Of a stretch of 47,246 bases of DNA, positions 1 through 47,246 are shown in pieces (the first letter of the stretch is position 1; each line of letters begins with the position of its first letter). The notes below the pieces were generated by a model. The model saw nothing but the letters and a program-made list of their open reading frames with translations, searched no databases and was not told where the DNA came from. The stretch spans positions 1-47,246 of the forward strand of contig JAUVTV010000001.1 in assembly GCA_030601305.1 (NCBI GenBank), in the 5' to 3' direction. The DNA comes from Candidatus Eiseniibacteriota bacterium (GTDB taxonomy: Bacteria; Eisenbacteria; RBG-16-71-46; CAIMUX01; WJJG01). Both the position numbers and the translations under genes were made by a program.

Positions 1-2
1 CC

Positions 3-212
3 GGCTACGCCGGCCCGGTCGAGGTCACGATCGTCGACGTCACCGGGCGTACGGTGAGCCGGCTGGTCGACAAGGGCCAGCGGGCGGGGGTCTACCGCGT
101 CACCTGGAACGGGCGCGATCGTGCGCGACGTCCGGTGGCCGAGGGTGTCTATTTCGCTCGCCTGCGCATCGCGGGCGAAGAGACCGCGACGCGCCTCATC
201 GTCGCGCGATGA
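3..212 (+). CDS. 3' fragment of a secreted protein. The C-terminal ~70 aa resemble a FlgD-Ig-like / T9SS-type C-terminal sorting domain.
   Basis: Frame 3 is open from the window edge to TGA at 210-212 and is absent from the ORF track because it is edge-truncated. Translation: GYAGPVEVTIVDVTGRTVSRLVDKGQRAGVYRVTWNGRDRARRPVAEGVYFARLRIAGEETATRLIVAR. The pattern G.Y.V.W.G.D..G..V..GVYF.RL......T.K/R... is typical of these C-terminal domains. Confidence 0.6.
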   Translation, partial: GYAGPVEVTIVDVTGRTVSRLVDKGQRAGVYRVTWNGRDRARRPVAEGVYFARLRIAGEETATRLIVAR

Positions 213-352
213 TAGGGGGTACCGCACGCGCGTGTCATCGGCCGGACGGCTTCGGGTCTGAAAACGCCTTCCCCATTGCGGCCCCGGAATAACGCGCTAG
301 ACTGCCGGGGCAATCGGCATCGTTCCGTGAGACCTGGTGGGGAGATGCGCGC

Positions 353-3019
353 ATGTCCGAGGATCCCGGCCGTCTACAGCGTTTCTTCGGCTCGGTGGAA
401 GAGGCCGCCCGCCCCGGGTGGCGCTGGCTCCTGCTCCTCGTCGGATGGATCCTCGCACGCAACCTCCTGGAAGGCATTCTCGAACACCCGCACCAGATGG
501 GCTTCGACTGGCGCGGGGAGATCTCGTTCGCGATGTTCTTCCTTCACTTCCCGCTCTTCTACCTCGCGCTCTTTGTCGTCACGGCGCTCTGGATTCACTG
601 GCTGAGCGGCCGATCGCTGGCGAGGGTGGCCGGCGCCGTGTCGGTGGGCTTCGCGGTTCTCCTGATCGTGCCGATCCTGGATGCGCTCGTTTCCTCGGGC
701 CGCGGCTACGACCTGCGCTATCTGGTCGGCTTCGAAGGGATCTTCTTCAGATTCTGGGATCCCACCGCGGCGCATCCCGCGATCTCGCCGGGGCAGCGCG
801 TGGAGGTCGTCCTCGCCTGCGTGCTGTGCGCAGCCTATGTCTACGCGTCCCGACGGGGTGTGCAGCCATCGGTTCCCGGCGCGATCCTCCGCGCGACACT
901 TGCCGTGGCCGGGTTCTTCGTGCTCGCAGCGCTTCTCGGCGCCTGGCCCTCGCTCTTTGCGCAATGGCTCTATCCCAAGGCGACCCCGTTGGCGGACCCG
1001 AACATGACCGCCTTTCGCGGCCCGGGTCTCGTGCCGGGCGAGGGCCGGCGTCTGGCCCTGGTGGTCGCAATGCCTCTCCTGCTCGCCCTGCCGCTCTTCC
1101 TTCAGCGAATGCGCCCCGATCGCGTGGCGGGGGTGCTGCGTGCGATGAGCTGGTCCCGCCTCTTCTACTACACGGGCCTGGTTCCCGCGGGCGTATGGCT
1201 CGCCTGGCTCGTCTATCACGAGCACCTGCCGCGCGCCTCCATCACACCCGTCGATGCGGTTGCCACCTGTGTGCTGTGGGTGGCGATGGTCTGCGCGTAT
1301 CTAGCGTCGCTCTTCTGGAACGATCTCAACGATCGCGAGGCCGATGCAGTCAACGAGCCGCACCGTCCGCTGCCGCGGGGGATCCTCGCGAGCCGGGACG
1401 CGAGCACGTACGCCCGCGCGGCCGCGGGTCTGGCCCTCTTCCTCTCACTGTGCGTGAGCTATCACGCGTTCCTGCTCATGATCGCGTGTCTCTTCCTCGC
1501 GTGGCTCTACTCATGTCCACCGGTGCGCCTCAAGCGGTGGCCGTTCGTAGCGACCTTCACGCTTGCGATCCTCTCGCTGATCTCGCTCGCAACCGGGTTC
1601 TCGCTCTACGCGCAGGAGATGACGCCGCTCGGCCTCCCGCGCCGGGTCGCGCTCTTCCTTCTGGTGGGCGTCACCCTGGGGTTCGTTGCGAAGGACCTCA
1701 AGGATGCTCCTGGAGATCGCCGCACGGGTGTCGTGACCCTGGCAACCCTGCTGCCGGAAAGGGGCGCGCGCATCGTAACCGCTCTACTCGTCGCGCTCGC
1801 CTTCCTACTCGTCCCGCTCATCCTGCCCATGGGCTGGATCTTCGTGTTGATCAGCGCACTCTTCGCGCTCGCCGGTGCCCTGCTGACGCTGCGCGTCCGG
1901 AGGCCCGATTCCGCTCTCCTCGTGGGGCTCCTCGTCTTCGGTGTCGTTCTGGGCTTCTTTCTCACGCGGCACAAAGAGCTCGTCCAGGAGCGCGTTCCGT
2001 CGGCCATCCGTGACCTGCAGGCGGACATGATCGCGGGTGAACAGGGTGTCCGTCTGACGCGCCTCTGGGTGGAGAACCCAAGGAACCGCGAAATGCAGCC
2101 CCCGGGACCGGGGGCGCGCGAGCGACTCACCGTCTTTCGCGATCTCACGTCGCGAGCCCAAGAGCAATGCACGCTTTGGCCGGCCTGGGAGGAGAGGTTG
2201 GGATGGCTGCGCGTGCAGGCCGGCAGCTTCCTTGGCCCGGCACGAAACGCCGATGAAAGAAACCGGGCGCAGGCCATCTGGAGCGACCTGGGTCGCCTCC
2301 AGATGATCCGTCCCTCGCGCGCGGCCTACTGGGACGCGCAGGTCTCGCTGGCGCAGCGCTGGGAGGGATGGGAGCGGGGGTTCTTGGCGTGCACGCAGGC
2401 GCTCGCGCTGGGCCTGCGACCCGGGGACTTCCTCCGCAACCGGGCGGCGCTCCGTCTGGCCCGGGGCGCGGGCGGCTGGCCGGCGCCCGAGTTGAACGCG
2501 GGAGATCTGGCCGCCATTGGCCGTGACCTCGCGGGAGCGTTTCTCTACGGCGGCCAGCGGACAACGCGCTGGGTCCTGCTCGGAGACTGGCTGGCGACGA
2601 TCGGGGAACGAACCCGCGCGCAGGAGGCCTACCGCGAGGCGCTCCGCACCGACGTGCGAAGTGTGGACGGGTGGAGCGGCCTCGGACAGACGTTTTGCGC
2701 CGCGGGGGAACTGGAGGACGCGAGGGTCGCGTACGAGGAGGCGCGGGGGCTGGATCCATTCGATCCCTGGGTGCTCAACAACCTCGGCGTCGTGCTGCGC
2801 GATCTCGGTCGCCCGGAGGAAGCGCGCTTCCGGTTTCGGGAAGCGCACCAATGTGGCCGGCGGTTGATCGAGCCGCTCTACAACTTGGGCCGGACCTGCG
2901 AGCTGCTGGGGCGTCCGGACGAAGCGCGCCAGTGGTACGAACGGGGGCGCGCCGTACGCCCGGGATTCCCGCCGCTCGAAGATGCGCTGCGAGCCCTCGA
3001 CGAGAGAGAGGGCCCATGA
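353..3019 (+). CDS. UbiA-family prenyltransferase domain with an extra N-terminal polytopic membrane domain (~300 aa) and C-terminal TPR repeats (888 aa).
   Basis: UbiA motif 1 is NDLNDREADAVNEPHRPLPRG and motif 2 is KDLKDAPGDRRTGVVTLA, both within hydrophobic segments. The C-terminal ~250 aa carry TPR-like repeats (e.g. AYEEARGLDPFDPWVLNNLGVVLRDLGRPEEA and LYNLGRTCELLGRPDEARQWYERG). Confidence 0.8.
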   Translation: MSEDPGRLQRFFGSVEEAARPGWRWLLLLVGWILARNLLEGILEHPHQMGFDWRGEISFAMFFLHFPLFYLALFVVTALWIHWLSGRSLARVAGAVSVGFAVLLIVPILDALVSSGRGYDLRYLVGFEGIFFRFWDPTAAHPAISPGQRVEVVLACVLCAAYVYASRRGVQPSVPGAILRATLAVAGFFVLAALLGAWPSLFAQWLYPKATPLADPNMTAFRGPGLVPGEGRRLALVVAMPLLLALPLFLQRMRPDRVAGVLRAMSWSRLFYYTGLVPAGVWLAWLVYHEHLPRASITPVDAVATCVLWVAMVCAYLASLFWNDLNDREADAVNEPHRPLPRGILASRDASTYARAAAGLALFLSLCVSYHAFLLMIACLFLAWLYSCPPVRLKRWPFVATFTLAILSLISLATGFSLYAQEMTPLGLPRRVALFLLVGVTLGFVAKDLKDAPGDRRTGVVTLATLLPERGARIVTALLVALAFLLVPLILPMGWIFVLISALFALAGALLTLRVRRPDSALLVGLLVFGVVLGFFLTRHKELVQERVPSAIRDLQADMIAGEQGVRLTRLWVENPRNREMQPPGPGARERLTVFRDLTSRAQEQCTLWPAWEERLGWLRVQAGSFLGPARNADERNRAQAIWSDLGRLQMIRPSRAAYWDAQVSLAQRWEGWERGFLACTQALALGLRPGDFLRNRAALRLARGAGGWPAPELNAGDLAAIGRDLAGAFLYGGQRTTRWVLLGDWLATIGERTRAQEAYREALRTDVRSVDGWSGLGQTFCAAGELEDARVAYEEARGLDPFDPWVLNNLGVVLRDLGRPEEARFRFREAHQCGRRLIEPLYNLGRTCELLGRPDEARQWYERGRAVRPGFPPLEDALRALDEREGP

Positions 3020-3561
3020 GGCCCCGGAGGCAACCTATGGAACCGGAAGAGCTCATTGCCCGCCTGAACCTGCGCCCGCATCCGCGTGAGGGTGCCTATT
3101 TCGCCGAAACCTACCGCTCCGGGGAAGAGGTCGCGGCCCGAGCTTTGCCACCGCGCTACGCCGGAGCGCGGCCCCTGGGAACCGCGATCTATTTCCTGAT
3201 CACGGCCGACCACTCCTCCGCACTCCACCGCCTCCAGACCGACGAGATCTACCACTTCTACCTGGGGGATCCGGTCGAGTTGCTCCAGCTATCAGGCGAT
3301 GGAACGGGACGCCTCTTCACGCTCGGTCCGAACCCTTTCCTGGGGATGCAGCCCCAGCTGGTCGTTCCGCGGGGGGTTTGGCAGGGCGCACGCCTGCGGC
3401 CCGGGGGGCGCTTCGCGCTACTGGGAATGACCACCGCCCCCGGATTCGACTACGCCGACTACGAGCACGGCGATCGCCAGCAGCTCCTGGCGGCCTACCC
3501 TCAGTTCTCGGAGGCCATCCGGGCGTTGACCGCGGAGCAATCTCCCGAGCAGCGCGGATGA
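3016..3561 (+). CDS. Cupin-superfamily protein, DUF985 (Cupin_5) family, 181 aa.
   Basis: Contains LNLRPHPREGAYFAETYRS...TAIYFLI...SALHRLQTDEIYHFYLGDP...APGFDYADYE. The ATG at 3016 overlaps the upstream TGA (ATGA). The longer track ORF from 2671 lies inside the previous gene, so I reject that start. Confidence 0.85.
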   Translation: MRPRRQPMEPEELIARLNLRPHPREGAYFAETYRSGEEVAARALPPRYAGARPLGTAIYFLITADHSSALHRLQTDEIYHFYLGDPVELLQLSGDGTGRLFTLGPNPFLGMQPQLVVPRGVWQGARLRPGGRFALLGMTTAPGFDYADYEHGDRQQLLAAYPQFSEAIRALTAEQSPEQRG

Positions 3562-3642
3562 CTTCCGCCACGGGCCTCTCCGCCTCCTCACGACGGCCGT
3601 TCATGAATGGTCCGGGCTCGGCGCGTGGCAAAAGCCGCGATC

Positions 3643-3670
3643 TTGACAAATACGAATATTCGCGTATGGT
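3643..3670 (+). promoter_or_regulatory. Putative sigma-70 promoter with an embedded palindromic operator upstream of the ArsR-family gene.
   Basis: TTGACA at 3643-3648, a 16-nt spacer, then TATGGT at 3665-3670. A perfect 10-bp palindrome, CGAATATTCG (3653-3662), sits in the spacer. The site lies in a local AT-rich island. Confidence 0.45.
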
Positions 3671-3693
3671 GATATTTGAAATGCGAGGTACCC

Positions 3694-4065
3694 ATGCGCA
3701 AACCCACGGCCGACGAACTGGAGCTGCTGCACAGCGAGCTGTGTAGCGTGCTCGGCGACCCGACCCGCATCGCCATCTTGTACGAGCTGGCGGACGGGCC
3801 GCGCAATGTCACGAGCATCGTGGAGGCGCTGGGGGTCCACCAGGCCACGGTCTCGCGGCACTTGCGCATCCTGCGCGAGCGGGGGTTGGCGCGAGCTGAG
3901 CGGGACGGAAACCAGGTCTTCTACGAGCTGGCGGAGCCGCGGGTCCTGGATGTGCTCACGCTGATGCGGGAGGTCCTCACGGACATCCTGCGGGAGCGGG
4001 GGGAGAAGGTGCGGCGGATCGTCGCGGCGGCCGGGCGCCGAAAGCCAGGTCGGCGGTCAGCTTGA
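3694..4065 (+). CDS. ArsR/SmtB-family winged-helix transcriptional regulator.
   Basis: Contains LGDPTRIAILYELADGPRNVTSIVEALGVHQATVSRHLRILRERGL. I prefer the ATG at 3694 (GAGGT 4 nt upstream) over the track's TTG at 3676, which would abut the -10 box. Confidence 0.85.
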   Translation: MRKPTADELELLHSELCSVLGDPTRIAILYELADGPRNVTSIVEALGVHQATVSRHLRILRERGLARAERDGNQVFYELAEPRVLDVLTLMREVLTDILRERGEKVRRIVAAAGRRKPGRRSA

Positions 4066-4090
4066 GAGGTGCAAGACGGAGGATCGGACG

Positions 4091-4636
4091 ATGGCAGTCG
4101 ATGTAGCCACTGAGCTGGCGGAGCTGAAAAAGAAGGTCGACGAGATGCAGCCGGGAGCGCTGCCCAAGCTCTCGATGGTCGTCTTCTCGGGAGACCTGGA
4201 CAAGCTGATTGCGGCGCTGATCATCGCGACCGGCGCGGTGGCGATGGGCATGCAGGCCGTGCTCTTTTTCACCTTCTGGGGCACCGCGGCGCTCCGCGAC
4301 CCCAAGGTCAACGTGGGTGGCAAGGACTTCATGTCCAAGATGTTCGGCTGGATGCTGCCCAAGGGGCGGGGCAAGCTGAAGCTTTCCAACATGCACATGG
4401 CGGGCATGGGCACCGCCATGCTCAAGGACCTCATGCGCAAGAAGAATGTCCCTTCGCTGGACCAGCTCTTCGAGATGGCGGCGCAACTCGGCGTGCAGAT
4501 CAAAGTGTGTGAGATGTCGATGGACTTGATGGGTTTCAAGCGCGAGGAGCTCATCGACTACCCGAACAAGGAATTCTGCGGCGTGGCGACGTTCCTGGCG
4601 GACGCCAAGGAGTCCAGCGTTCAGCTCTTCATCTAG
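4091..4636 (+). CDS. DsrE/DsrF/DsrH-like family protein (soluble, PF13686-type), 181 aa.
   Basis: Contains MVVFSGDLDKLIAALIIATGAVAMGMQAVLFFTFWG and a conserved-looking Cys in IKVCEMSMDLMG. A GGAGGA RBS lies upstream. Confidence 0.8.
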   Translation: MAVDVATELAELKKKVDEMQPGALPKLSMVVFSGDLDKLIAALIIATGAVAMGMQAVLFFTFWGTAALRDPKVNVGGKDFMSKMFGWMLPKGRGKLKLSNMHMAGMGTAMLKDLMRKKNVPSLDQLFEMAAQLGVQIKVCEMSMDLMGFKREELIDYPNKEFCGVATFLADAKESSVQLFI

Positions 4637-4649
4637 CACGGGAGGATTC

Positions 4650-4889
4650 ATGGCGGAGCACGATGCAGTCAAGGTTCTCGATCTCAAGGGACTGCCCTGT
4701 CCCATGCCGGTCGTGAAAATCAGTCAGGAAATCGGCTCGATCGATGTCGGCCAGGTTGTCGAGGTGCACACTACCGACCCCGGTTCCTTGGCGGACTTCC
4801 CCGCCTGGGCGAAGAGCTCGGGCAACGAGATCGTCGAGACCAAGCAGGAGGAAGGACTCATCCGCATCTTCGTCAAACGCGTGAAGTAG
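4650..4889 (+). CDS. TusA/SirA-family sulfurtransferase, 79 aa.
   Basis: Contains LDLKGLPCPMPVVK, which carries the CPxP active-site motif. A GGGAGGA RBS lies upstream. Confidence 0.9.
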   Translation: MAEHDAVKVLDLKGLPCPMPVVKISQEIGSIDVGQVVEVHTTDPGSLADFPAWAKSSGNEIVETKQEEGLIRIFVKRVK

Positions 4890-4911
4890 GCGTGCCCGCG
4901 GTTCGTTTCGC

Positions 4912-5637
4912 ATGGGAGGAACCATGGCTGGATGGATCGGCTACTTCATCATGGTGCCCATGGTGTACATCGCCGTGGCGGTCTTCGTCATTGGAATCCT
5001 GGCGCGCGTCGCGCGCCTGCTGGCGTCGCCGAAGCACCCGTTCCCCCTGCGGCTCTACCCGGTGCCGTCATCGGCCCGGCTGTGTGCGCTGAAGGAAACC
5101 TTCCTCATGCCGCAGGTGCGCGCGCACGCGCCGCTCTTCTGGGTCTTCCTGATCCTCTTCCACATTGCCTTTCTGTTCCTCTTCCTGGGACATCTCGATC
5201 TGATCCCGGGCATCCACCTGATGCCGCCCGATTCGGTGCACATGCTCGGACATGGCTTCATCGGGCTGACCGTCACCCTGGCGACGTTCTACTTCCTCCT
5301 GCGGCGCATGCGCGGAACGCTGCGGGAGATCTCCGTGCTGGGGGACTACCTGCTCCTGCTCCTGCTCATCCTGCTCTTCCTCACCGGGGACACGGTCAGC
5401 TGGGCCAACTCCTGGAATCCGGATGGCTTCGTGATCGGCAAGGTCGAATTCGGCGACTACCTCCAGTCGCTGCTCGGCTTCACTTTCGCCAACCCACGTG
5501 ATCTGTTGCCGGGATCGCACTACATCGTGGTGGTGCTGCATGTCCTCCTGGCCAATCTGTTCCTGATCCTCTTCCCCTTCACCAAGATCATGCATACCTT
5601 CTTCGCCCTGCCGATGAACCGTCTGAGGAGAGGCTGA
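4912..5637 (+). CDS. NarI/DsrM/HdrE-like membrane b-type cytochrome (nitrate reductase gamma family).
   Basis: About 5-6 TM helices with spaced His residues (HAPLFWVFLILFHIAFLFLFLGH; HYIVVVLHVLL...KIMH). It is followed 1 nt later by a CCG-domain Fe-S protein. An alternative ATG at 4924 sits just after GGGAGGA. Confidence 0.75.
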   Translation: MGGTMAGWIGYFIMVPMVYIAVAVFVIGILARVARLLASPKHPFPLRLYPVPSSARLCALKETFLMPQVRAHAPLFWVFLILFHIAFLFLFLGHLDLIPGIHLMPPDSVHMLGHGFIGLTVTLATFYFLLRRMRGTLREISVLGDYLLLLLLILLFLTGDTVSWANSWNPDGFVIGKVEFGDYLQSLLGFTFANPRDLLPGSHYIVVVLHVLLANLFLILFPFTKIMHTFFALPMNRLRRG

Positions 5638-5638
5638 T

Positions 5639-6910
5639 ATGGACGTCGCGCTACAGGAGACGCTCAAAGGTCTGTTCCAAACCAAGCTGAATCGCGAGAT
5701 GCGCCTCTACCTGGACACTTGCGCGCGCTGCGGTGTCTGCATCGAGGCCTGCCACGTCTATGCCTCGCGCCCCGAGGCGCGCTACACCGCGGTGGGGCGC
5801 GCGGAAGTCATCCGGCGTCTCTTTCGCCAGTACTTCAAGGCGGAGGGCGGAATCGCGCCCTGGTTGGGTGAGACGATCGCACTGGATGACCCGACCCTCG
5901 AGAAGGTCTACGAAGCGGCCTACACCTGCACCGGCTGCCGGCGCTGCATGACCTACTGTCCCTTTGGCATCGACACGCAGATGATCCAGTCGATCGGCAA
6001 GCTCCTCCTGATCGGGGCCGATCGGGAACCGAAGCTGCTGACCATGCTCGCTGTCAAGGATGCGGCGACCACCGAGATCTACACGGAGACCAAGGCCGAC
6101 TTCGAGACGGCGATGAAGAACCTCGAGGCCGAGGTGATCGAGAAGTGGCGTTCGGAAGCCGGGGAGAAGGCGATTCCGGTGGGGGCGATCGGCTCGGACG
6201 TCCTCTATGTCGCCCTTGCCGGCAAGCACTCGATCATCCCCGCGGCGGCCATCATGAACGCCGCCCAGGAGAACTGGTCGCTCTCCTATTTCGAGGCGGT
6301 CAACTTCGGCGCGTTCGTCGGCAATCCCGAGAAGACCCAGGAGATCTCAGCGCGCATCATCGACGAAGCCACGCGTCTCGGCGCCCGCGAGGTGGCCGTC
6401 TGCGAGTGCGGCACCGCCTACCGGGTGCTGAAGCATCAGATCGGAAGTCAACCCTTCGAGGTGATCAGCTTCGTCGAGCTGATCGATCGCTACTTGGAGG
6501 CGGGTCGCATCCGGTTGCGGCCGGGCACCCTCGAAGGCCGGGTCACGTATCACGACCCATGTCAGATGGGGCGCAACGGCGGGGTCCTCGAAGCCCCCCG
6601 GCGGGTCCTCCGCCATCTCGGCGCGGAATTCGTCGAGATGGAGCCCAATCGCGGCGACAACTGGTGTTGCGGCGGGGGCGGCGGGCTGGTGGCGATGGGC
6701 GAGAAAGACTTTCGCATGTGGTCGGCCCGCGTGAAGGCCGATCAGGTGAAGGCCACCGGAGCCTCCGTCGTGGCCACCGCCTGCGAGAACTGTCACGCGC
6801 AGCTCTCCGATCTCAACGAGCACTACGAGTTGGGGACGCGCGTCGCGTTTCTCTCCAGCTTGGTCGCCGACGCGCTAGCCGGCCGTGGCAGAAGTCATCC
6901 GGGCGGCTAA
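5639..6910 (+). CDS. HdrD/DsrK-like iron-sulfur oxidoreductase with two 4Fe-4S ferredoxin motifs and a CCG domain, 423 aa.
   Basis: Ferredoxin motifs are CARCGVCIEACHV and CTGCRRCMTYCPF. Cys-rich CCG-type motifs are HDPCQMGRNGG and NWCCGGGGG. Confidence 0.85.
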   Translation: MDVALQETLKGLFQTKLNREMRLYLDTCARCGVCIEACHVYASRPEARYTAVGRAEVIRRLFRQYFKAEGGIAPWLGETIALDDPTLEKVYEAAYTCTGCRRCMTYCPFGIDTQMIQSIGKLLLIGADREPKLLTMLAVKDAATTEIYTETKADFETAMKNLEAEVIEKWRSEAGEKAIPVGAIGSDVLYVALAGKHSIIPAAAIMNAAQENWSLSYFEAVNFGAFVGNPEKTQEISARIIDEATRLGAREVAVCECGTAYRVLKHQIGSQPFEVISFVELIDRYLEAGRIRLRPGTLEGRVTYHDPCQMGRNGGVLEAPRRVLRHLGAEFVEMEPNRGDNWCCGGGGGLVAMGEKDFRMWSARVKADQVKATGASVVATACENCHAQLSDLNEHYELGTRVAFLSSLVADALAGRGRSHPGG

Positions 6911-6912
6911 CG

Positions 6913-7545
6913 TCACAAGTACTGACTCGTGATCTGCACGACATCGATGAAGAGGTAGTTCATCCGGCCGATCAGGAGCGATATACGACCCATCACCGTG
7001 TACCCGAACGCGGCGCCGAATCCCAGCATCAGAAACCAAATGCCCACCCGCGATACCACGCCGACGGCACGCTTGTGCTCAATCGAGAAGTAGAAGTAGA
7101 TCAGCACCGACAGCACGCCGACCATCATGATCAGGTTGTCGACGGGGGTGAAGTTGCCGCCAATCGGATGCAGGATCGTCTTGCCGACTTGCGGAACGAC
7201 CTCTCCCTGCAGTTTCTGAACCATGAAGATGCCGACGTAGTACGCGATGTAGACGGCCAGTGAGAGGCGCGCCATCCAGGCGATCCTCGGGATGTAGCGC
7301 GTGTAGAGATTGAGGCCCAGGAGCAGAGGGATGAGCAGGTGGGCATTGCCCGAGAAGTCGGCGGTCAGCGGTCGGATCATGTTGGGAACCAAGGTGTTGG
7401 TCGAGACGATCCCGATGTAATACCCTAGGGAGACACCGGCGAAGAGGCTCTCGGCGAACCGGAAGAACGGATTGTCCTTGTACAGGAAGCTGAAGATACA
7501 GAGCGTCAGGAAAGCTCCGAGCCAGACGCCGAGCAGTTCGGACAT
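6913..7545 (-). CDS. Polytopic membrane protein (~6 TM), unknown family. Module gene D, 210 aa.
   Basis: Hydrophobic throughout (MSELLGVWLGAFLTLCIFSFLY...). A GGGGGAG RBS lies 7 nt upstream and the gap from the preceding gene is 21 nt. Confidence 0.75.
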   Translation of the reverse strand: MSELLGVWLGAFLTLCIFSFLYKDNPFFRFAESLFAGVSLGYYIGIVSTNTLVPNMIRPLTADFSGNAHLLIPLLLGLNLYTRYIPRIAWMARLSLAVYIAYYVGIFMVQKLQGEVVPQVGKTILHPIGGNFTPVDNLIMMVGVLSVLIYFYFSIEHKRAVGVVSRVGIWFLMLGFGAAFGYTVMGRISLLIGRMNYLFIDVVQITSQYL

Positions 7546-7566
7546 CAGGACGCTCCCCCTGTTCTT

Positions 7567-8451
7567 CTACTGTTCAAGACGCGCCTCCCTCTTCTCCCGT
7601 CGGCGAATCAGGAAGTAGACACCGTTCCCGTAGAGGATGAAAAGCATGATGATCGCGTGGTCGACGGTCTGCGCATCCATGCCCTTCATCGCGTTGTATT
7701 CCCCGGCCTTGCTGTAGATGGGCTCAAGGGCCGGATAGCGGTCGATCAGCAGTTGTTCGTACTCGGAGGCCCCTTTCAGCCCTCCCAGCAGGCCCAGCAT
7801 CTGGCCCGAGTCGAGGAAGGCGTAGTACTTCGGCGCCGACACGGCGGTGCAGCCCACCGCGACCGGCGTGCCGAACTGGGCATTGACCAGGTTGGCCCAC
7901 CACTCGCCGATGACGTTCGTCGCGATGCTCACCACCAGCGCGATGTTCGCGTAGTTGAGCACCTGCGTCATCAGCGGCAGCTCATCGAGGGGCGTGCCCT
8001 CCTGATCGCTGGGAAAGACCCCGGAGAAGGCGACGCCCATCTGCTTCATGGTCGCTTGGGCACCGTCCTTGTAACCCAGGAAGACGTAGTCCTCGCCCTC
8101 GACGAGGTCGGGGTACTGGGGAACGATCTTCTCCAGCGCCTCGCCGGCCATGGTGACGCCCCCGAGCGGGAAGAGGGCCACGACGACCACCTTGATCCCG
8201 CGCGTGAAGCAGTGGCGCAAGACCGCCTCGGCCATCGGGTCGCATTCGGGCGCGGTCGTGGGGCCGTAGTCAAAGGAGACGAGTACCGCATCATCGCCGC
8301 CGAGGCTCTCGACCTTGGCAAAGAAGTTCTCCACCGGGGGCGTCGTGGAGACGGCGAAGCCGATGGGCTTCAGGATCGGGATGAGCGTCCCGAGGGCGAT
8401 CAGCAGATAGACGATCCGGCGATCGACTTGCACGAGTCGCTCGAGATTCAC
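7567..8451 (-). CDS. Bitopic membrane protein (N-terminal TM, ~230-aa soluble domain, C-terminal TM), unknown family. Module gene C, 294 aa.
   Basis: GTG start preceded by GGAGG with 6-nt spacing. TM segments are IVYLLIALGTLIPIL and AIIMLFILYGNGVYFLI. I found no nucleotide-binding motif. Confidence 0.75.
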   Translation of the reverse strand: MNLERLVQVDRRIVYLLIALGTLIPILKPIGFAVSTTPPVENFFAKVESLGGDDAVLVSFDYGPTTAPECDPMAEAVLRHCFTRGIKVVVVALFPLGGVTMAGEALEKIVPQYPDLVEGEDYVFLGYKDGAQATMKQMGVAFSGVFPSDQEGTPLDELPLMTQVLNYANIALVVSIATNVIGEWWANLVNAQFGTPVAVGCTAVSAPKYYAFLDSGQMLGLLGGLKGASEYEQLLIDRYPALEPIYSKAGEYNAMKGMDAQTVDHAIIMLFILYGNGVYFLIRRREKREARLEQ

Positions 8452-8461
8452 CGCGCGCCTC

Positions 8462-9160
8462 CTACTTCTCCCGAATTCCCAGATAGGAACGCTCGATTCC
8501 CAAGATCACCCGCAGCGAGAGCGCCGCGGCCCCGAGCGCCGCGCCGATGATGATGCCGCGCTGCGCGGCGGCGTTCGGCACCGCCATGATCCACTCCGTC
8601 ACCCACGGTAGGAAGGTCTCGCCGTTCGGCAGCCAGCTGAAGACGTATTCGCCGAGCGGCGTGCGCCCCAGCATCACGATGAAGGCCGCCGTCAAGAGGA
8701 TCGTGGCCTCGACGTTGCGCACGCGGAAGGCGCGAAAGGCGGCCGAGGCGACGTAGAACGCGAGCAGGCTGAACATGGCCGCCTGCAGCGGATTGAACAG
8801 ATGGCGGGTCATCCAGTAGAACGGCGTGTCACTGCCGTCGGGTGCCGTGAGGATGCTCTGGAAGGGACCCACGCGCGCGGCGCTCAGGATTCCGAAGGCG
8901 CCCATGACGAACAGCCCAAGCAGCAAGCTGACTGCGAAGGGCCAGCCGGGTTTGCGTCGTTCGATCTTTCGGATGTTGCCCTGGACGACGTTGACCACGC
9001 CCAGCAGCAGGGCGAAGCCGGTGATGATGACCATGTACTGTTCGACGCGATCCCGCACGAAGGCGACACCCCAGACCCGCTCGGTGAGGAAGAACGTGAC
9101 GATCGGAACCAGGCCGACGATGAAGGTCAGCATGAGTGGCAGCCTGAGCTTCCAGAACAT
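8462..9160 (-). CDS. Polytopic membrane protein (~6 TM), unknown family. Module gene B, 232 aa.
   Basis: Hydrophobic segments run throughout the protein. GGAGGA lies upstream and the gap from gene A is 21 nt. Confidence 0.75.
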   Translation of the reverse strand: MFWKLRLPLMLTFIVGLVPIVTFFLTERVWGVAFVRDRVEQYMVIITGFALLLGVVNVVQGNIRKIERRKPGWPFAVSLLLGLFVMGAFGILSAARVGPFQSILTAPDGSDTPFYWMTRHLFNPLQAAMFSLLAFYVASAAFRAFRVRNVEATILLTAAFIVMLGRTPLGEYVFSWLPNGETFLPWVTEWIMAVPNAAAQRGIIIGAALGAAALSLRVILGIERSYLGIREK

Positions 9161-9181
9161 GGGTCTGCGCGTCCTCCGGCG

Positions 9182-9967
9182 TTACTGGATCGTCATGAAA
9201 TCCCGGAACCAGTGGATCCCGAAGATCTCGAGCAGGATTCCTACAATGATGTACAGGATGAGTCCCGCCTTCGTGAAATCCTGTCCCTTGATGCTGCCCA
9301 CCATGGCCGGTTCACCGGAAAGGTAGGCGCCCGCGGCGAAAAGCTCTTCGCCCATCAACGTGAAGTCGCAGACCACCGCGAAGAACGGCAGCTGCGTGAC
9401 CTCGGCCGTCCCGGCGATCTGGATCGCGCCCACCGATTGACCGGTTTCGGCCATGAGGAGCGACTCGGCGTGGAAGGCGCCGATGAGGAAGATCGCGGCG
9501 GGCTTGTCGCGAACCATGAGGCCGGTCACCGAGGCGCTGAAGGCGAACTGATCGTAGGTGACATAGTGCACCATCTCGGGGTGGAACAGCTCGGGCCGTC
9601 CCGCCTGCAGGTAGGCCTCGTGCACCGTGTCGCGCGTGGCGGCGAAGGTGAGCGGGTCCTTGTTGGGCACGTCGAGGTCGACGGTGTAGCGCGCGGTCAA
9701 GCCGGCCACGTGCCGCAGCACCGCGAGGCTGGCGATCGTCTGGATGTCATCCAACGTGCCCCCACCGGGAAGGTAGAGCACTTTCCTGCCCAGCTCGGTG
9801 GCTCGGCCCACAGCTTCTTCCATCGCTGCGATGCCCGCGATGCGGCGGATGAAGAGTTTCCTTCCGCGGCGGGCGAGGTTGATGAAGAGGAGGACAAAGA
9901 AACAGAAGACCAGGAGCACGACAAGAGGGGCGCCACACCGGCTGGGATCGTACCAGGTCTCTGGCAT
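9182..9967 (-). CDS. Bitopic membrane protein (N-terminal TM, ~190-aa soluble domain, C-terminal TM), unknown family. Module gene A, 261 aa.
   Basis: GGGAGGA RBS upstream. TM segments are PLVVLLVFCFFVLLFINLA and AGLILYIIVGILLEIFGI. Its topology and some local motifs are shared with gene C. Confidence 0.75.
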   Translation of the reverse strand: MPETWYDPSRCGAPLVVLLVFCFFVLLFINLARRGRKLFIRRIAGIAAMEEAVGRATELGRKVLYLPGGGTLDDIQTIASLAVLRHVAGLTARYTVDLDVPNKDPLTFAATRDTVHEAYLQAGRPELFHPEMVHYVTYDQFAFSASVTGLMVRDKPAAIFLIGAFHAESLLMAETGQSVGAIQIAGTAEVTQLPFFAVVCDFTLMGEELFAAGAYLSGEPAMVGSIKGQDFTKAGLILYIIVGILLEIFGIHWFRDFMTIQ

Positions 9968-10078
9968 CCGGTCCTCCCGACGGCGGGTAGGGGACCCGCC
10001 AAGAAACCTCCTCCGCGTGATTCGATCCTAGCTGCTCACGGCACGGCACTCAAGCGGATCCTGGGACGGGTTCCAGAC

Positions 10079-10588
10079 CTAACTCGATGCGAGGCCGAGA
10101 AGGCGGGTGACGATTGCCGCCGCTTCCTGGGGATCCGCTGCTCGGTGGAGCAGCGGGGAGGAGGGACACGCGGGCGCCTCGAAGCGCCAGGAGCCCAGGA
10201 GCACCACCGGCTTGCCTACCTTGAGCGCGAGGGCGATCTCGGAGAGCGTGCCGTGCGCGCCGGAGACGGCGACGACGACCTCGGATGAGACCACGTTGAC
10301 GAAGTTTCGCGCGTAGGAGATCCCGGTGAAGATGGGGATCTGAATGAAGTCGTTCGGCGGCGTCTCGGCTGCATTGTGTCCCGGCAGGATGCCGATCGTG
10401 AGACCGCCGGCCTCGCTGGCGCCCCGAGATGCGGCCTCCATGACGCCGCCGCCGCCGCCGCAAAGCACCGCCACGCCCGCACCGGCCAGCAGACGGCCGA
10501 GTTGCCGCGCTTGCGCGTAGACTTCAGCGTCACAGCTTCCCGGACCCATGACGCCCACGATGCGGCGCCGCGCGGGCGCATCCGTCAT
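10079..10588 (-). CDS. TIGR00725-family protein (LOG / lysine-decarboxylase-like Rossmann fold), 169 aa.
   Basis: Contains IVGVMGPGS...LGRLLAGAGVAVLCGGGGGVMEAASRGASEAGGLTIGILP...TGISYARNFVNVVSSEVVVAVSGAHGTLSEIALAL. The start overlaps the upstream stop (ATGA). Confidence 0.8.
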   Translation of the reverse strand: MTDAPARRRIVGVMGPGSCDAEVYAQARQLGRLLAGAGVAVLCGGGGGVMEAASRGASEAGGLTIGILPGHNAAETPPNDFIQIPIFTGISYARNFVNVVSSEVVVAVSGAHGTLSEIALALKVGKPVVLLGSWRFEAPACPSSPLLHRAADPQEAAAIVTRLLGLASS

Positions 10589-12504
10589 GGGTCGCGGGCT
10601 CCTTCTTCGGCGGCTCTGGAGCGGATCTCGATTCCCTTCGTGTGGAGCGCAATCCGCCCTTTGATGCTCTCGTCATCGGGATCGATGCGCAGAACTTCTT
10701 TCCAGTACTCCACCGCCTTCTCCAGATTACCGAGGAGCTCATAGACGAGCGCCGTCTGCCGGTGGGCTTCGCGATGATCGGGATCGAGTCGCCTTGCGAC
10801 GGCCAGGAGATCGAGCGCCTCCTGCGTCTGGTTCATCTCCTTGTACAGCATCGCCAGGTTGACGCGGATGCCCGCGTGCTGCACGTGACGGGATGCGCCT
10901 TCCGTGAGGATCGCGATGGCCTGGGTACGATTCCCCAGCTCGCGCTGCACAAAGGCGAGGTTCATGCGGGCTGTGAGCCGATCCGGGTCGAGGTCGAGGG
11001 CGCGTTCGAAAGCCAGCCGCGCGCTGCTGTATTTCTGCTGGCGCATATACAGCCTGCCCAGCCGGTAGTGGGCGTCGAACCAGTCCGGTTCCCGCGCGCA
11101 CAGATCGCGAAGCAGCCTCTCGGCCTCGTCGTCCCGCTCGCGCGCGGCGTAGTATTGGGCGAGATTGACCTCCGACCTGAGCGCCAGCTCCTTCAGGGTC
11201 AAACCGGCGGTCCAGTAGTTCCAGATCGGGGAGAGGCGCATCCCGGGGTTCTTGTTGCGGAGCGCGGCCCGCTGGGTGCGCCACGCATCGTCTTCGTAGC
11301 TCTCCAGAATGGCGGACATCGGCATCTCTTCGCTGAAGAGCTCGGTCAGCACGCGACCCTCCATGTCCGCGGGCACCGGCAGGCCCAGCAGGGCGAGAAG
11401 CGTCGGAACCAGATCGAAGACGGTCCCTTGCGTGACGATCGCCGCCGGGTCATCCGCGTACTTCCGCGACGCCACCTGAGGCCCCTTGGCCAGCAGGATC
11501 CCCTTGGAGCGGTGCCACCGCTCGGGCCTCCCGGGTCCGCGCCCGTCGGGGCGCGCGGCATCCGCGAGGAAACCGTGGTCGGAGAAGACGATCACCGTGG
11601 TGGTGTCGTCGCACAGCTCGAGGAGTTCACCGAGAAGCTCGTCCTGGTAGCGATAGAACGCCGTCACGGTCCGGGCGGTGGGTTGGGAAAAGTGACCGAT
11701 CGTCTCGATGCCCTTGAAGCCCACGGCGACGACGTCGGGACCGTCCGTCCGGATGAGATGCCGCGCCACGGTGGCGGCATTGCGCATGCCTTGGTAGGCG
11801 TAGCGGAAGCGGGTGACGAGATCGGAGGGATCCTCTCCCGACGCCTGGGCGAATTGCTCCTCGGAGACATCGAGGAAGTCGCGGGCCGTGGCGTAGGAAA
11901 CCTCATCAGGGGTTCCGCAGAGCCGCGCGATCTCGGCCGCTCGCTCCGGTGGCCACACGCACGCATCTTCGGCTGTCTCGCACCGCGCGGGGTCGTCGAT
12001 GAGCGCGTCCGAGACCATCACCCCGTGCACTGGTTCGGCGGGAGCGGTCATCCACCAGCCGACCACGCAGACGCTCACTTCCCGCTCGCTAAGGATGTTC
12101 CAAAACGCCTTGCTGCGGCGTGCGTTGGCCGTTGCGTGCCGCGGTGCGTTGCCCTCCGTTTCCGGCAAGAACCAGCCCGTGATGCCGTGCTCGTCAGGTC
12201 CCTTGCCCGTGGCGATGGTGTTCCACAAGATCGGTGAGACGAACGGGCGCACACTGCCGAGCGGTCCGTGGGAGCCGTCGCGGATGAGCCCGCGCAGGTT
12301 GGGGAGTCCGTCGCCCGAAAGAAGCGGCCGGATGAAATGCCAGTCAGCGCCATCGATTCCGACGAGGAGCACGCGCGGGGCACGGTGGCGGGCGCGCTCG
12401 CAACCACCGCCGGCGAGCAACGCGAGGGACAGGAAGACCGTCAGCGCAACGAACGCGCCGATCACTTCGGGACGCCGGAACATCTTCCGCCGGCAGTGGA
12501 GCAT
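10585..12504 (-). CDS. Alkaline-phosphatase-superfamily protein (type I phosphodiesterase / nucleotide pyrophosphatase-like) with an N-terminal anchor and C-terminal TPR repeats, 639 aa.
   Basis: Contains RVLLVGIDGADW...SPILWNTIATGKGPDEHGITGW...VIVFSDHGF, followed by about 6 TPR-like repeats. The ATG at 12504 is preceded by GGAGGG. I reject the 951-aa track ORF extension because it runs through the UbiA gene in another frame. Confidence 0.8.
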   Translation of the reverse strand: MLHCRRKMFRRPEVIGAFVALTVFLSLALLAGGGCERARHRAPRVLLVGIDGADWHFIRPLLSGDGLPNLRGLIRDGSHGPLGSVRPFVSPILWNTIATGKGPDEHGITGWFLPETEGNAPRHATANARRSKAFWNILSEREVSVCVVGWWMTAPAEPVHGVMVSDALIDDPARCETAEDACVWPPERAAEIARLCGTPDEVSYATARDFLDVSEEQFAQASGEDPSDLVTRFRYAYQGMRNAATVARHLIRTDGPDVVAVGFKGIETIGHFSQPTARTVTAFYRYQDELLGELLELCDDTTTVIVFSDHGFLADAARPDGRGPGRPERWHRSKGILLAKGPQVASRKYADDPAAIVTQGTVFDLVPTLLALLGLPVPADMEGRVLTELFSEEMPMSAILESYEDDAWRTQRAALRNKNPGMRLSPIWNYWTAGLTLKELALRSEVNLAQYYAARERDDEAERLLRDLCAREPDWFDAHYRLGRLYMRQQKYSSARLAFERALDLDPDRLTARMNLAFVQRELGNRTQAIAILTEGASRHVQHAGIRVNLAMLYKEMNQTQEALDLLAVARRLDPDHREAHRQTALVYELLGNLEKAVEYWKEVLRIDPDDESIKGRIALHTKGIEIRSRAAEEGARDP

Positions 12505-12539
12505 ACCTGTTGCCCTCCGCAAGCTGGCTGATGACCAGC

Positions 12540-13457
12540 TCAGAGCACGCTCTGGCCCAGCAGTCCGAGGATGAGCAGGAGCCCGAAGGCCATCTGCAGC
12601 TGAGCCGTGCGCATGTCCAGGGTCACCAGGCCCCCCTGCATGGCATCCCCGCTCTGCGCGATGCCGGCTCTCATCTGGCGAATGGCGCCGAAGGCGAGCG
12701 GCAAGCTGAGCAGTGCCAAGAGCGCCGTCGGAACGATGAGCTTCGCCGCCACCAGCGCGATGAGGCTCAGGTAGGCCAGCGCCAGAAGCGCGATGTAGAC
12801 CGCCTGCGACCCGCGCCGTCCCAGGAGCAGGGCCAGGGTGGTGATCGCGGCTTCGCGGTCGGTGTCCAGGTCGCGCAGGTTGTTGGCGTGCAGGATCGCC
12901 CAAATGAGGAGTCCCACCGGGACACCGTAGCAGACCGGTGTCCAGGAGAGCCGCCCAGTCTGGACGACGTAGCTGCCCACGGTGATGCCCACGCCGAAGG
13001 CGAGGAAGACCGCGACGTCGCCCAGCGCGCGGTACTTGAGCGCCACGGGCGCCCCGGTGTAGCCCACGCCCAGCAGGAGACCCAGTGCCACGACCGGCAG
13101 CACCGCCGGACCCACCGCGATGAAGAAGTGGACCGCGATCGCGGCCGCGACCGCGGAGAGCACGAGGGCCTCGGCAAGGATCTCCCCGGGTGCCATCCGT
13201 CCGCTGACGAGCATCCCGCGGGAGGCGCCCCGCGTGTCTTCGCGGTCGACGCCCTTGCGGAAGTCGAAGTAGTCGTTCAGCAGGTTCGACGAGGCATGGA
13301 AGCAGGCGGACCCGACGGCGGCCAGGATCAGGTGGAGCACGTTCAGCCGGGCGCCATCCTGGATCACGGCCACCAGACCGCCCAGGATTGCGGGTATGAC
13401 GGAAGTGGGGAACGCGAACGGCCGGGTTGCATTCCACCACAGGCCCAGTCGGCTCAT
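12540..13457 (-). CDS. UbiA-family prenyltransferase, MenA-like (1,4-dihydroxy-2-naphthoate polyprenyltransferase-like), 305 aa.
   Basis: Motifs NDYFDFRKGVD and NNLRDLDTDREAAITTLA occur in a protein with 8-9 hydrophobic helices. Confidence 0.8.
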   Translation of the reverse strand: MSRLGLWWNATRPFAFPTSVIPAILGGLVAVIQDGARLNVLHLILAAVGSACFHASSNLLNDYFDFRKGVDREDTRGASRGMLVSGRMAPGEILAEALVLSAVAAAIAVHFFIAVGPAVLPVVALGLLLGVGYTGAPVALKYRALGDVAVFLAFGVGITVGSYVVQTGRLSWTPVCYGVPVGLLIWAILHANNLRDLDTDREAAITTLALLLGRRGSQAVYIALLALAYLSLIALVAAKLIVPTALLALLSLPLAFGAIRQMRAGIAQSGDAMQGGLVTLDMRTAQLQMAFGLLLILGLLGQSVL

Positions 13458-13672
13458 GGATTCACCTCCGATCTTGCGAGCGGTCTCGTGCTCAACTCGG
13501 GGGAGCTACAGTAGCGGCTCTTCCGCGTCAGGGTCAACGTGCTATCTTGAAGGGAAAGGCCGTCGCATCTTGACCGCGCCGAGGTCATCCCATACGCTAA
13601 GGAGCTTGGTGTTCCAGTGCGGGAGGTCCCCTGCCTGCGCTCGCCAGCCGAATCAACAGAGGAGTATTGTAG

Positions 13673-13930
13673 ATGGCCACACAAGCTGCCAAGAAACCGG
13701 CCCGCAAGACGCGCGGCTTCATCAAGATCCGCGAGGAAGAGTGCAAGGGATGCGGCTGCTGTATCGAAGACTGCCCTCAGAAGGTGCTGGAGTTCTCGCC
13801 GAACCTCAATCGGATGGGGTACCACCCGTGCGTCTACAAGGGCGATGGGTGCATTGCCTGCGGCATCTGCTTCTATGCCTGTCCCGAGCCCGGGGCGATC
13901 ACGGTCTACCAGCTCGAGGAAGGCGACTAG
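13673..13930 (+). CDS. 2-oxoacid:ferredoxin oxidoreductase delta subunit (2x[4Fe-4S] ferredoxin), 85 aa.
   Basis: Carries CKGCGCCIEDCP and CIACGICFYACP and directly precedes the alpha subunit gene. Confidence 0.85.
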   Translation: MATQAAKKPARKTRGFIKIREEECKGCGCCIEDCPQKVLEFSPNLNRMGYHPCVYKGDGCIACGICFYACPEPGAITVYQLEEGD

Positions 13931-13972
13931 ATTCGGCGATGGGCGCAGACGCTCTGTAGATGGGAGGTTGCG

Positions 13973-15022
13973 ATGGCGAAGGTGCTTCTGAAGGGCAACG
14001 ATGCCGTGGTCCGCGGGGCGATCTTGGCAGGTTGCCGAGTCTACTTCGGATACCCGATCACGCCGGCCAGCGAGATCGCCGAGACGGCGGCCAAGTACAT
14101 GCCGCTCGTCGGCGGCACGTTTCTGCAGGCCGAGAGCGAGATCGCGGCGATCAACATGGTCTACGGTGCTTCGGGTGCCGGTGCACGGGTGATGACGGCC
14201 TCTTCGGGACCGGGGATCAGTCTCAAGATGGAGGGGATCTCCTACATGGCCGGCGCTCAGCTGCCCTGCGTGGTCGTCTCGGTCATGCGCGGCGGTCCCG
14301 GCCTGGGGAATATCGCGCCGGAACAGGCTGACTATCACCAGGTCGTCTGGGGCGGCGGGCACGGGAACTACAAGAACATCGTGCTGGCCCCCAACTCGGT
14401 CCAGGAGATGTCGGACCTCACGATGCTCGCCTTCGAGCTCGCCGACCGCTATCGCAATCCGGTCTTCATCCTCACCGACGGTGCGACCGGTCAGATGATG
14501 GAGCCGGTGGAATTCCCCGATGCGGTCGTGCGGCCGCCCGAGAAGGACTGGGCGGTGGGGGTCGGACCGGGGCCCCGCGAGAATCTGATCTCCTCGATCT
14601 TCCTCGACGGCGACGAGCTGGAGGCCCACAACAAGATCCTGCAGGCCAAGTACGACAAGATGGAAGCCGAGGAGGTGCGCTTCGAGGAGTTCCAGTTGGA
14701 CGATGCCGAGCTGGTGACGGTCGGATTCGGGATCGTCGCGCGCGTCCTGCGTTCCGCGGTGCTGCAACTGCGCAGCGAAGGGCTGAAGGTGGGGCTGCTG
14801 CGACCCATAACCTTGTGGCCCTTCCCCAACGAGAAGCTCGAGGAACTTGCCGAGCGGGATTCGGTGCGGCGATTCGTGACGGTCGAGATGTCGCACGGTC
14901 AGATGGTGAAGGATGTGAAGCTCGCCGTTCTGGGGCGCAAGCCGGTTGAGCTCTACAGGCGCATGGGCGGCAACATTCCCACCGTCAACGAGGTGATCGA
15001 GGAGATCAAGCGCCTGGCCTAG
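13973..15022 (+). CDS. 2-oxoacid:ferredoxin oxidoreductase alpha subunit, 349 aa.
   Basis: Contains [30 protein letters not shown]...[30 protein letters not shown]. Confidence 0.9.
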
Positions 15023-15053
15023 ATTCGGTCGTGAGCACCGGGAGGAGAAGTAC

Positions 15054-16496
15054 ATGAAGGTCAAGTTCCAGAAGACCAAGGGCTTCTATGATGTCTACGA
15101 ACGCAAGCCGGGCGTCAACAAGGACATCATCCACTACTGCCCCGGATGCGGGCACGGCAATGCCCACAAGTTCATCGCCGAGACGATCGCGGATCTGGGC
15201 ATCCAGGATCGCACCGTATTCGTCAGCCCCGTGGGCTGCAGCGTCTTCGCTTACTACTACTTCGATATGGGGAACGTGCAGGCGGCGCACGGCCGGGCCC
15301 CGGCGGTGGCCACCGGGATCAAGCGCACACACCCCGACAGCGTCGTGATCGTCTACCAAGGCGACGGCGATCTGGCCGCCATCGGCACCGCGGAAATCGT
15401 CCACGCGGCGAACCGCGGCGAGAACATGACGGTGATCTTCATCAACAACGCGATCTACGGGATGACCGGGGGACAGATGGCCCCCACGACCCTTGTGGGG
15501 CAGCGCACGACGACGACCCCCTACGGCCGGAAGCCCGAGAACGAGGGCTTCCCGGTGCGCGTCGCCGAGCTGATCGATGCCATCCAGGCGCCGATCTACA
15601 TCGAACGCGTGTCGCTCCACGATTCGAAGCATGTCACCAAGGCGCGCCGCGCCGTTCGCAAGGCGATCACGTACCAGCTCGAGGGCAAGGGATTCAGTCT
15701 GGTCGAGATCCTCTCGGCGTGTCCGACGGGTTGGGGCCTGCTGCCCGTGGAGGCGCGCAAGTGGATCCACGAGGCGATGGAGCCGAACTTCCCGCTGGGA
15801 CTGAAGCGCGATGAAGGTCCCAACATCGAAGCGCGCGAGCTCCAGCCGTGCAACCATGTCTTCGAAGGCGTTCACGGCCTGATCGACTTGCCCGCGCCCG
15901 AAGAGCGCGGGGCGGCCACGATGCAGGCCACGATGGAGCACGTGGAGGAGGCCTGGCGGAATCCCGCGATCAAGGTCGCCGGCTTTGGTGGTCAGGGCGT
16001 GCTGCTCCTCGGCCTCGGCCTCGCGAACACCGGGATGCAGGTCGGCCATCACGTTTCCTGGTTGCCGTCCTACGGGCCGGAGATGCGCGGCGGGACGGCC
16101 AATTGCGGCGTACACATCTCCACGGATCTCATCGGCTCGCCGGTCGTGGCGGACACCGACATCCTCGTCGCGTTCAACCGTCCGTCCCTCGAGAAGTTCG
16201 AGGCGGCCGTGCGACCGGGGGGCGTCGTCTTCTGCGACACGTCCCTGGTTGACGTGAAGCCCACTCGGGACGATATTGTGGTGGTGGGGGTGCCGGCTAC
16301 GAAGCTGGCGGATGAGCTTGGGAATACGAAGGCGGCCAACATGGTTATGTTCGGAGCGATCATCGGCCGCACCAAGCTCTTCACCGTGGACGAGGTCTGC
16401 GCGTCCCTGGATGGCTTCATCAAGAAGAAGAAGCTGATTCCGGTGAACGAGCAGGCGGTCAAGAGGGGAGCCGAGTACGTTCTGGAAATGAGCTAG
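15054..16496 (+). CDS. 2-oxoacid:ferredoxin oxidoreductase beta subunit (TPP-binding) fused to the gamma subunit, 480 aa.
   Basis: The beta part has YCPGCGHG...GDGDLAAIG...NNAIYGMTGGQ. The gamma part has KVAGFGGQGVLLLG...LPSYGPEMRGGTANC. Confidence 0.85.
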   Translation: MKVKFQKTKGFYDVYERKPGVNKDIIHYCPGCGHGNAHKFIAETIADLGIQDRTVFVSPVGCSVFAYYYFDMGNVQAAHGRAPAVATGIKRTHPDSVVIVYQGDGDLAAIGTAEIVHAANRGENMTVIFINNAIYGMTGGQMAPTTLVGQRTTTTPYGRKPENEGFPVRVAELIDAIQAPIYIERVSLHDSKHVTKARRAVRKAITYQLEGKGFSLVEILSACPTGWGLLPVEARKWIHEAMEPNFPLGLKRDEGPNIEARELQPCNHVFEGVHGLIDLPAPEERGAATMQATMEHVEEAWRNPAIKVAGFGGQGVLLLGLGLANTGMQVGHHVSWLPSYGPEMRGGTANCGVHISTDLIGSPVVADTDILVAFNRPSLEKFEAAVRPGGVVFCDTSLVDVKPTRDDIVVVGVPATKLADELGNTKAANMVMFGAIIGRTKLFTVDEVCASLDGFIKKKKLIPVNEQAVKRGAEYVLEMS

Positions 16497-16534
16497 TTTC
16501 CTCCGGCTCCCCCAGGGAAGGGGGTGACTCGGGG

Positions 16535-16921
16535 ATGCCCCCAGTGGTCCTGATTGTGGAAGAGCAGACTGCGCTCCGGGAGCAGTACGCCCGCTTCCTC
16601 CGCGATGAAGGCTACGAGGTCGTGACCGCCGCCGCCGCCGAAGAACTGCTCCTGCTGGCCCAGAAGACGACTCCGGACGTGGTCGTGCTGGACCCGGACA
16701 GTGGCGGGGGAAAGGGCATGGAGGCGGCGCTCAAACTCCTCGAAGCCGGCTCGCCGGCGTCTCTGGTATTCAACACCTCGCGGCCCTACAGCTTGGAGAC
16801 GGATTTCTCCACCTGGGTAGCCGACGCCTACAGCGTGCGGACCCACGGCGTGGGAGAGCTGGGGCGGATCGTGCGGGATGTGCTCCATCGCGCGCCGGCC
16901 ACACCGGCCGCGGAGAAGTAG
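16535..16921 (+). CDS. Stand-alone response-regulator receiver (CheY-like) domain protein, 128 aa.
   Basis: Contains VVLIVEEQ...PDVVVLDPDSGGGKGMEA...LVFNTS. The fold pattern is receiver-like, with EE in place of the usual DD pair and RP in place of KP. Confidence 0.65.
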   Translation: MPPVVLIVEEQTALREQYARFLRDEGYEVVTAAAAEELLLLAQKTTPDVVVLDPDSGGGKGMEAALKLLEAGSPASLVFNTSRPYSLETDFSTWVADAYSVRTHGVGELGRIVRDVLHRAPATPAAEK

Positions 16922-16938
16922 CCGCCCGGGGGAAGACC

Positions 16939-17454
16939 CTACGCGCTCGCCAGGATCTTCTCGCGTATGATCAGGTGACCCTCCAGCCGGCCGACCATCT
17001 CGTTGAAAGCTCGGAAGAAGACACGCGACGTGCGCGGCGCGGTCGTGACTGAGGCGCCGCTGTGCTCCAGGTGGGCCAGGGTGGCATCGAGGTCCTCGAG
17101 AATCAGCAGGTCGGCCTCGAGCAACCGGTCGAGAAGCCGCTCGTCGACGGGCTCGGCATCGAAGAAGCTCTTGAAGCCGTAGGGGGCGAAGCGCACCGCA
17201 TCGGCGATGGTCTGGATGCGCAGCTGGCACTGGGTGAGCTGTTCCATGGGGGGACCGGAGGATTCGCCCGCCCAGCGCTCGCGAACCGCGTCAAGCTGGG
17301 TGCCCATGGCAAGGAGCTGGCGGTAGACGCGCGCCCGCAGGCGGGCGTCCTCTTCCTGGCGAAGTTCTCGACGCTTGTATCCCTCGTACCCGGGGACCAA
17401 GTAGGCGAGGTTCTCCAGGAAGCGAACCCCGCTGGGTCGTTGCGGAACCTGCAT
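16939..17454 (-). CDS. Hypothetical protein, 171 aa.
   Basis: ATG at 17454 preceded by AGGAGAGG with 7-nt spacing. Amino-acid composition is balanced. This is only the C-terminal part of the 954-aa track ORF, and the rest is antisense to the NtrC-like gene. Confidence 0.5.
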   Translation of the reverse strand: MQVPQRPSGVRFLENLAYLVPGYEGYKRRELRQEEDARLRARVYRQLLAMGTQLDAVRERWAGESSGPPMEQLTQCQLRIQTIADAVRFAPYGFKSFFDAEPVDERLLDRLLEADLLILEDLDATLAHLEHSGASVTTAPRTSRVFFRAFNEMVGRLEGHLIIREKILASA

Positions 17455-17751
17455 GTCGGGGCCTCTCCTGCCGGCCCGCGCGGGCGCGTGCCGCGGGTCG
17501 GCGGTGTGTCCACTTGCGGTTGTCGTCTCCCTCCCGTCTCCGATGAGTCGGCCCCCGATGCAGGCGCCAAGGTGCAAAGGGCGTGCCCGAACGGGTTGAC
17601 CCGCCGAAAGCGGCTTCCTAGCATGCCGAAAGGCGTGCCACGTGGCGGCTACGAGCCGTCTCGGGACGGCTGTTGCACCCCGTGCGGGTGTGCGCAATGC
17701 AATCCCGCGGGCGCGCGGGCGTGGGAATCGCAATCTTGAAGTGGGCGGGCC

Positions 17752-19128
17752 GTGGCCAAGAGACCCGAAAGACAGGATCGCCACACGATCCTCATGGTTG
17801 CCCATGACGCACCCGAAACGCGCCGGCTGCGCGCCTCCCTTGAGGCCGGGGGACGCGCGGTCGTCTGGGTGCAGAGCCGCGAGGCCGCGATCAACGTCCT
17901 CGACAGCACCGTCGTCGACGCGCTGATCACACGCCTCCGGGCGCGCCGCATCCGCGGGATGGCCCTCCTGGAACTCGCCCGCAAGCGCAATCCCGACGTG
18001 GGTGCCATCCTGCTGATCACACCCGACGAGGTCGAGCAGGCGACCCGCGCCATGCGCCGCGGCGTGATCGACTTCCAGACCGTGCCGTTCAACCTCGAGA
18101 AGATCGCCGCCGTCCTCGACCGCCTGGAGGAACGCCAGCGGCTGGCGGCCGAGTTCTCGCGCCTCAGCCAGCGCCTGGATCATGAGTTCGGGTTCCCTAA
18201 CCTCGTGGGCAATTCGTCGGCGATGGCCCGACTCCGCGCGCACCTGAAGGAGATCGCACCGCTGGAGGTCCACGTCCTCGTCCACGGCGAGGAAGGTGTC
18301 GGGAAGCGGACCATCGCCCGCACACTGCATCTGAACAGCCCGCGTCGCAATGCGCCGCTGGTCGAGGTCGACTGCGCGGTCATCCCGCCCCGGCAACTCC
18401 CCCGCGAGCTCTTCGGCGTCCCATCCCCGGGTCCCGGCCGCCGCCGCCCCGGCCGGCTCGAGGTTGCCGCCGAGGGCACGCTCTACCTGAGCGAGATCGG
18501 CGCGCTTCCCCGGGAGGTCCAGAGCCGGATCGCCGACACCCTGCGAACCGGGCAGATCCGCCCCGAAATCGACGCGCCGCCGGTAGAGGTGCGCCCGCGC
18601 GTCGTGGCCTCCAGCCGCAGCGATCTGGCTGGCGGCGTGGAGCAGGGCCGGTTCGACGAGGGCCTCTTCACGCTGCTTGGCGAATCGCGGATCGAGATCC
18701 CGCCCCTGCGTCACCGGCGACGCGACATCCCCGTCCTTGCCCGCCACTTCCTTGCGGAGGCGGCGCAGGAAGTGAACCGAACGCTCTCCCTGAGCCGCGC
18801 GGCGCTGGACAGCCTCTCCGACTACGAGTGGCCGGGCAATTGCCGCGAGCTCAAGGGGGTGATCGCCGAGCTCGCGGCCTCGACACCCGCGGGCGCCACC
18901 ATCGGCAGTGACGACCTGCCAACCGGGATCCGGGATTCGCGTCCCCGGGAGGGATTCCTGGGCGTGCCCCTCGGCACCTCGCTTCCCGAGGCCGAAAGAC
19001 GGCTCATCCTCGAGACCGTTCATCTCTGCGGCGGCAATCGCGAGAAGGCCGCGGCTATCCTGGGGATCGGGGTGCGGACGCTCTATCGAAAGCTGCGCAG
19101 CTACGCCGCCGGGGAGGGAACGACCTAG
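17752..19128 (+). CDS. NtrC-family (bacterial enhancer-binding protein-like) regulator with receiver, AAA+ and Fis-type HTH domains. Catalytic and contact motifs are degenerate.
   Basis: Contains GEEGVGKRT (Walker A-like), IPPLRHRRRDIPVLARHFL, WPGNCRELKGV and GNREKAAAILGIGVRTLYRKL. GAFTGA is absent (ELFGVPSPGPGRRRPG...) and Walker B reads LYLSEIG. Confidence 0.85.
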   Translation: MAKRPERQDRHTILMVAHDAPETRRLRASLEAGGRAVVWVQSREAAINVLDSTVVDALITRLRARRIRGMALLELARKRNPDVGAILLITPDEVEQATRAMRRGVIDFQTVPFNLEKIAAVLDRLEERQRLAAEFSRLSQRLDHEFGFPNLVGNSSAMARLRAHLKEIAPLEVHVLVHGEEGVGKRTIARTLHLNSPRRNAPLVEVDCAVIPPRQLPRELFGVPSPGPGRRRPGRLEVAAEGTLYLSEIGALPREVQSRIADTLRTGQIRPEIDAPPVEVRPRVVASSRSDLAGGVEQGRFDEGLFTLLGESRIEIPPLRHRRRDIPVLARHFLAEAAQEVNRTLSLSRAALDSLSDYEWPGNCRELKGVIAELAASTPAGATIGSDDLPTGIRDSRPREGFLGVPLGTSLPEAERRLILETVHLCGGNREKAAAILGIGVRTLYRKLRSYAAGEGTT

Positions 19129-19139
19129 ATCACCAAGAC

Positions 19140-19174
19140 TGCCAAAATGACAGTCCGAAGTGACATTCTTGGCA
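19140..19174. promoter_or_regulatory. Imperfect inverted repeat or hairpin just after the NtrC-like stop codon (TGCCAA-N23-TTGGCA with inner pairing).
   Basis: Sequence is tgccaaaatgacagtccgaagtgacattcttggca. There are 6 outer bp plus about 6 further pairs and no U-tract follows. It could be a protein-binding site or an RNA stem. Confidence 0.3.
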
Positions 19175-19366
19175 ACCCCGGACGGGCGCGAGTCCCCGAT
19201 TTCCCCCAAAGAGCTTCCAATGTCGCATCCTGAGACAGGATTCTGTTTCATATTAGAACGCACGATGAGCCAATCTGGCAGGGATTCGAGAGGAATCCGG
19301 CTCTTCATTCTGCGGTCATAGCCATAACCTCCCACTGATAAAGAGATTGCAAATCGAGTGTCACTT

Positions 19367-19382
19367 TGGCATGATTCTCGCT
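19367..19382 (+). promoter_or_regulatory. Sigma-54-like -24/-12 element upstream of groES.
   Basis: TGGCATGATTCTCGCT has GG and GC at the canonical spacing of TGGCAC-N5-TTGC. It lies about 130 nt upstream of the groES ATG. This is a single match by eye. Confidence 0.3.
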
Positions 19383-19510
19383 GTTTCTTTCGCCAGGAGT
19401 GAAGTGGGCTCGGCATACATACCGCGGGCCCGTAGGACTGACCGGTTTCGCGGCATCCCTCGAGGTGCGTCGGTGACCGGTGGAATTCGTTCAATGGAGG
19501 AGGAGGACCG

Positions 19511-19813
19511 ATGAAGACGAAGATTCGTCCTCTGGGTGACCGTATCCTCGTCAAGCGCCTGGACGAGGACAAGGAGCAGCGCTCCACGGGCGGCATCATC
19601 ATCCCTGATACCGCCAAGGAGAAGCCGATGGAAGGCAAGGTCGTGGCAGCCGGGCCGGGTCGTCGCACGGATGACGGCAAGATCCAGAAGCTCGACGTCA
19701 AGGTCGGCGACCGCGTTCTCATGAGCAAGTACGCGGGTACGGAAGTGAAGATCGAAGGTGACGAGTACCTCATCATGCGCGAGGACGACGTCCTCGGCGT
19801 CATCGTGGGCTAA
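19511..19813 (+). CDS. groES: Co-chaperonin GroES, 100 aa.
   Basis: Contains [15 protein letters not shown]...[40 protein letters not shown] lies upstream. Confidence 0.97.
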
Positions 19814-21478
<1,665 letters not shown>

Positions 21479-21508
21479 TCGCGGTTCCGGCTTCTTGAAT
21501 GACATCGG

Positions 21509-21541
21509 GCCGCCCCGATCCGAAAGGGTCGGGGCGGCTTT
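21509..21541 (+). terminator. Rho-independent terminator after groEL.
   Basis: 10-bp perfect stem gccgccccga / tcggggcggc, loop tccgaaaggg, followed by TTT. Confidence 0.75.
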
Positions 21542-21673
21542 GGCTTCAGGACGAGGAAGCCGTGGATCACGAGATGGACGCGCTGAAAAGCCCAGCCCCG
21601 CAAGGCCAATCCTTGAGCACTGCATCGCGGGGGGGATCTGCTATGATCGCCCCCGAGGAGGACCGTCAAGAAC

Positions 21674-22804
21674 GTGGCCTGGACAACAGACCAAGAGCCC
21701 GAACGGGCCATTCTGGTTGGCCTGGCGGACAGCGACGAGCTGGCGCTGCTCGCCACGACGGCGGGGAGCGAGGTCGTCGGTCGCGTGCAGCAGCGGCGTG
21801 AGACCCTGCGTGCGGCGACCTTTCTGAGCCGCGGCAAGGTCGAGGAGGTGCGCCGTCTGGCGGAGAGCGGGAACGCGAGCCTCGTCATCTTCGATGAGGA
21901 CCTTTCGCCCGCACAGGTGCGCAACCTAGAGAAGGCGCTGGATCTCAAGATCATCGATCGCACCGAACTCATCCTCGACATCTTCGCGACGCGCGCGCGA
22001 TCGCGCGAGGCGCAGATGCAGGTCGAGTTGGCGCAGCTCCAGTACCTCCTGCCGCGACTGACCCGCATGTGGGTGCACCTTTCGCGACAGGAGGGCGGCA
22101 TCGGCATGCGCGGCCCCGGCGAGACGCAACTCGAGGTGGACCGCCGCCGCGTGCGCCAGCGTATCAGCATGCTCAAGCGGCGGCTGGTCGCCGTCGCGCG
22201 CGAGCGCCGCGTGCAGAGGCAGCGGCGCAAGAGCATGTTCCGCGCATCCCTCGTGGGCTACACCAACGCCGGCAAGTCGACGCTCTTCAATGCCCTCACG
22301 CGTGCGGGCGTGCTCGAAGAGGATCGGCTGTTCGCTACGCTGGAAACCACCACGCGCCGTCTGGCCCTCGACGGTGGCAAGATAGTGCTCCTCTCCGACA
22401 CGGTCGGTTTCATCCGCAAGCTGCCGCACCACCTTGTCGTATCCTTCCACGCGACGCTGGGCGAGATGCGCGAATCAGATCTCCTCATCCACGTCGTGGA
22501 TGCATCCATCGACAACTTCCGCGAGCAAATGGAAGTGGTCGACGAGGTCATCGACGGACTGCTGGACGGCCGCGTGATCGCGCGCCTCTTGGTCCTCAAC
22601 AAGGCCGATCGACTTTCGGAGGAGCGGGCCTTTGCCCTGCGCGCGGAGTTTCCCGACACGGCGATCCTCTGCGCGCGGGACCGCCAGCAGGCACTGGGTT
22701 TCAAGAAGAACCTGGCCGAGGCCATGAAGGCCTCGCTGTCCGGTGGTGCGTCCGTCAAGGGGCGCGCCACGCCTGGAATGGACGCCGCGCCCGAGGCCGG
22801 TTGA
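21674..22804 (+). CDS. hflX: GTPase HflX, 376 aa.
   Basis: Contains the HflX N-domain (ERAILVG...IFDEDLSPAQVRNLE...IIDRTELILDIFATRA), G1 GYTNAGKSTLFNAL, G3 DTVGFI and G4 NKAD. GTG start. Confidence 0.92.
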   Translation: MAWTTDQEPERAILVGLADSDELALLATTAGSEVVGRVQQRRETLRAATFLSRGKVEEVRRLAESGNASLVIFDEDLSPAQVRNLEKALDLKIIDRTELILDIFATRARSREAQMQVELAQLQYLLPRLTRMWVHLSRQEGGIGMRGPGETQLEVDRRRVRQRISMLKRRLVAVARERRVQRQRRKSMFRASLVGYTNAGKSTLFNALTRAGVLEEDRLFATLETTTRRLALDGGKIVLLSDTVGFIRKLPHHLVVSFHATLGEMRESDLLIHVVDASIDNFREQMEVVDEVIDGLLDGRVIARLLVLNKADRLSEERAFALRAEFPDTAILCARDRQQALGFKKNLAEAMKASLSGGASVKGRATPGMDAAPEAG

Positions 22805-24579
22805 TGCCCTTTGTCTTGGCAGGCTCTGCGCGCAGACATCTCGAGCGGCTCTCCGCCTACCTGCTCGCTCTCGGGGCGCTCTGTGGTTTCACTTCTCTCG
22901 TCCTGACACACGGATTCCCTGGCGGCACGGAGCCCCATCGCTGGGGAGGTCTGCTCGAGGTGCCGGCGGTGCTCCTCCTCGTGCTGGAGCATCTCCTGAT
23001 CACCCTCACGGCGGGGAGCTGGCGCAGGGTCTTGGCGCGCCGCTGGTTCGGGCACATTGTCTTGGGCCTGCTCCTGTTCGGGGGCATTCTCGTCCTGGCC
23101 CAGCTGCGCGGGGTTCTCCATCTGCCCATTCGCCCCGAGACGCTCGCGCGCGCCTATGTCATCGGCCTGCAGGTCTACATCGGTGTCACCATGGTCGTCG
23201 CCGGCGCGAGCGTCAATCGCGGGCTGGCCAAGGTCCCGCTGCACCCCTCCGCCATGGCGTTCCTGACGTTCATGATGCTGATCGCCGTGGGGAGCGGATT
23301 GCTGATGTTGCCCACGATGGTCCCCGCGGACAGCCACCTGCGCGGGATCGACGCGCTGTTTACGGCGACCTCGGCGGTCTGTGTGACCGGGCTCGTGGTG
23401 TTGGACACGGGAACCGCCTTCACACGACTGGGGCAGGGGGTCATCCTCCTGCTCATTCAGCTCGGAGGCCTCGGGATCATGGCGCTCGCGGCCTTCATGG
23501 GCATGCTCGTCGGCCGCCGCAGCGTGGGGCTGAGAGAGCGCGCCGTCATGCGCGACATCCTGCACGTCGGAGCCCTGCGACAGGTCACCCGCGTGCTCCG
23601 GTTCATCGTCGTATCCACGATCGCGATCGAGCTCGTGGGCGCGACGGTGCTGTACCTTGCCTGGCCGCAACGTACCGGCCGTCTCTTCGACAGTGTCTTC
23701 CACGCCGTCTCCGCATTCTGCAACGCCGGGTTCTCGACGAACGCGGACAGCCTGGAGGGCGTGTTCGGGCAGCCGGTGATTCTGATCACGGTCCTCGTAC
23801 TCCTCGTGCTGGGCGGACTGGGCTTCGTCGTTCTCGCCGATCTGTGGCGGCGGCCGCCGCCCCGGCGAAGGCTCGCCGGCGAGTGCGGCAAGAGCCTCAG
23901 GCCGCGGGTCCGTCTGGCCGTGCAGACGCGCATGGTGCTCGCCATCACGGGAGGGCTTCTGCTCGTCGGTTGGCTGGGCTTCCTCCTGCTCGAATGGAAC
24001 GGGGCGCTCGCCGCGATGAGCTGGCCCGAAAAACTCCTTCGCGGGCTCTTCATGTCGGCGACGCCGCGGACCGCCGGGTTCACCGCGACGTCGGCTGCCC
24101 TGTGGGGGCCGCCCACGGCATTGATGCTCCTCATGCTCATGATGATCGGTGGCGCACCGGGGTCTACGGCCGGGGGGATCAAGGTGACCACGCTCGGCGT
24201 GATGCTCGCGGCGGTCCGCTCGATGGTTCGCGGGCGGGCGAACCCGGTCGTCTTCCGCCGCGAGGTGAGTCTGCAGACGATCCGCGAGGCGACGGCCGTG
24301 ATCACCGTCTACATCGCGGCGCTCTGTCTGGGGACCTTGCTTCTCCTTATCACCGAGCGCGGGAGCCGGCAGACGGTGCTCGTCGAGGTCGGCGCAGCAC
24401 TGGGAACGGGGGGTCTCACCTTGGGTCTTACGCCCCATCTCTCGATGGTGGGGAAGTGCATCATCGTTGTGCTCATGGTGGTGGGGCGCGTGGGACCGAT
24501 TACGCTCGCGCTCACGGTCGCCAGGCGCCATCCGCCGCCGGCCGTGCGCTACCCTGAAGAGAAGGTCATGATCGGCTAG
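22804..24579 (+). CDS. trkH: TrkH/KtrB-family potassium uptake membrane subunit, 591 aa.
   Basis: Polytopic, with repeated pore-loop-like segments (TATSAVCVTGL, FCNAGFS, TPRTAGF, GGAPGSTAGGIKVTT). The ATG at 22804 overlaps the hflX stop. I reject the upstream part of the 836-aa track ORF because it lies inside hflX. Confidence 0.88.
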   Translation: MPFVLAGSARRHLERLSAYLLALGALCGFTSLVLTHGFPGGTEPHRWGGLLEVPAVLLLVLEHLLITLTAGSWRRVLARRWFGHIVLGLLLFGGILVLAQLRGVLHLPIRPETLARAYVIGLQVYIGVTMVVAGASVNRGLAKVPLHPSAMAFLTFMMLIAVGSGLLMLPTMVPADSHLRGIDALFTATSAVCVTGLVVLDTGTAFTRLGQGVILLLIQLGGLGIMALAAFMGMLVGRRSVGLRERAVMRDILHVGALRQVTRVLRFIVVSTIAIELVGATVLYLAWPQRTGRLFDSVFHAVSAFCNAGFSTNADSLEGVFGQPVILITVLVLLVLGGLGFVVLADLWRRPPPRRRLAGECGKSLRPRVRLAVQTRMVLAITGGLLLVGWLGFLLLEWNGALAAMSWPEKLLRGLFMSATPRTAGFTATSAALWGPPTALMLLMLMMIGGAPGSTAGGIKVTTLGVMLAAVRSMVRGRANPVVFRREVSLQTIREATAVITVYIAALCLGTLLLLITERGSRQTVLVEVGAALGTGGLTLGLTPHLSMVGKCIIVVLMVVGRVGPITLALTVARRHPPPAVRYPEEKVMIG

Positions 24580-24595
24580 CAGAAGGAGTCTCGAG

Positions 24596-25285
24596 ATGCA
24601 GAGATACATGGTGATCGGCCTGGGAACGTTCGGGCGTACGCTGGCGATGGAGCTGGCGCGGCTGGGCGCCGAGGTCCTGGCGATCGACCGCGATCCGGCC
24701 CTGGTCGGCCGCGTGGCGCCGCACGTTGCCCTGGCGGTGACCGCCGATGCCACCGACCCGCAGGTGCTCGACTCGCAGAACGCCAAGCAGATGGATTGCG
24801 CCATCGTCGCCACCGGCGAGCAGTTCGAGGTCACCGTGCTGACCACCGCCCTGCTCGTCGAGCTGGGCGTGCCTCTCGTGATGGCGCGCGCGATGTCGCA
24901 GACGCAGAAGCAGATCTTGAAAAAGGTGGGCGCGCACGCGGTGGTCATGCCGGAATACGAGATCGCCGAGCGGCTCGCCCGCTCCCTGCACCTCAGCGGC
25001 GTCGTCGACTTCGTCGAGCTGCCGGAGGGCTATTGCCTCAAGCAGGTCCGCGTACCCAAGGACTTCGTGGGCCGGAGCCTCCAGGAGCTCAGCGTGCGAC
25101 AGAAGGAACGCGTGATGGTCATCCGCATCCGGCGCAAGGAGGTCGAACGCGACAAGCGCGGCGAACCGCACGTGGAAGATGAGCTGATCGCGATCCCCGA
25201 CGGCGCGACTGAGCTCCGCGATGGCGATGTGCTCTCCGTCATCGGCTCCGAGGCCGCTGTGGCCCGTCTGGGCGACGAGGAGTGA
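24596..25285 (+). CDS. trkA: TrkA/KtrA potassium uptake regulatory subunit (TrkA-N NAD-binding plus TrkA-C), 229 aa.
   Basis: Contains MVIGLGTFGRTLAMELARLGAEVLAIDRD and a C-terminal RCK_C-like segment. Confidence 0.9.
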   Translation: MQRYMVIGLGTFGRTLAMELARLGAEVLAIDRDPALVGRVAPHVALAVTADATDPQVLDSQNAKQMDCAIVATGEQFEVTVLTTALLVELGVPLVMARAMSQTQKQILKKVGAHAVVMPEYEIAERLARSLHLSGVVDFVELPEGYCLKQVRVPKDFVGRSLQELSVRQKERVMVIRIRRKEVERDKRGEPHVEDELIAIPDGATELRDGDVLSVIGSEAAVARLGDEE

Positions 25286-25288
25286 TCC

Positions 25289-26464
25289 GTGCCGGATGCG
25301 TGGCTGCGTGATGCGAAGCGGGAGCTCCTGCGCTTCCGGACCGGCGAGGAGCTCCGCGCCTCGGGCTTCTGGCGCTCCCAGGGCGCCGAAATCGAGAAAC
25401 TCCTCGCGACCGTCCAGGACGGCTCACCCCCCCAGCCGATTCCACCCACCGCGCGGCGGGAAACCCTCCGCATCGTCCACTGGAACATATTGAAAGGTAT
25501 TGAGTTCGAGAGCATTGTTCGCGTACTTCGTGAACACGACATGCTGCGGGATGCGGACGTGATCCTGCTGAACGAGGTCGATGTCGGCACGGCCCGCGCG
25601 GCCAACCGGCATGTCGCAGCTGAGCTGGCCGAGGCCCTCGGCCTCCACTGGGCCTTCGTGCCGAGCTACCTGGAGCTCACCCAAGGCCCGGGCGCGGATG
25701 TCGATGCCCCCGGCGAGAACGAGGTCGGACTTCACGGCGTCGCGTGTCTCACGCGCGAACCTCCTGTTGCGCTCTCCGCCGTGCCGCTCCCCGATAGCTT
25801 CGACTACTTCGCGCACGCGGAGAAGCGTCTCGGCCGGCGCACCGCACTCCTGGCCGTGCACCCGGACGGTTTCGTCTTCGGCGCCGCGCACCTCGAGGTG
25901 CGTGGCACCCCGCGGGGACGCGCGAAGCAGATGGCGGCCCTGTTGGACGGCGTCGAGCGCCTCTGTGCTCGCCAAGCGGAAGCTGGCCAGCCCGTGCAGG
26001 GCGTCGTCCTCGCCGGCGACCTCAACACGCACACCTTTCCGCGCGGCAGTGCGGCGCGCGCGCTCCGCGGCTTCTTTCGACTGCTCCTTACGCCACCCGG
26101 CATGCTCAAGAGGCAGCTCCGCGAGCCATGGCGCGCAAACCGCGAACCGGCGTTTGCCGAGCTGCGTCGCCGCGGGTACGACCTGACCGCGCTCAACGAC
26201 GACGGGCTCACGGCTTGGGCGTGCGTCGCCGCGTTCGAGGAGTGCGACTGGCTTCCGCGTGGCACTCGGCGCTGGTTGGCGCGCCGCCTCGAGCCAGAGC
26301 CCGGAGGCATTCCGCTCCGGCTCGACTGGTTCATGGGGAAGAACGTGGAGCGTTGCGGCGAGGCATGCACCGTGGTGGAATTGCTCAATGCGCAGGGGCC
26401 CTCGGACCACGCGCCCCTGGTCCTCGAGATCGCTATGCCGCCTGTCCCGCCGACTCGAGCATGA
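25289..26464 (+). CDS. Endonuclease/exonuclease/phosphatase (EEP) family protein, 391 aa.
   Basis: Contains LRIVHWNILKG...ILLNEVD...AGDLNTH...PSDHAPLVLEI. GTG start 3 nt after the trkA stop. Confidence 0.8.
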   Translation: MPDAWLRDAKRELLRFRTGEELRASGFWRSQGAEIEKLLATVQDGSPPQPIPPTARRETLRIVHWNILKGIEFESIVRVLREHDMLRDADVILLNEVDVGTARAANRHVAAELAEALGLHWAFVPSYLELTQGPGADVDAPGENEVGLHGVACLTREPPVALSAVPLPDSFDYFAHAEKRLGRRTALLAVHPDGFVFGAAHLEVRGTPRGRAKQMAALLDGVERLCARQAEAGQPVQGVVLAGDLNTHTFPRGSAARALRGFFRLLLTPPGMLKRQLREPWRANREPAFAELRRRGYDLTALNDDGLTAWACVAAFEECDWLPRGTRRWLARRLEPEPGGIPLRLDWFMGKNVERCGEACTVVELLNAQGPSDHAPLVLEIAMPPVPPTRA

Positions 26465-27989
26465 CGCGGTGCTCCTTGAGAAACGGCACCATCTCCCCGA
26501 GCGTGTCCACCACGCGCGGGTCGAGCTGCGTGCCCCGGACCCGCTGGATCTCGGCGAAGGCCTCTTCCTCTTTCCGCGCCGTGCGGTACGGTCGCGTGGA
26601 GGTCAGCGCATCGAACGTGTCGGCGACCGCGATGATGCGCGCGATCGGCGGAATGGCGCTTCCTGAGATCCCCAGCGGGTAGCCGCCCCCGTCGATCCGC
26701 TCGTGATGGAAGAGCACGCCCTGACTCGCCGTCTTCAGCTGACCGATGTGGCTCACCACCGCGTAGCCCCGCCACGGGTGCTGTTTGACGACCTCGTACT
26801 CGGACGGCGCGAGACGTCCCGGCTTGTTGAGGATCGCCTCGGGCATCCCGATCTTGCCGACATCGTGAAGGATCGACGCCCAGTTGAGCGCCTCGAGCTC
26901 GCCCCGGCTCATGCCGAGCTGCTTCCCGAGGAGCATGGAGATCACGTTGACCCGCGAGGAGTGCCCTGACGTGTAGTGATCCTTGGCCTCGATGGTGCTC
27001 ACCAACGCCTTGACCGTGGACATCAGGAACTGACCGAGATCCTCGTAGAGGTCCGCGCTGCGCACGGCGAGACAGATCTGCGCGGCGAGCGAGTGGATCA
27101 GGCGCAACTCGTGGCGACTGAAGGGTGTCGTGCCGGGGCGCATGAAAGCCAGAAACCCGGCCTTGGGATTCTCCGGGTGGATGCGATGTGCCGCGACCTG
27201 CACAGGGCCGGCGGCGGCGGCCTTTCCGCCGAGGATTTCGTCGAGACATCCGTGAATGCTGGGACCCTCGCAGTGACGCACGCGCCACCATAGCTTGCCG
27301 GCCATGAGGCGCAGCGTGCGCTCGGGAACCTCGAGGCCCCGCGCGGCGCCCGAAAGGCTTGGGTAGACGATCGGCATCCGCGCCTCGGGCAGCTGCACCA
27401 TGCCCATCTCCGCCGCCGTGGCGGCGCACCCTTGATGCAGGATGAACTCCACCGTCTGCTGGGTGTTCTCAGGATGGGTGAGCAGCGCCGAGATGTGCCG
27501 GAGGAGTCCGAGCTCGTTGCGCAGGCTGGTCAGCTCGATCGTCTGCTCGGCCGCGATGCCGGCCAGCTCGAGGTGGCGGCCCAACGCCTGCGCCAATGCG
27601 TCGAGTTGCATCTCGAGTGCCGGACGGGAGCCGGGATTGAGAGGCCCCGGGCCAGACACCTCGTTCGAGATCTGTTCCGGATTGCGGGCAGCCTCGGCCG
27701 TGATGACGCCGACGATCCCTCCCATGCCCAGGATCGGCACGGCGAGCAGCTCGCCTTCGGGAGACGGCTCTTGAAGGGGGTGACCCTCGGCCATCGACCG
27801 GTGCGCCAGGGCCAGCGCTCGGCCGGCCAGATCCGGCGCGGGGGTTGGCGGCGAGGAGAAGATGAGGGCCGACTCGCGTGACCAGATCAGCAGTACGGTG
27901 CCCAGCTGTTGCGCATAGCTGTGCAGCAGACCGGCGAAGCCGGGGTCCAGCAGCTGCCGGGGGGGTGAGAACTGCTCCGCGGTGGTCAT
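26433..27989 (-). CDS. HD-GYP domain phosphodiesterase with N-terminal GAF-like sensory region, 518 aa.
   Basis: Contains HSSRV...HDVGKIGMPEAILNKPGRL...HHERIDGGGYPLG...VADTFDALTSTRPYR. I chose the ATG at 27989 (MTTAEQF), since the longer ORF N-terminus is Arg/Ser-rich. Confidence 0.85.
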   Translation of the reverse strand: MTTAEQFSPPRQLLDPGFAGLLHSYAQQLGTVLLIWSRESALIFSSPPTPAPDLAGRALALAHRSMAEGHPLQEPSPEGELLAVPILGMGGIVGVITAEAARNPEQISNEVSGPGPLNPGSRPALEMQLDALAQALGRHLELAGIAAEQTIELTSLRNELGLLRHISALLTHPENTQQTVEFILHQGCAATAAEMGMVQLPEARMPIVYPSLSGAARGLEVPERTLRLMAGKLWWRVRHCEGPSIHGCLDEILGGKAAAAGPVQVAAHRIHPENPKAGFLAFMRPGTTPFSRHELRLIHSLAAQICLAVRSADLYEDLGQFLMSTVKALVSTIEAKDHYTSGHSSRVNVISMLLGKQLGMSRGELEALNWASILHDVGKIGMPEAILNKPGRLAPSEYEVVKQHPWRGYAVVSHIGQLKTASQGVLFHHERIDGGGYPLGISGSAIPPIARIIAVADTFDALTSTRPYRTARKEEEAFAEIQRVRGTQLDPRVVDTLGEMVPFLKEHRVMLESAGQAA

Positions 27990-28219
27990 CGGTGTGTGCC
28001 TCTGGGTTGCCTGGGATCGCCTTCGGGGGACAGCCGTGGGACGGCTGCACCCACCTAGTTCAATCGGAGTCCGGGCGCGGTTTCTTCCCCGTGATTCGCT
28101 TCGGCGGTTACAGGAAGTGGTGCTCATAGGCCGTTTCCGGCTTTTGGGTTGGATGGATTCAACCAGTCCAGTATGCTGCGAGCGCCACGCAATCCGGCAC
28201 ACGCGAGTGGGGGTACTTC

Positions 28220-29545
28220 ATGGCGACAAAGCGAGGGCTCGGAACGGCCAGCGCCCTCCTGGGGCTCTTGGCGCTGGTGGCGGGAGGGGTCTGCCAAGGC
28301 CAGGAGCAACTGCTCGAGCGTGTGATTGCCGTGGTCGACGACGAGCCGATCCTGTTCAGCGAGGTGGAAGCGGGGCTGCTCATGACCGTTCAGAGCCTCG
28401 GCATCGATCCGGGTGACTCGGTCCGGGTGCAGGAGCTGCGTGAGCGGATCCTCGAACAACAGATCGAACAGAAAGTGGTCTACCTCGAAGCCGTGGAAGA
28501 GGGCGTCACCGTTCGCAGCGAGGAGATCGCCACCGCGGTCGAGGATGCCCTCGCCCGCAACCGCGAGCAAATCGGCTCCGAGGAGATGTTCCAGATCCAG
28601 CTCCAGCTGGAGGGAATCACCGAGGAGGAGCTGCGCGAGCGCTACACCGAACAGGCGCGAGTCGAGATCACCGTGGCGCGCTTCGCGCAGGCGATGTTGG
28701 GGCCCGAGGAGAGCGTCACCCCGGAGGAGGTGCGCGACTACTACGAAGAGAATCGCGGGGAGCTCCCGCAGCGCGAGGCGGCCGTCAACCTGCAGCACAT
28801 CCTGATCGCGGTGCGTGCCGACTCCCAAATGGTCCGGAACGCTCTCGATCTGGCGAACGATGTGGCCGCCCAGATTCGATCGGGCGAGATCTCCTTCGCC
28901 GACGCCGCGCGGGCGTACTCCGACGACCCCAACGGCCGCGAGGGGGGCGACCTTCACCGCATCCGGCGCGGGGACGTCATGGGCAAGCTCGGCCTGGAGT
29001 TCGAGGAGGCGCTCTTCTCTCTCGAGCCGAACGTCGTCGGCGCTCCGGTGGTCAGCCCGTTGGGTTGCCATCTCCTGTTGGTCCACGAGAAGGACCCGGC
29101 CGGCGCATGGGTCCACGCCAGCCACGTGCTCTTCGCGGCGCCCATCCTTCGCGCGGACAGGGCGCGTGCCGACCGCCGTGCGGACGAGGTCTATCAGCGA
29201 GCCATGGCCGGAGAGTCCTTCGAAGTCTTGGCGCAGCGCTACTCGGAGAACCCGGAGACGGCGGCCGCGGGAGGCAACCTCAGTTGGGTGCCGCTGGCCG
29301 CCTTGGGTCCGGAGGTCGGGGCGGTCATCGAGGCACTGTCGGTGGGCGAGATCGGCGAGCCGATCGCGGTCGAAGGCGAGGTGCACATCTTCCGGCTGTT
29401 GGGTCGTGAATCAGAACGCAATTTCGCGTTTGAGGAAGTCGAGGCGGAGCTCGTCCAGTGGGTTCAGGCGCGCAAGGCGGAGGAGCGCTATCGCAAGTGG
29501 GTCGAGGAGCTGAAGAAGAAGCACTACATCGAACGCCGGTTGTAG
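28220..29545 (+). CDS. SurA/PrsA-like periplasmic chaperone with two parvulin-type PPIase domains, 441 aa.
   Basis: Has a signal peptide (LLGLLALVAGGVCQG) and a SurA N-domain (VIAVVDDEPILFSEVE). The two PpiC-like modules contain GGDLHRIRRGDVMG...LGCHLLLV and GGNLSWVP...HIFRLL. Confidence 0.85.
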   Translation: MATKRGLGTASALLGLLALVAGGVCQGQEQLLERVIAVVDDEPILFSEVEAGLLMTVQSLGIDPGDSVRVQELRERILEQQIEQKVVYLEAVEEGVTVRSEEIATAVEDALARNREQIGSEEMFQIQLQLEGITEEELRERYTEQARVEITVARFAQAMLGPEESVTPEEVRDYYEENRGELPQREAAVNLQHILIAVRADSQMVRNALDLANDVAAQIRSGEISFADAARAYSDDPNGREGGDLHRIRRGDVMGKLGLEFEEALFSLEPNVVGAPVVSPLGCHLLLVHEKDPAGAWVHASHVLFAAPILRADRARADRRADEVYQRAMAGESFEVLAQRYSENPETAAAGGNLSWVPLAALGPEVGAVIEALSVGEIGEPIAVEGEVHIFRLLGRESERNFAFEEVEAELVQWVQARKAEERYRKWVEELKKKHYIERRL

Positions 29546-29592
29546 GCGCGCGCCGGACGCCACCGTATTCATGGATCGGGGTACTTAAGGAC

Positions 29593-29904
29593 ATGGGCGT
29601 GAGGATCGATCAGCTTCTGCACTGGCTCTGTCTCGCGAAGAGCCGCTCGCTGGCTGCGCGCGGCTGCCGTCAGCAGCGCGTCCTCGTGAACGGAGAGCCG
29701 GCCCGTCCCGCGCGGGCGGTGCGCGCCGGCGACGAACTCACCCTGGTCAGCACATCTGGACGTCAGCGTCGCCGGCTGCGCATTCGCGACCTGCCGGCGT
29801 GCGCGATCAGTCGCAAGCAAGCCCGCGAACACTACGAGGTGCTCGAGGAGTCTGCGCAACCGATCGATCTCGACCGCGAAGGGGAGATCGAGGCTGGCGG
29901 GTGA
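29593..29904 (+). CDS. S4-domain RNA-binding protein (Hsp15/HslR-like), 103 aa.
   Basis: Contains RIDQLLHWLCLAKSRSLAARGCRQQRVLVNGEPARPARAVRAGDELTL. I chose the ATG at 29593 within the 148-aa track ORF. Confidence 0.7.
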   Translation: MGVRIDQLLHWLCLAKSRSLAARGCRQQRVLVNGEPARPARAVRAGDELTLVSTSGRQRRRLRIRDLPACAISRKQAREHYEVLEESAQPIDLDREGEIEAGG

Positions 29905-29907
29905 GAC

Positions 29908-30606
29908 ATGGTCACCTTCGATCACGTCTACATGGCCTATCCGACACACGCCGAGGGGTGGGCGCTCGAAGACCTGAGCTTCAGCATCCAACCCGGCGAG
30001 ATGATCTTCCTGCTGGGCGAGAGCGGGGCCGGCAAGACCACGGTGCTCAAGCTGATCACCCTTGAAGAACGTCCCAGCCACGGCGAGGTGCACGCCGCCG
30101 GCTTCTGCAGCGAAACGATCTCACGCGGTGAGATCCCTCACCTGCGGCGCCGCTGCGGGATGGTCTTTCAGGATTTTCGTCTCATCAAGGACAAGACGAT
30201 CTTCGAGAACGTGGCCTACTGCCTGCGCATGACCGGCACACTGGAGCGGTCGGTGATCACGCGCGCCGTGGCGCGCGTCCTGCAAGGCGTGGGCATCTAC
30301 GGCAAGCGCAACCGGTTTCCCCACGAGCTGAGCGGCGGCGAGAAACAGCGCGCCGCCATCGGACGCGCGCTGATCCACGAGCCTCCGCTGCTTCTCACCG
30401 ATGAGCCCACCGGGAATCTGGACAAAGCAACCGGCCTCGAGATCATGTCGTTGCTGGCGCGATTCCACCTGGCGGGAACCACCCTCCTCGTCGCCTCGCA
30501 CAATGTGGAGTTCGCGCAGCGCTTCGCGACGCGGATGCTCACCCTGCGGGCAGGGAAGCTCGTTGAGGACCTCTTCCTGCGCCCTCACGGGACGGAGGTC
30601 TATTGA
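29908..30606 (+). CDS. ftsE: Cell-division ABC ATPase FtsE, 232 aa.
   Basis: Walker A GESGAGKTT, signature LSGGEKQR and Walker B LLLTDEPT. It is followed by ftsX. Confidence 0.92.
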   Translation: MVTFDHVYMAYPTHAEGWALEDLSFSIQPGEMIFLLGESGAGKTTVLKLITLEERPSHGEVHAAGFCSETISRGEIPHLRRRCGMVFQDFRLIKDKTIFENVAYCLRMTGTLERSVITRAVARVLQGVGIYGKRNRFPHELSGGEKQRAAIGRALIHEPPLLLTDEPTGNLDKATGLEIMSLLARFHLAGTTLLVASHNVEFAQRFATRMLTLRAGKLVEDLFLRPHGTEVY

Positions 30607-31493
30607 AGCCTTACGTCTTCTTCGGACAGGAGGCCTGGCTGTCCCTGAGGCGCAACCCGGCTGCGAGTCTCGCGGCCGTGACCGCGATCGCTTCCGTTCT
30701 CTTCCTGCTCTTGCTGTTCATGTTGCTGAGCCACAACATCCTCGTCCTCGCCGAGAGTCTCCGGCAGCGCAAGGGGCTGTCGGTGTTCCTCGAGGCGAAC
30801 GTGCCGGCGGGTCGCGTGGAGGAGCTGCACGATCACTTCTCGAGCTTCCCCGAGGTCGCCGCATGCCGTCTCGTCAATCGCGCCGATGCCCTGCGGGACA
30901 TCGAGGCCGAGCTGGGGATCGAGGAGGTGGTCGAGACGCTGGGGGAGAACCCGTTGCCCGACGTGTTCCTGATCACGCCTGCGGCCGCGGCCAGCGCTGC
31001 CCAGGACCTGGCGCGGCTGGCCGAGGAGATCGAGGCGTACGAGGGTATCGACGAGGTGCTCTACGGCGAACGCTGGGTTGAAGCGCTCGACCGCGGCCTG
31101 CGCCTCGTCCACCGGGCCAACGCGCTGACCGGCGTGCTCGCGGTCCTCGCCATCGTGCTTGTGCTCGGCAACACGCTGAGACTCATCGTGCTGATGCGCC
31201 AGGAACCGCTCAGCATCCTGAAGATGATTGGAGCCACCGACGCGTTCATCCGGACCCCCTTCGTCATCGCCGGTGTAACCCTCTGCCTCATCGGGGCACT
31301 GGCCGCACTGCTGCTGCTCTACGCCGGGTACGTGGCCGGGGGGCCCCTTCTTCCGGGGCTGCGCTTCTTGCCCCGCGCGTCCATAGTGCTGTTCGCGATG
31401 GGCGTCGCTCTCGTCGGTGTCGCCGGGAGCCTCTTGACGGTGGAGGTGTCGCTGCGGCAGTTGGAGCGCCGCCGCGGCAGGCCGGTGATGTAG
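30603..31493 (+). CDS. ftsX: Cell-division permease-like protein FtsX, 296 aa.
   Basis: TTG start overlaps the ftsE stop. The topology is TM1, a periplasmic domain, then 3 TM, and the gene sits in the expected position after ftsE. Confidence 0.88.
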   Translation: MKPYVFFGQEAWLSLRRNPAASLAAVTAIASVLFLLLLFMLLSHNILVLAESLRQRKGLSVFLEANVPAGRVEELHDHFSSFPEVAACRLVNRADALRDIEAELGIEEVVETLGENPLPDVFLITPAAAASAAQDLARLAEEIEAYEGIDEVLYGERWVEALDRGLRLVHRANALTGVLAVLAIVLVLGNTLRLIVLMRQEPLSILKMIGATDAFIRTPFVIAGVTLCLIGALAALLLLYAGYVAGGPLLPGLRFLPRASIVLFAMGVALVGVAGSLLTVEVSLRQLERRRGRPVM

Positions 31494-31511
31494 GCTTGGG
31501 AGGGACGGACG

Positions 31512-32732
31512 ATGGCATACCGCACGCGCAGTTCGCATCCGTCGCCGCCCGCGCGGCTGCGGGTGCGCGTGCTGGCAGTCGCCGGCGTGCTGGTGCTGCT
31601 GGGGGGCGGAGCCCACCTCCTCGCTCGGCGTGCTCTCGGCAGTGAAACCGGCGATACCCTCATCCGGCAGCGGGAGGCGGAGCTGCGCGATCTCAGGGGA
31701 AAACGCGCCGCCACGCAGAAGCGCATCGCGGAGCTGCGTAAGGAAGACCGGGCGCTTGAGGAGATCCTGTCGGAACTCGAGCGCGAGCGCGTCGTCTCGC
31801 GTCAGTATGTCCTGACCCTGGAGCAACAGGTCACCGCGTTGGAGCGGGATCTGGCCGCCCGGCAGGTCCGTTTGGACGAGAGCGAATCCGAGCTGCACGC
31901 CATGCAAGCCGACCTCGGTACCCTCCTCCGGCACTATGACCGCCGCGGCCGGGTCCACGCCGCGGAGCTCCTGGTCTCGTCGGCGACCACCGGGGAGATC
32001 TTCACCCGCGCGCACTATTGGATCCGCCTGATCCGCAACCTGCGCGACGAGGTCATCGGGGTGCGCGAGCAACGGGAGCAGGTGCGCACCGAGGTTCAGG
32101 GGATCGAGCAGCGTCGCGGCGAGGTGCTCGCCCTGCGCCGTGAACGCAGCGCCGAACTCCAGGCGATCGAAAAGCACAAACGGACGGTGGAACGCGACCG
32201 CGCGAAGCTCGAGCAGTCCGTTGCACAGTACGTGGCGCAGGCCGCGAAGCTGCTCGCCTCGCAGAAGAAGATCGAGGAGATGCTCGAGGCGGCTCGGCGC
32301 GCGGCCGTGAGCGCGGGCGGCGCCGGGCTCAACGCGCTGCGCGGGAGCCTACCGTGGCCGGTTCGCGGCCGCGTGGTCTCGCGCTTCGGTACGATCATCA
32401 ACCCGCGCTACGGAACCCGCATCCCGCACAAGGGAATCGGGATCGCGGCCGCCGAGGGTACCGAGATCAAGGCGGTCGCCGCGGGCAAGGTGATCTACGC
32501 CGGGTGGCTCGAAGGATACGGCAACACGGTCATCCTCGACCACGGCAAGGGGTTCTTCACCCTCTATGCGCACGCCTCGCGCATCCAGGTCGCCGGGGAG
32601 CAGCGCGTGGGGGCCGGCGCGGTGATCGCGCGTGTCGGGAGCACCGACTCGCTGACCGGCCCCGGCCTTCATTTCGAGATCCGCCTCCGAGCCGAGGCGC
32701 TCGATCCCGAGCGCTGGCTCCGCGGGCGCTGA
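31512..32732 (+). CDS. EnvC-like murein hydrolase activator (coiled coil plus M23/LytM peptidase domain), 406 aa.
   Basis: Has a long coiled coil followed by LPWPVRGRVVSRFG...KGIGIAAAEGTEIKAVAAGKVIYAGWLEGYGNTVILDHG...YAH...GPGLHFEIR. Confidence 0.88.
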   Translation: MAYRTRSSHPSPPARLRVRVLAVAGVLVLLGGGAHLLARRALGSETGDTLIRQREAELRDLRGKRAATQKRIAELRKEDRALEEILSELERERVVSRQYVLTLEQQVTALERDLAARQVRLDESESELHAMQADLGTLLRHYDRRGRVHAAELLVSSATTGEIFTRAHYWIRLIRNLRDEVIGVREQREQVRTEVQGIEQRRGEVLALRRERSAELQAIEKHKRTVERDRAKLEQSVAQYVAQAAKLLASQKKIEEMLEAARRAAVSAGGAGLNALRGSLPWPVRGRVVSRFGTIINPRYGTRIPHKGIGIAAAEGTEIKAVAAGKVIYAGWLEGYGNTVILDHGKGFFTLYAHASRIQVAGEQRVGAGAVIARVGSTDSLTGPGLHFEIRLRAEALDPERWLRGR

Positions 32733-32755
32733 GACGCGGGGAGGGATGGGCGGCG

Positions 32756-33823
32756 ATGCTTCTGCTCGACAGGATCCAGCACCAAGCCCACGCCGTGGAC
32801 TCCCTGCGGGCGGCGTGGGAGCGCGGACGCCTGGCGCACGCCTACCTTTTCTGGGGTCCGGAGGGCGTGGGCAAGATGCGCACGGCCCAAGCCGTCTCGC
32901 AGATGGTTCTGTGCACGGCATCTGCCCCTCCGTGCGGCGAATGTCGGGCCTGCGGGAAAGCGGTCCGCTTCACCCATCCCGACCAGATCCTGGTCGCCCC
33001 GCCTCCGCGGGAGGGCGCCGACGCGTGGCACAAGGCACTTGAAGCCTACGGGCAGGACTCCTACCATTGCTGGCAGGCGCCGCCCAATGCCTCGATCGGC
33101 ATCGAGAGGATCCGGGGACTGAAAACTGAGTCCTCGATGGCGCGGGTGGAGAAGGGCAACCGGATGGTGATCATCCGGGAAGCCGAGCGGATGACTCCCG
33201 AAGCGGCCCAGGCCGCTTTGAAGCTCATAGAAGAGCCCGGAGACGGCACCTATCTGGTGCTCACCAGTCGAGATCCCGAGCGGCTCCTCCCGACGATCCT
33301 CTCCCGCTGTCAACGTCTGCGCTTTCGGCCGCTGCCCCGTGCGTTCCTCGAGGAGCGCCTTGCGGAGCACGACGTACCGGCGCGCATGCTGGCCGCCCTG
33401 GCCCAGGGCAGCCTGAGCCGCGCGCTGGCGATGCTCGAGGAGGATGTGGTCGCGCTGCGTGACCAGACGATCGCGCTCTTCGCGCCCGGCCTGCGCAGCC
33501 CGGCCGAGGTGCGGGCGCATCTGCCGCGCGGGCGTGCGTGGGACGCCGCGCGGGCACAGATCTCGGTGGATCTGCTCATGATGTGGTACGAGGATCTCCT
33601 GCTGTTGCGCCATGGGCTCCCCGAGGATCTCGTCACCCATGCGGATCGGTTGAACGACCTGCGCCTCCGGGCCCAGGACATCTCGTTGCCCGAGATCCGG
33701 CGCCGCTGCGACATCGTTGAGGAGCTGCTGCAGGCGATCCGGCAGAATGTCGGCCCGCTCTTGGCCTTGGAGACGGCGCTCTTGAGACTGAACCGCTTGG
33801 CGGGGGAAGAGGATCTGTTCTGA
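32756..33823 (+). CDS. holB: DNA polymerase III delta' subunit, 355 aa.
   Basis: Contains RLAHAYLFWGPEGVGK...PCGECRACGK...NRMVIIREAERMTPEAAQAALKLIEEP...ILSRCQRLRF. I chose the ATG at 32756, since the upstream part of the track ORF overlaps the envC-like gene. Confidence 0.88.
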   Translation: MLLLDRIQHQAHAVDSLRAAWERGRLAHAYLFWGPEGVGKMRTAQAVSQMVLCTASAPPCGECRACGKAVRFTHPDQILVAPPPREGADAWHKALEAYGQDSYHCWQAPPNASIGIERIRGLKTESSMARVEKGNRMVIIREAERMTPEAAQAALKLIEEPGDGTYLVLTSRDPERLLPTILSRCQRLRFRPLPRAFLEERLAEHDVPARMLAALAQGSLSRALAMLEEDVVALRDQTIALFAPGLRSPAEVRAHLPRGRAWDAARAQISVDLLMMWYEDLLLLRHGLPEDLVTHADRLNDLRLRAQDISLPEIRRRCDIVEELLQAIRQNVGPLLALETALLRLNRLAGEEDLF

Positions 33824-34884
33824 TGCCGGCTGGAGATAGAGATAACCGAGAGGGAGAGGCGGCCCCGCAACGCAGGGCGAGTCGGGGGCGTCGCGGCACG
33901 GGACCGGGGCGCGGGGGCCGCCGGGGAGGTCGCGGTGACCCAGGTGCGCGACGTCAGGAGCGCACCGGCCGCCCCTCCGGCGAGAACGAATCGGCCGCGG
34001 TCGACGCCTCGGAGCCGCTCGTGCTCGTGGCCTTCCGCGGGGGCCGCGTCGAAGGCTTCGTCAATCCGAAGGCGCTCGTCATCCGGCAGGGCGACTTCGT
34101 CCTCGTGGAAGCCGAGCGCGGGATGGACCTCGGGTTCGTCATCATCTGCGGCGGCCCGGCGCCGAGACGCAAGCGCAACCAGCCTCCGCGCGCGCTCCTC
34201 CGCCACGCGACCACCGATGAGATCGCGAGACTCGAGGTGCTCGCGCGCGAAGACCGAGAAGCGCTCGATATTTGCCGCGGACGCGTGGAGAGCTTCAGTC
34301 TCGAAATGAAGGTGATCGATGCCGAGACGCAATTCGACAGCAATCGCGTCACCTTCTACTTCACCGCCGAGCGACGCGTCGACTTCCGCGAACTGGTGCG
34401 CGACCTCGCCAGCATCTTCCGCACGCGTATCGAGCTGCGCCAGGTGGGCGCGCGCGACGCCGCTCGGCGTTGCGATGGGATGGGCCCCTGCGCCCGCCAG
34501 CTCTGCTGCACCACCTTCATTCGCGAGTTCGAGCCGGTCACGCTCAAGATGGCCAAGGAGCAGCGCCTCTCGCTCAACCCGTCGAAGATCTCCGGCTCCT
34601 GTGGGCGTCTGATGTGTTGCCTCAACTACGAGTGCGCGGCCTACCGGGCCGCCGCGCGCGTCGCCCCGCCCGTGGGCAGTCGCTGGCAGTACGAGAACCA
34701 GATCTGCCAGGTCAGCGGGCTGGATCTGGGCAATCACCAGCTCTTCGTGAGCGATGCAGGCGGCGACCGGCGAGCCGTTGATCTCGACGACTTCCTGGCC
34801 GGCGCAACCTCTGCGGAGGAGGAGTCCCGCGACCCGTCGCTCGAGGCTCCCGACACGGCGGCGGAGCGCTCCAAGCACACATGA
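33823..34884 (+). CDS. PSP1-domain protein (YaaT/RicT-like) with an Arg/Gly-rich N-terminal extension, 353 aa.
   Basis: Contains FYFTAERRVDFRELVRDLASIFRTRIELRQVGARD...CGRLMCCLNYE. The ATG overlaps the holB stop (TGATG). Confidence 0.88.
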   Translation: MPAGDRDNREGEAAPQRRASRGRRGTGPGRGGRRGGRGDPGARRQERTGRPSGENESAAVDASEPLVLVAFRGGRVEGFVNPKALVIRQGDFVLVEAERGMDLGFVIICGGPAPRRKRNQPPRALLRHATTDEIARLEVLAREDREALDICRGRVESFSLEMKVIDAETQFDSNRVTFYFTAERRVDFRELVRDLASIFRTRIELRQVGARDAARRCDGMGPCARQLCCTTFIREFEPVTLKMAKEQRLSLNPSKISGSCGRLMCCLNYECAAYRAAARVAPPVGSRWQYENQICQVSGLDLGNHQLFVSDAGGDRRAVDLDDFLAGATSAEEESRDPSLEAPDTAAERSKHT

Positions 34885-35681
34885 TCGACACGCACGCCCA
34901 CCTGCACCTCCCCGAGTACGACGGTGACCGGGAACGCGTGGTGACGCGCAACTTCGCAATGGGGATTACCGGCATTGTCGAGGTGTGCATCTCGCATGAC
35001 CGCTGGCCTCTGGTCGACAGGCTGGTCAAGGCCGACAGGCGCATCCACGCGACCGTGGGCATCCATCCGCACGAGGCCTCACCGTCCGCGCTGGCCGAGC
35101 TGCGCCGGATGGAGGTGCACTGCGGGCGGGACGAAGTCGTCGCGGTGGGTGAGACGGGACTCGACACGTATCGTGACTACGCCCCCCTCGAAGATCAGCG
35201 GGCGCTCTTCGCCGCGCAGGTCGGACTGGCCCGTGAGACGGGCCTGCCGCTCGTCATCCACTGTCGCGAAGCCTTCGCGGAGGTCTTCGCGATCCTCGAC
35301 CGCGAGGGCCGCGGTCGCGTGCGCGGCGTTTTCCACTGCTTCTCCGGCGGCCTCGAGGAGGCCCGCGAGACTCATGCGCGCAACTTCTCGATCGGCCTCG
35401 CGGGCGGGGTGACCTACGCGCCGGATCGCTGGAGGCCGATCCTGCGCTATCTGCCGCGCGAGGCACTGCTGCTCGAGACGGACTGCCCCTATCTCAGACC
35501 GGCCCCCGATCGCCGGGGGCGCAACGAGCCGGCCTGGGTTTTTCGCACCGCCGAGGTCGTCGCGGAGCTGCTGGAACTGGAGACCGACCAGCTCGTCGAG
35601 GAGGCCGATCGCAATGCCGCGCGTCTCTTCGGGCCCCGTCTGCGTTCACCGCATCTAGCTTCTTCGGGCGAGGAGGGATAG
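34881..35681 (+). CDS. tatD: TatD-family metal-dependent hydrolase, 266 aa.
   Basis: Contains MIDTHAHLH...GETGLD...HCR...GVFHCFSG...ETDCPYL. ATGA overlap with the upstream gene. Confidence 0.9.
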   Translation: MIDTHAHLHLPEYDGDRERVVTRNFAMGITGIVEVCISHDRWPLVDRLVKADRRIHATVGIHPHEASPSALAELRRMEVHCGRDEVVAVGETGLDTYRDYAPLEDQRALFAAQVGLARETGLPLVIHCREAFAEVFAILDREGRGRVRGVFHCFSGGLEEARETHARNFSIGLAGGVTYAPDRWRPILRYLPREALLLETDCPYLRPAPDRRGRNEPAWVFRTAEVVAELLELETDQLVEEADRNAARLFGPRLRSPHLASSGEEG

Positions 35682-35682
35682 G

Positions 35683-36582
35683 GTGCGCGCGTACCTGCTG
35701 TCCCACGGCATTCGGCCGCGCAAACGGTGGGGCCAGAACTTCCTCGTCAACCCGCGGATTCCCGAGCGTATGCTCGCGCGGTGGGATCTAAGCGGCGAGA
35801 TCGGGGTGATGGAGATCGGGGCCGGAGCCGGGGCGCTTACCCTGCCGCTCCTCGCCCAGGGACAGCGGGTCGTGGCCGTCGAACGGGACCCGCGTCTGTG
35901 TGCCCTGCTTCGCGAACGGGTCGCGGCGGCCGGCTTCCGCGATCGCCTCCGACTCCTGGAAGCCGACGTTCTCACCCTCGATGCGGCGGAGAGCGTCGCG
36001 GGTATGGGGGGGTCCAGCCGATGGGTGCTGGTGGGAAATCTGCCCTATGCGATCACGACACCCATCTTGGAGTGGACGATTCGTGCCATGGGGTGCTTCA
36101 CCTGGGTGTCCTACATGGTGCAGCGTGAGTACGCGGCGCGCATCCTGGCTGCGCCCTGCACCGCGGCCTACGGCTCGCTTACGCTGTGGGTCGGCTACCG
36201 TTTCCGGGCCGAGAGAGAAATGGCTGTAGGTGCCGGCAACTTCTGGCCGATGCCGAAAGTGGACTCGGTCGTCCTGCGCCTGACGCCGCACGAGGCGCCG
36301 CCCGTTGCGGTGCCGTCGGCGGCGGATCTCGAGACCGTGGTGCGCGCGGCGTTCTCGCACCGGCGCAAGGTGCTCACCGGATCGCTCGCGCGCGGGCTCG
36401 CCATGCCCCGCGAGAGAATCGCGGAAGCATTGGGGGCGGCCGGGATCGACCGGCGCCGGCGGGCCGAGGAATGCACACTCGAGCAGTTCGCCGCTCTGAC
36501 GCGCAATCTGGCCCCTCTGACGCGCAATCTGATGGTGGAGAGGACGGAGAAAGGGGGAGAGGGATGGCAGCGGAAGGGATGA
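35683..36582 (+). CDS. rsmA: 16S rRNA (adenine1518/1519-N6)-dimethyltransferase RsmA/KsgA, 299 aa.
   Basis: Contains KRWGQNFLVNPRI...EIGAGAGALT...VGNLPYAITTPIL. GTG start 1 nt after the tatD stop. Confidence 0.9.
   Translation: MRAYLLSHGIRPRKRWGQNFLVNPRIPERMLARWDLSGEIGVMEIGAGAGALTLPLLAQGQRVVAVERDPRLCALLRERVAAAGFRDRLRLLEADVLTLDAAESVAGMGGSSRWVLVGNLPYAITTPILEWTIRAMGCFTWVSYMVQREYAARILAAPCTAAYGSLTLWVGYRFRAEREMAVGAGNFWPMPKVDSVVLRLTPHEAPPVAVPSAADLETVVRAAFSHRRKVLTGSLARGLAMPRERIAEALGAAGIDRRRRAEECTLEQFAALTRNLAPLTRNLMVERTEKGGEGWQRKG
36494..36531 (+). repeat. In-frame 21-bp tandem duplication near the 3' end of rsmA.
   Basis: ctctgacgcgcaatctg occurs at 36494-36510 and again at 36515-36531 (a 17-nt perfect copy with 21-nt period). 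It encodes LTRNLAP-LTRNLMV. Confidence 0.85.
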
Positions 36583-37337
36583 TCGGCATTGTCCTCGCCG
36601 GTGGATTGGGGAGCCGCATGAGCCCCCTGACCAAGGTGACCAACAAGCATCTCTTGCCGGTCTACGACAAGCCGATGATCTACTACCCGATTCAAACGCT
36701 CGTCCGTGCGGGCGTGCGCGACATCCTGCTCGTGACCGGCGGCAACAGCGCGGGCGACTTCCTCAAGCTCCTCGGCAACGGCAAGGCGTTCGGCCTCGAG
36801 CACCTGGACTACGTCTACCAGGAGGGTGAGGGCGGGATCGCGGCCGCTCTCAGCCTGGCGCGCTACTACGCCGAGGGCCGCCAGATGGCGGTCGTCCTGG
36901 GCGACAACATCATCGAGGACGACATCGGTCCCTACGTGGAGGCGTTCCAGCGGCAGGGGCGGGGCGCGAAGATCTTGCTCAAAGAGGTCGAGGATCCCCA
37001 CCGCTTCGGTGTGGCCGAACTCGAGGGCGACCGCGTGGTTTCCATCGAGGAGAAGCCCAAGGAACCCAAATCCTCCTATGCCGTCACCGGCGTCTACCTG
37101 TACGACGATCACGTCTTCTCCATCGTCGATCGACTCGTGCCGTCGGGTCGGGGAGAACTCGAGATCACGGATGTCAACAACGACTACATCCAGCGGGGCG
37201 AGATGACCTTCGACTTCCTCGAGGGTTGGTGGACCGACGCGGGAACCTTCGAATCGCTCCTGCGCGCCACGCTGCTGGTGGCCCGGCGCGAGGGGGCGCC
37301 GCTCGAGCGCATGCACCATCTGCTCGCGTCGCAATAA
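36564..37337 (+). CDS. Sugar-phosphate nucleotidyltransferase (glucose-1-phosphate thymidylyl/uridylyltransferase-like, short form).
   Basis: Contains GIVLAGGLGSRMSPLTKVTNKHLLPVYDKPMIYYPI...GDNII...FGVAE...EEKPKEPKS. The start is either ATG 36564 (after GGGGGAGAGGG) or ATG 36579, which overlaps the rsmA stop. Confidence 0.85.
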   Translation: MAAEGMIGIVLAGGLGSRMSPLTKVTNKHLLPVYDKPMIYYPIQTLVRAGVRDILLVTGGNSAGDFLKLLGNGKAFGLEHLDYVYQEGEGGIAAALSLARYYAEGRQMAVVLGDNIIEDDIGPYVEAFQRQGRGAKILLKEVEDPHRFGVAELEGDRVVSIEEKPKEPKSSYAVTGVYLYDDHVFSIVDRLVPSGRGELEITDVNNDYIQRGEMTFDFLEGWWTDAGTFESLLRATLLVARREGAPLERMHHLLASQ

Positions 37338-37362
37338 CCGTGCGAGGGCGTGGAGGAAACGG

Positions 37363-39264
37363 GTGAGCCCGGTGCAGCGGACACGGGTGCACACGGAGCG
37401 GACCGGTTGGCTCGTGGCCGGGCTGTTGCTGTGCCTGGTTCCCGGTGCCGCGGGCAGCGCGCTCAGCAACTGGCAGCTCCAGCCGCGCTTCGACTCGCAG
37501 TACCTGGTCAGCAAGACGCAGAGCACCTGGACGAACACGCTCAAGCTGTCGCGCGATATCGACCGGGTGGATCTCAGGGGAAGCCTCGAGACCCGGGACA
37601 AGGAAGACGAGCGGCGCAACGACTACGTGGAGGCGTTGCGCAAGATGCTCCTTCGGGGTGGAAGCCAGCACGGCCCGGCGAACATCTTCCTCGACGGCAA
37701 GTTCAGTCGTCACGGAACCCGGACGACGCGATCCCAGCGACAGATCGACGTGGACGACATCGACATCGGCAGCACCATCGACGTGCTCGCGCGAGACGTG
37801 ACCTGGCTGGGTCTCGAGCTACGTGGCGGCCGGGTGAGCCGATCGGAGAACAATGATCGCTTCTCCAGCCTGAAGTCGGTCTACGACCTGACGCGCACCA
37901 CGGGTCTCAACGGAGGCGCGGGCATCGAGACCGGATGGGAACCACGCGAGACGTTCAGCCTCTTGGCGAGTGCCTCCTATGACGTGGTGGTGGAGGATTC
38001 GCGCACGCAGCACATCGAGACCGATGCGGACACGACCACCGTCGACGAGGTGAGCGACGAGAACCACAGCTACGACACCTTCTACGATGTGAACTGCGAG
38101 TGGACGCGCTACGACGTTGCGAAGGTGGCCTTCACCGCCTCGCAATCCCTGGCCTCGGCGCAGTACTACCAGGCCTCGCAGACCACCCAGGAGACCAAGG
38201 GGACCGTCCAAAGCATCACCCGCCTGACCGTCGAGGGTGACCTGCCGTACCGCTTCCGCTACGGGGTGGACGTGCGGTCCACGGTCTCGAGCACCGACTT
38301 CCTCGTGCAGACCCGTGATCGATACGATTCGACCACCGATCTCAAGATGCGGGGGCGGCACGAGCTGGGCCTGCCGGTTCTCGAGGGGGCCCTGGTGCGT
38401 GCCGAGCTGGGTCTGGGCAGGTCCCGGCAGGAGAGCGAGGGAACCACTGGGCTCGACACTCGCCGGCGCACGCTGAACGGCGATCTGAACCAGCCCCTTG
38501 GCAATCGCGCCAGCGTCACCGTGCGGGGTTCGGCGTCGCTCACCCAGGACTTCTACGACGACGGCCTCGATGATCAGGACCGCTTGCGCACCGAGGCCAC
38601 GGTCAGCGGCAAGTACGCCCCCTCGCCTGCGTTTCGCGCGGAGGCCTCCTTCACGGCCAACACGGAGGAGATCATCAAGATCCACGGCTCGGCGGCTTCC
38701 CAGAGCCAGCGCAAGCGGGACTATAGGGTCTCGGCCAAGTACGATGCCACGCTGCCGTGGGGCATCGTCGCGAACCAGAGCTTTCTCTTCAGCGCGACCT
38801 ACACGTACTACATCTACGATGAGGAACGGAGCAACACGCTGAGCCGCTCGAACCGCGTCAAGACGATGCTCACGATTCCGCTGTGGGAGCGCACCACCAT
38901 GCGCCTCGATCACAGCTTTCGAACCAACGACAGCGGCACCTATGATTTCTCGGAAACGGTCGGGACCAGCACCTATGCCAAGAGCCGCGAAAAGCTGCAG
39001 CACATCTTCAACGTGGCCCTGCGCTACCAGGTGACCAGCATTCTGTTCATCGGTGCGGAGAACTACTACGACGTGAGCCACACGACCAAGCTCGACACCG
39101 AGAGGACCACCACGACGACCAAGCTCGAGTTCACCGGCGAGGCCGGCCTCGAGAGGCGCCTCTCGGGTAACGTGGACTTCCGCGCCGTCGTCGCGCGCAC
39201 GGCCAGCAGCGTGGAGAACGACTACTGGAACATCCGCGCGTCCGTGACCAAGGTATTCGGCTAG
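37363..39264 (+). CDS. Putative outer-membrane beta-barrel protein, unknown family, 633 aa.
   Basis: GTG start 5 nt after GGAGGA. Has a signal peptide (WLVAGLLLCLVPGAAGSA). The composition is Thr/Ser/Tyr/Asp/Arg-rich with an alternating pattern throughout, and the C-terminus reads ...IRASVTKVFG. Confidence 0.6.
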   Translation: MSPVQRTRVHTERTGWLVAGLLLCLVPGAAGSALSNWQLQPRFDSQYLVSKTQSTWTNTLKLSRDIDRVDLRGSLETRDKEDERRNDYVEALRKMLLRGGSQHGPANIFLDGKFSRHGTRTTRSQRQIDVDDIDIGSTIDVLARDVTWLGLELRGGRVSRSENNDRFSSLKSVYDLTRTTGLNGGAGIETGWEPRETFSLLASASYDVVVEDSRTQHIETDADTTTVDEVSDENHSYDTFYDVNCEWTRYDVAKVAFTASQSLASAQYYQASQTTQETKGTVQSITRLTVEGDLPYRFRYGVDVRSTVSSTDFLVQTRDRYDSTTDLKMRGRHELGLPVLEGALVRAELGLGRSRQESEGTTGLDTRRRTLNGDLNQPLGNRASVTVRGSASLTQDFYDDGLDDQDRLRTEATVSGKYAPSPAFRAEASFTANTEEIIKIHGSAASQSQRKRDYRVSAKYDATLPWGIVANQSFLFSATYTYYIYDEERSNTLSRSNRVKTMLTIPLWERTTMRLDHSFRTNDSGTYDFSETVGTSTYAKSREKLQHIFNVALRYQVTSILFIGAENYYDVSHTTKLDTERTTTTTKLEFTGEAGLERRLSGNVDFRAVVARTASSVENDYWNIRASVTKVFG

Positions 39265-39281
39265 GGCAGGAGGTATCGGCG

Positions 39282-39899
39282 ATGAAACTGCGCCACCGCA
39301 CACCGCGCTCGGGGCGTTTTCTGGGCGTCTGCCTGACGATCGGTGCGCTCTCCCTGACCGGCTGTGGTCTCTTCCAGACACGCGAGCCATCGCCCGGTGA
39401 CGATGAGACCAAGGTCCAGTGGATACCGCCCGAGGCGATGCACATCGCGCTCGGGAACATGAAGCGCTCCCTCGAGGCCAAGGTGCTCACCAACTACGGC
39501 CTCTCCTTCTCCAATGTCATCCTGGAAATGATCATGGACCCGGCCGACGAAGGCGCCCTCGGCGACAACCCCTTCGAGGTCTGGAGCCAGCGGGAGGAGG
39601 AGCAGCGCATGCGGGGCATCCTCTCGGCGACCGACGCCTCGCTCGTGGTCACCTGGACCGTCGGCGACTCGATCCAGGAGACCGCGAACGACCACTACTA
39701 CGAGGATCTGGAGTACCGCCTCGAGTTCGATCTGAATGGCCAGCTGGCGATCTACACAGGGCTCGTGGACCTCTGGTTCCATGACAGCGGCGACGGCCTC
39801 TGGCACGCCACCCGGTGGATCGACAAACGCGATGGCGGCGCCAACGCGACGTGGTGCTGGCTGCGGGCGGTCAACAAGGTGGAGTTCCCCACCCCGTAG
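39282..39899 (+). CDS. Lipoprotein, unknown function, 205 aa.
   Basis: Signal peptide with lipobox LSLTGC. The gene starts 17 nt after the barrel gene. Confidence 0.65.
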   Translation: MKLRHRTPRSGRFLGVCLTIGALSLTGCGLFQTREPSPGDDETKVQWIPPEAMHIALGNMKRSLEAKVLTNYGLSFSNVILEMIMDPADEGALGDNPFEVWSQREEEQRMRGILSATDASLVVTWTVGDSIQETANDHYYEDLEYRLEFDLNGQLAIYTGLVDLWFHDSGDGLWHATRWIDKRDGGANATWCWLRAVNKVEFPTP

Positions 39900-39919
39900 C
39901 GGCGATATACCCCCCGCTT

Positions 39920-39949
39920 GAAAACTCCGCGAACGCCAGGGTATAATGC
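39920..39949 (+). promoter_or_regulatory. Near-consensus sigma-70 promoter.
   Basis: TTGAAA at 39920-39925, an 18-nt spacer, then TATAAT at 39944-39949, in an AT-richer patch. Confidence 0.6.
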
Positions 39950-39955
39950 AGACCG

Positions 39956-40243
39956 GCGGTGGCGGATCTCCGACTTCGGCGTGCGCGGCGCGACGGTGCC
40001 CGATGTGCTCGTTCGGCGGGAGCGGGAGTTGTCGCTCCGGCTATTCCCAGGAGAGCGAAAGGCTTAGCGCGCCGGCCCGATACCGGCCACTCGCGCGGCC
40101 GTGGCGGAAACCTGCCAAGGCCTGTGCGTGTAGGAGTCATGGATCGAGGCGCCCACCCGGGGCGACGATATCAAGAAACTGGCGGCCTCATTCCGTAGTG
40201 AAGGCAGCGCTGATCAGACAGACGCATTGGTTGGGAGTACCCC
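39956..40243 (+). ncRNA. Candidate structured non-coding transcript or long 5' leader, class unknown.
   Basis: About 290 nt lie between the strong promoter and the next start codon. The only ORFs here are Arg/Gly-rich. Several strong local hairpins are present (ggagcg...cgctcc; ggccgtggcgg-aaa-cctgccaaggcc; gcgcgccgg...ccgg..cgcgc). I recognised no Rfam-type signature. Confidence 0.3.
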
Positions 40244-40825
40244 ATGAAAGTGTTTAGCCGGATCCTCTTGTTGGGTCTCAGCATCTGGATGGTAGTCAGC
40301 TTGGCAGGGTGTCCGTTCTCGACGAAGACCGACCCCGTCAACGGTGACCCTCCAGACCCCGTCTTCCTGCCGCGGACCTCTCCGCAGAACCTGATGATGA
40401 ACCTCAAGGCGGCCTACGAGGAGCAGGACGTCACGCAGTTCGACAGCCTCCTGGACCAGGCCTTCACCTTCTTCTTCTCGGAGGAGGACCAGGACATCGG
40501 CGACCGTCTCAACCGGGACGAGGAGATCGGTATTCACCAGGGGATGTTCGACTCGGACATGGTGCAGGACCTGAACCTCAGCTTCGACATGGGCGCGGTC
40601 ACCTTGGACGAGGAGAAGACCACGGTCGACGACAGCCTCTACGTCATGACGATCACCAACGTGGACCTCTACCTCTACGGCAAGACGCCGCAGTTCCCGG
40701 GTGAGGACCCCCGCGGATACGAGATGGAGAACGGGCAGGAACGCTTCTGGTTCCACAAGCGCGACCACACTCATCCTGTGACAAAGGAGCCGATCTGGAC
40801 TATCGTGGAGTGGCTGGAGTTGTAG
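40244..40825 (+). CDS. Lipoprotein, unknown function, 193 aa. It may be a distant paralog of 39282..39899.
   Basis: Signal peptide with lipobox SLAGC. A GGGAG RBS lies upstream. Confidence 0.7.
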   Translation: MKVFSRILLLGLSIWMVVSLAGCPFSTKTDPVNGDPPDPVFLPRTSPQNLMMNLKAAYEEQDVTQFDSLLDQAFTFFFSEEDQDIGDRLNRDEEIGIHQGMFDSDMVQDLNLSFDMGAVTLDEEKTTVDDSLYVMTITNVDLYLYGKTPQFPGEDPRGYEMENGQERFWFHKRDHTHPVTKEPIWTIVEWLEL

Positions 40826-40861
40826 CCGGTCCGCTGGTCCTCGAGCCAGGGATGGAGAGGA

Positions 40862-41332
40862 TTGAGCCCACGAACGCGTAGGACGAAGAGAGCCGGTGGG
40901 TCGCCGTGGATGAACGTGGCGGCTCTCCTGCTGGCATTTCTGGCAGGCGGCCTGGCCGCCTTTCTCTATTTCGCCTCCCGTTCGCCCGAAAGCGAGACCG
41001 CCGAAGGGCTTTCTTTCCCGGAATCCCGTGCGGACGCCCTTGCCGCGCTGCTGATCCCCCAGGCCAAGTGGGAGCGGCAGGACCGCGAGCTGCCCATGCG
41101 GTGGATCGGGCGGCTCCCGGCGGGGCGAAGCCTCATCCAGTGGAACGCCGATGTCGCCTCGGGCATCCACAGCCTGGATCTCGAGGTCCTGGAGGGGCGC
41201 GAGGAGGTCATCCCGCGCCCCGGACGCTGGCCGCTGCAGCGGCTCACGCTCGTCGTCGGCGGCAATGGGGAGGTCCTGGGAGAAGTCGTGATCGAGACGA
41301 CGCGCTCTCCATCGCTGCCACTGCCGTTTTAG
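40862..41332 (+). CDS. Hypothetical membrane-anchored protein, about 140-156 aa.
   Basis: Has a single N-terminal TM (VAALLLAFLAGGLAAFLYF). The start is uncertain, either TTG 40862 or ATG 40910. Confidence 0.45.
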   Translation: MSPRTRRTKRAGGSPWMNVAALLLAFLAGGLAAFLYFASRSPESETAEGLSFPESRADALAALLIPQAKWERQDRELPMRWIGRLPAGRSLIQWNADVASGIHSLDLEVLEGREEVIPRPGRWPLQRLTLVVGGNGEVLGEVVIETTRSPSLPLPF

Positions 41333-41368
41333 CCGCAGATCAGGATTCTTCGTTCCCCCACATATAGG

Positions 41369-41398
41369 TTGACCGCCTTTCCGTCGCTCCGGTAGAAT
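41369..41398 (+). promoter_or_regulatory. Putative sigma-70 promoter for secDF.
   Basis: TTGACC at 41369-41374, an 18-nt spacer, then TAGAAT at 41393-41398, in an AT-richer intergenic patch. Confidence 0.5.
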
Positions 41399-41447
41399 CC
41401 GTGGTCTGTGTTCTCGCGAACTTGTCTGTGCGGTGGAGGATACTGGA

Positions 41448-43058
<1,611 letters not shown>

Positions 43059-43089
43059 CCGGAAGGCCTCCGGGGAGGATCTTGGCAAG

Positions 43090-44007
43090 ATGATGACGAT
43101 CCTACGGAACACGCACATTGACTTCATGTCCAGGCGGCGAGTCTTCTACTTCATCTCCGCCGCTGCGATCCTGGTGGGGTTCATCTCCATCATCGCCCAC
43201 GGCGGGCTGCGCCTGGGCATCGACTTCGCCGGCGGGCGCCTCGTCGAGTACCGACTGAATCAGGATCTGAGCGTCGACGAGATCCGGGATGCGGTCGCCG
43301 CCGCCGGGTTCCCCAAGGCGGAAATCCAGCCGATCCGCGGCACGCGCGATGTCTTGGTCCGCATGCCGGAGATCGTCGAGCAGCGCGGGGGGGAGGCGTC
43401 GCTGCCGGAGCTGATCCGGCAGGCCCTTGCGAGCGAGCATCCGGGACTGACCGCCGAGCTTCTGCGCGAGGAGAGTGTGGGGGCCAAGATCGGCGGTGAG
43501 ATCCGGCAGCAGGCCTTCTGGGCGATGATCATCGCGCTCGCGCTGATCCTGCTGTACGTCGCGGTCCGCTTCGAATTCCGTTTCGGCCTCGGCGCCGTGG
43601 CGGCTCTGGCGCACGACGTCCTGATCGTGCTGGCCCTCTTCTCCCTCTTCAACAAGGAGATCACCATGCCGGTGGTGGCGGCGCTCATGACCGTCGCCGG
43701 GTATTCGATCAACGATAGCATTGTGGTCTTCGACCGTATCCGCGAGCAGCTCGTCCGTCTGCGCCGCGAGTCGTTCCAGGGGGTGCTCAACATCAGCATC
43801 AACCAGATGCTCTCGCGCACCGTGATCACCAGCGTCACGACCCTTTTCGGTGCGCTCTCGCTCCTCATCCTCGGCGGTGAGGTGATCCACGACTTCGCCT
43901 TCGCCATGACCGTGGGGGTGATCGTGGGAACCTATTCCTCGGTTTTTGTGGCCAGCGCACTGGTACTTGAGCTGCGCGCGGCCAAGGAGGCGAAGGGGGG
44001 CAGGTAG
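43090..44007 (+). CDS. secF: Protein translocase subunit SecF, 305 aa.
   Basis: Contains IDFMSRRRVFYFISA...GIDFAGG...YSINDSIVVFDRIRE. The ATG at 43090 follows GGGGAGGA. Confidence 0.93.
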   Translation: MMTILRNTHIDFMSRRRVFYFISAAAILVGFISIIAHGGLRLGIDFAGGRLVEYRLNQDLSVDEIRDAVAAAGFPKAEIQPIRGTRDVLVRMPEIVEQRGGEASLPELIRQALASEHPGLTAELLREESVGAKIGGEIRQQAFWAMIIALALILLYVAVRFEFRFGLGAVAALAHDVLIVLALFSLFNKEITMPVVAALMTVAGYSINDSIVVFDRIREQLVRLRRESFQGVLNISINQMLSRTVITSVTTLFGALSLLILGGEVIHDFAFAMTVGVIVGTYSSVFVASALVLELRAAKEAKGGR

Positions 44008-44086
44008 GTCGGGCACAGCGGCACCGGCAGGGGTTTCCCCCGCGGGGACCCGGGGGCCGGATGAGCGGTAGGAAGCGGGGTGGGCC

Positions 44087-44108
44087 AGCGGGGGCTTGAC
44101 CCCGCTTT
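44087..44108 (+). terminator. Probable rho-independent terminator after secF.
   Basis: 7-bp stem agcgggg / ccccgct, loop gcttga, followed by the T-rich ttgtgtt. Confidence 0.5.
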
Positions 44109-44192
44109 GTGTTAGAAGCAGCTCGGGAACCGCCCAGGACGGTGGGTGTTACAGAAGGCGAACGGGACATTGGCCTTGGCTTGGAGGACCCG

Positions 44193-44957
44193 GTGCGCGG
44201 CCTGCTGCTGTTTCCATATCGCCGACGCGCGTTCCGGCGCGGGTGGCCCGTCCTTCTGGCCGGTTGCCTGGGCCTGGCCCTGCTCGGCGTCCCTCACGTG
44301 GCCGCCCAAGGGGTGAAGCCCGGGCTGGTCCTCGCGCGCCTCAAGTACGGCGGAGGCGGCGACTGGTACAGCAACCCGACCTCCCTGCCCAACCTGGCAC
44401 GGGCCCTCGAGGAGCGCACCTCGATCCAGATCGCCCACCACCAGGAAGCGCGCATCGCGCCCCTGGACGAGGAGCTCTACAGCTACCCGCTCGTCTACAT
44501 GAACGGGCACGGGCGGATCCATCTGACGCCGGCCGAGGCGGAGCGCCTGCGCCACTACCTGCTCAGCGGGGGATTCCTGTTCGCCGATGACAACTACGGC
44601 ATGAACGAGAGCTTCCGCGCCCTGATGCGGCAGGTCTTTCCCGACCGCGAGCTGCTCGAGGTGCCGTTCGATCACCCGATCTACCACGCGTACTACGAAT
44701 TCCACAACGGCCCCCCGAAGATCCACGAGCACGACGGCAAGCCGCCGCAGGCGTTCGGCATCTTCGATCGGGGACGTCTGGTAGTGTTCTACACCTACGA
44801 GGCCGATATCGGGGATGGACTCGAGGACGCGGACGTCCACAGCGATCCGCCGGAGAAGCGCGAAGAGGCGATGCGCATGGCGATCAACGTGGTCTGTTAC
44901 GCGCTGACCGGCGAGTCGGTCGGCGGGAGGGGGCCATCCCGGGGAGCAACACCATGA
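44193..44957 (+). CDS. DUF4159-like secreted or membrane-associated protein, 254 aa from the proposed start.
   Basis: Contains LKYGGGGDWYSNPTSLPNLARALEERT...YPLVYMNGHG...LSGGFLFADDNYG. I prefer the GTG at 44193 (GGAGGA 4 nt upstream) over the track start at 44109, which abuts the terminator. The N-terminus resembles a signal peptide. Confidence 0.7.
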   Translation: MRGLLLFPYRRRAFRRGWPVLLAGCLGLALLGVPHVAAQGVKPGLVLARLKYGGGGDWYSNPTSLPNLARALEERTSIQIAHHQEARIAPLDEELYSYPLVYMNGHGRIHLTPAEAERLRHYLLSGGFLFADDNYGMNESFRALMRQVFPDRELLEVPFDHPIYHAYYEFHNGPPKIHEHDGKPPQAFGIFDRGRLVVFYTYEADIGDGLEDADVHSDPPEKREEAMRMAINVVCYALTGESVGGRGPSRGATP

Positions 44958-47246
44958 GGCACCCGAAACGCAGCTTTGCTGCCCTGCTTGCCCGCGCGCA
45001 CCGCTCGCGGCGGTGGCGCATCGCGGCCGAGGGTCTGCTCCGCTGGCTGGGCGCCTGCGTGCCCGGCTTGGCCGCGCTGTTCCTCTTGGCGCTCATCCTG
45101 CCGCCGACGCAAGCTTGGTCTGCGGTGATGGCGCTGGTCGCCGGTGTCGGGGTCATCGCCGGTTTCGCCGGCTGGTTTCTCGTTCCCGTGCTGAGGCCGT
45201 TGCCGCTGTCGGCCTACGCCCTGTGGCTCGAGCAGCGCGCGCATCTGCCGCGCAACGAGCTGATCAACGCGCTGCAGCTCGAGCGCGATGTGGCCGCCTG
45301 GCACGACGATCCGGTCTCTCGCGAGCTTGTGGCTCGCTCGATCGAGCGCGGCGAGCGCAGGCTTCCCGCCCAGACCCTGCGCGCGCTCCACGCCGAGCGC
45401 AGCCTGCGGCCCTATCTGTGGCGCACCCTCCTGGGCGTCCTGCCGTTCCTGGCGGTGGCGTCTCTCTCGCCGCTCCGCTTCGGCGACGCCGCGAGCCTCT
45501 TCCTGTCGGCCGGGAGCCACTCGGTGGTTCCCGCGATCGAGCTGCAAGTCGAGCCGGGGGATGTTCGCGTCGAGCGCGGGGCGTCGGTCGAGATCCAAGC
45601 CACGCTCGCGGGGCGCCGGCGCCCGGCGGGGGCGCGCATCGAGATCCGGCGACCGGACGGCGTCTGGACACACACGGAGATGAGCCGCACGGAGACGGAC
45701 CGGCCCGAGGAGGATGGCTACCGGTTTCTGGCCAGCGCCCTGAGCGGCGACATCGAGTACCGCGTGAAGGCCGGTTGGGCGGCGAGCGACACCTATCGGA
45801 TCCGCGTCCTAGAGCGTCTCCAGGCCGTGGGCTATCGCAAGCACTACGAGTCCCCCGCCTACACTGGCGTGCCGCCGCAGCGGGAGATCTCCTCGCGCGG
45901 CGATCTCGCAGCGCTCATCGGCACGCGGACACGCCTCGAGGTCCGCCACCGCCGGCCCGGCGCCACGGGCCGGCTGCTGTTCGCCGACGGCGGCACGCGA
46001 AGCCTCGAGCCGTCCGGGACGCAGTCGCTGGCGACGACCCTGGAGCTGGTTCGAAGCGGAGCCTATCGGGTGGAGCTGGCCGACGCGCACGAGGGGGACC
46101 TGTGGGTCTCCGACACGTTCCGCATCGAGGTTGTCCCCGACCTCGATCCGGTGGTGCGTCTGCTCAGCCCGGGGAAGCGGATCGACGTGCCCCCCGACAT
46201 GTACGTCAATCTGGTGGTCGACTGCGTCGACGACTTCGGCATCACCGAGCTGGCGCTCGTCTACGGCCGTCCGGGGGATGACCCCGCGCGCCGAATCCTG
46301 GCGAGCTGGGAGGACGACAAGGAAGCGCGGGTCACCTTCAATTGGAACCTGGACGCCGTGCAGCTCCTCCCGGGCGATGAGATGCACTACTTCCTGCAGG
46401 TCTACGACAACGATCCGGTTCGCGGCCCCAAGGTGGGAGAGACCGAGCTCTTCACGATCCGCTTCCCCAGCATGGCCGAGATGTACGCGAATGCCGAGGA
46501 GGAGCGCCACGAGGAGATCACCTCGCTGTCGGACGCGCTCGATTCGCAGCAGGAGCTGCGCGAAGAGCTGCGCAAGGTAGCCCAGGAGATGCTTCGCGAG
46601 GAAGATATCTCATGGGAGCGGCAGCAGGAGATCGAAGACTTGCTCGAGCGCCAGGAGGCGCTTGCGCAGAAGGTCGAGCAGATCCAGCAGTCGCTCGCCG
46701 CGTCACAGGATCGCATGGAGAACCAGAACCTCTTCTCCATGGAGATGATCGAGAAGGTCCAGGAGATCCAGGAGGTCGTCGCCCAGATCGAGAGCGAGGA
46801 GTTCCGGCAGTCGTTGGAACGCATGCACGACGCCTTGGAGAACCTCGACCGCCGCGAGCTGCAGCGGGCCATGGAAGAGATGAAGATCACGCAGGAGGAA
46901 ATGTCCCAGGCGCTCGACCGCACGCTGCAGATGCTGCGCCAGCTCCTGGCCGAGGAGAAGCTCGACCGGATCCTGCAGAAACTCGATGAACTCGCGGCGC
47001 GGCAGGAGGAGATCAACACGCAGCTCGAGATGGGCGCGAAGCCCCCCGAGCAGGGCGACCTCGCGGAGAAGCAAGCCGGGGAAGAGGCCGAGAAGCAGTC
47101 CGGCAAAGAGAAAGGCGAGTGCGACCGGCCGATGAGCGCCGAAGAGGCCGAGGAACTCGCCGCGCAGCAGGAACAGCTGCGCAAGGAGCTCGAGAAGCTT
47201 CAGGAACAGCTCGAGAAGATGCAGCGCGAGGAGCTCGAGGGGCTCG
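44954..47246 (+). CDS. 5' part (764 codons, open to the window end) of a very large membrane-anchored protein with a long acidic coiled coil. It may be DUF4175-like.
   Basis: The ATG at 44954 overlaps the upstream stop (ATGA). The ORF is absent from the track because it has no stop in the window. It has two N-terminal TM helices, a beta-rich middle region (e.g. DEMHYFLQVYDNDPVRGPKVGETELFTIRF) and then E/Q/L-rich heptad-like sequence. Confidence 0.75.
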   Translation, partial: MRHPKRSFAALLARAHRSRRWRIAAEGLLRWLGACVPGLAALFLLALILPPTQAWSAVMALVAGVGVIAGFAGWFLVPVLRPLPLSAYALWLEQRAHLPRNELINALQLERDVAAWHDDPVSRELVARSIERGERRLPAQTLRALHAERSLRPYLWRTLLGVLPFLAVASLSPLRFGDAASLFLSAGSHSVVPAIELQVEPGDVRVERGASVEIQATLAGRRRPAGARIEIRRPDGVWTHTEMSRTETDRPEEDGYRFLASALSGDIEYRVKAGWAASDTYRIRVLERLQAVGYRKHYESPAYTGVPPQREISSRGDLAALIGTRTRLEVRHRRPGATGRLLFADGGTRSLEPSGTQSLATTLELVRSGAYRVELADAHEGDLWVSDTFRIEVVPDLDPVVRLLSPGKRIDVPPDMYVNLVVDCVDDFGITELALVYGRPGDDPARRILASWEDDKEARVTFNWNLDAVQLLPGDEMHYFLQVYDNDPVRGPKVGETELFTIRFPSMAEMYANAEEERHEEITSLSDALDSQQELREELRKVAQEMLREEDISWERQQEIEDLLERQEALAQKVEQIQQSLAASQDRMENQNLFSMEMIEKVQEIQEVVAQIESEEFRQSLERMHDALENLDRRELQRAMEEMKITQEEMSQALDRTLQMLRQLLAEEKLDRILQKLDELAARQEEINTQLEMGAKPPEQGDLAEKQAGEEAEKQSGKEKGECDRPMSAEEAEELAAQQEQLRKELEKLQEQLEKMQREELEGL

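Follow-up and report, generated by a model that had tools for sequence, protein, structure and literature searches.

Which reaction is catalysed by a bacterial operon that joins two small sulfur carriers to a membrane pair of the DsrMK type? The question is raised by contig JAUVTV010000001.1 (GCA_030601305.1) of a Candidatus Eiseniibacteriota bacterium, of which a stretch of 47,246 nt, here called the window, was analysed; the genome of this organism is 69% complete, and several studies of cold seeps and marine sediments yielded metagenomes that contain DNA of the window. A single plus-strand operon encodes an ArsR repressor, a DsrE-family protein of the DrsE_2 type, a TusA protein, a dihaem cytochrome b of the NarI fold and a DsrK-type CCG protein. 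A preliminary description had named these five families and intergenic gaps of 25, 13, 22 and 1 nt; all five families are matched by Pfam/NCBIfam profiles, and the ORF coordinates return the same gaps. The preferred reading, to which we give a probability of roughly 55%, is that the last four genes, here called the cassette, would encode a reductase, linked to menaquinol, that acts on sulfane sulfur or on a mixed di- or trisulfide carried by TusA and DsrE. A literature search found no published description of the cassette.

The cytoplasmic iron-sulfur subunit is encoded at 5639..6910 (plus strand) and was assigned by PF02754, family scores, a tree and a motif alignment. It matches the CCG domain PF02754 with 56.8 bits and contains 4Fe-4S dicluster domains in addition. 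Barbosa et al. 2024 (PMC10861901) name as catalytic features of the disulfide/trisulfide reductases DsrK, HmcF and TmcB only one CCG motif together with a conserved ECG cysteine; the type is defined by a pair of ferredoxin-type [4Fe-4S] motifs, one CCG and a conserved Cys in T/G-E-C-G-H (PMC10861901). The window protein possesses two CX2CX2CX3C motifs and one full CCG motif (Cys308, 343, 344, 382 and 385), with the catalytic-type Cys257 in C-E-C-G-T. The eight ferredoxin-type cysteines, the five CCG cysteines and Glu256-Cys257-Gly258 are all invariant, and an extra Cys255 precedes the ECG motif in 41 of 45 copies. Judged by its motifs, the protein conforms to the DsrK/TmcB/HmcF type with one variation, the His of the ECGH motif being replaced by an invariant Thr in cassette CCG proteins.

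NCBIfam scores of this protein are 226 bits for DsrK, 217 bits for TmcB and 195 bits for HmcF. The non-sulfur CCG enzymes GlcF, GlpC and LutA were rejected on the same scale, where the 226 bits for DsrK compare with 34 bits for GlcF and with 41 and 29 bits for GlpC. The DsrK equivalog (NF045796) was rejected as well, its cut-off being 400 bits; in three cassette-bearing Desulfobacterota genomes bona fide DsrK scores 720-734 bits and the cassette copies 238-273 bits. TmcB and HmcF were rejected because of their cut-offs of 735 and 750 bits, the separate clades and an operon without a cytochrome c gene, and HdrD because Pfam recognises a CCG domain only once (residues 302-389), the first motif being reduced to Cys255 and Cys257. 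In the tree the cassette CCG proteins form a clade of their own beside DsrK, TmcB and HmcF (SH-aLRT 99), with GlcF far off. The grouping with GlcF/LutA that the preliminary description had considered as counting against a sulfur function is therefore not what scores and tree return. Of its label HdrED/DsrMK-like, the DsrMK-type architecture stands, but HdrED or DsrMK proper does not, given the separate clade and the sub-cut-off scores. The CCG protein and the cytochrome b are a distinct subfamily, related to the terminal enzyme of sulfate respiration.

The membrane cytochrome b (4912..5637, plus strand), which resembles DsrM, TmcC and HmcE, was assigned by PF02665, an AF2 model and Foldseek. 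It matches Nitrate_red_gam (PF02665) with 36.5 bits (cut-off 22.9), and its best NCBIfam match is TmcC with 42 bits. The AF2 model has a pLDDT of 84.6, and E. coli NarI (1q16_C) is the top Foldseek match with a probability of 1.00 and TM scores of 0.63/0.68. Mapping of the haem-ligand histidines, an open point of the earlier description, gave His84, His94, His210 and His228, which occur together with an invariant His203 each in 54-55 of 55 copies. The spacings within the pairs, 10 residues for His84/His94 and 18 for His210/His228, fit those of NarI. With this fold and two histidine pairs the protein is a dihaem cytochrome b of the NarI/DsrM/HdrE type, which is characterised by one such pair on helix 2 and one on helix 5.

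The DrsE_2-type carrier (4091..4636, plus strand) matches PF13686 with 169.6 bits and contains the predicted motif KVCEMSMD, of which Cys140 (in V-C-E-M-S-M) is present in 53/53 copies. Among solved structures 3pnx (a 'putative sulfurtransferase DsrE') comes nearest, and its cysteine aligns. The DsrE2 equivalog (NF047629) was rejected with 69.5 bits against a cut-off of 210, the protein belonging to the wider PF13686 family. TusA (4650..4889, plus strand) is a member of PF01206 (78 bits, cut-off 28.6) and carries the expected CPxP cysteine in LPCPMP; this Cys17 is conserved in 54/55 copies.

The order DrsE_2-TusA-NarI-CCG is constant in 54 non-redundant loci, which are spread over several phyla, among them Eisenbacteria, Spirochaetota and many Desulfobacterota, so that conservation of the carriers beside the membrane pair, on which the earlier proposal depended, is borne out in relatives. 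Five loci from one nested subclade retain NarI and CCG without TusA and DrsE_2. Averaged over alignment columns, identity amounts to 67% and 74% in the two carriers and to 70% in the CCG protein; by this measure TusA and DrsE_2 are conserved as well as the enzyme. Pairwise distances computed for each of the three proteins are correlated with one another (r = 0.66-0.79). Within the phylum the cassette is patchy (5/151 genomes sampled). Neither dsrA, aprA, DsrC nor YeeE/YedE was found in the window's own 69%-complete genome; dsrA was likewise not found in five other carrier genomes, in two of which no bona fide DsrK was detected either. This distribution suggests a cassette that is independent of Dsr; in sulfate reducers the two are present side by side. 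The DsrMK system proper, with DsrC as substrate and DsrAB in association, was rejected, since the operon is devoid of DsrC and neither DsrC nor dsrA was detected in the partial genome. Relatives carry a parallel cluster of a two-Cys DsrC, an HmcE-like and a DsrK-like protein; thus a DsrMK-like pair adjoins its own carrier in this lineage. The sHdr system (HdrA, HdrB1/B2, HdrC1/C2 and lipoate-binding protein next to TusA/DsrE3) was rejected because its genes are absent from the operon and do not recur around the 54 loci, in whose flanks Sox and Apr genes are not recurrent either.

Transcription would start from a sigma-70-type promoter at 3643..3670 (plus strand), recognised by a promoter scan with a score of 10/12 and by reading of the sequence: TTGACA (3643-3648), a spacer of 16 nt and TATGGT (3665-3670). 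Two promoter-like sites occur in the region versus a mean of 0.5 in shuffles. The palindrome CGAATATTCG at 3653-3662 lies inside the spacer and is a putative operator; the motif xATATTCG recurs at the matching promoter position, often twice, 5' of orthologous ArsR genes at three further loci (L005, L007 and L008). The ArsR/SmtB-family repressor, here called type A, extends over 3694..4065 (plus strand) from an ATG with GAGG just upstream, with an alternative TTG start at 3676, and matches NF033788 with 84.9 bits (cut-off 55) and PF01022 HTH_5 with 61.6 bits. From this ATG it has Cys17 as its single cysteine, as had been noted. Full-length comparison of the six type-A copies leaves Cys17 as the only cysteine common to all, with Cys77 additionally in two; in the Eisenbacteria copies Cys17 alone is conserved. 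The C-terminal tail of type A is basic. Persulfide sensors of the BigR/SqrR type possess two conserved cysteines, in helix 2 and helix 5. This type was rejected for the window protein, which reaches 47 bits against a cut-off of 155 on the BigR model and has one conserved cysteine. ArsR proteins of other lineages (type B) have Cys34 and a C-terminal CxxxC, and still score 49-62 bits on the BigR model. The regulator of the cassette is thus swapped by lineage between a one-Cys ArsR, a three-Cys ArsR and a Cys-rich MarR (CC plus C), the MarR regulators preceding the cassette in 25 loci.

At the other end of the operon a convergent gene (6913-7545, minus strand) has its end just 2 nt beyond the stop codon of CCG. 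The earlier description had given this spacing and concluded that no room was left for a terminator. The conclusion holds only in part: the spacing is as tight as described, but between the convergent genes a REP-like hairpin (6869..6914, plus strand; -24.7 kcal/mol, z = -1.5) straddles the stop codon. It was recognised by fold energy and by repeat copies throughout the genome, where the dispersed element, of consensus CTAGCAGCCCG-loop-CGGGCTGCTAG, occurs 96 times over 71 contigs. A second copy near the operon lies at 3554-3575 on the minus strand.

Among known systems the closest is the DsrMK core of DsrMKJOP, a menaquinol:DsrC-trisulfide oxidoreductase (Barbosa et al. 2024, PMC10861901). Both combine a NarI-type dihaem cytochrome b with a cytoplasmic subunit of two [4Fe-4S] motifs, one CCG and an ECG cysteine, and both would act on a small Cys-bearing carrier protein, which on the side of the cassette is a proposal. 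Unlike DsrK, the cassette protein has CECGT instead of GECGH and keeps the last CCG cysteine, which is Asp in the DsrK copies compared; the operon contains two one-Cys carriers, TusA and DrsE_2, in place of DsrC, and the cassette also occurs in genomes without detected DsrAB. TmcBC and HmcEF of sulfate reducers share the two-subunit architecture and a catalytic subunit of single CCG and ECG cysteine, with scores near that of DsrK, but form separate clades and go with a cytochrome c subunit (TmcA/HmcA) that the cassette operon does not encode. HdrED of methanogens, the methanophenazine:CoM-S-S-CoB oxidoreductase, likewise consists of a b-type membrane cytochrome and a CCG iron-sulfur subunit and reduces a mixed disulfide. 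HdrD carries a second CCG motif and a second noncubane cluster (PMC10861901), in contrast to the one CCG motif of the cassette protein, whose substrate is presumably protein-bound and not a coenzyme pair. As in the sHdr, rDsr and YTD (YedE-TusA-DsrE2) relays, a CPxP-Cys TusA is paired with a DsrE-family protein of one active cysteine, and ArsR-type repressors are known next to sHdr/Sox clusters. The partner of the cassette carriers is a membrane DsrMK-like pair, however, and not soluble sHdr, DsrAB/DsrEFH or a YedE permease; compared with YTD, its DsrE is a PF13686 protein below the DsrE2 cut-off, and a search of the genome, which is 69% complete, returned no YedE.

For the CCG subunit (AF2 model, pLDDT 80) the best PDB folds are EtfD of M. 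smegmatis, LutA and HdrB. Mycobacterial EtfD (9ojn) is its best structural match (TM 0.65) and the second-best of the cytochrome b, and combines a NarI-like domain with Fe-S and CCG domains. It differs in being one fused polypeptide of about 1000 residues that is fed electrons by ETF, with no sulfur-carrier link and only 16-18% sequence identity to the cassette proteins. CCG/NarI-type modules also perform non-sulfur reactions, which, with EtfD as best match, speaks against the preferred reading; so do the exchange of His for Thr in the ECGH motif, the five-locus subclade without carriers and a window ArsR that is not of the two-Cys type.

According to the preferred reading, the five genes would form an inducible operon for a two-subunit DsrMK-type membrane oxidoreductase with its own sulfur-carrier pair. 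The NarI-fold cytochrome b would trade electrons with the menaquinone pool, and its two b haems would conduct them to the CCG subunit on the cytoplasmic side. There, the catalytic set of DsrK, TmcB and HmcF would be made up of two [4Fe-4S] cubanes, a noncubane CCG cluster and the adjacent Cys257. In place of DsrC the substrate would be sulfane sulfur on Cys17 of TusA and Cys140 of DrsE_2, bound either as a persulfide or in a mixed di- or trisulfide, TusA-S(n)-DsrE. Most likely the enzyme would reduce this sulfur with menaquinol, releasing sulfide and regenerating both thiols. ArsR would occupy the promoter-spacer palindrome and let go when a thiol-reactive sulfur species appears, and the operon would serve to clear, or to respire, zero-valent sulfur entering cells that live in sulfidic sediment. 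A quinone-coupled oxidoreductase acting on a persulfide or disulfide of TusA/DsrE had been proposed beforehand and is supported by the placement of the CCG protein and the carrier linkage at 54 loci; the quinone link and the substrate, like the reaction direction and the regulator's signal, are what we infer. With menaquinol (about -70 mV) as the donor, reducing a persulfide or trisulfide may be energetically unfavourable, which counts against the reductive direction; DsrMK faces the same thermodynamic question (PMC10861901).

Rather unlikely, in our estimate, is the opposite direction, in which carrier thiol or persulfide sulfur would be oxidised (e.g. TusA-SH + DsrE-S-SH to a di- or trisulfide) with electrons passing to menaquinone, as is thought for DsrMK(JOP) in sulfur oxidisers. 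Thiol oxidation with menaquinone is downhill and the reverse doubtful (discussion in PMC10861901), the sediment habitat is sulfidic, and TusA/DsrE-type carriers are best known from the sulfur-oxidising rDsr and sHdr systems. The carrier genomes, however, belong mostly to strict anaerobes, e.g. Desulfobacterota and Spirochaetota; no downstream sulfane-oxidising enzyme was detected, with DsrAB not found in the genomes searched and sHdr/Sox/Apr not recurrent in the flanks; and the sole characterised relative works reductively in vitro (PMC10861901).

Still less probable is a housekeeping role, in which a cysteine desulfurase would load TusA/DsrE for cofactor or tRNA thiolation and the membrane pair would repair disulfide-locked carriers or free biosynthetic sulfide. 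Such a role is suggested by a Bacteroidota sister clade (locus L065), where ArsR-TusA-DrsE_2-membrane protein-CCG lies between two class-V aminotransferase genes (cysteine-desulfurase-like, PF00266), by an Aminotran_5-ThiI pair 2.5 kb downstream in locus L002, and by the cassette TusA being the single match in the window's genome (69% complete), where no second TusA was found. A cysteine desulfurase is not a recurrent neighbour across the 54 cassette loci, though, and an accessory, inducible function fits the patchy occurrence and the dedicated, lineage-specific repressors better. We give an equally small chance to a substrate other than inorganic sulfur, be it selenium on TusA/YedF-like carriers, a metalloid sensed by ArsR or, in versions linked to FadL, a hydrophobic organic disulfide or polysulfide in place of inorganic S0. 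TusA does score marginally better on the NCBIfam YedF model (41 bits) than on the TusA model (38 bits), but both values are far from the cut-offs of 79 and 78; SelD and YedE are not recurrent in the cassette flanks, and YeeE/YedE is missing from the 69%-complete genome as sequenced. The regulator falls within the ArsR/SmtB metalloregulators, yet type A is without the known metal-binding Cys/His sets. FadL/TodX outer-membrane channels admit hydrophobic compounds, and in about 17 loci the CCG gene is followed by a gene for such a channel; MarR regulators occur as described above. Since elemental sulfur is itself hydrophobic, the FadL link is compatible with S0.

New here are the swap of regulators between lineages, the link to FadL/TodX and the REP-like hairpin over the stop codon. 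A more speculative extension of the preferred reading, which we advance only tentatively, is a self-contained 'split DsrC' system, respiratory or detoxifying, in which a TusA-S(n)-DsrE mixed polysulfide would be reduced with menaquinol by the DsrMK-like complex under conservation of energy, elemental sulfur or polysulfane crossing the outer membrane in many lineages via the co-encoded FadL/TodX-type channel. If true, the cassette would represent a Dsr-independent and molybdenum-independent route of sulfur reduction that was horizontally transferred among Desulfobacterota, Spirochaetota, Eisenbacteria and others.

The window, contig C20 of a 2.24-Mb MAG (69% complete), carries on its plus strand a run of five genes separated by 25, 13, 22 and 1 nt: ArsR (3694-4065; ATG after GAGG, with an alternative TTG at 3676), a DsrE-like gene (4091-4636; PF13686 DrsE_2, 169.6 bits), TusA (4650-4889; PF01206, 78 bits), a NarI-like membrane cytochrome b (4912-5637; PF02665 Nitrate_red_gam, 36.5 bits at a cut-off of 22.9) and a CCG iron-sulfur subunit (5639-6910; 4Fe-4S dicluster domains and one CCG domain in Pfam and NCBIfam). 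The ArsR protein scores 84.9 bits with the ArsR/SmtB model NF033788 (cut-off 55). Pfam and NCBIfam bear out all five family assignments of the preliminary description, and its gene spacing, including the 2 nt between the CCG stop codon and the end of the convergent gene 6913-7545, agrees with the ORF table. The best sigma-70-like promoter of the region (10/12, plus strand) consists of TTGACA (3643) and TATGGT (3670) with a 16-nt spacer, which contains the perfect palindrome CGAATATTCG.

The closest homologues are named Candidatus Eisenbacteria. The window DNA is found almost entire in one cold-seep metagenome, and cold-seep and marine-sediment runs from several studies contain parts of it. In a metatranscriptome library from the probable source study, short contigs cover ArsR, the junction of NarI and CCG, and an inner part of the CCG gene; contigs cannot establish transcription and DNA carry-over is possible, so that they give only a hint, the uncovered parts being uninformative.

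The best reading of the four genes behind ArsR, here called the cassette, is a menaquinone-linked DsrMK-type oxidoreductase acting on carrier-bound sulfur. Very close relatives of the CCG protein (55-79% identity) occur in many phyla. When 79 distinct loci were taken from species genomes and the other four proteins placed by tblastn, 54 non-redundant loci showed DrsE_2, TusA, NarI and CCG following one another in this order along one strand. Their record titles name Eisenbacteria, Spirochaetota, Desulfomonile, Desulfarculaceae, Syntrophaceae, Desulfobacterales, Desulfatiglandales and a 'Cytophagia' MAG, and the complete genome of Desulfomonile tiedjei has the identical gene order. The carrier genes, whose link to the membrane pair the preliminary description had proposed, are conserved beside it in all these loci; only in one nested subclade of five loci do NarI and CCG stand without carrier genes. 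Mean column identity is 70% for CCG, 67% for DrsE_2 and 74% for TusA; judged by these alignments the carriers are conserved to the same degree as the enzyme. The distance matrices of the three proteins correlate (r = 0.66-0.79), from which we infer that the cassette genes travel together, a correlation that alone is no proof of contact. A search for longer proteins found none fusing CCG with a carrier or the cytochrome b at E <= 1e-40, which is weak evidence.

In NCBIfam the CCG protein scores 226 bits for DsrK, 217 for TmcB, 195 for HmcF, 41 for GlpC and 34 for GlcF, all below the equivalog cut-offs. It does not group with GlcF/LutA-type enzymes (GlcF 34 versus DsrK 226 bits), the grouping that by the preliminary description would have refuted the functional link. 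In a maximum-likelihood tree of CCG proteins, for which reference DsrK, TmcB and HmcF were picked from Desulfobacterota genomes by above-cut-off model scores, the cassette proteins form one clade (SH-aLRT 99). Its sister is a Bacteroidota group with 38-40% identity, and both stand apart from the DsrK, TmcB and HmcF clades. Since the cassette-bearing sulfate reducers also possess a true DsrK (720-734 bits), the cassette protein is a paralogue and not a replacement of DsrK. We class the cassette as a variant among the membrane-bound reductases of disulfides or trisulfides of the DsrMK/HdrED type.

DsrMKJOP is a menadiol:DsrC-trisulfide oxidoreductase, and a single CCG cluster together with a strictly conserved Cys in the T/GECGH motif are the catalytic features common to DsrK, HmcF and TmcB (Barbosa et al. 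2024, PMC10861901). The cassette CCG subunit retains both CX2CX2CX3C motifs, the full CCG motif (Cys308, 343, 344, 382 and 385) including its last cysteine, and Glu256-Cys257-Gly258. Whereas DsrK, HmcF and TmcB have T/GECGH, the motif aligns as (C)ECGT in the cassette protein, with an invariant Thr in place of His and an extra Cys ahead of ECGT in 41 of 45 copies. The mapping of haem ligands proposed in the preliminary description yielded four invariant histidines in the cytochrome b, the pairs His84/His94 with a spacing of 10 residues and His210/His228 with one of 18, spacings which we take to be those of the NarI haem ligands; His203 is a fifth invariant histidine. Compared with E. coli NarI, the AlphaFold model of the cytochrome b (pLDDT 84.6) gives a probability of 1.00 and a TM score of 0.63-0.70. 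Among the carriers, Cys140 of DrsE_2 in V-C-E-M-S-M is present in 53/53 copies and Cys17 of TusA in the CPxP motif in 54/55; the second DrsE_2 cysteine, Cys163, is not conserved. The score of a predicted complex of CCG, DrsE_2, TusA and three 4Fe-4S clusters was non-specific against one control and is evidence neither way; a PDB sequence search found no structure of DsrK or DsrM.

The window's own genome (69% complete) yielded no DsrC, dsrA or aprA. Nor was dsrA found in one Spirochaetota carrier or in four relatives with the cassette (completeness 87-95%), and in two of these carrier genomes no true DsrK was found. Three relatives encode, in a separate cluster, a DsrC with two Cys (C-terminus GACRIAGLPKPDGCV) together with a membrane protein resembling HmcE/TmcC and a CCG protein resembling DsrK/HmcF (42-2754 of locus L091, which is contig C51 of G005/G110; also contig C81 of G062 and C19 of G085), and no dsrA was found in the genomes with this cluster. 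As a DsrMK-like pair adjoins its carrier gene in these Eisenbacteria relatives, the analogy supports TusA and DrsE_2 as the probable carriers of the cassette enzyme. Of the 151 genomes of the phylum that were sampled, 21 contain the CCG paralogue of the DsrC cluster (32-37% identity), and three of these 21 have the orthologue as well. At the Bacteroidota sister locus of a Saprospiraceae genome (L065) the order differs and the partners are the same, ArsR-TusA-DrsE_2-membrane protein-CCG, flanked on both sides by genes for class-V aminotransferases (cysteine-desulfurase-like, PF00266; 2167-3690 and 7306-8505).

The cassette enzyme would act on sulfane sulfur, or on a mixed di- or trisulfide, attached to TusA Cys17 and DrsE_2 Cys140, and electrons would pass from quinol to yield sulfide. 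We favour this reductive direction by analogy, because the only characterised relative is reductive and the carrier organisms are anaerobes. The thermodynamic doubt about reduction by DsrMK holds for the cassette enzyme too, and oxidative operation of the same enzyme is a serious competing reading. The flanking ORFs were clustered over all loci and then scanned with Pfam. In about 17 loci (7302-8783 in L007, 7374-8630 in L049 and about 15 more) the gene directly after CCG encodes an outer-membrane channel of the FadL/TodX family with a signal peptide, and in 20 loci such a gene lies within 4.3 kb; the window has none. This link suggests that the external substrate in many lineages would be hydrophobic, with S8 or an organic polysulfane as candidates, and the channel could be a route for such a compound.

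The regulators vary. Ahead of the cassette stands an ArsR gene in about 23 loci and a gene for a MarR of 159 aa in 25 loci of the Desulfobacterales-type clade; about six loci have, upstream and in the opposite orientation, a sigma-54 activator with a histidine kinase. Type A ArsR (Eisenbacteria, including the window copy) has one conserved Cys, Cys17, and type B (other phyla) has Cys34 plus a C-terminal CxxxC. The window ArsR, already described as differing from the two-Cys sensors BigR/SqrR, reaches only 47 bits on the BigR model (cut-off 155) and is not a sensor of that type; on the TsoR model it scores 66 bits (cut-off 115) and the type B proteins 33-44 bits, and the TsoR lead was dropped. 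The MarR (3790-4266 in L058 and 24 further loci) carries three conserved cysteines, two of them adjacent (CC), which suggests a thiol-based sensor. Type A promoters share xATATTCG, often twice, around the -10 box, which supports putative autoregulation of this ArsR through the palindrome.

Of the 151 genomes sampled within the phylum of the window, only 5, which belong to a single family, yielded an orthologue (at least 73% identity), and the window copy shares 64-69% identity with Spirochaetota and Desulfobacterota copies, which points to horizontal spread. The idea of a mobile cassette bounded by inverted repeats was rejected, as these repeats are copies of a REP-like dispersed hairpin (CTAGCAGCCCG, 14-nt loop, CGGGCTGCTAG) present 96 times on 71 of the 219 contigs of the genome. 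One copy (6869-6914; -24.7 kcal/mol, z = -1.5) spans the CCG stop codon, forms the last 30 nt and stop codon of the gene and encodes a non-conserved C-terminal tail; no other terminator-like structure lies between the convergent genes. The second window copy (3554-3575) also lies at a gene 3' end, which suggests that the element sits at gene ends.

Another repeat of about 50 nt (3568-3618), directly upstream of the ArsR promoter, has copies of 94-97% identity on contigs C198, C75, C10, C194, C213 and C74, and contigs of several metagenome runs break at it. A cassette-free variant, in which one DNA contig (run X4) joins 3617 to 6877, was discarded; with only 28 nt on the short side and dispersed repeats beside it, the join is probably an assembly artefact. 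In the convergent four-gene membrane module (6913-9967) one gene belongs to DUF6754 (352.7 bits), and the other three have no Pfam family above cut-off.

A search of full texts, with subscription journals outside its coverage, found no published description of this cluster; among described clusters, YTD and sHdr/TusA/DsrE3 come nearest. To our knowledge the terminal step of dissimilatory sulfite reduction, in which DsrC is the substrate, is the sole known role of DsrMK-type complexes, and we know of no substrate for their relatives TmcB and HmcF, nor of an identified route for the passage of sulfur across the outer membrane. The cassette represents a third, widely transferred branch with its own substrate candidates, TusA and the DsrE protein, within the operon, and therefore a directly testable model for how single-CCG enzymes treat protein-bound sulfur and for whether quinol can power persulfide or trisulfide reduction. 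It supplies a defined set of thiol-rich regulators with a testable signal, and the FadL link is a candidate for outer-membrane passage of sulfur. The finding bears on how anaerobes that lack Dsr, among them cold-seep Eisenbacteria and Spirochaetota, handle zero-valent sulfur.

Follow-up and report, generated by a model that had tools for sequence, protein, structure and literature searches.

The proteins of the GldF/GldG-type ABC-2 auxiliary pair and the Wzz-type polysaccharide co-polymerases each have two TM helices and a large domain in the periplasm. BcsA-BcsB, a synthase-type exopolysaccharide machine, combines a cytoplasmic alpha/beta domain between TM helices, a TM-anchored periplasmic alpha/beta domain and a polytopic channel. 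In paired or dual-topology small membrane proteins (EmrE-like SMR pairs), neighbouring genes with opposite K/R bias are the expected outcome of duplication followed by fixation in opposite orientations, and the partners of known pairs are clearly homologous. Here, we analysed four adjacent genes (A, B, C and D) in a 47,246-nucleotide stretch of DNA (the window). The A-D system looks new and had no match among the characterised transporters, enzymes and secretion systems.

C has the predicted order seen in GldF/GldG and Wzz (N-terminus in, TM helix, periplasmic domain, TM helix, C-terminus in), its polytopic partner is encoded by the adjacent gene, and glycan-synthesis genes lie near the cassette in some lineages. 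However, no ABC_transp_aux, Wzz or ABC2_membrane match was found, C is compact and Rossmann-like, and no ATPase is encoded. The A domain, located between TM helices, and the TM-anchored, putatively periplasmic domain of C recall BcsA-BcsB, but A-D lack matches to GT2, other glycosyltransferases or PilZ, and the channel would need separate subunits. ABC importers with a tethered substrate-binding domain are comparable in having two TM subunits (here B and D) and an alpha/beta domain on each face. By contrast, A-D show no Walker A/B, ABC signature or permease match (ABC_tran gave nothing for any of the four proteins with E allowed up to 1; BPD_transp, ABC2_membrane and FtsX, among others, matched neither B nor D, singly or in 40-member alignments), and each cassette has a single cytoplasmic-domain subunit (A), itself anchored by two helices.

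The small polytopic proteins B (about 6 TM, predicted N-in) and D (4-6 TM, predicted N-out), of about 200 aa and seemingly inserted in opposite directions, are reminiscent of RnfA/RnfE and NqrD/NqrE of Rnf/Na+-NQR. C, with its putative periplasmic domain, recalls RnfG/NqrC. The N-terminus of E, a conserved soluble protein encoded beside the cassette in some lineages, weakly resembles the RnfC_N barrel-sandwich domain (below-threshold matches to RnfC_N and Biotin_lipoyl, E 5e-4 to 4e-3). In addition, the cassette of a Zixibacteria locus has genes for PTS enzyme I and HPr upstream of it, and 13 of 40 B homologues gave a sub-threshold match to a nucleoside-transporter TM hairpin; these 13 are closely related, so their shared weak match is not independent evidence. 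A-D might accordingly be read as a known system diverged beyond sequence recognition (Rnf/Nqr-like, an ABC-2/GldFG-like permease set, or PTS mannose-type IIC/IID). We consider this improbable, because the HMMs that define these systems (Rnf-Nqr, FMN_bind, ABC2_membrane, EII-Sor and EIID-AGA) gave no match to any subunit, even with E allowed up to 1. Conserved Cys residues ligate the intramembrane Fe-S centre of Rnf/Na+-NQR, and the invariant residues of B and D include neither Cys nor His. C is Rossmann-like in its model, not of the FMN_bind fold that characterises the flavinylated periplasmic subunit. The operon has no ATPase or redox subunit, the NADH- or ferredoxin-oxidising subunit is absent here, and the bitopic A, with its predicted cytoplasmic domain, is an extra component. 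As for the mannose-class PTS, enzyme I and HPr were nearby only in a Zixibacteria locus.

Layout and conservation of the cassette

All four genes are on the minus strand: A (9182..9967, 261 aa), B (8462..9160, 232 aa) and D (6913..7545, 210 aa) start with ATG, and C (7567..8451, 294 aa) with GTG. The ORF list contains the same four packed genes that had been described from the sequence, and the ORF coordinates give spacers of 21 nt (A-B), 10 nt (B-C) and 21 nt (C-D). Sequence reading also bore out that every gene has its own Shine-Dalgarno sequence, as a purine run precedes all four starts on the minus strand: GGGAGGA (9972..9978), placed 4 nt ahead of the ATG of A; GGAGGA (9172..9177), within the A-B spacer; GGAGG (8458..8462), before the C start; and GGGGGAG (7553..7559), within the C-D spacer. 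The third of these overlaps the stop codon of B (TAG), an arrangement that allows translational coupling. No ATPase gene is present between positions 6913 and 10588 of the window. Homologues at 90% identity form 1219 clusters for C, more than 4309 for B and more than 6054 for A; as the homologues of each protein number hundreds to thousands, A-D are genuine genes and not chance ORFs. An exhaustive HMMER search gave 2508 clusters of B homologues at 50% identity.

The order A-B-C-D was conserved in all of the 62 species-level genomes in which the genes were found (Eisenbacteria, Zixibacteria, Kofleriaceae and others) and on three more distant contigs (L066, L067 and L069); the expected synteny is thus kept across several phyla. 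Tandem ABCD-ABCD arrangements were present in 19 loci, and one locus (L051) harbours three copies. Cassette copies within one genome are 45-55% identical, while copies that occupy equivalent positions in different genomes share 77-88% identity. This pattern is common to all four subunits, indicating that duplication involved the whole cassette. Moreover, P0085 is a natural C-D fusion, in which the last TM helix of C is merged with the first of D and followed by KDNPFF. The fixed order, the duplication and triplication as a unit and this fusion uphold the original prediction of a dedicated module. We consider it very probable that A-D are subunits of one conserved multi-subunit inner-membrane complex of a widespread but undescribed family, which we call the DUF6754 module.

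The same data bear on whether A-D might be merely co-transcribed membrane proteins that form no complex. A lone B homologue without A, C and D, on a Planctomycetes-like contig (L068), would fit such a reading. It is nevertheless highly improbable given the invariant gene order across phyla, the parallel divergence of all four subunits after duplication of the unit, and the C-D fusion. The 10-21 nt gaps, replaced by stop/start overlaps in other lineages, fit coupled translation, and residues 139-205 of A are poorly ordered when the protein is modelled alone, suggesting that a partner is missing.

The four subunits

A consists of a TM helix, a Rossmann-like alpha/beta domain (about 40-225) and a second TM helix (hydropathy segments at residues 8-35 and 230-255). 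It matches Pfam DUF6754 (PF20539) over residues 5-257 of 261 (E = 1.2e-105; 352.7 bits, the cutoff being 27). DUF6754 is a family without an assigned function, it is the sole family label among A-D, and no mention of it was found in the literature searched. A is the best-conserved subunit (median identity of 56% over the 62 genomes, and about 50% between phyla). Columns of its alignment average 77% identity, many positions at strand ends are invariant (Asp, Glu, His, Arg, Thr and Cys), and dozens of invariant polar residues fall in the predicted cytoplasmic domain. The AF2 model of A (pLDDT 68) has a beta-alpha-beta order. Foldseek gave no match below E 0.03 for A, only generic Rossmann folds and no GT-A match, and the A profile found nothing among PDB sequences.

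C has a TM helix (residues 11-27, within a hydropathy segment at 11-35), a Rossmann-like alpha/beta domain (about 38-247), a C-terminal TM helix (265-283) and an R/K-rich tail. Its relative P0001 is 96% identical across the full 294 aa. The AF2 model (pLDDT 92.6, pTM 0.89) shows an alpha/beta domain flanked by two TM helices, with the invariant residues at the C-terminal ends of the beta-strands. The C-terminal beta-sheet edge is the usual ligand site in Rossmann-like folds, and the model suggests a putative ligand site at this edge of C. No family match was obtained in Pfam or NCBIfam, and the profile reached only chance level against PDB sequences (best E 0.67). Foldseek against the PDB returned generic Rossmann matches only (best E 4.3e-4, TM 0.30). 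The best fold matches, all weak, included eIF2B, GT-B halves and UDP-GlcNAc 2-epimerase (Rossmann domains that bind sugar phosphates or nucleotide sugars); the periplasmic binding protein 5ix8 was also matched weakly (probability 0.41, TM 0.17).

B has six TM segments by hydropathy, and D has four strong and two weaker ones, in fair agreement with the six or so helices originally assigned to each. The C-terminal half of B is strongly conserved (FRAFRVRN, PNxAAQRG and GAALGAA), as are the motifs YKDNPF, YFFFS and FGAxFGYTVMGR in D. B had no above-threshold match in Pfam or NCBIfam and none among PDB sequences. D had no family match across a 40-member alignment, and only one chance-level match among PDB sequences (6el2_A, E 0.73). 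As stated in the original prediction, no ABC, MFS, RND, redox or peptidase family was found in A-D at or above threshold. The profile searches (Pfam, NCBIfam and PDB sequences) label only A, and the structure searches of A and C return generic Rossmann folds, in line with the proposal of an undescribed family.

The features of A and C could also be those of a membrane-anchored enzyme complex, in which the A domain, and possibly the C domain, would catalyse a reaction on a membrane or envelope substrate held by B and D as a lipid; such a reaction might, for example, transfer or modify a lipid head group or a lipid-linked sugar. The unusual conservation of A, with many invariant polar and Cys residues at strand ends, the position of the invariant residues of both domains at the classic Rossmann active-site edge, and the GT-B halves and epimerases among the C fold matches all argue for it. 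So do the glycosyltransferase, UbiA prenyltransferase, alkaline-phosphatase-superfamily and sugar-nucleotide genes nearby in several lineages. We regard an enzyme complex as rather doubtful, however: A and C match no enzyme family HMM or PDB sequence, their Foldseek matches are non-specific (E of at least 4e-4 for C and at least 0.03 for A), and neither a glycine-rich nucleotide-binding motif nor a DxD-type motif was recognised in their alignments. In addition, a periplasmic Rossmann domain could not use cytoplasmic nucleotide cofactors.

Membrane orientation and the A/C duplication

Membrane topology was predicted computationally, from the K/R bias over the family alignments and from domain fusions. 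K/R counts in A are 4.0 after TM1 and 1.8 before it, and in two A homologues (P0330 and P0356) TM1 is preceded by a signal peptide and an FN3-like domain, which places the N-terminus outside. These data support a cytoplasmic A domain with both termini out. In C, the termini are K/R-rich (3.6 and 4.0, compared with 0.9 and 1.05 facing the domain) and some homologues have R-rich N-terminal extensions, which supports a periplasmic domain with both termini in and a cytoplasmic tail. Loops 2 and 4 of B are rich in K/R, so that B is predicted to be N-in and C-in; the homologue P0489, with a lipoprotein signal peptide and an additional TM helix preceding TM1, is consistent with N-in. The short loops 1, 3 and 5 of D are denser in K/R, and D is probably N-out with these loops in the cytoplasm, its C-terminal end being ambiguous. 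Variable insertions were observed in the putatively periplasmic parts of A (the FN3 domain) and B (a WD40 propeller in loop 3), and protein-interaction domains, an EF-hand among them, are inserted in A, B and D.

A and C had been proposed to share the same bitopic topology. The TM-domain-TM layout is indeed common to both, but the K/R bias and fusions point to opposite orientations. The predictions for both pairs are those of an antiparallel arrangement (cytoplasmic domain in A and periplasmic in C; N-in for B and N-out for D), and any A/C symmetry would therefore be inverted and not parallel. The further claim that A and C are ancient duplicates in a pseudo-symmetric complex fails at the sequence level. 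Pairwise alignment of A and C is insignificant (BLASTP E 2.3 over 5 residues), HHalign gave a probability of 1.6-1.9% (P = 0.026), and cross-family HMM scores were about 0 bits. B and D were also dissimilar (BLASTP E 6.8; HHalign probability of 1%). As an evolutionary analogy, the opposite K/R bias (A out-out, C in-in, B in-in and D out-out, as predicted) recalls the EmrE-like SMR pairs, but there is no significant similarity between A and C or between B and D.

Neighbouring genes and possible function

In the window, the cassette is preceded on the same strand by UbiA, Phosphodiest/TPR and SLOG genes (UbiA - Phosphodiest/TPR - SLOG - ABCD). In Zixibacteria, the order PGI/PMI - ABCD - NTP_transferase was seen. 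GT1 and GT4 genes lie upstream of the cassette in Eisenbacteria, and in other Eisenbacteria a SIS_2 - GT1 - GHMP kinase - NTP_transferase cluster lies within 4-8 kb. The neighbours vary by lineage, and the link to sugars or the envelope is weak and may reflect the shared ancestry of close genomes.

In several lineages, F (a GlmL-like ASKHA ATPase) and E are encoded directly upstream of the cassette. Operons of the form F-E-ABCD occur in three or more unrelated lineages, Kofleriaceae have E-ABCD, and ABCD adjoins E in 23 of the 46 E-anchored metagenome loci with enough flank. Elsewhere, F-E lies immediately upstream of tolQ-tolR-tolA-tolB. The E profile reached no better than E 0.035 against PDB sequences. 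The gene associations of E and F, together with the protein-interaction domains inserted in A, B and D, would suit a trans-envelope coupling or signalling scaffold, linking F and E to periplasmic partners and passing energy or information instead of a substrate, in the manner of Tol/Exb or FtsEX. Such a scaffold is unlikely in our view, since E and F are absent from the window and from the vicinity of the cassette in most Eisenbacteria and Zixibacteria loci, which indicates that the core can function with neither of them in cis. E and F are found beside unrelated genes as well (e.g. OMP, AccA and DUF4388). A-D are unlike the MotA/ExbB, ExbD and FtsX families (nothing above noise for MotA_ExbB/ExbD, with ExbD in one of 40 B homologues at E 0.29), and the conserved pockets in the A and C domains suggest ligand binding.

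Our tentative reading is that ABCD may be a transporter-like translocase, passing a substrate of envelope or sugar type from a pocket on one membrane face to a pocket on the other. B and D, with about 12 TM helices together, would form the conduit, and the tethered A and C domains would provide the donor pocket on one side and the acceptor pocket on the other. The cargo carried across the inner membrane would be a small envelope precursor, either hydrophilic or lipid-linked; a sugar phosphate, nucleotide sugar or polyprenyl-linked compound is a candidate suggested by weak context evidence. As the operon has no ATPase, we propose that transport would draw on a gradient or on trapping of the substrate once it has crossed. 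Where encoded, F and E would probably dock on the cytoplasmic domain of A and energise or regulate the complex.

The six plus six polytopic TM helices with neither catalytic motif nor family, the paralogous expansion of the whole module, and the variable periplasmic insertions in loop 3 of B and on A speak for a translocase, while the sugar-gene neighbourhoods and the weak fold matches of C speak for a sugar or envelope substrate. On the other hand, conserved membrane-embedded acidic residues are usual in ion-coupled carriers, and none are among the invariant residues of B and D. The conservation of A fits an enzyme or partner hub better than a passive binding site, and the fold of B and D might be unrelated to transporters. 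The generic fold matches (TM-score about 0.3) and the lone B in L068 were also counted against a translocase.

A more specific form of the translocase can be envisaged, although we judge it quite unlikely: A-B and C-D would descend, by an ancient duplication, from a single pair of a bitopic and a polytopic protein and would have become fixed in opposite membrane orientations. The complex would then be an inverted heterodimer of pairs, its Rossmann-like ligand pockets being homologous and facing the cytoplasm (A) and the periplasm (C). This would be a new transporter architecture, driven in some lineages by the GlmL-like ATPase via E as a novel adaptor; we know of no transport system driven by an actin-fold (GlmL-like) ATPase. 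If true, the inverted-repeat logic of alternating access would reach tethered soluble domains.

The four genes and their protein families

Genes A (9182-9967, 261 aa), B (8462-9160, 232 aa), C (7567-8451, 294 aa) and D (6913-7545, 210 aa) lie on the minus strand with spacers of 21, 10 and 21 nt (A-B, B-C and C-D respectively, from the ORF list); A, B and D start with ATG and C with GTG. On the coding strand, each start has its own purine-rich Shine-Dalgarno-like run (GGGAGGA, GGAGGA, GGAGG and GGGGGAG ahead of A, B, C and D respectively), and the GGAGG run ahead of C shares bases with the B stop codon. The packed arrangement described in the original prediction was reproduced with exact coordinates. 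Neither a riboswitch nor any other Rfam family was detected in a scan of 6700-10800, which covers the operon and its flanks, and the promoter/terminator scan gave no signal exceeding shuffled expectation. In a sliding hydropathy scan, A and C had two transmembrane (TM) segments each, B had six, and D had four strong and two weaker ones.

Homologues formed 1219 clusters in the case of C, more than 4309 in B (at least 2,500 sequence clusters at 50% identity) and more than 6054 in A, and the nearest relatives were 95-97% identical over their full length, indicating that all four are genuine genes. The closest genomes to the window were Candidatus Eisenbacteria MAGs (A identity of at most 76%). 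GC content across the window is approximately 62-70%, and antisense ORFs of 297-495 aa run across the four genes (7657-8550, 8801-10288 and 6145-7263, plus strand); these are typical high-GC artefacts. The grouping of A-D as one cluster in single-linkage ORF clustering was likewise due to out-of-frame ORFs in high-GC DNA and not to homology.

A is a full-length member of DUF6754 (E = 1e-105), a Pfam family without assigned function. No Pfam or NCBIfam model reached its threshold for B, C or D, either with the single proteins or with 40-45 family members scanned individually, and beyond DUF6754 for A there were only sub-threshold noise matches (Nucleos_tra2_N, TrbL, CrgA and MAB_1171c). Profiles of the A, B, C and D families, and of the accessory protein E described below, had no meaningful match among 177,635 PDB sequences. 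Cluster-member names of 10 diverse B representatives were those of unnamed environmental proteins throughout, and a literature search found no paper mentioning DUF6754, PF20539 or PF13941.

The AlphaFold2 model of C was confident (pLDDT 92.6, pTM 0.89), with a six-stranded beta-alpha Rossmann-like domain flanked by a TM helix at the N-terminus and a long one at the C-terminus. Foldseek matched it to generic Rossmann domains only in the PDB (TM-scores of approximately 0.3), including eIF2B subunits, TtuA, GT-B halves, UDP-GlcNAc 2-epimerase and transhydrogenase dIII. The A model was weaker (pLDDT 68, residues 139-205 disordered); like C, it runs TM, alpha, repeated beta-alpha, TM, and it matched nothing in the PDB below E = 0.03, its matches being again generic Rossmann domains. 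The absence of a recognisable family, as originally proposed, was thus borne out by the profile searches, which left only the functionless DUF6754 for A, and by the Foldseek comparison of the A and C models. In the alignments and models, the invariant residues of the A and C domains sit directly after beta-strands, the usual ligand edge of Rossmann-like folds. The approximately 12 polytopic TM helices of B and D have no conserved Cys or His, and the cassette harbours no ATPase or redox subunit.

Conservation and duplication of the cassette

A search for A homologues in one genome per GTDB species yielded 62 loci, from Eisenbacteria, Zixibacteria, Kofleriaceae, an Armatimonadia MAG, an Ignavibacteria MAG, UBP2 and others. 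The cassette ranges over Eisenbacteria, Zixibacteria, Myxococcota (Kofleriaceae), Armatimonadota, Ignavibacteria-like and other mostly uncultured lineages. B, C and D were immediately 3' of A in all the sufficiently long loci, with no exception to the order (tblastn, 62 loci). Three more distant contigs (L066, L067 and L069) emerged when the B profile was used for exhaustive HMMER searching; in them a DUF6754 gene is followed by B and by C-sized and D-sized genes with overlapping stops and starts. The synteny expected of a module was therefore found in the species-level loci and in these contigs. The evidence that A-B-C-D is one module is strong, and the four proteins very probably form one complex of an undescribed family; that they form no complex at all is highly improbable. 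A had no homologue among the plasmids of PLSDB, so nothing ties the module to mobile elements.

Tandem cassettes (ABCD-ABCD) were present in 19 of the 62 loci; two copies were found in L024, L027-L029, L032, L033, L035, L036, L040, L045, L049 and L053, and three in L051. The two copies inside one genome are 45-55% identical in all four subunits, whereas same-position copies from different genomes are 77-88% identical, again in all four. As these identities are alike for the four subunits, their pattern points to a single duplication of the entire cassette, after which both copies, now old paralogues, were retained in parallel across genomes.

In one metagenomic protein, P0085 (497 aa, from a 3.4-kb JGI contig), C and D are fused in frame, the last TM helix of C being merged with the first of D into one. 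As a single contig carries it, P0085 may have arisen by natural fusion, or it may be a variant produced by deletion or by assembly. Many B homologues (P0411, corresponding to L067 4375-6243, P0375, P0446, P0497/P0498 and others) have 100-400 aa inserted into the periplasmic TM3-TM4 loop; in one case the insert is a WD40/PD40 beta-propeller. P0498 (617 aa) occurs by itself on the Planctomycetes-like contig L068, with no A, C or D alongside.

Membrane topology and the relationship between A and C

Positive charges in the family alignments were used to orient the proteins. In A, K/R was 4.0 after TM1, on the domain side, vs. 1.8 before it; in C, it was 3.6 and 4.0 at the two termini vs. 0.9 and 1.05 on the domain side. 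The A domain is thus predicted to be cytoplasmic and the C domain periplasmic, and both termini of B are predicted to be inside. The short loops 1, 3 and 5 of D are K/R-rich and were placed inside, which puts its N-terminus outside. Several independent fusions agree with this K/R-based topology of A, B, C and D: many A homologues carry a signal peptide and an FN3-like domain ahead of TM1; in one B homologue, TM1 is preceded by a lipoprotein signal peptide, a periplasmic stretch and an additional TM; there are C homologues with Arg-rich N-terminal extensions; and in the C-D fusion the last TM of C (out to in) substitutes for the first TM of D and is followed by the KDNPFF loop of D. A and C are consequently predicted to have mirror-image topologies, and B and D are apparently mirror images as well. 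Of the original proposal that A and C share one topology, the two TM segments in each were confirmed, but the opposite placement of their domains means that the topology is not the same.

An ancient duplication linking A and C had also been proposed, and the alignments did not sustain it. The match was not significant in BLASTP (E = 2.3) or in HHalign (probability 1.6-1.9%, P = 0.026, using full-length proteins and domains in local, low-mact and global modes), where the local match was the AVLRH helix. A low-stringency alignment was co-linear over 167 columns with a non-significant score, and cross-family HMM scores were approximately 0 bits (reversed and shuffled controls). Four short motifs (AVLRH, [TG]Y[DK], GxTA and Gx[IL]KG) are co-linear by eye, at equivalent strand-to-helix junctions. 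The comparison of B with D was as negative as that of A with C, and no internal repeat in B or D was significant, the best being the N-half against the C-half of D (probability 12%). Given the absence of sequence evidence for A-C homology and the mirror topology, the duplication can be entertained only as a structural hypothesis, now necessarily of an inverted form.

Accessory proteins, genomic neighbours and possible function

A conserved soluble protein, E (approximately 374 aa), is encoded immediately 5' of A in 19 of the 62 loci. It belongs to no family, giving only weak, sub-threshold matches to Biotin_lipoyl and RnfC_N barrel-sandwich domains, and its invariant motifs include TEGFG, GATQIRAGVxRPE and QGIFGxGGE. 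F (approximately 600-730 aa, Pfam PF13941), usually 5' of E, belongs to the 'MutL' family in the GlmL sense, an actin-fold ATPase related to hydantoinase A. The order F-E-ABCD recurs in the double-module group, in Armatimonadia (L055) and in L069, whose E shows 52% identity; the E/F pair is located at L029 20-1819, L055 1762-5080, L069 2834-5881 and in the metagenome loci L070-L149. Metagenomes contained at least 579 E-encoding stretches, and ABCD was adjacent to E in 23 of the 46 E-anchored metagenome loci with enough flank; downstream of E in the remaining loci were an outer-membrane-barrel-like gene with accA and DUF4388, or tolQRAB, which in such loci follows immediately. Neither E nor F is present in the window. 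Since K90, the candidate Lys, reaches only 84% conservation, the idea that E carries a lipoyl or biotinyl group was rejected. A 277-aa protein 3' of E in other loci was rejected as an A homologue (HHalign probability 0.6%; it resembles an outer-membrane beta-barrel), as was a 349-aa protein 5' of A in L065 as E.

In the window, three genes on the same strand lie upstream of ABCD: a SLOG/LDcluster4 (LOG-like) gene (10079-10588), a gene for a Phosphodiest (alkaline-phosphatase superfamily) and TPR protein (10585 to about 12600) with a 4-nt overlap between its stop and the SLOG start, and a UbiA prenyltransferase gene (12585-13457). The same arrangement is found upstream in L063, and these genes and ABCD may together make up a longer operon. 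Another UbiA gene, fused to TPR, is at 413-3016 (plus strand). Downstream of D, a convergent DsrMK/HdrD-like pair encodes a NarI-like membrane protein (Nitrate_red_gam) and a CCG/4Fe-4S protein (4912-6910, plus strand; its stop codon is 2 nt from that of D); this adjacency is not conserved in other genomes.

In Zixibacteria, the order is HPr - PTS EI - PGI/PMI - ABCD - NTP_transferase - MetK - AhcY. In L050 (2817-5926 and 8989-9963), HPr, PTS enzyme I and a bifunctional PGI/PMI are 5' and a sugar-1-phosphate nucleotidyltransferase is 3', the downstream genes recurring in L025 and L047. A second Eisenbacteria group has GT1 - GT4 - sigma54 activator - methyltransferase - ABCD, and other loci carry a SIS_2 - GT1 - GHMP kinase - NTP_transferase cluster a few kb from the cassette. 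The sole recurrent theme, a weak one, is sugar-nucleotide, glycan and envelope metabolism. In three loci of different lineages, D is closely followed on the same strand by genes for TldD/PmbA metalloproteases (L065 11605-12240, L150 12544-15461 and L069 14305-17069).

The known systems nearest to the module resemble it in architecture only: in the Rnf/NQR core, two six-TM subunits of opposite orientation are combined with a periplasmic-domain subunit and an RnfC_N-like soluble subunit, ABC importers can bear tethered binding domains, and GldFG and Wzz-type systems have two-TM periplasmic proteins. Among the testable defining features of these families, none was found in the module; as far as the sequence searches and the fold search of the A and C models can see, it therefore belongs to no characterised kind of system. 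This supports the original view of an undescribed system; a known system diverged past recognition is quite unlikely, and there is a similarly small chance of a fold-level link between B/D and a known transporter class.

The models and the K/R-based topology together predict one cytoplasmic and one periplasmic Rossmann-like domain, each with a conserved pocket. In the leading but still tentative reading, a transporter mechanism, B and D would form the conduit, A and C would act as tethered donor and acceptor sites, and the complex would translocate a small hydrophilic or lipid-linked precursor. The 6 + 6 TM layout, the paralogous expansion of the cassette and the variable periplasmic add-ons (WD40 propeller in B loop 3, FN3 on A, EF-hand insertion in D) fit such a transporter. 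The extreme conservation of the A domain suits an enzyme, or a docking hub for E/F, about as well; we consider an enzyme complex rather unlikely and a coupling scaffold improbable.

Should the complex prove to be as it appears, it would be an inner-membrane machine of wide distribution, with parts unlike characterised transporter, enzyme or secretion components. Three of the four subunits, as well as E and F, have no functional annotation, and B, C, D and E can be placed in no family, so annotation pipelines silently skip the whole system. It is a tractable target: the C domain is modelled confidently, and the operon, at only 3 kb, makes heterologous expression feasible. With a Rossmann-like domain on each face and opposed polytopic subunits, the complex could define a new structural class of membrane complex, and the identity of its substrate could show how little-known phyla carry an envelope or sugar-type precursor across the membrane.
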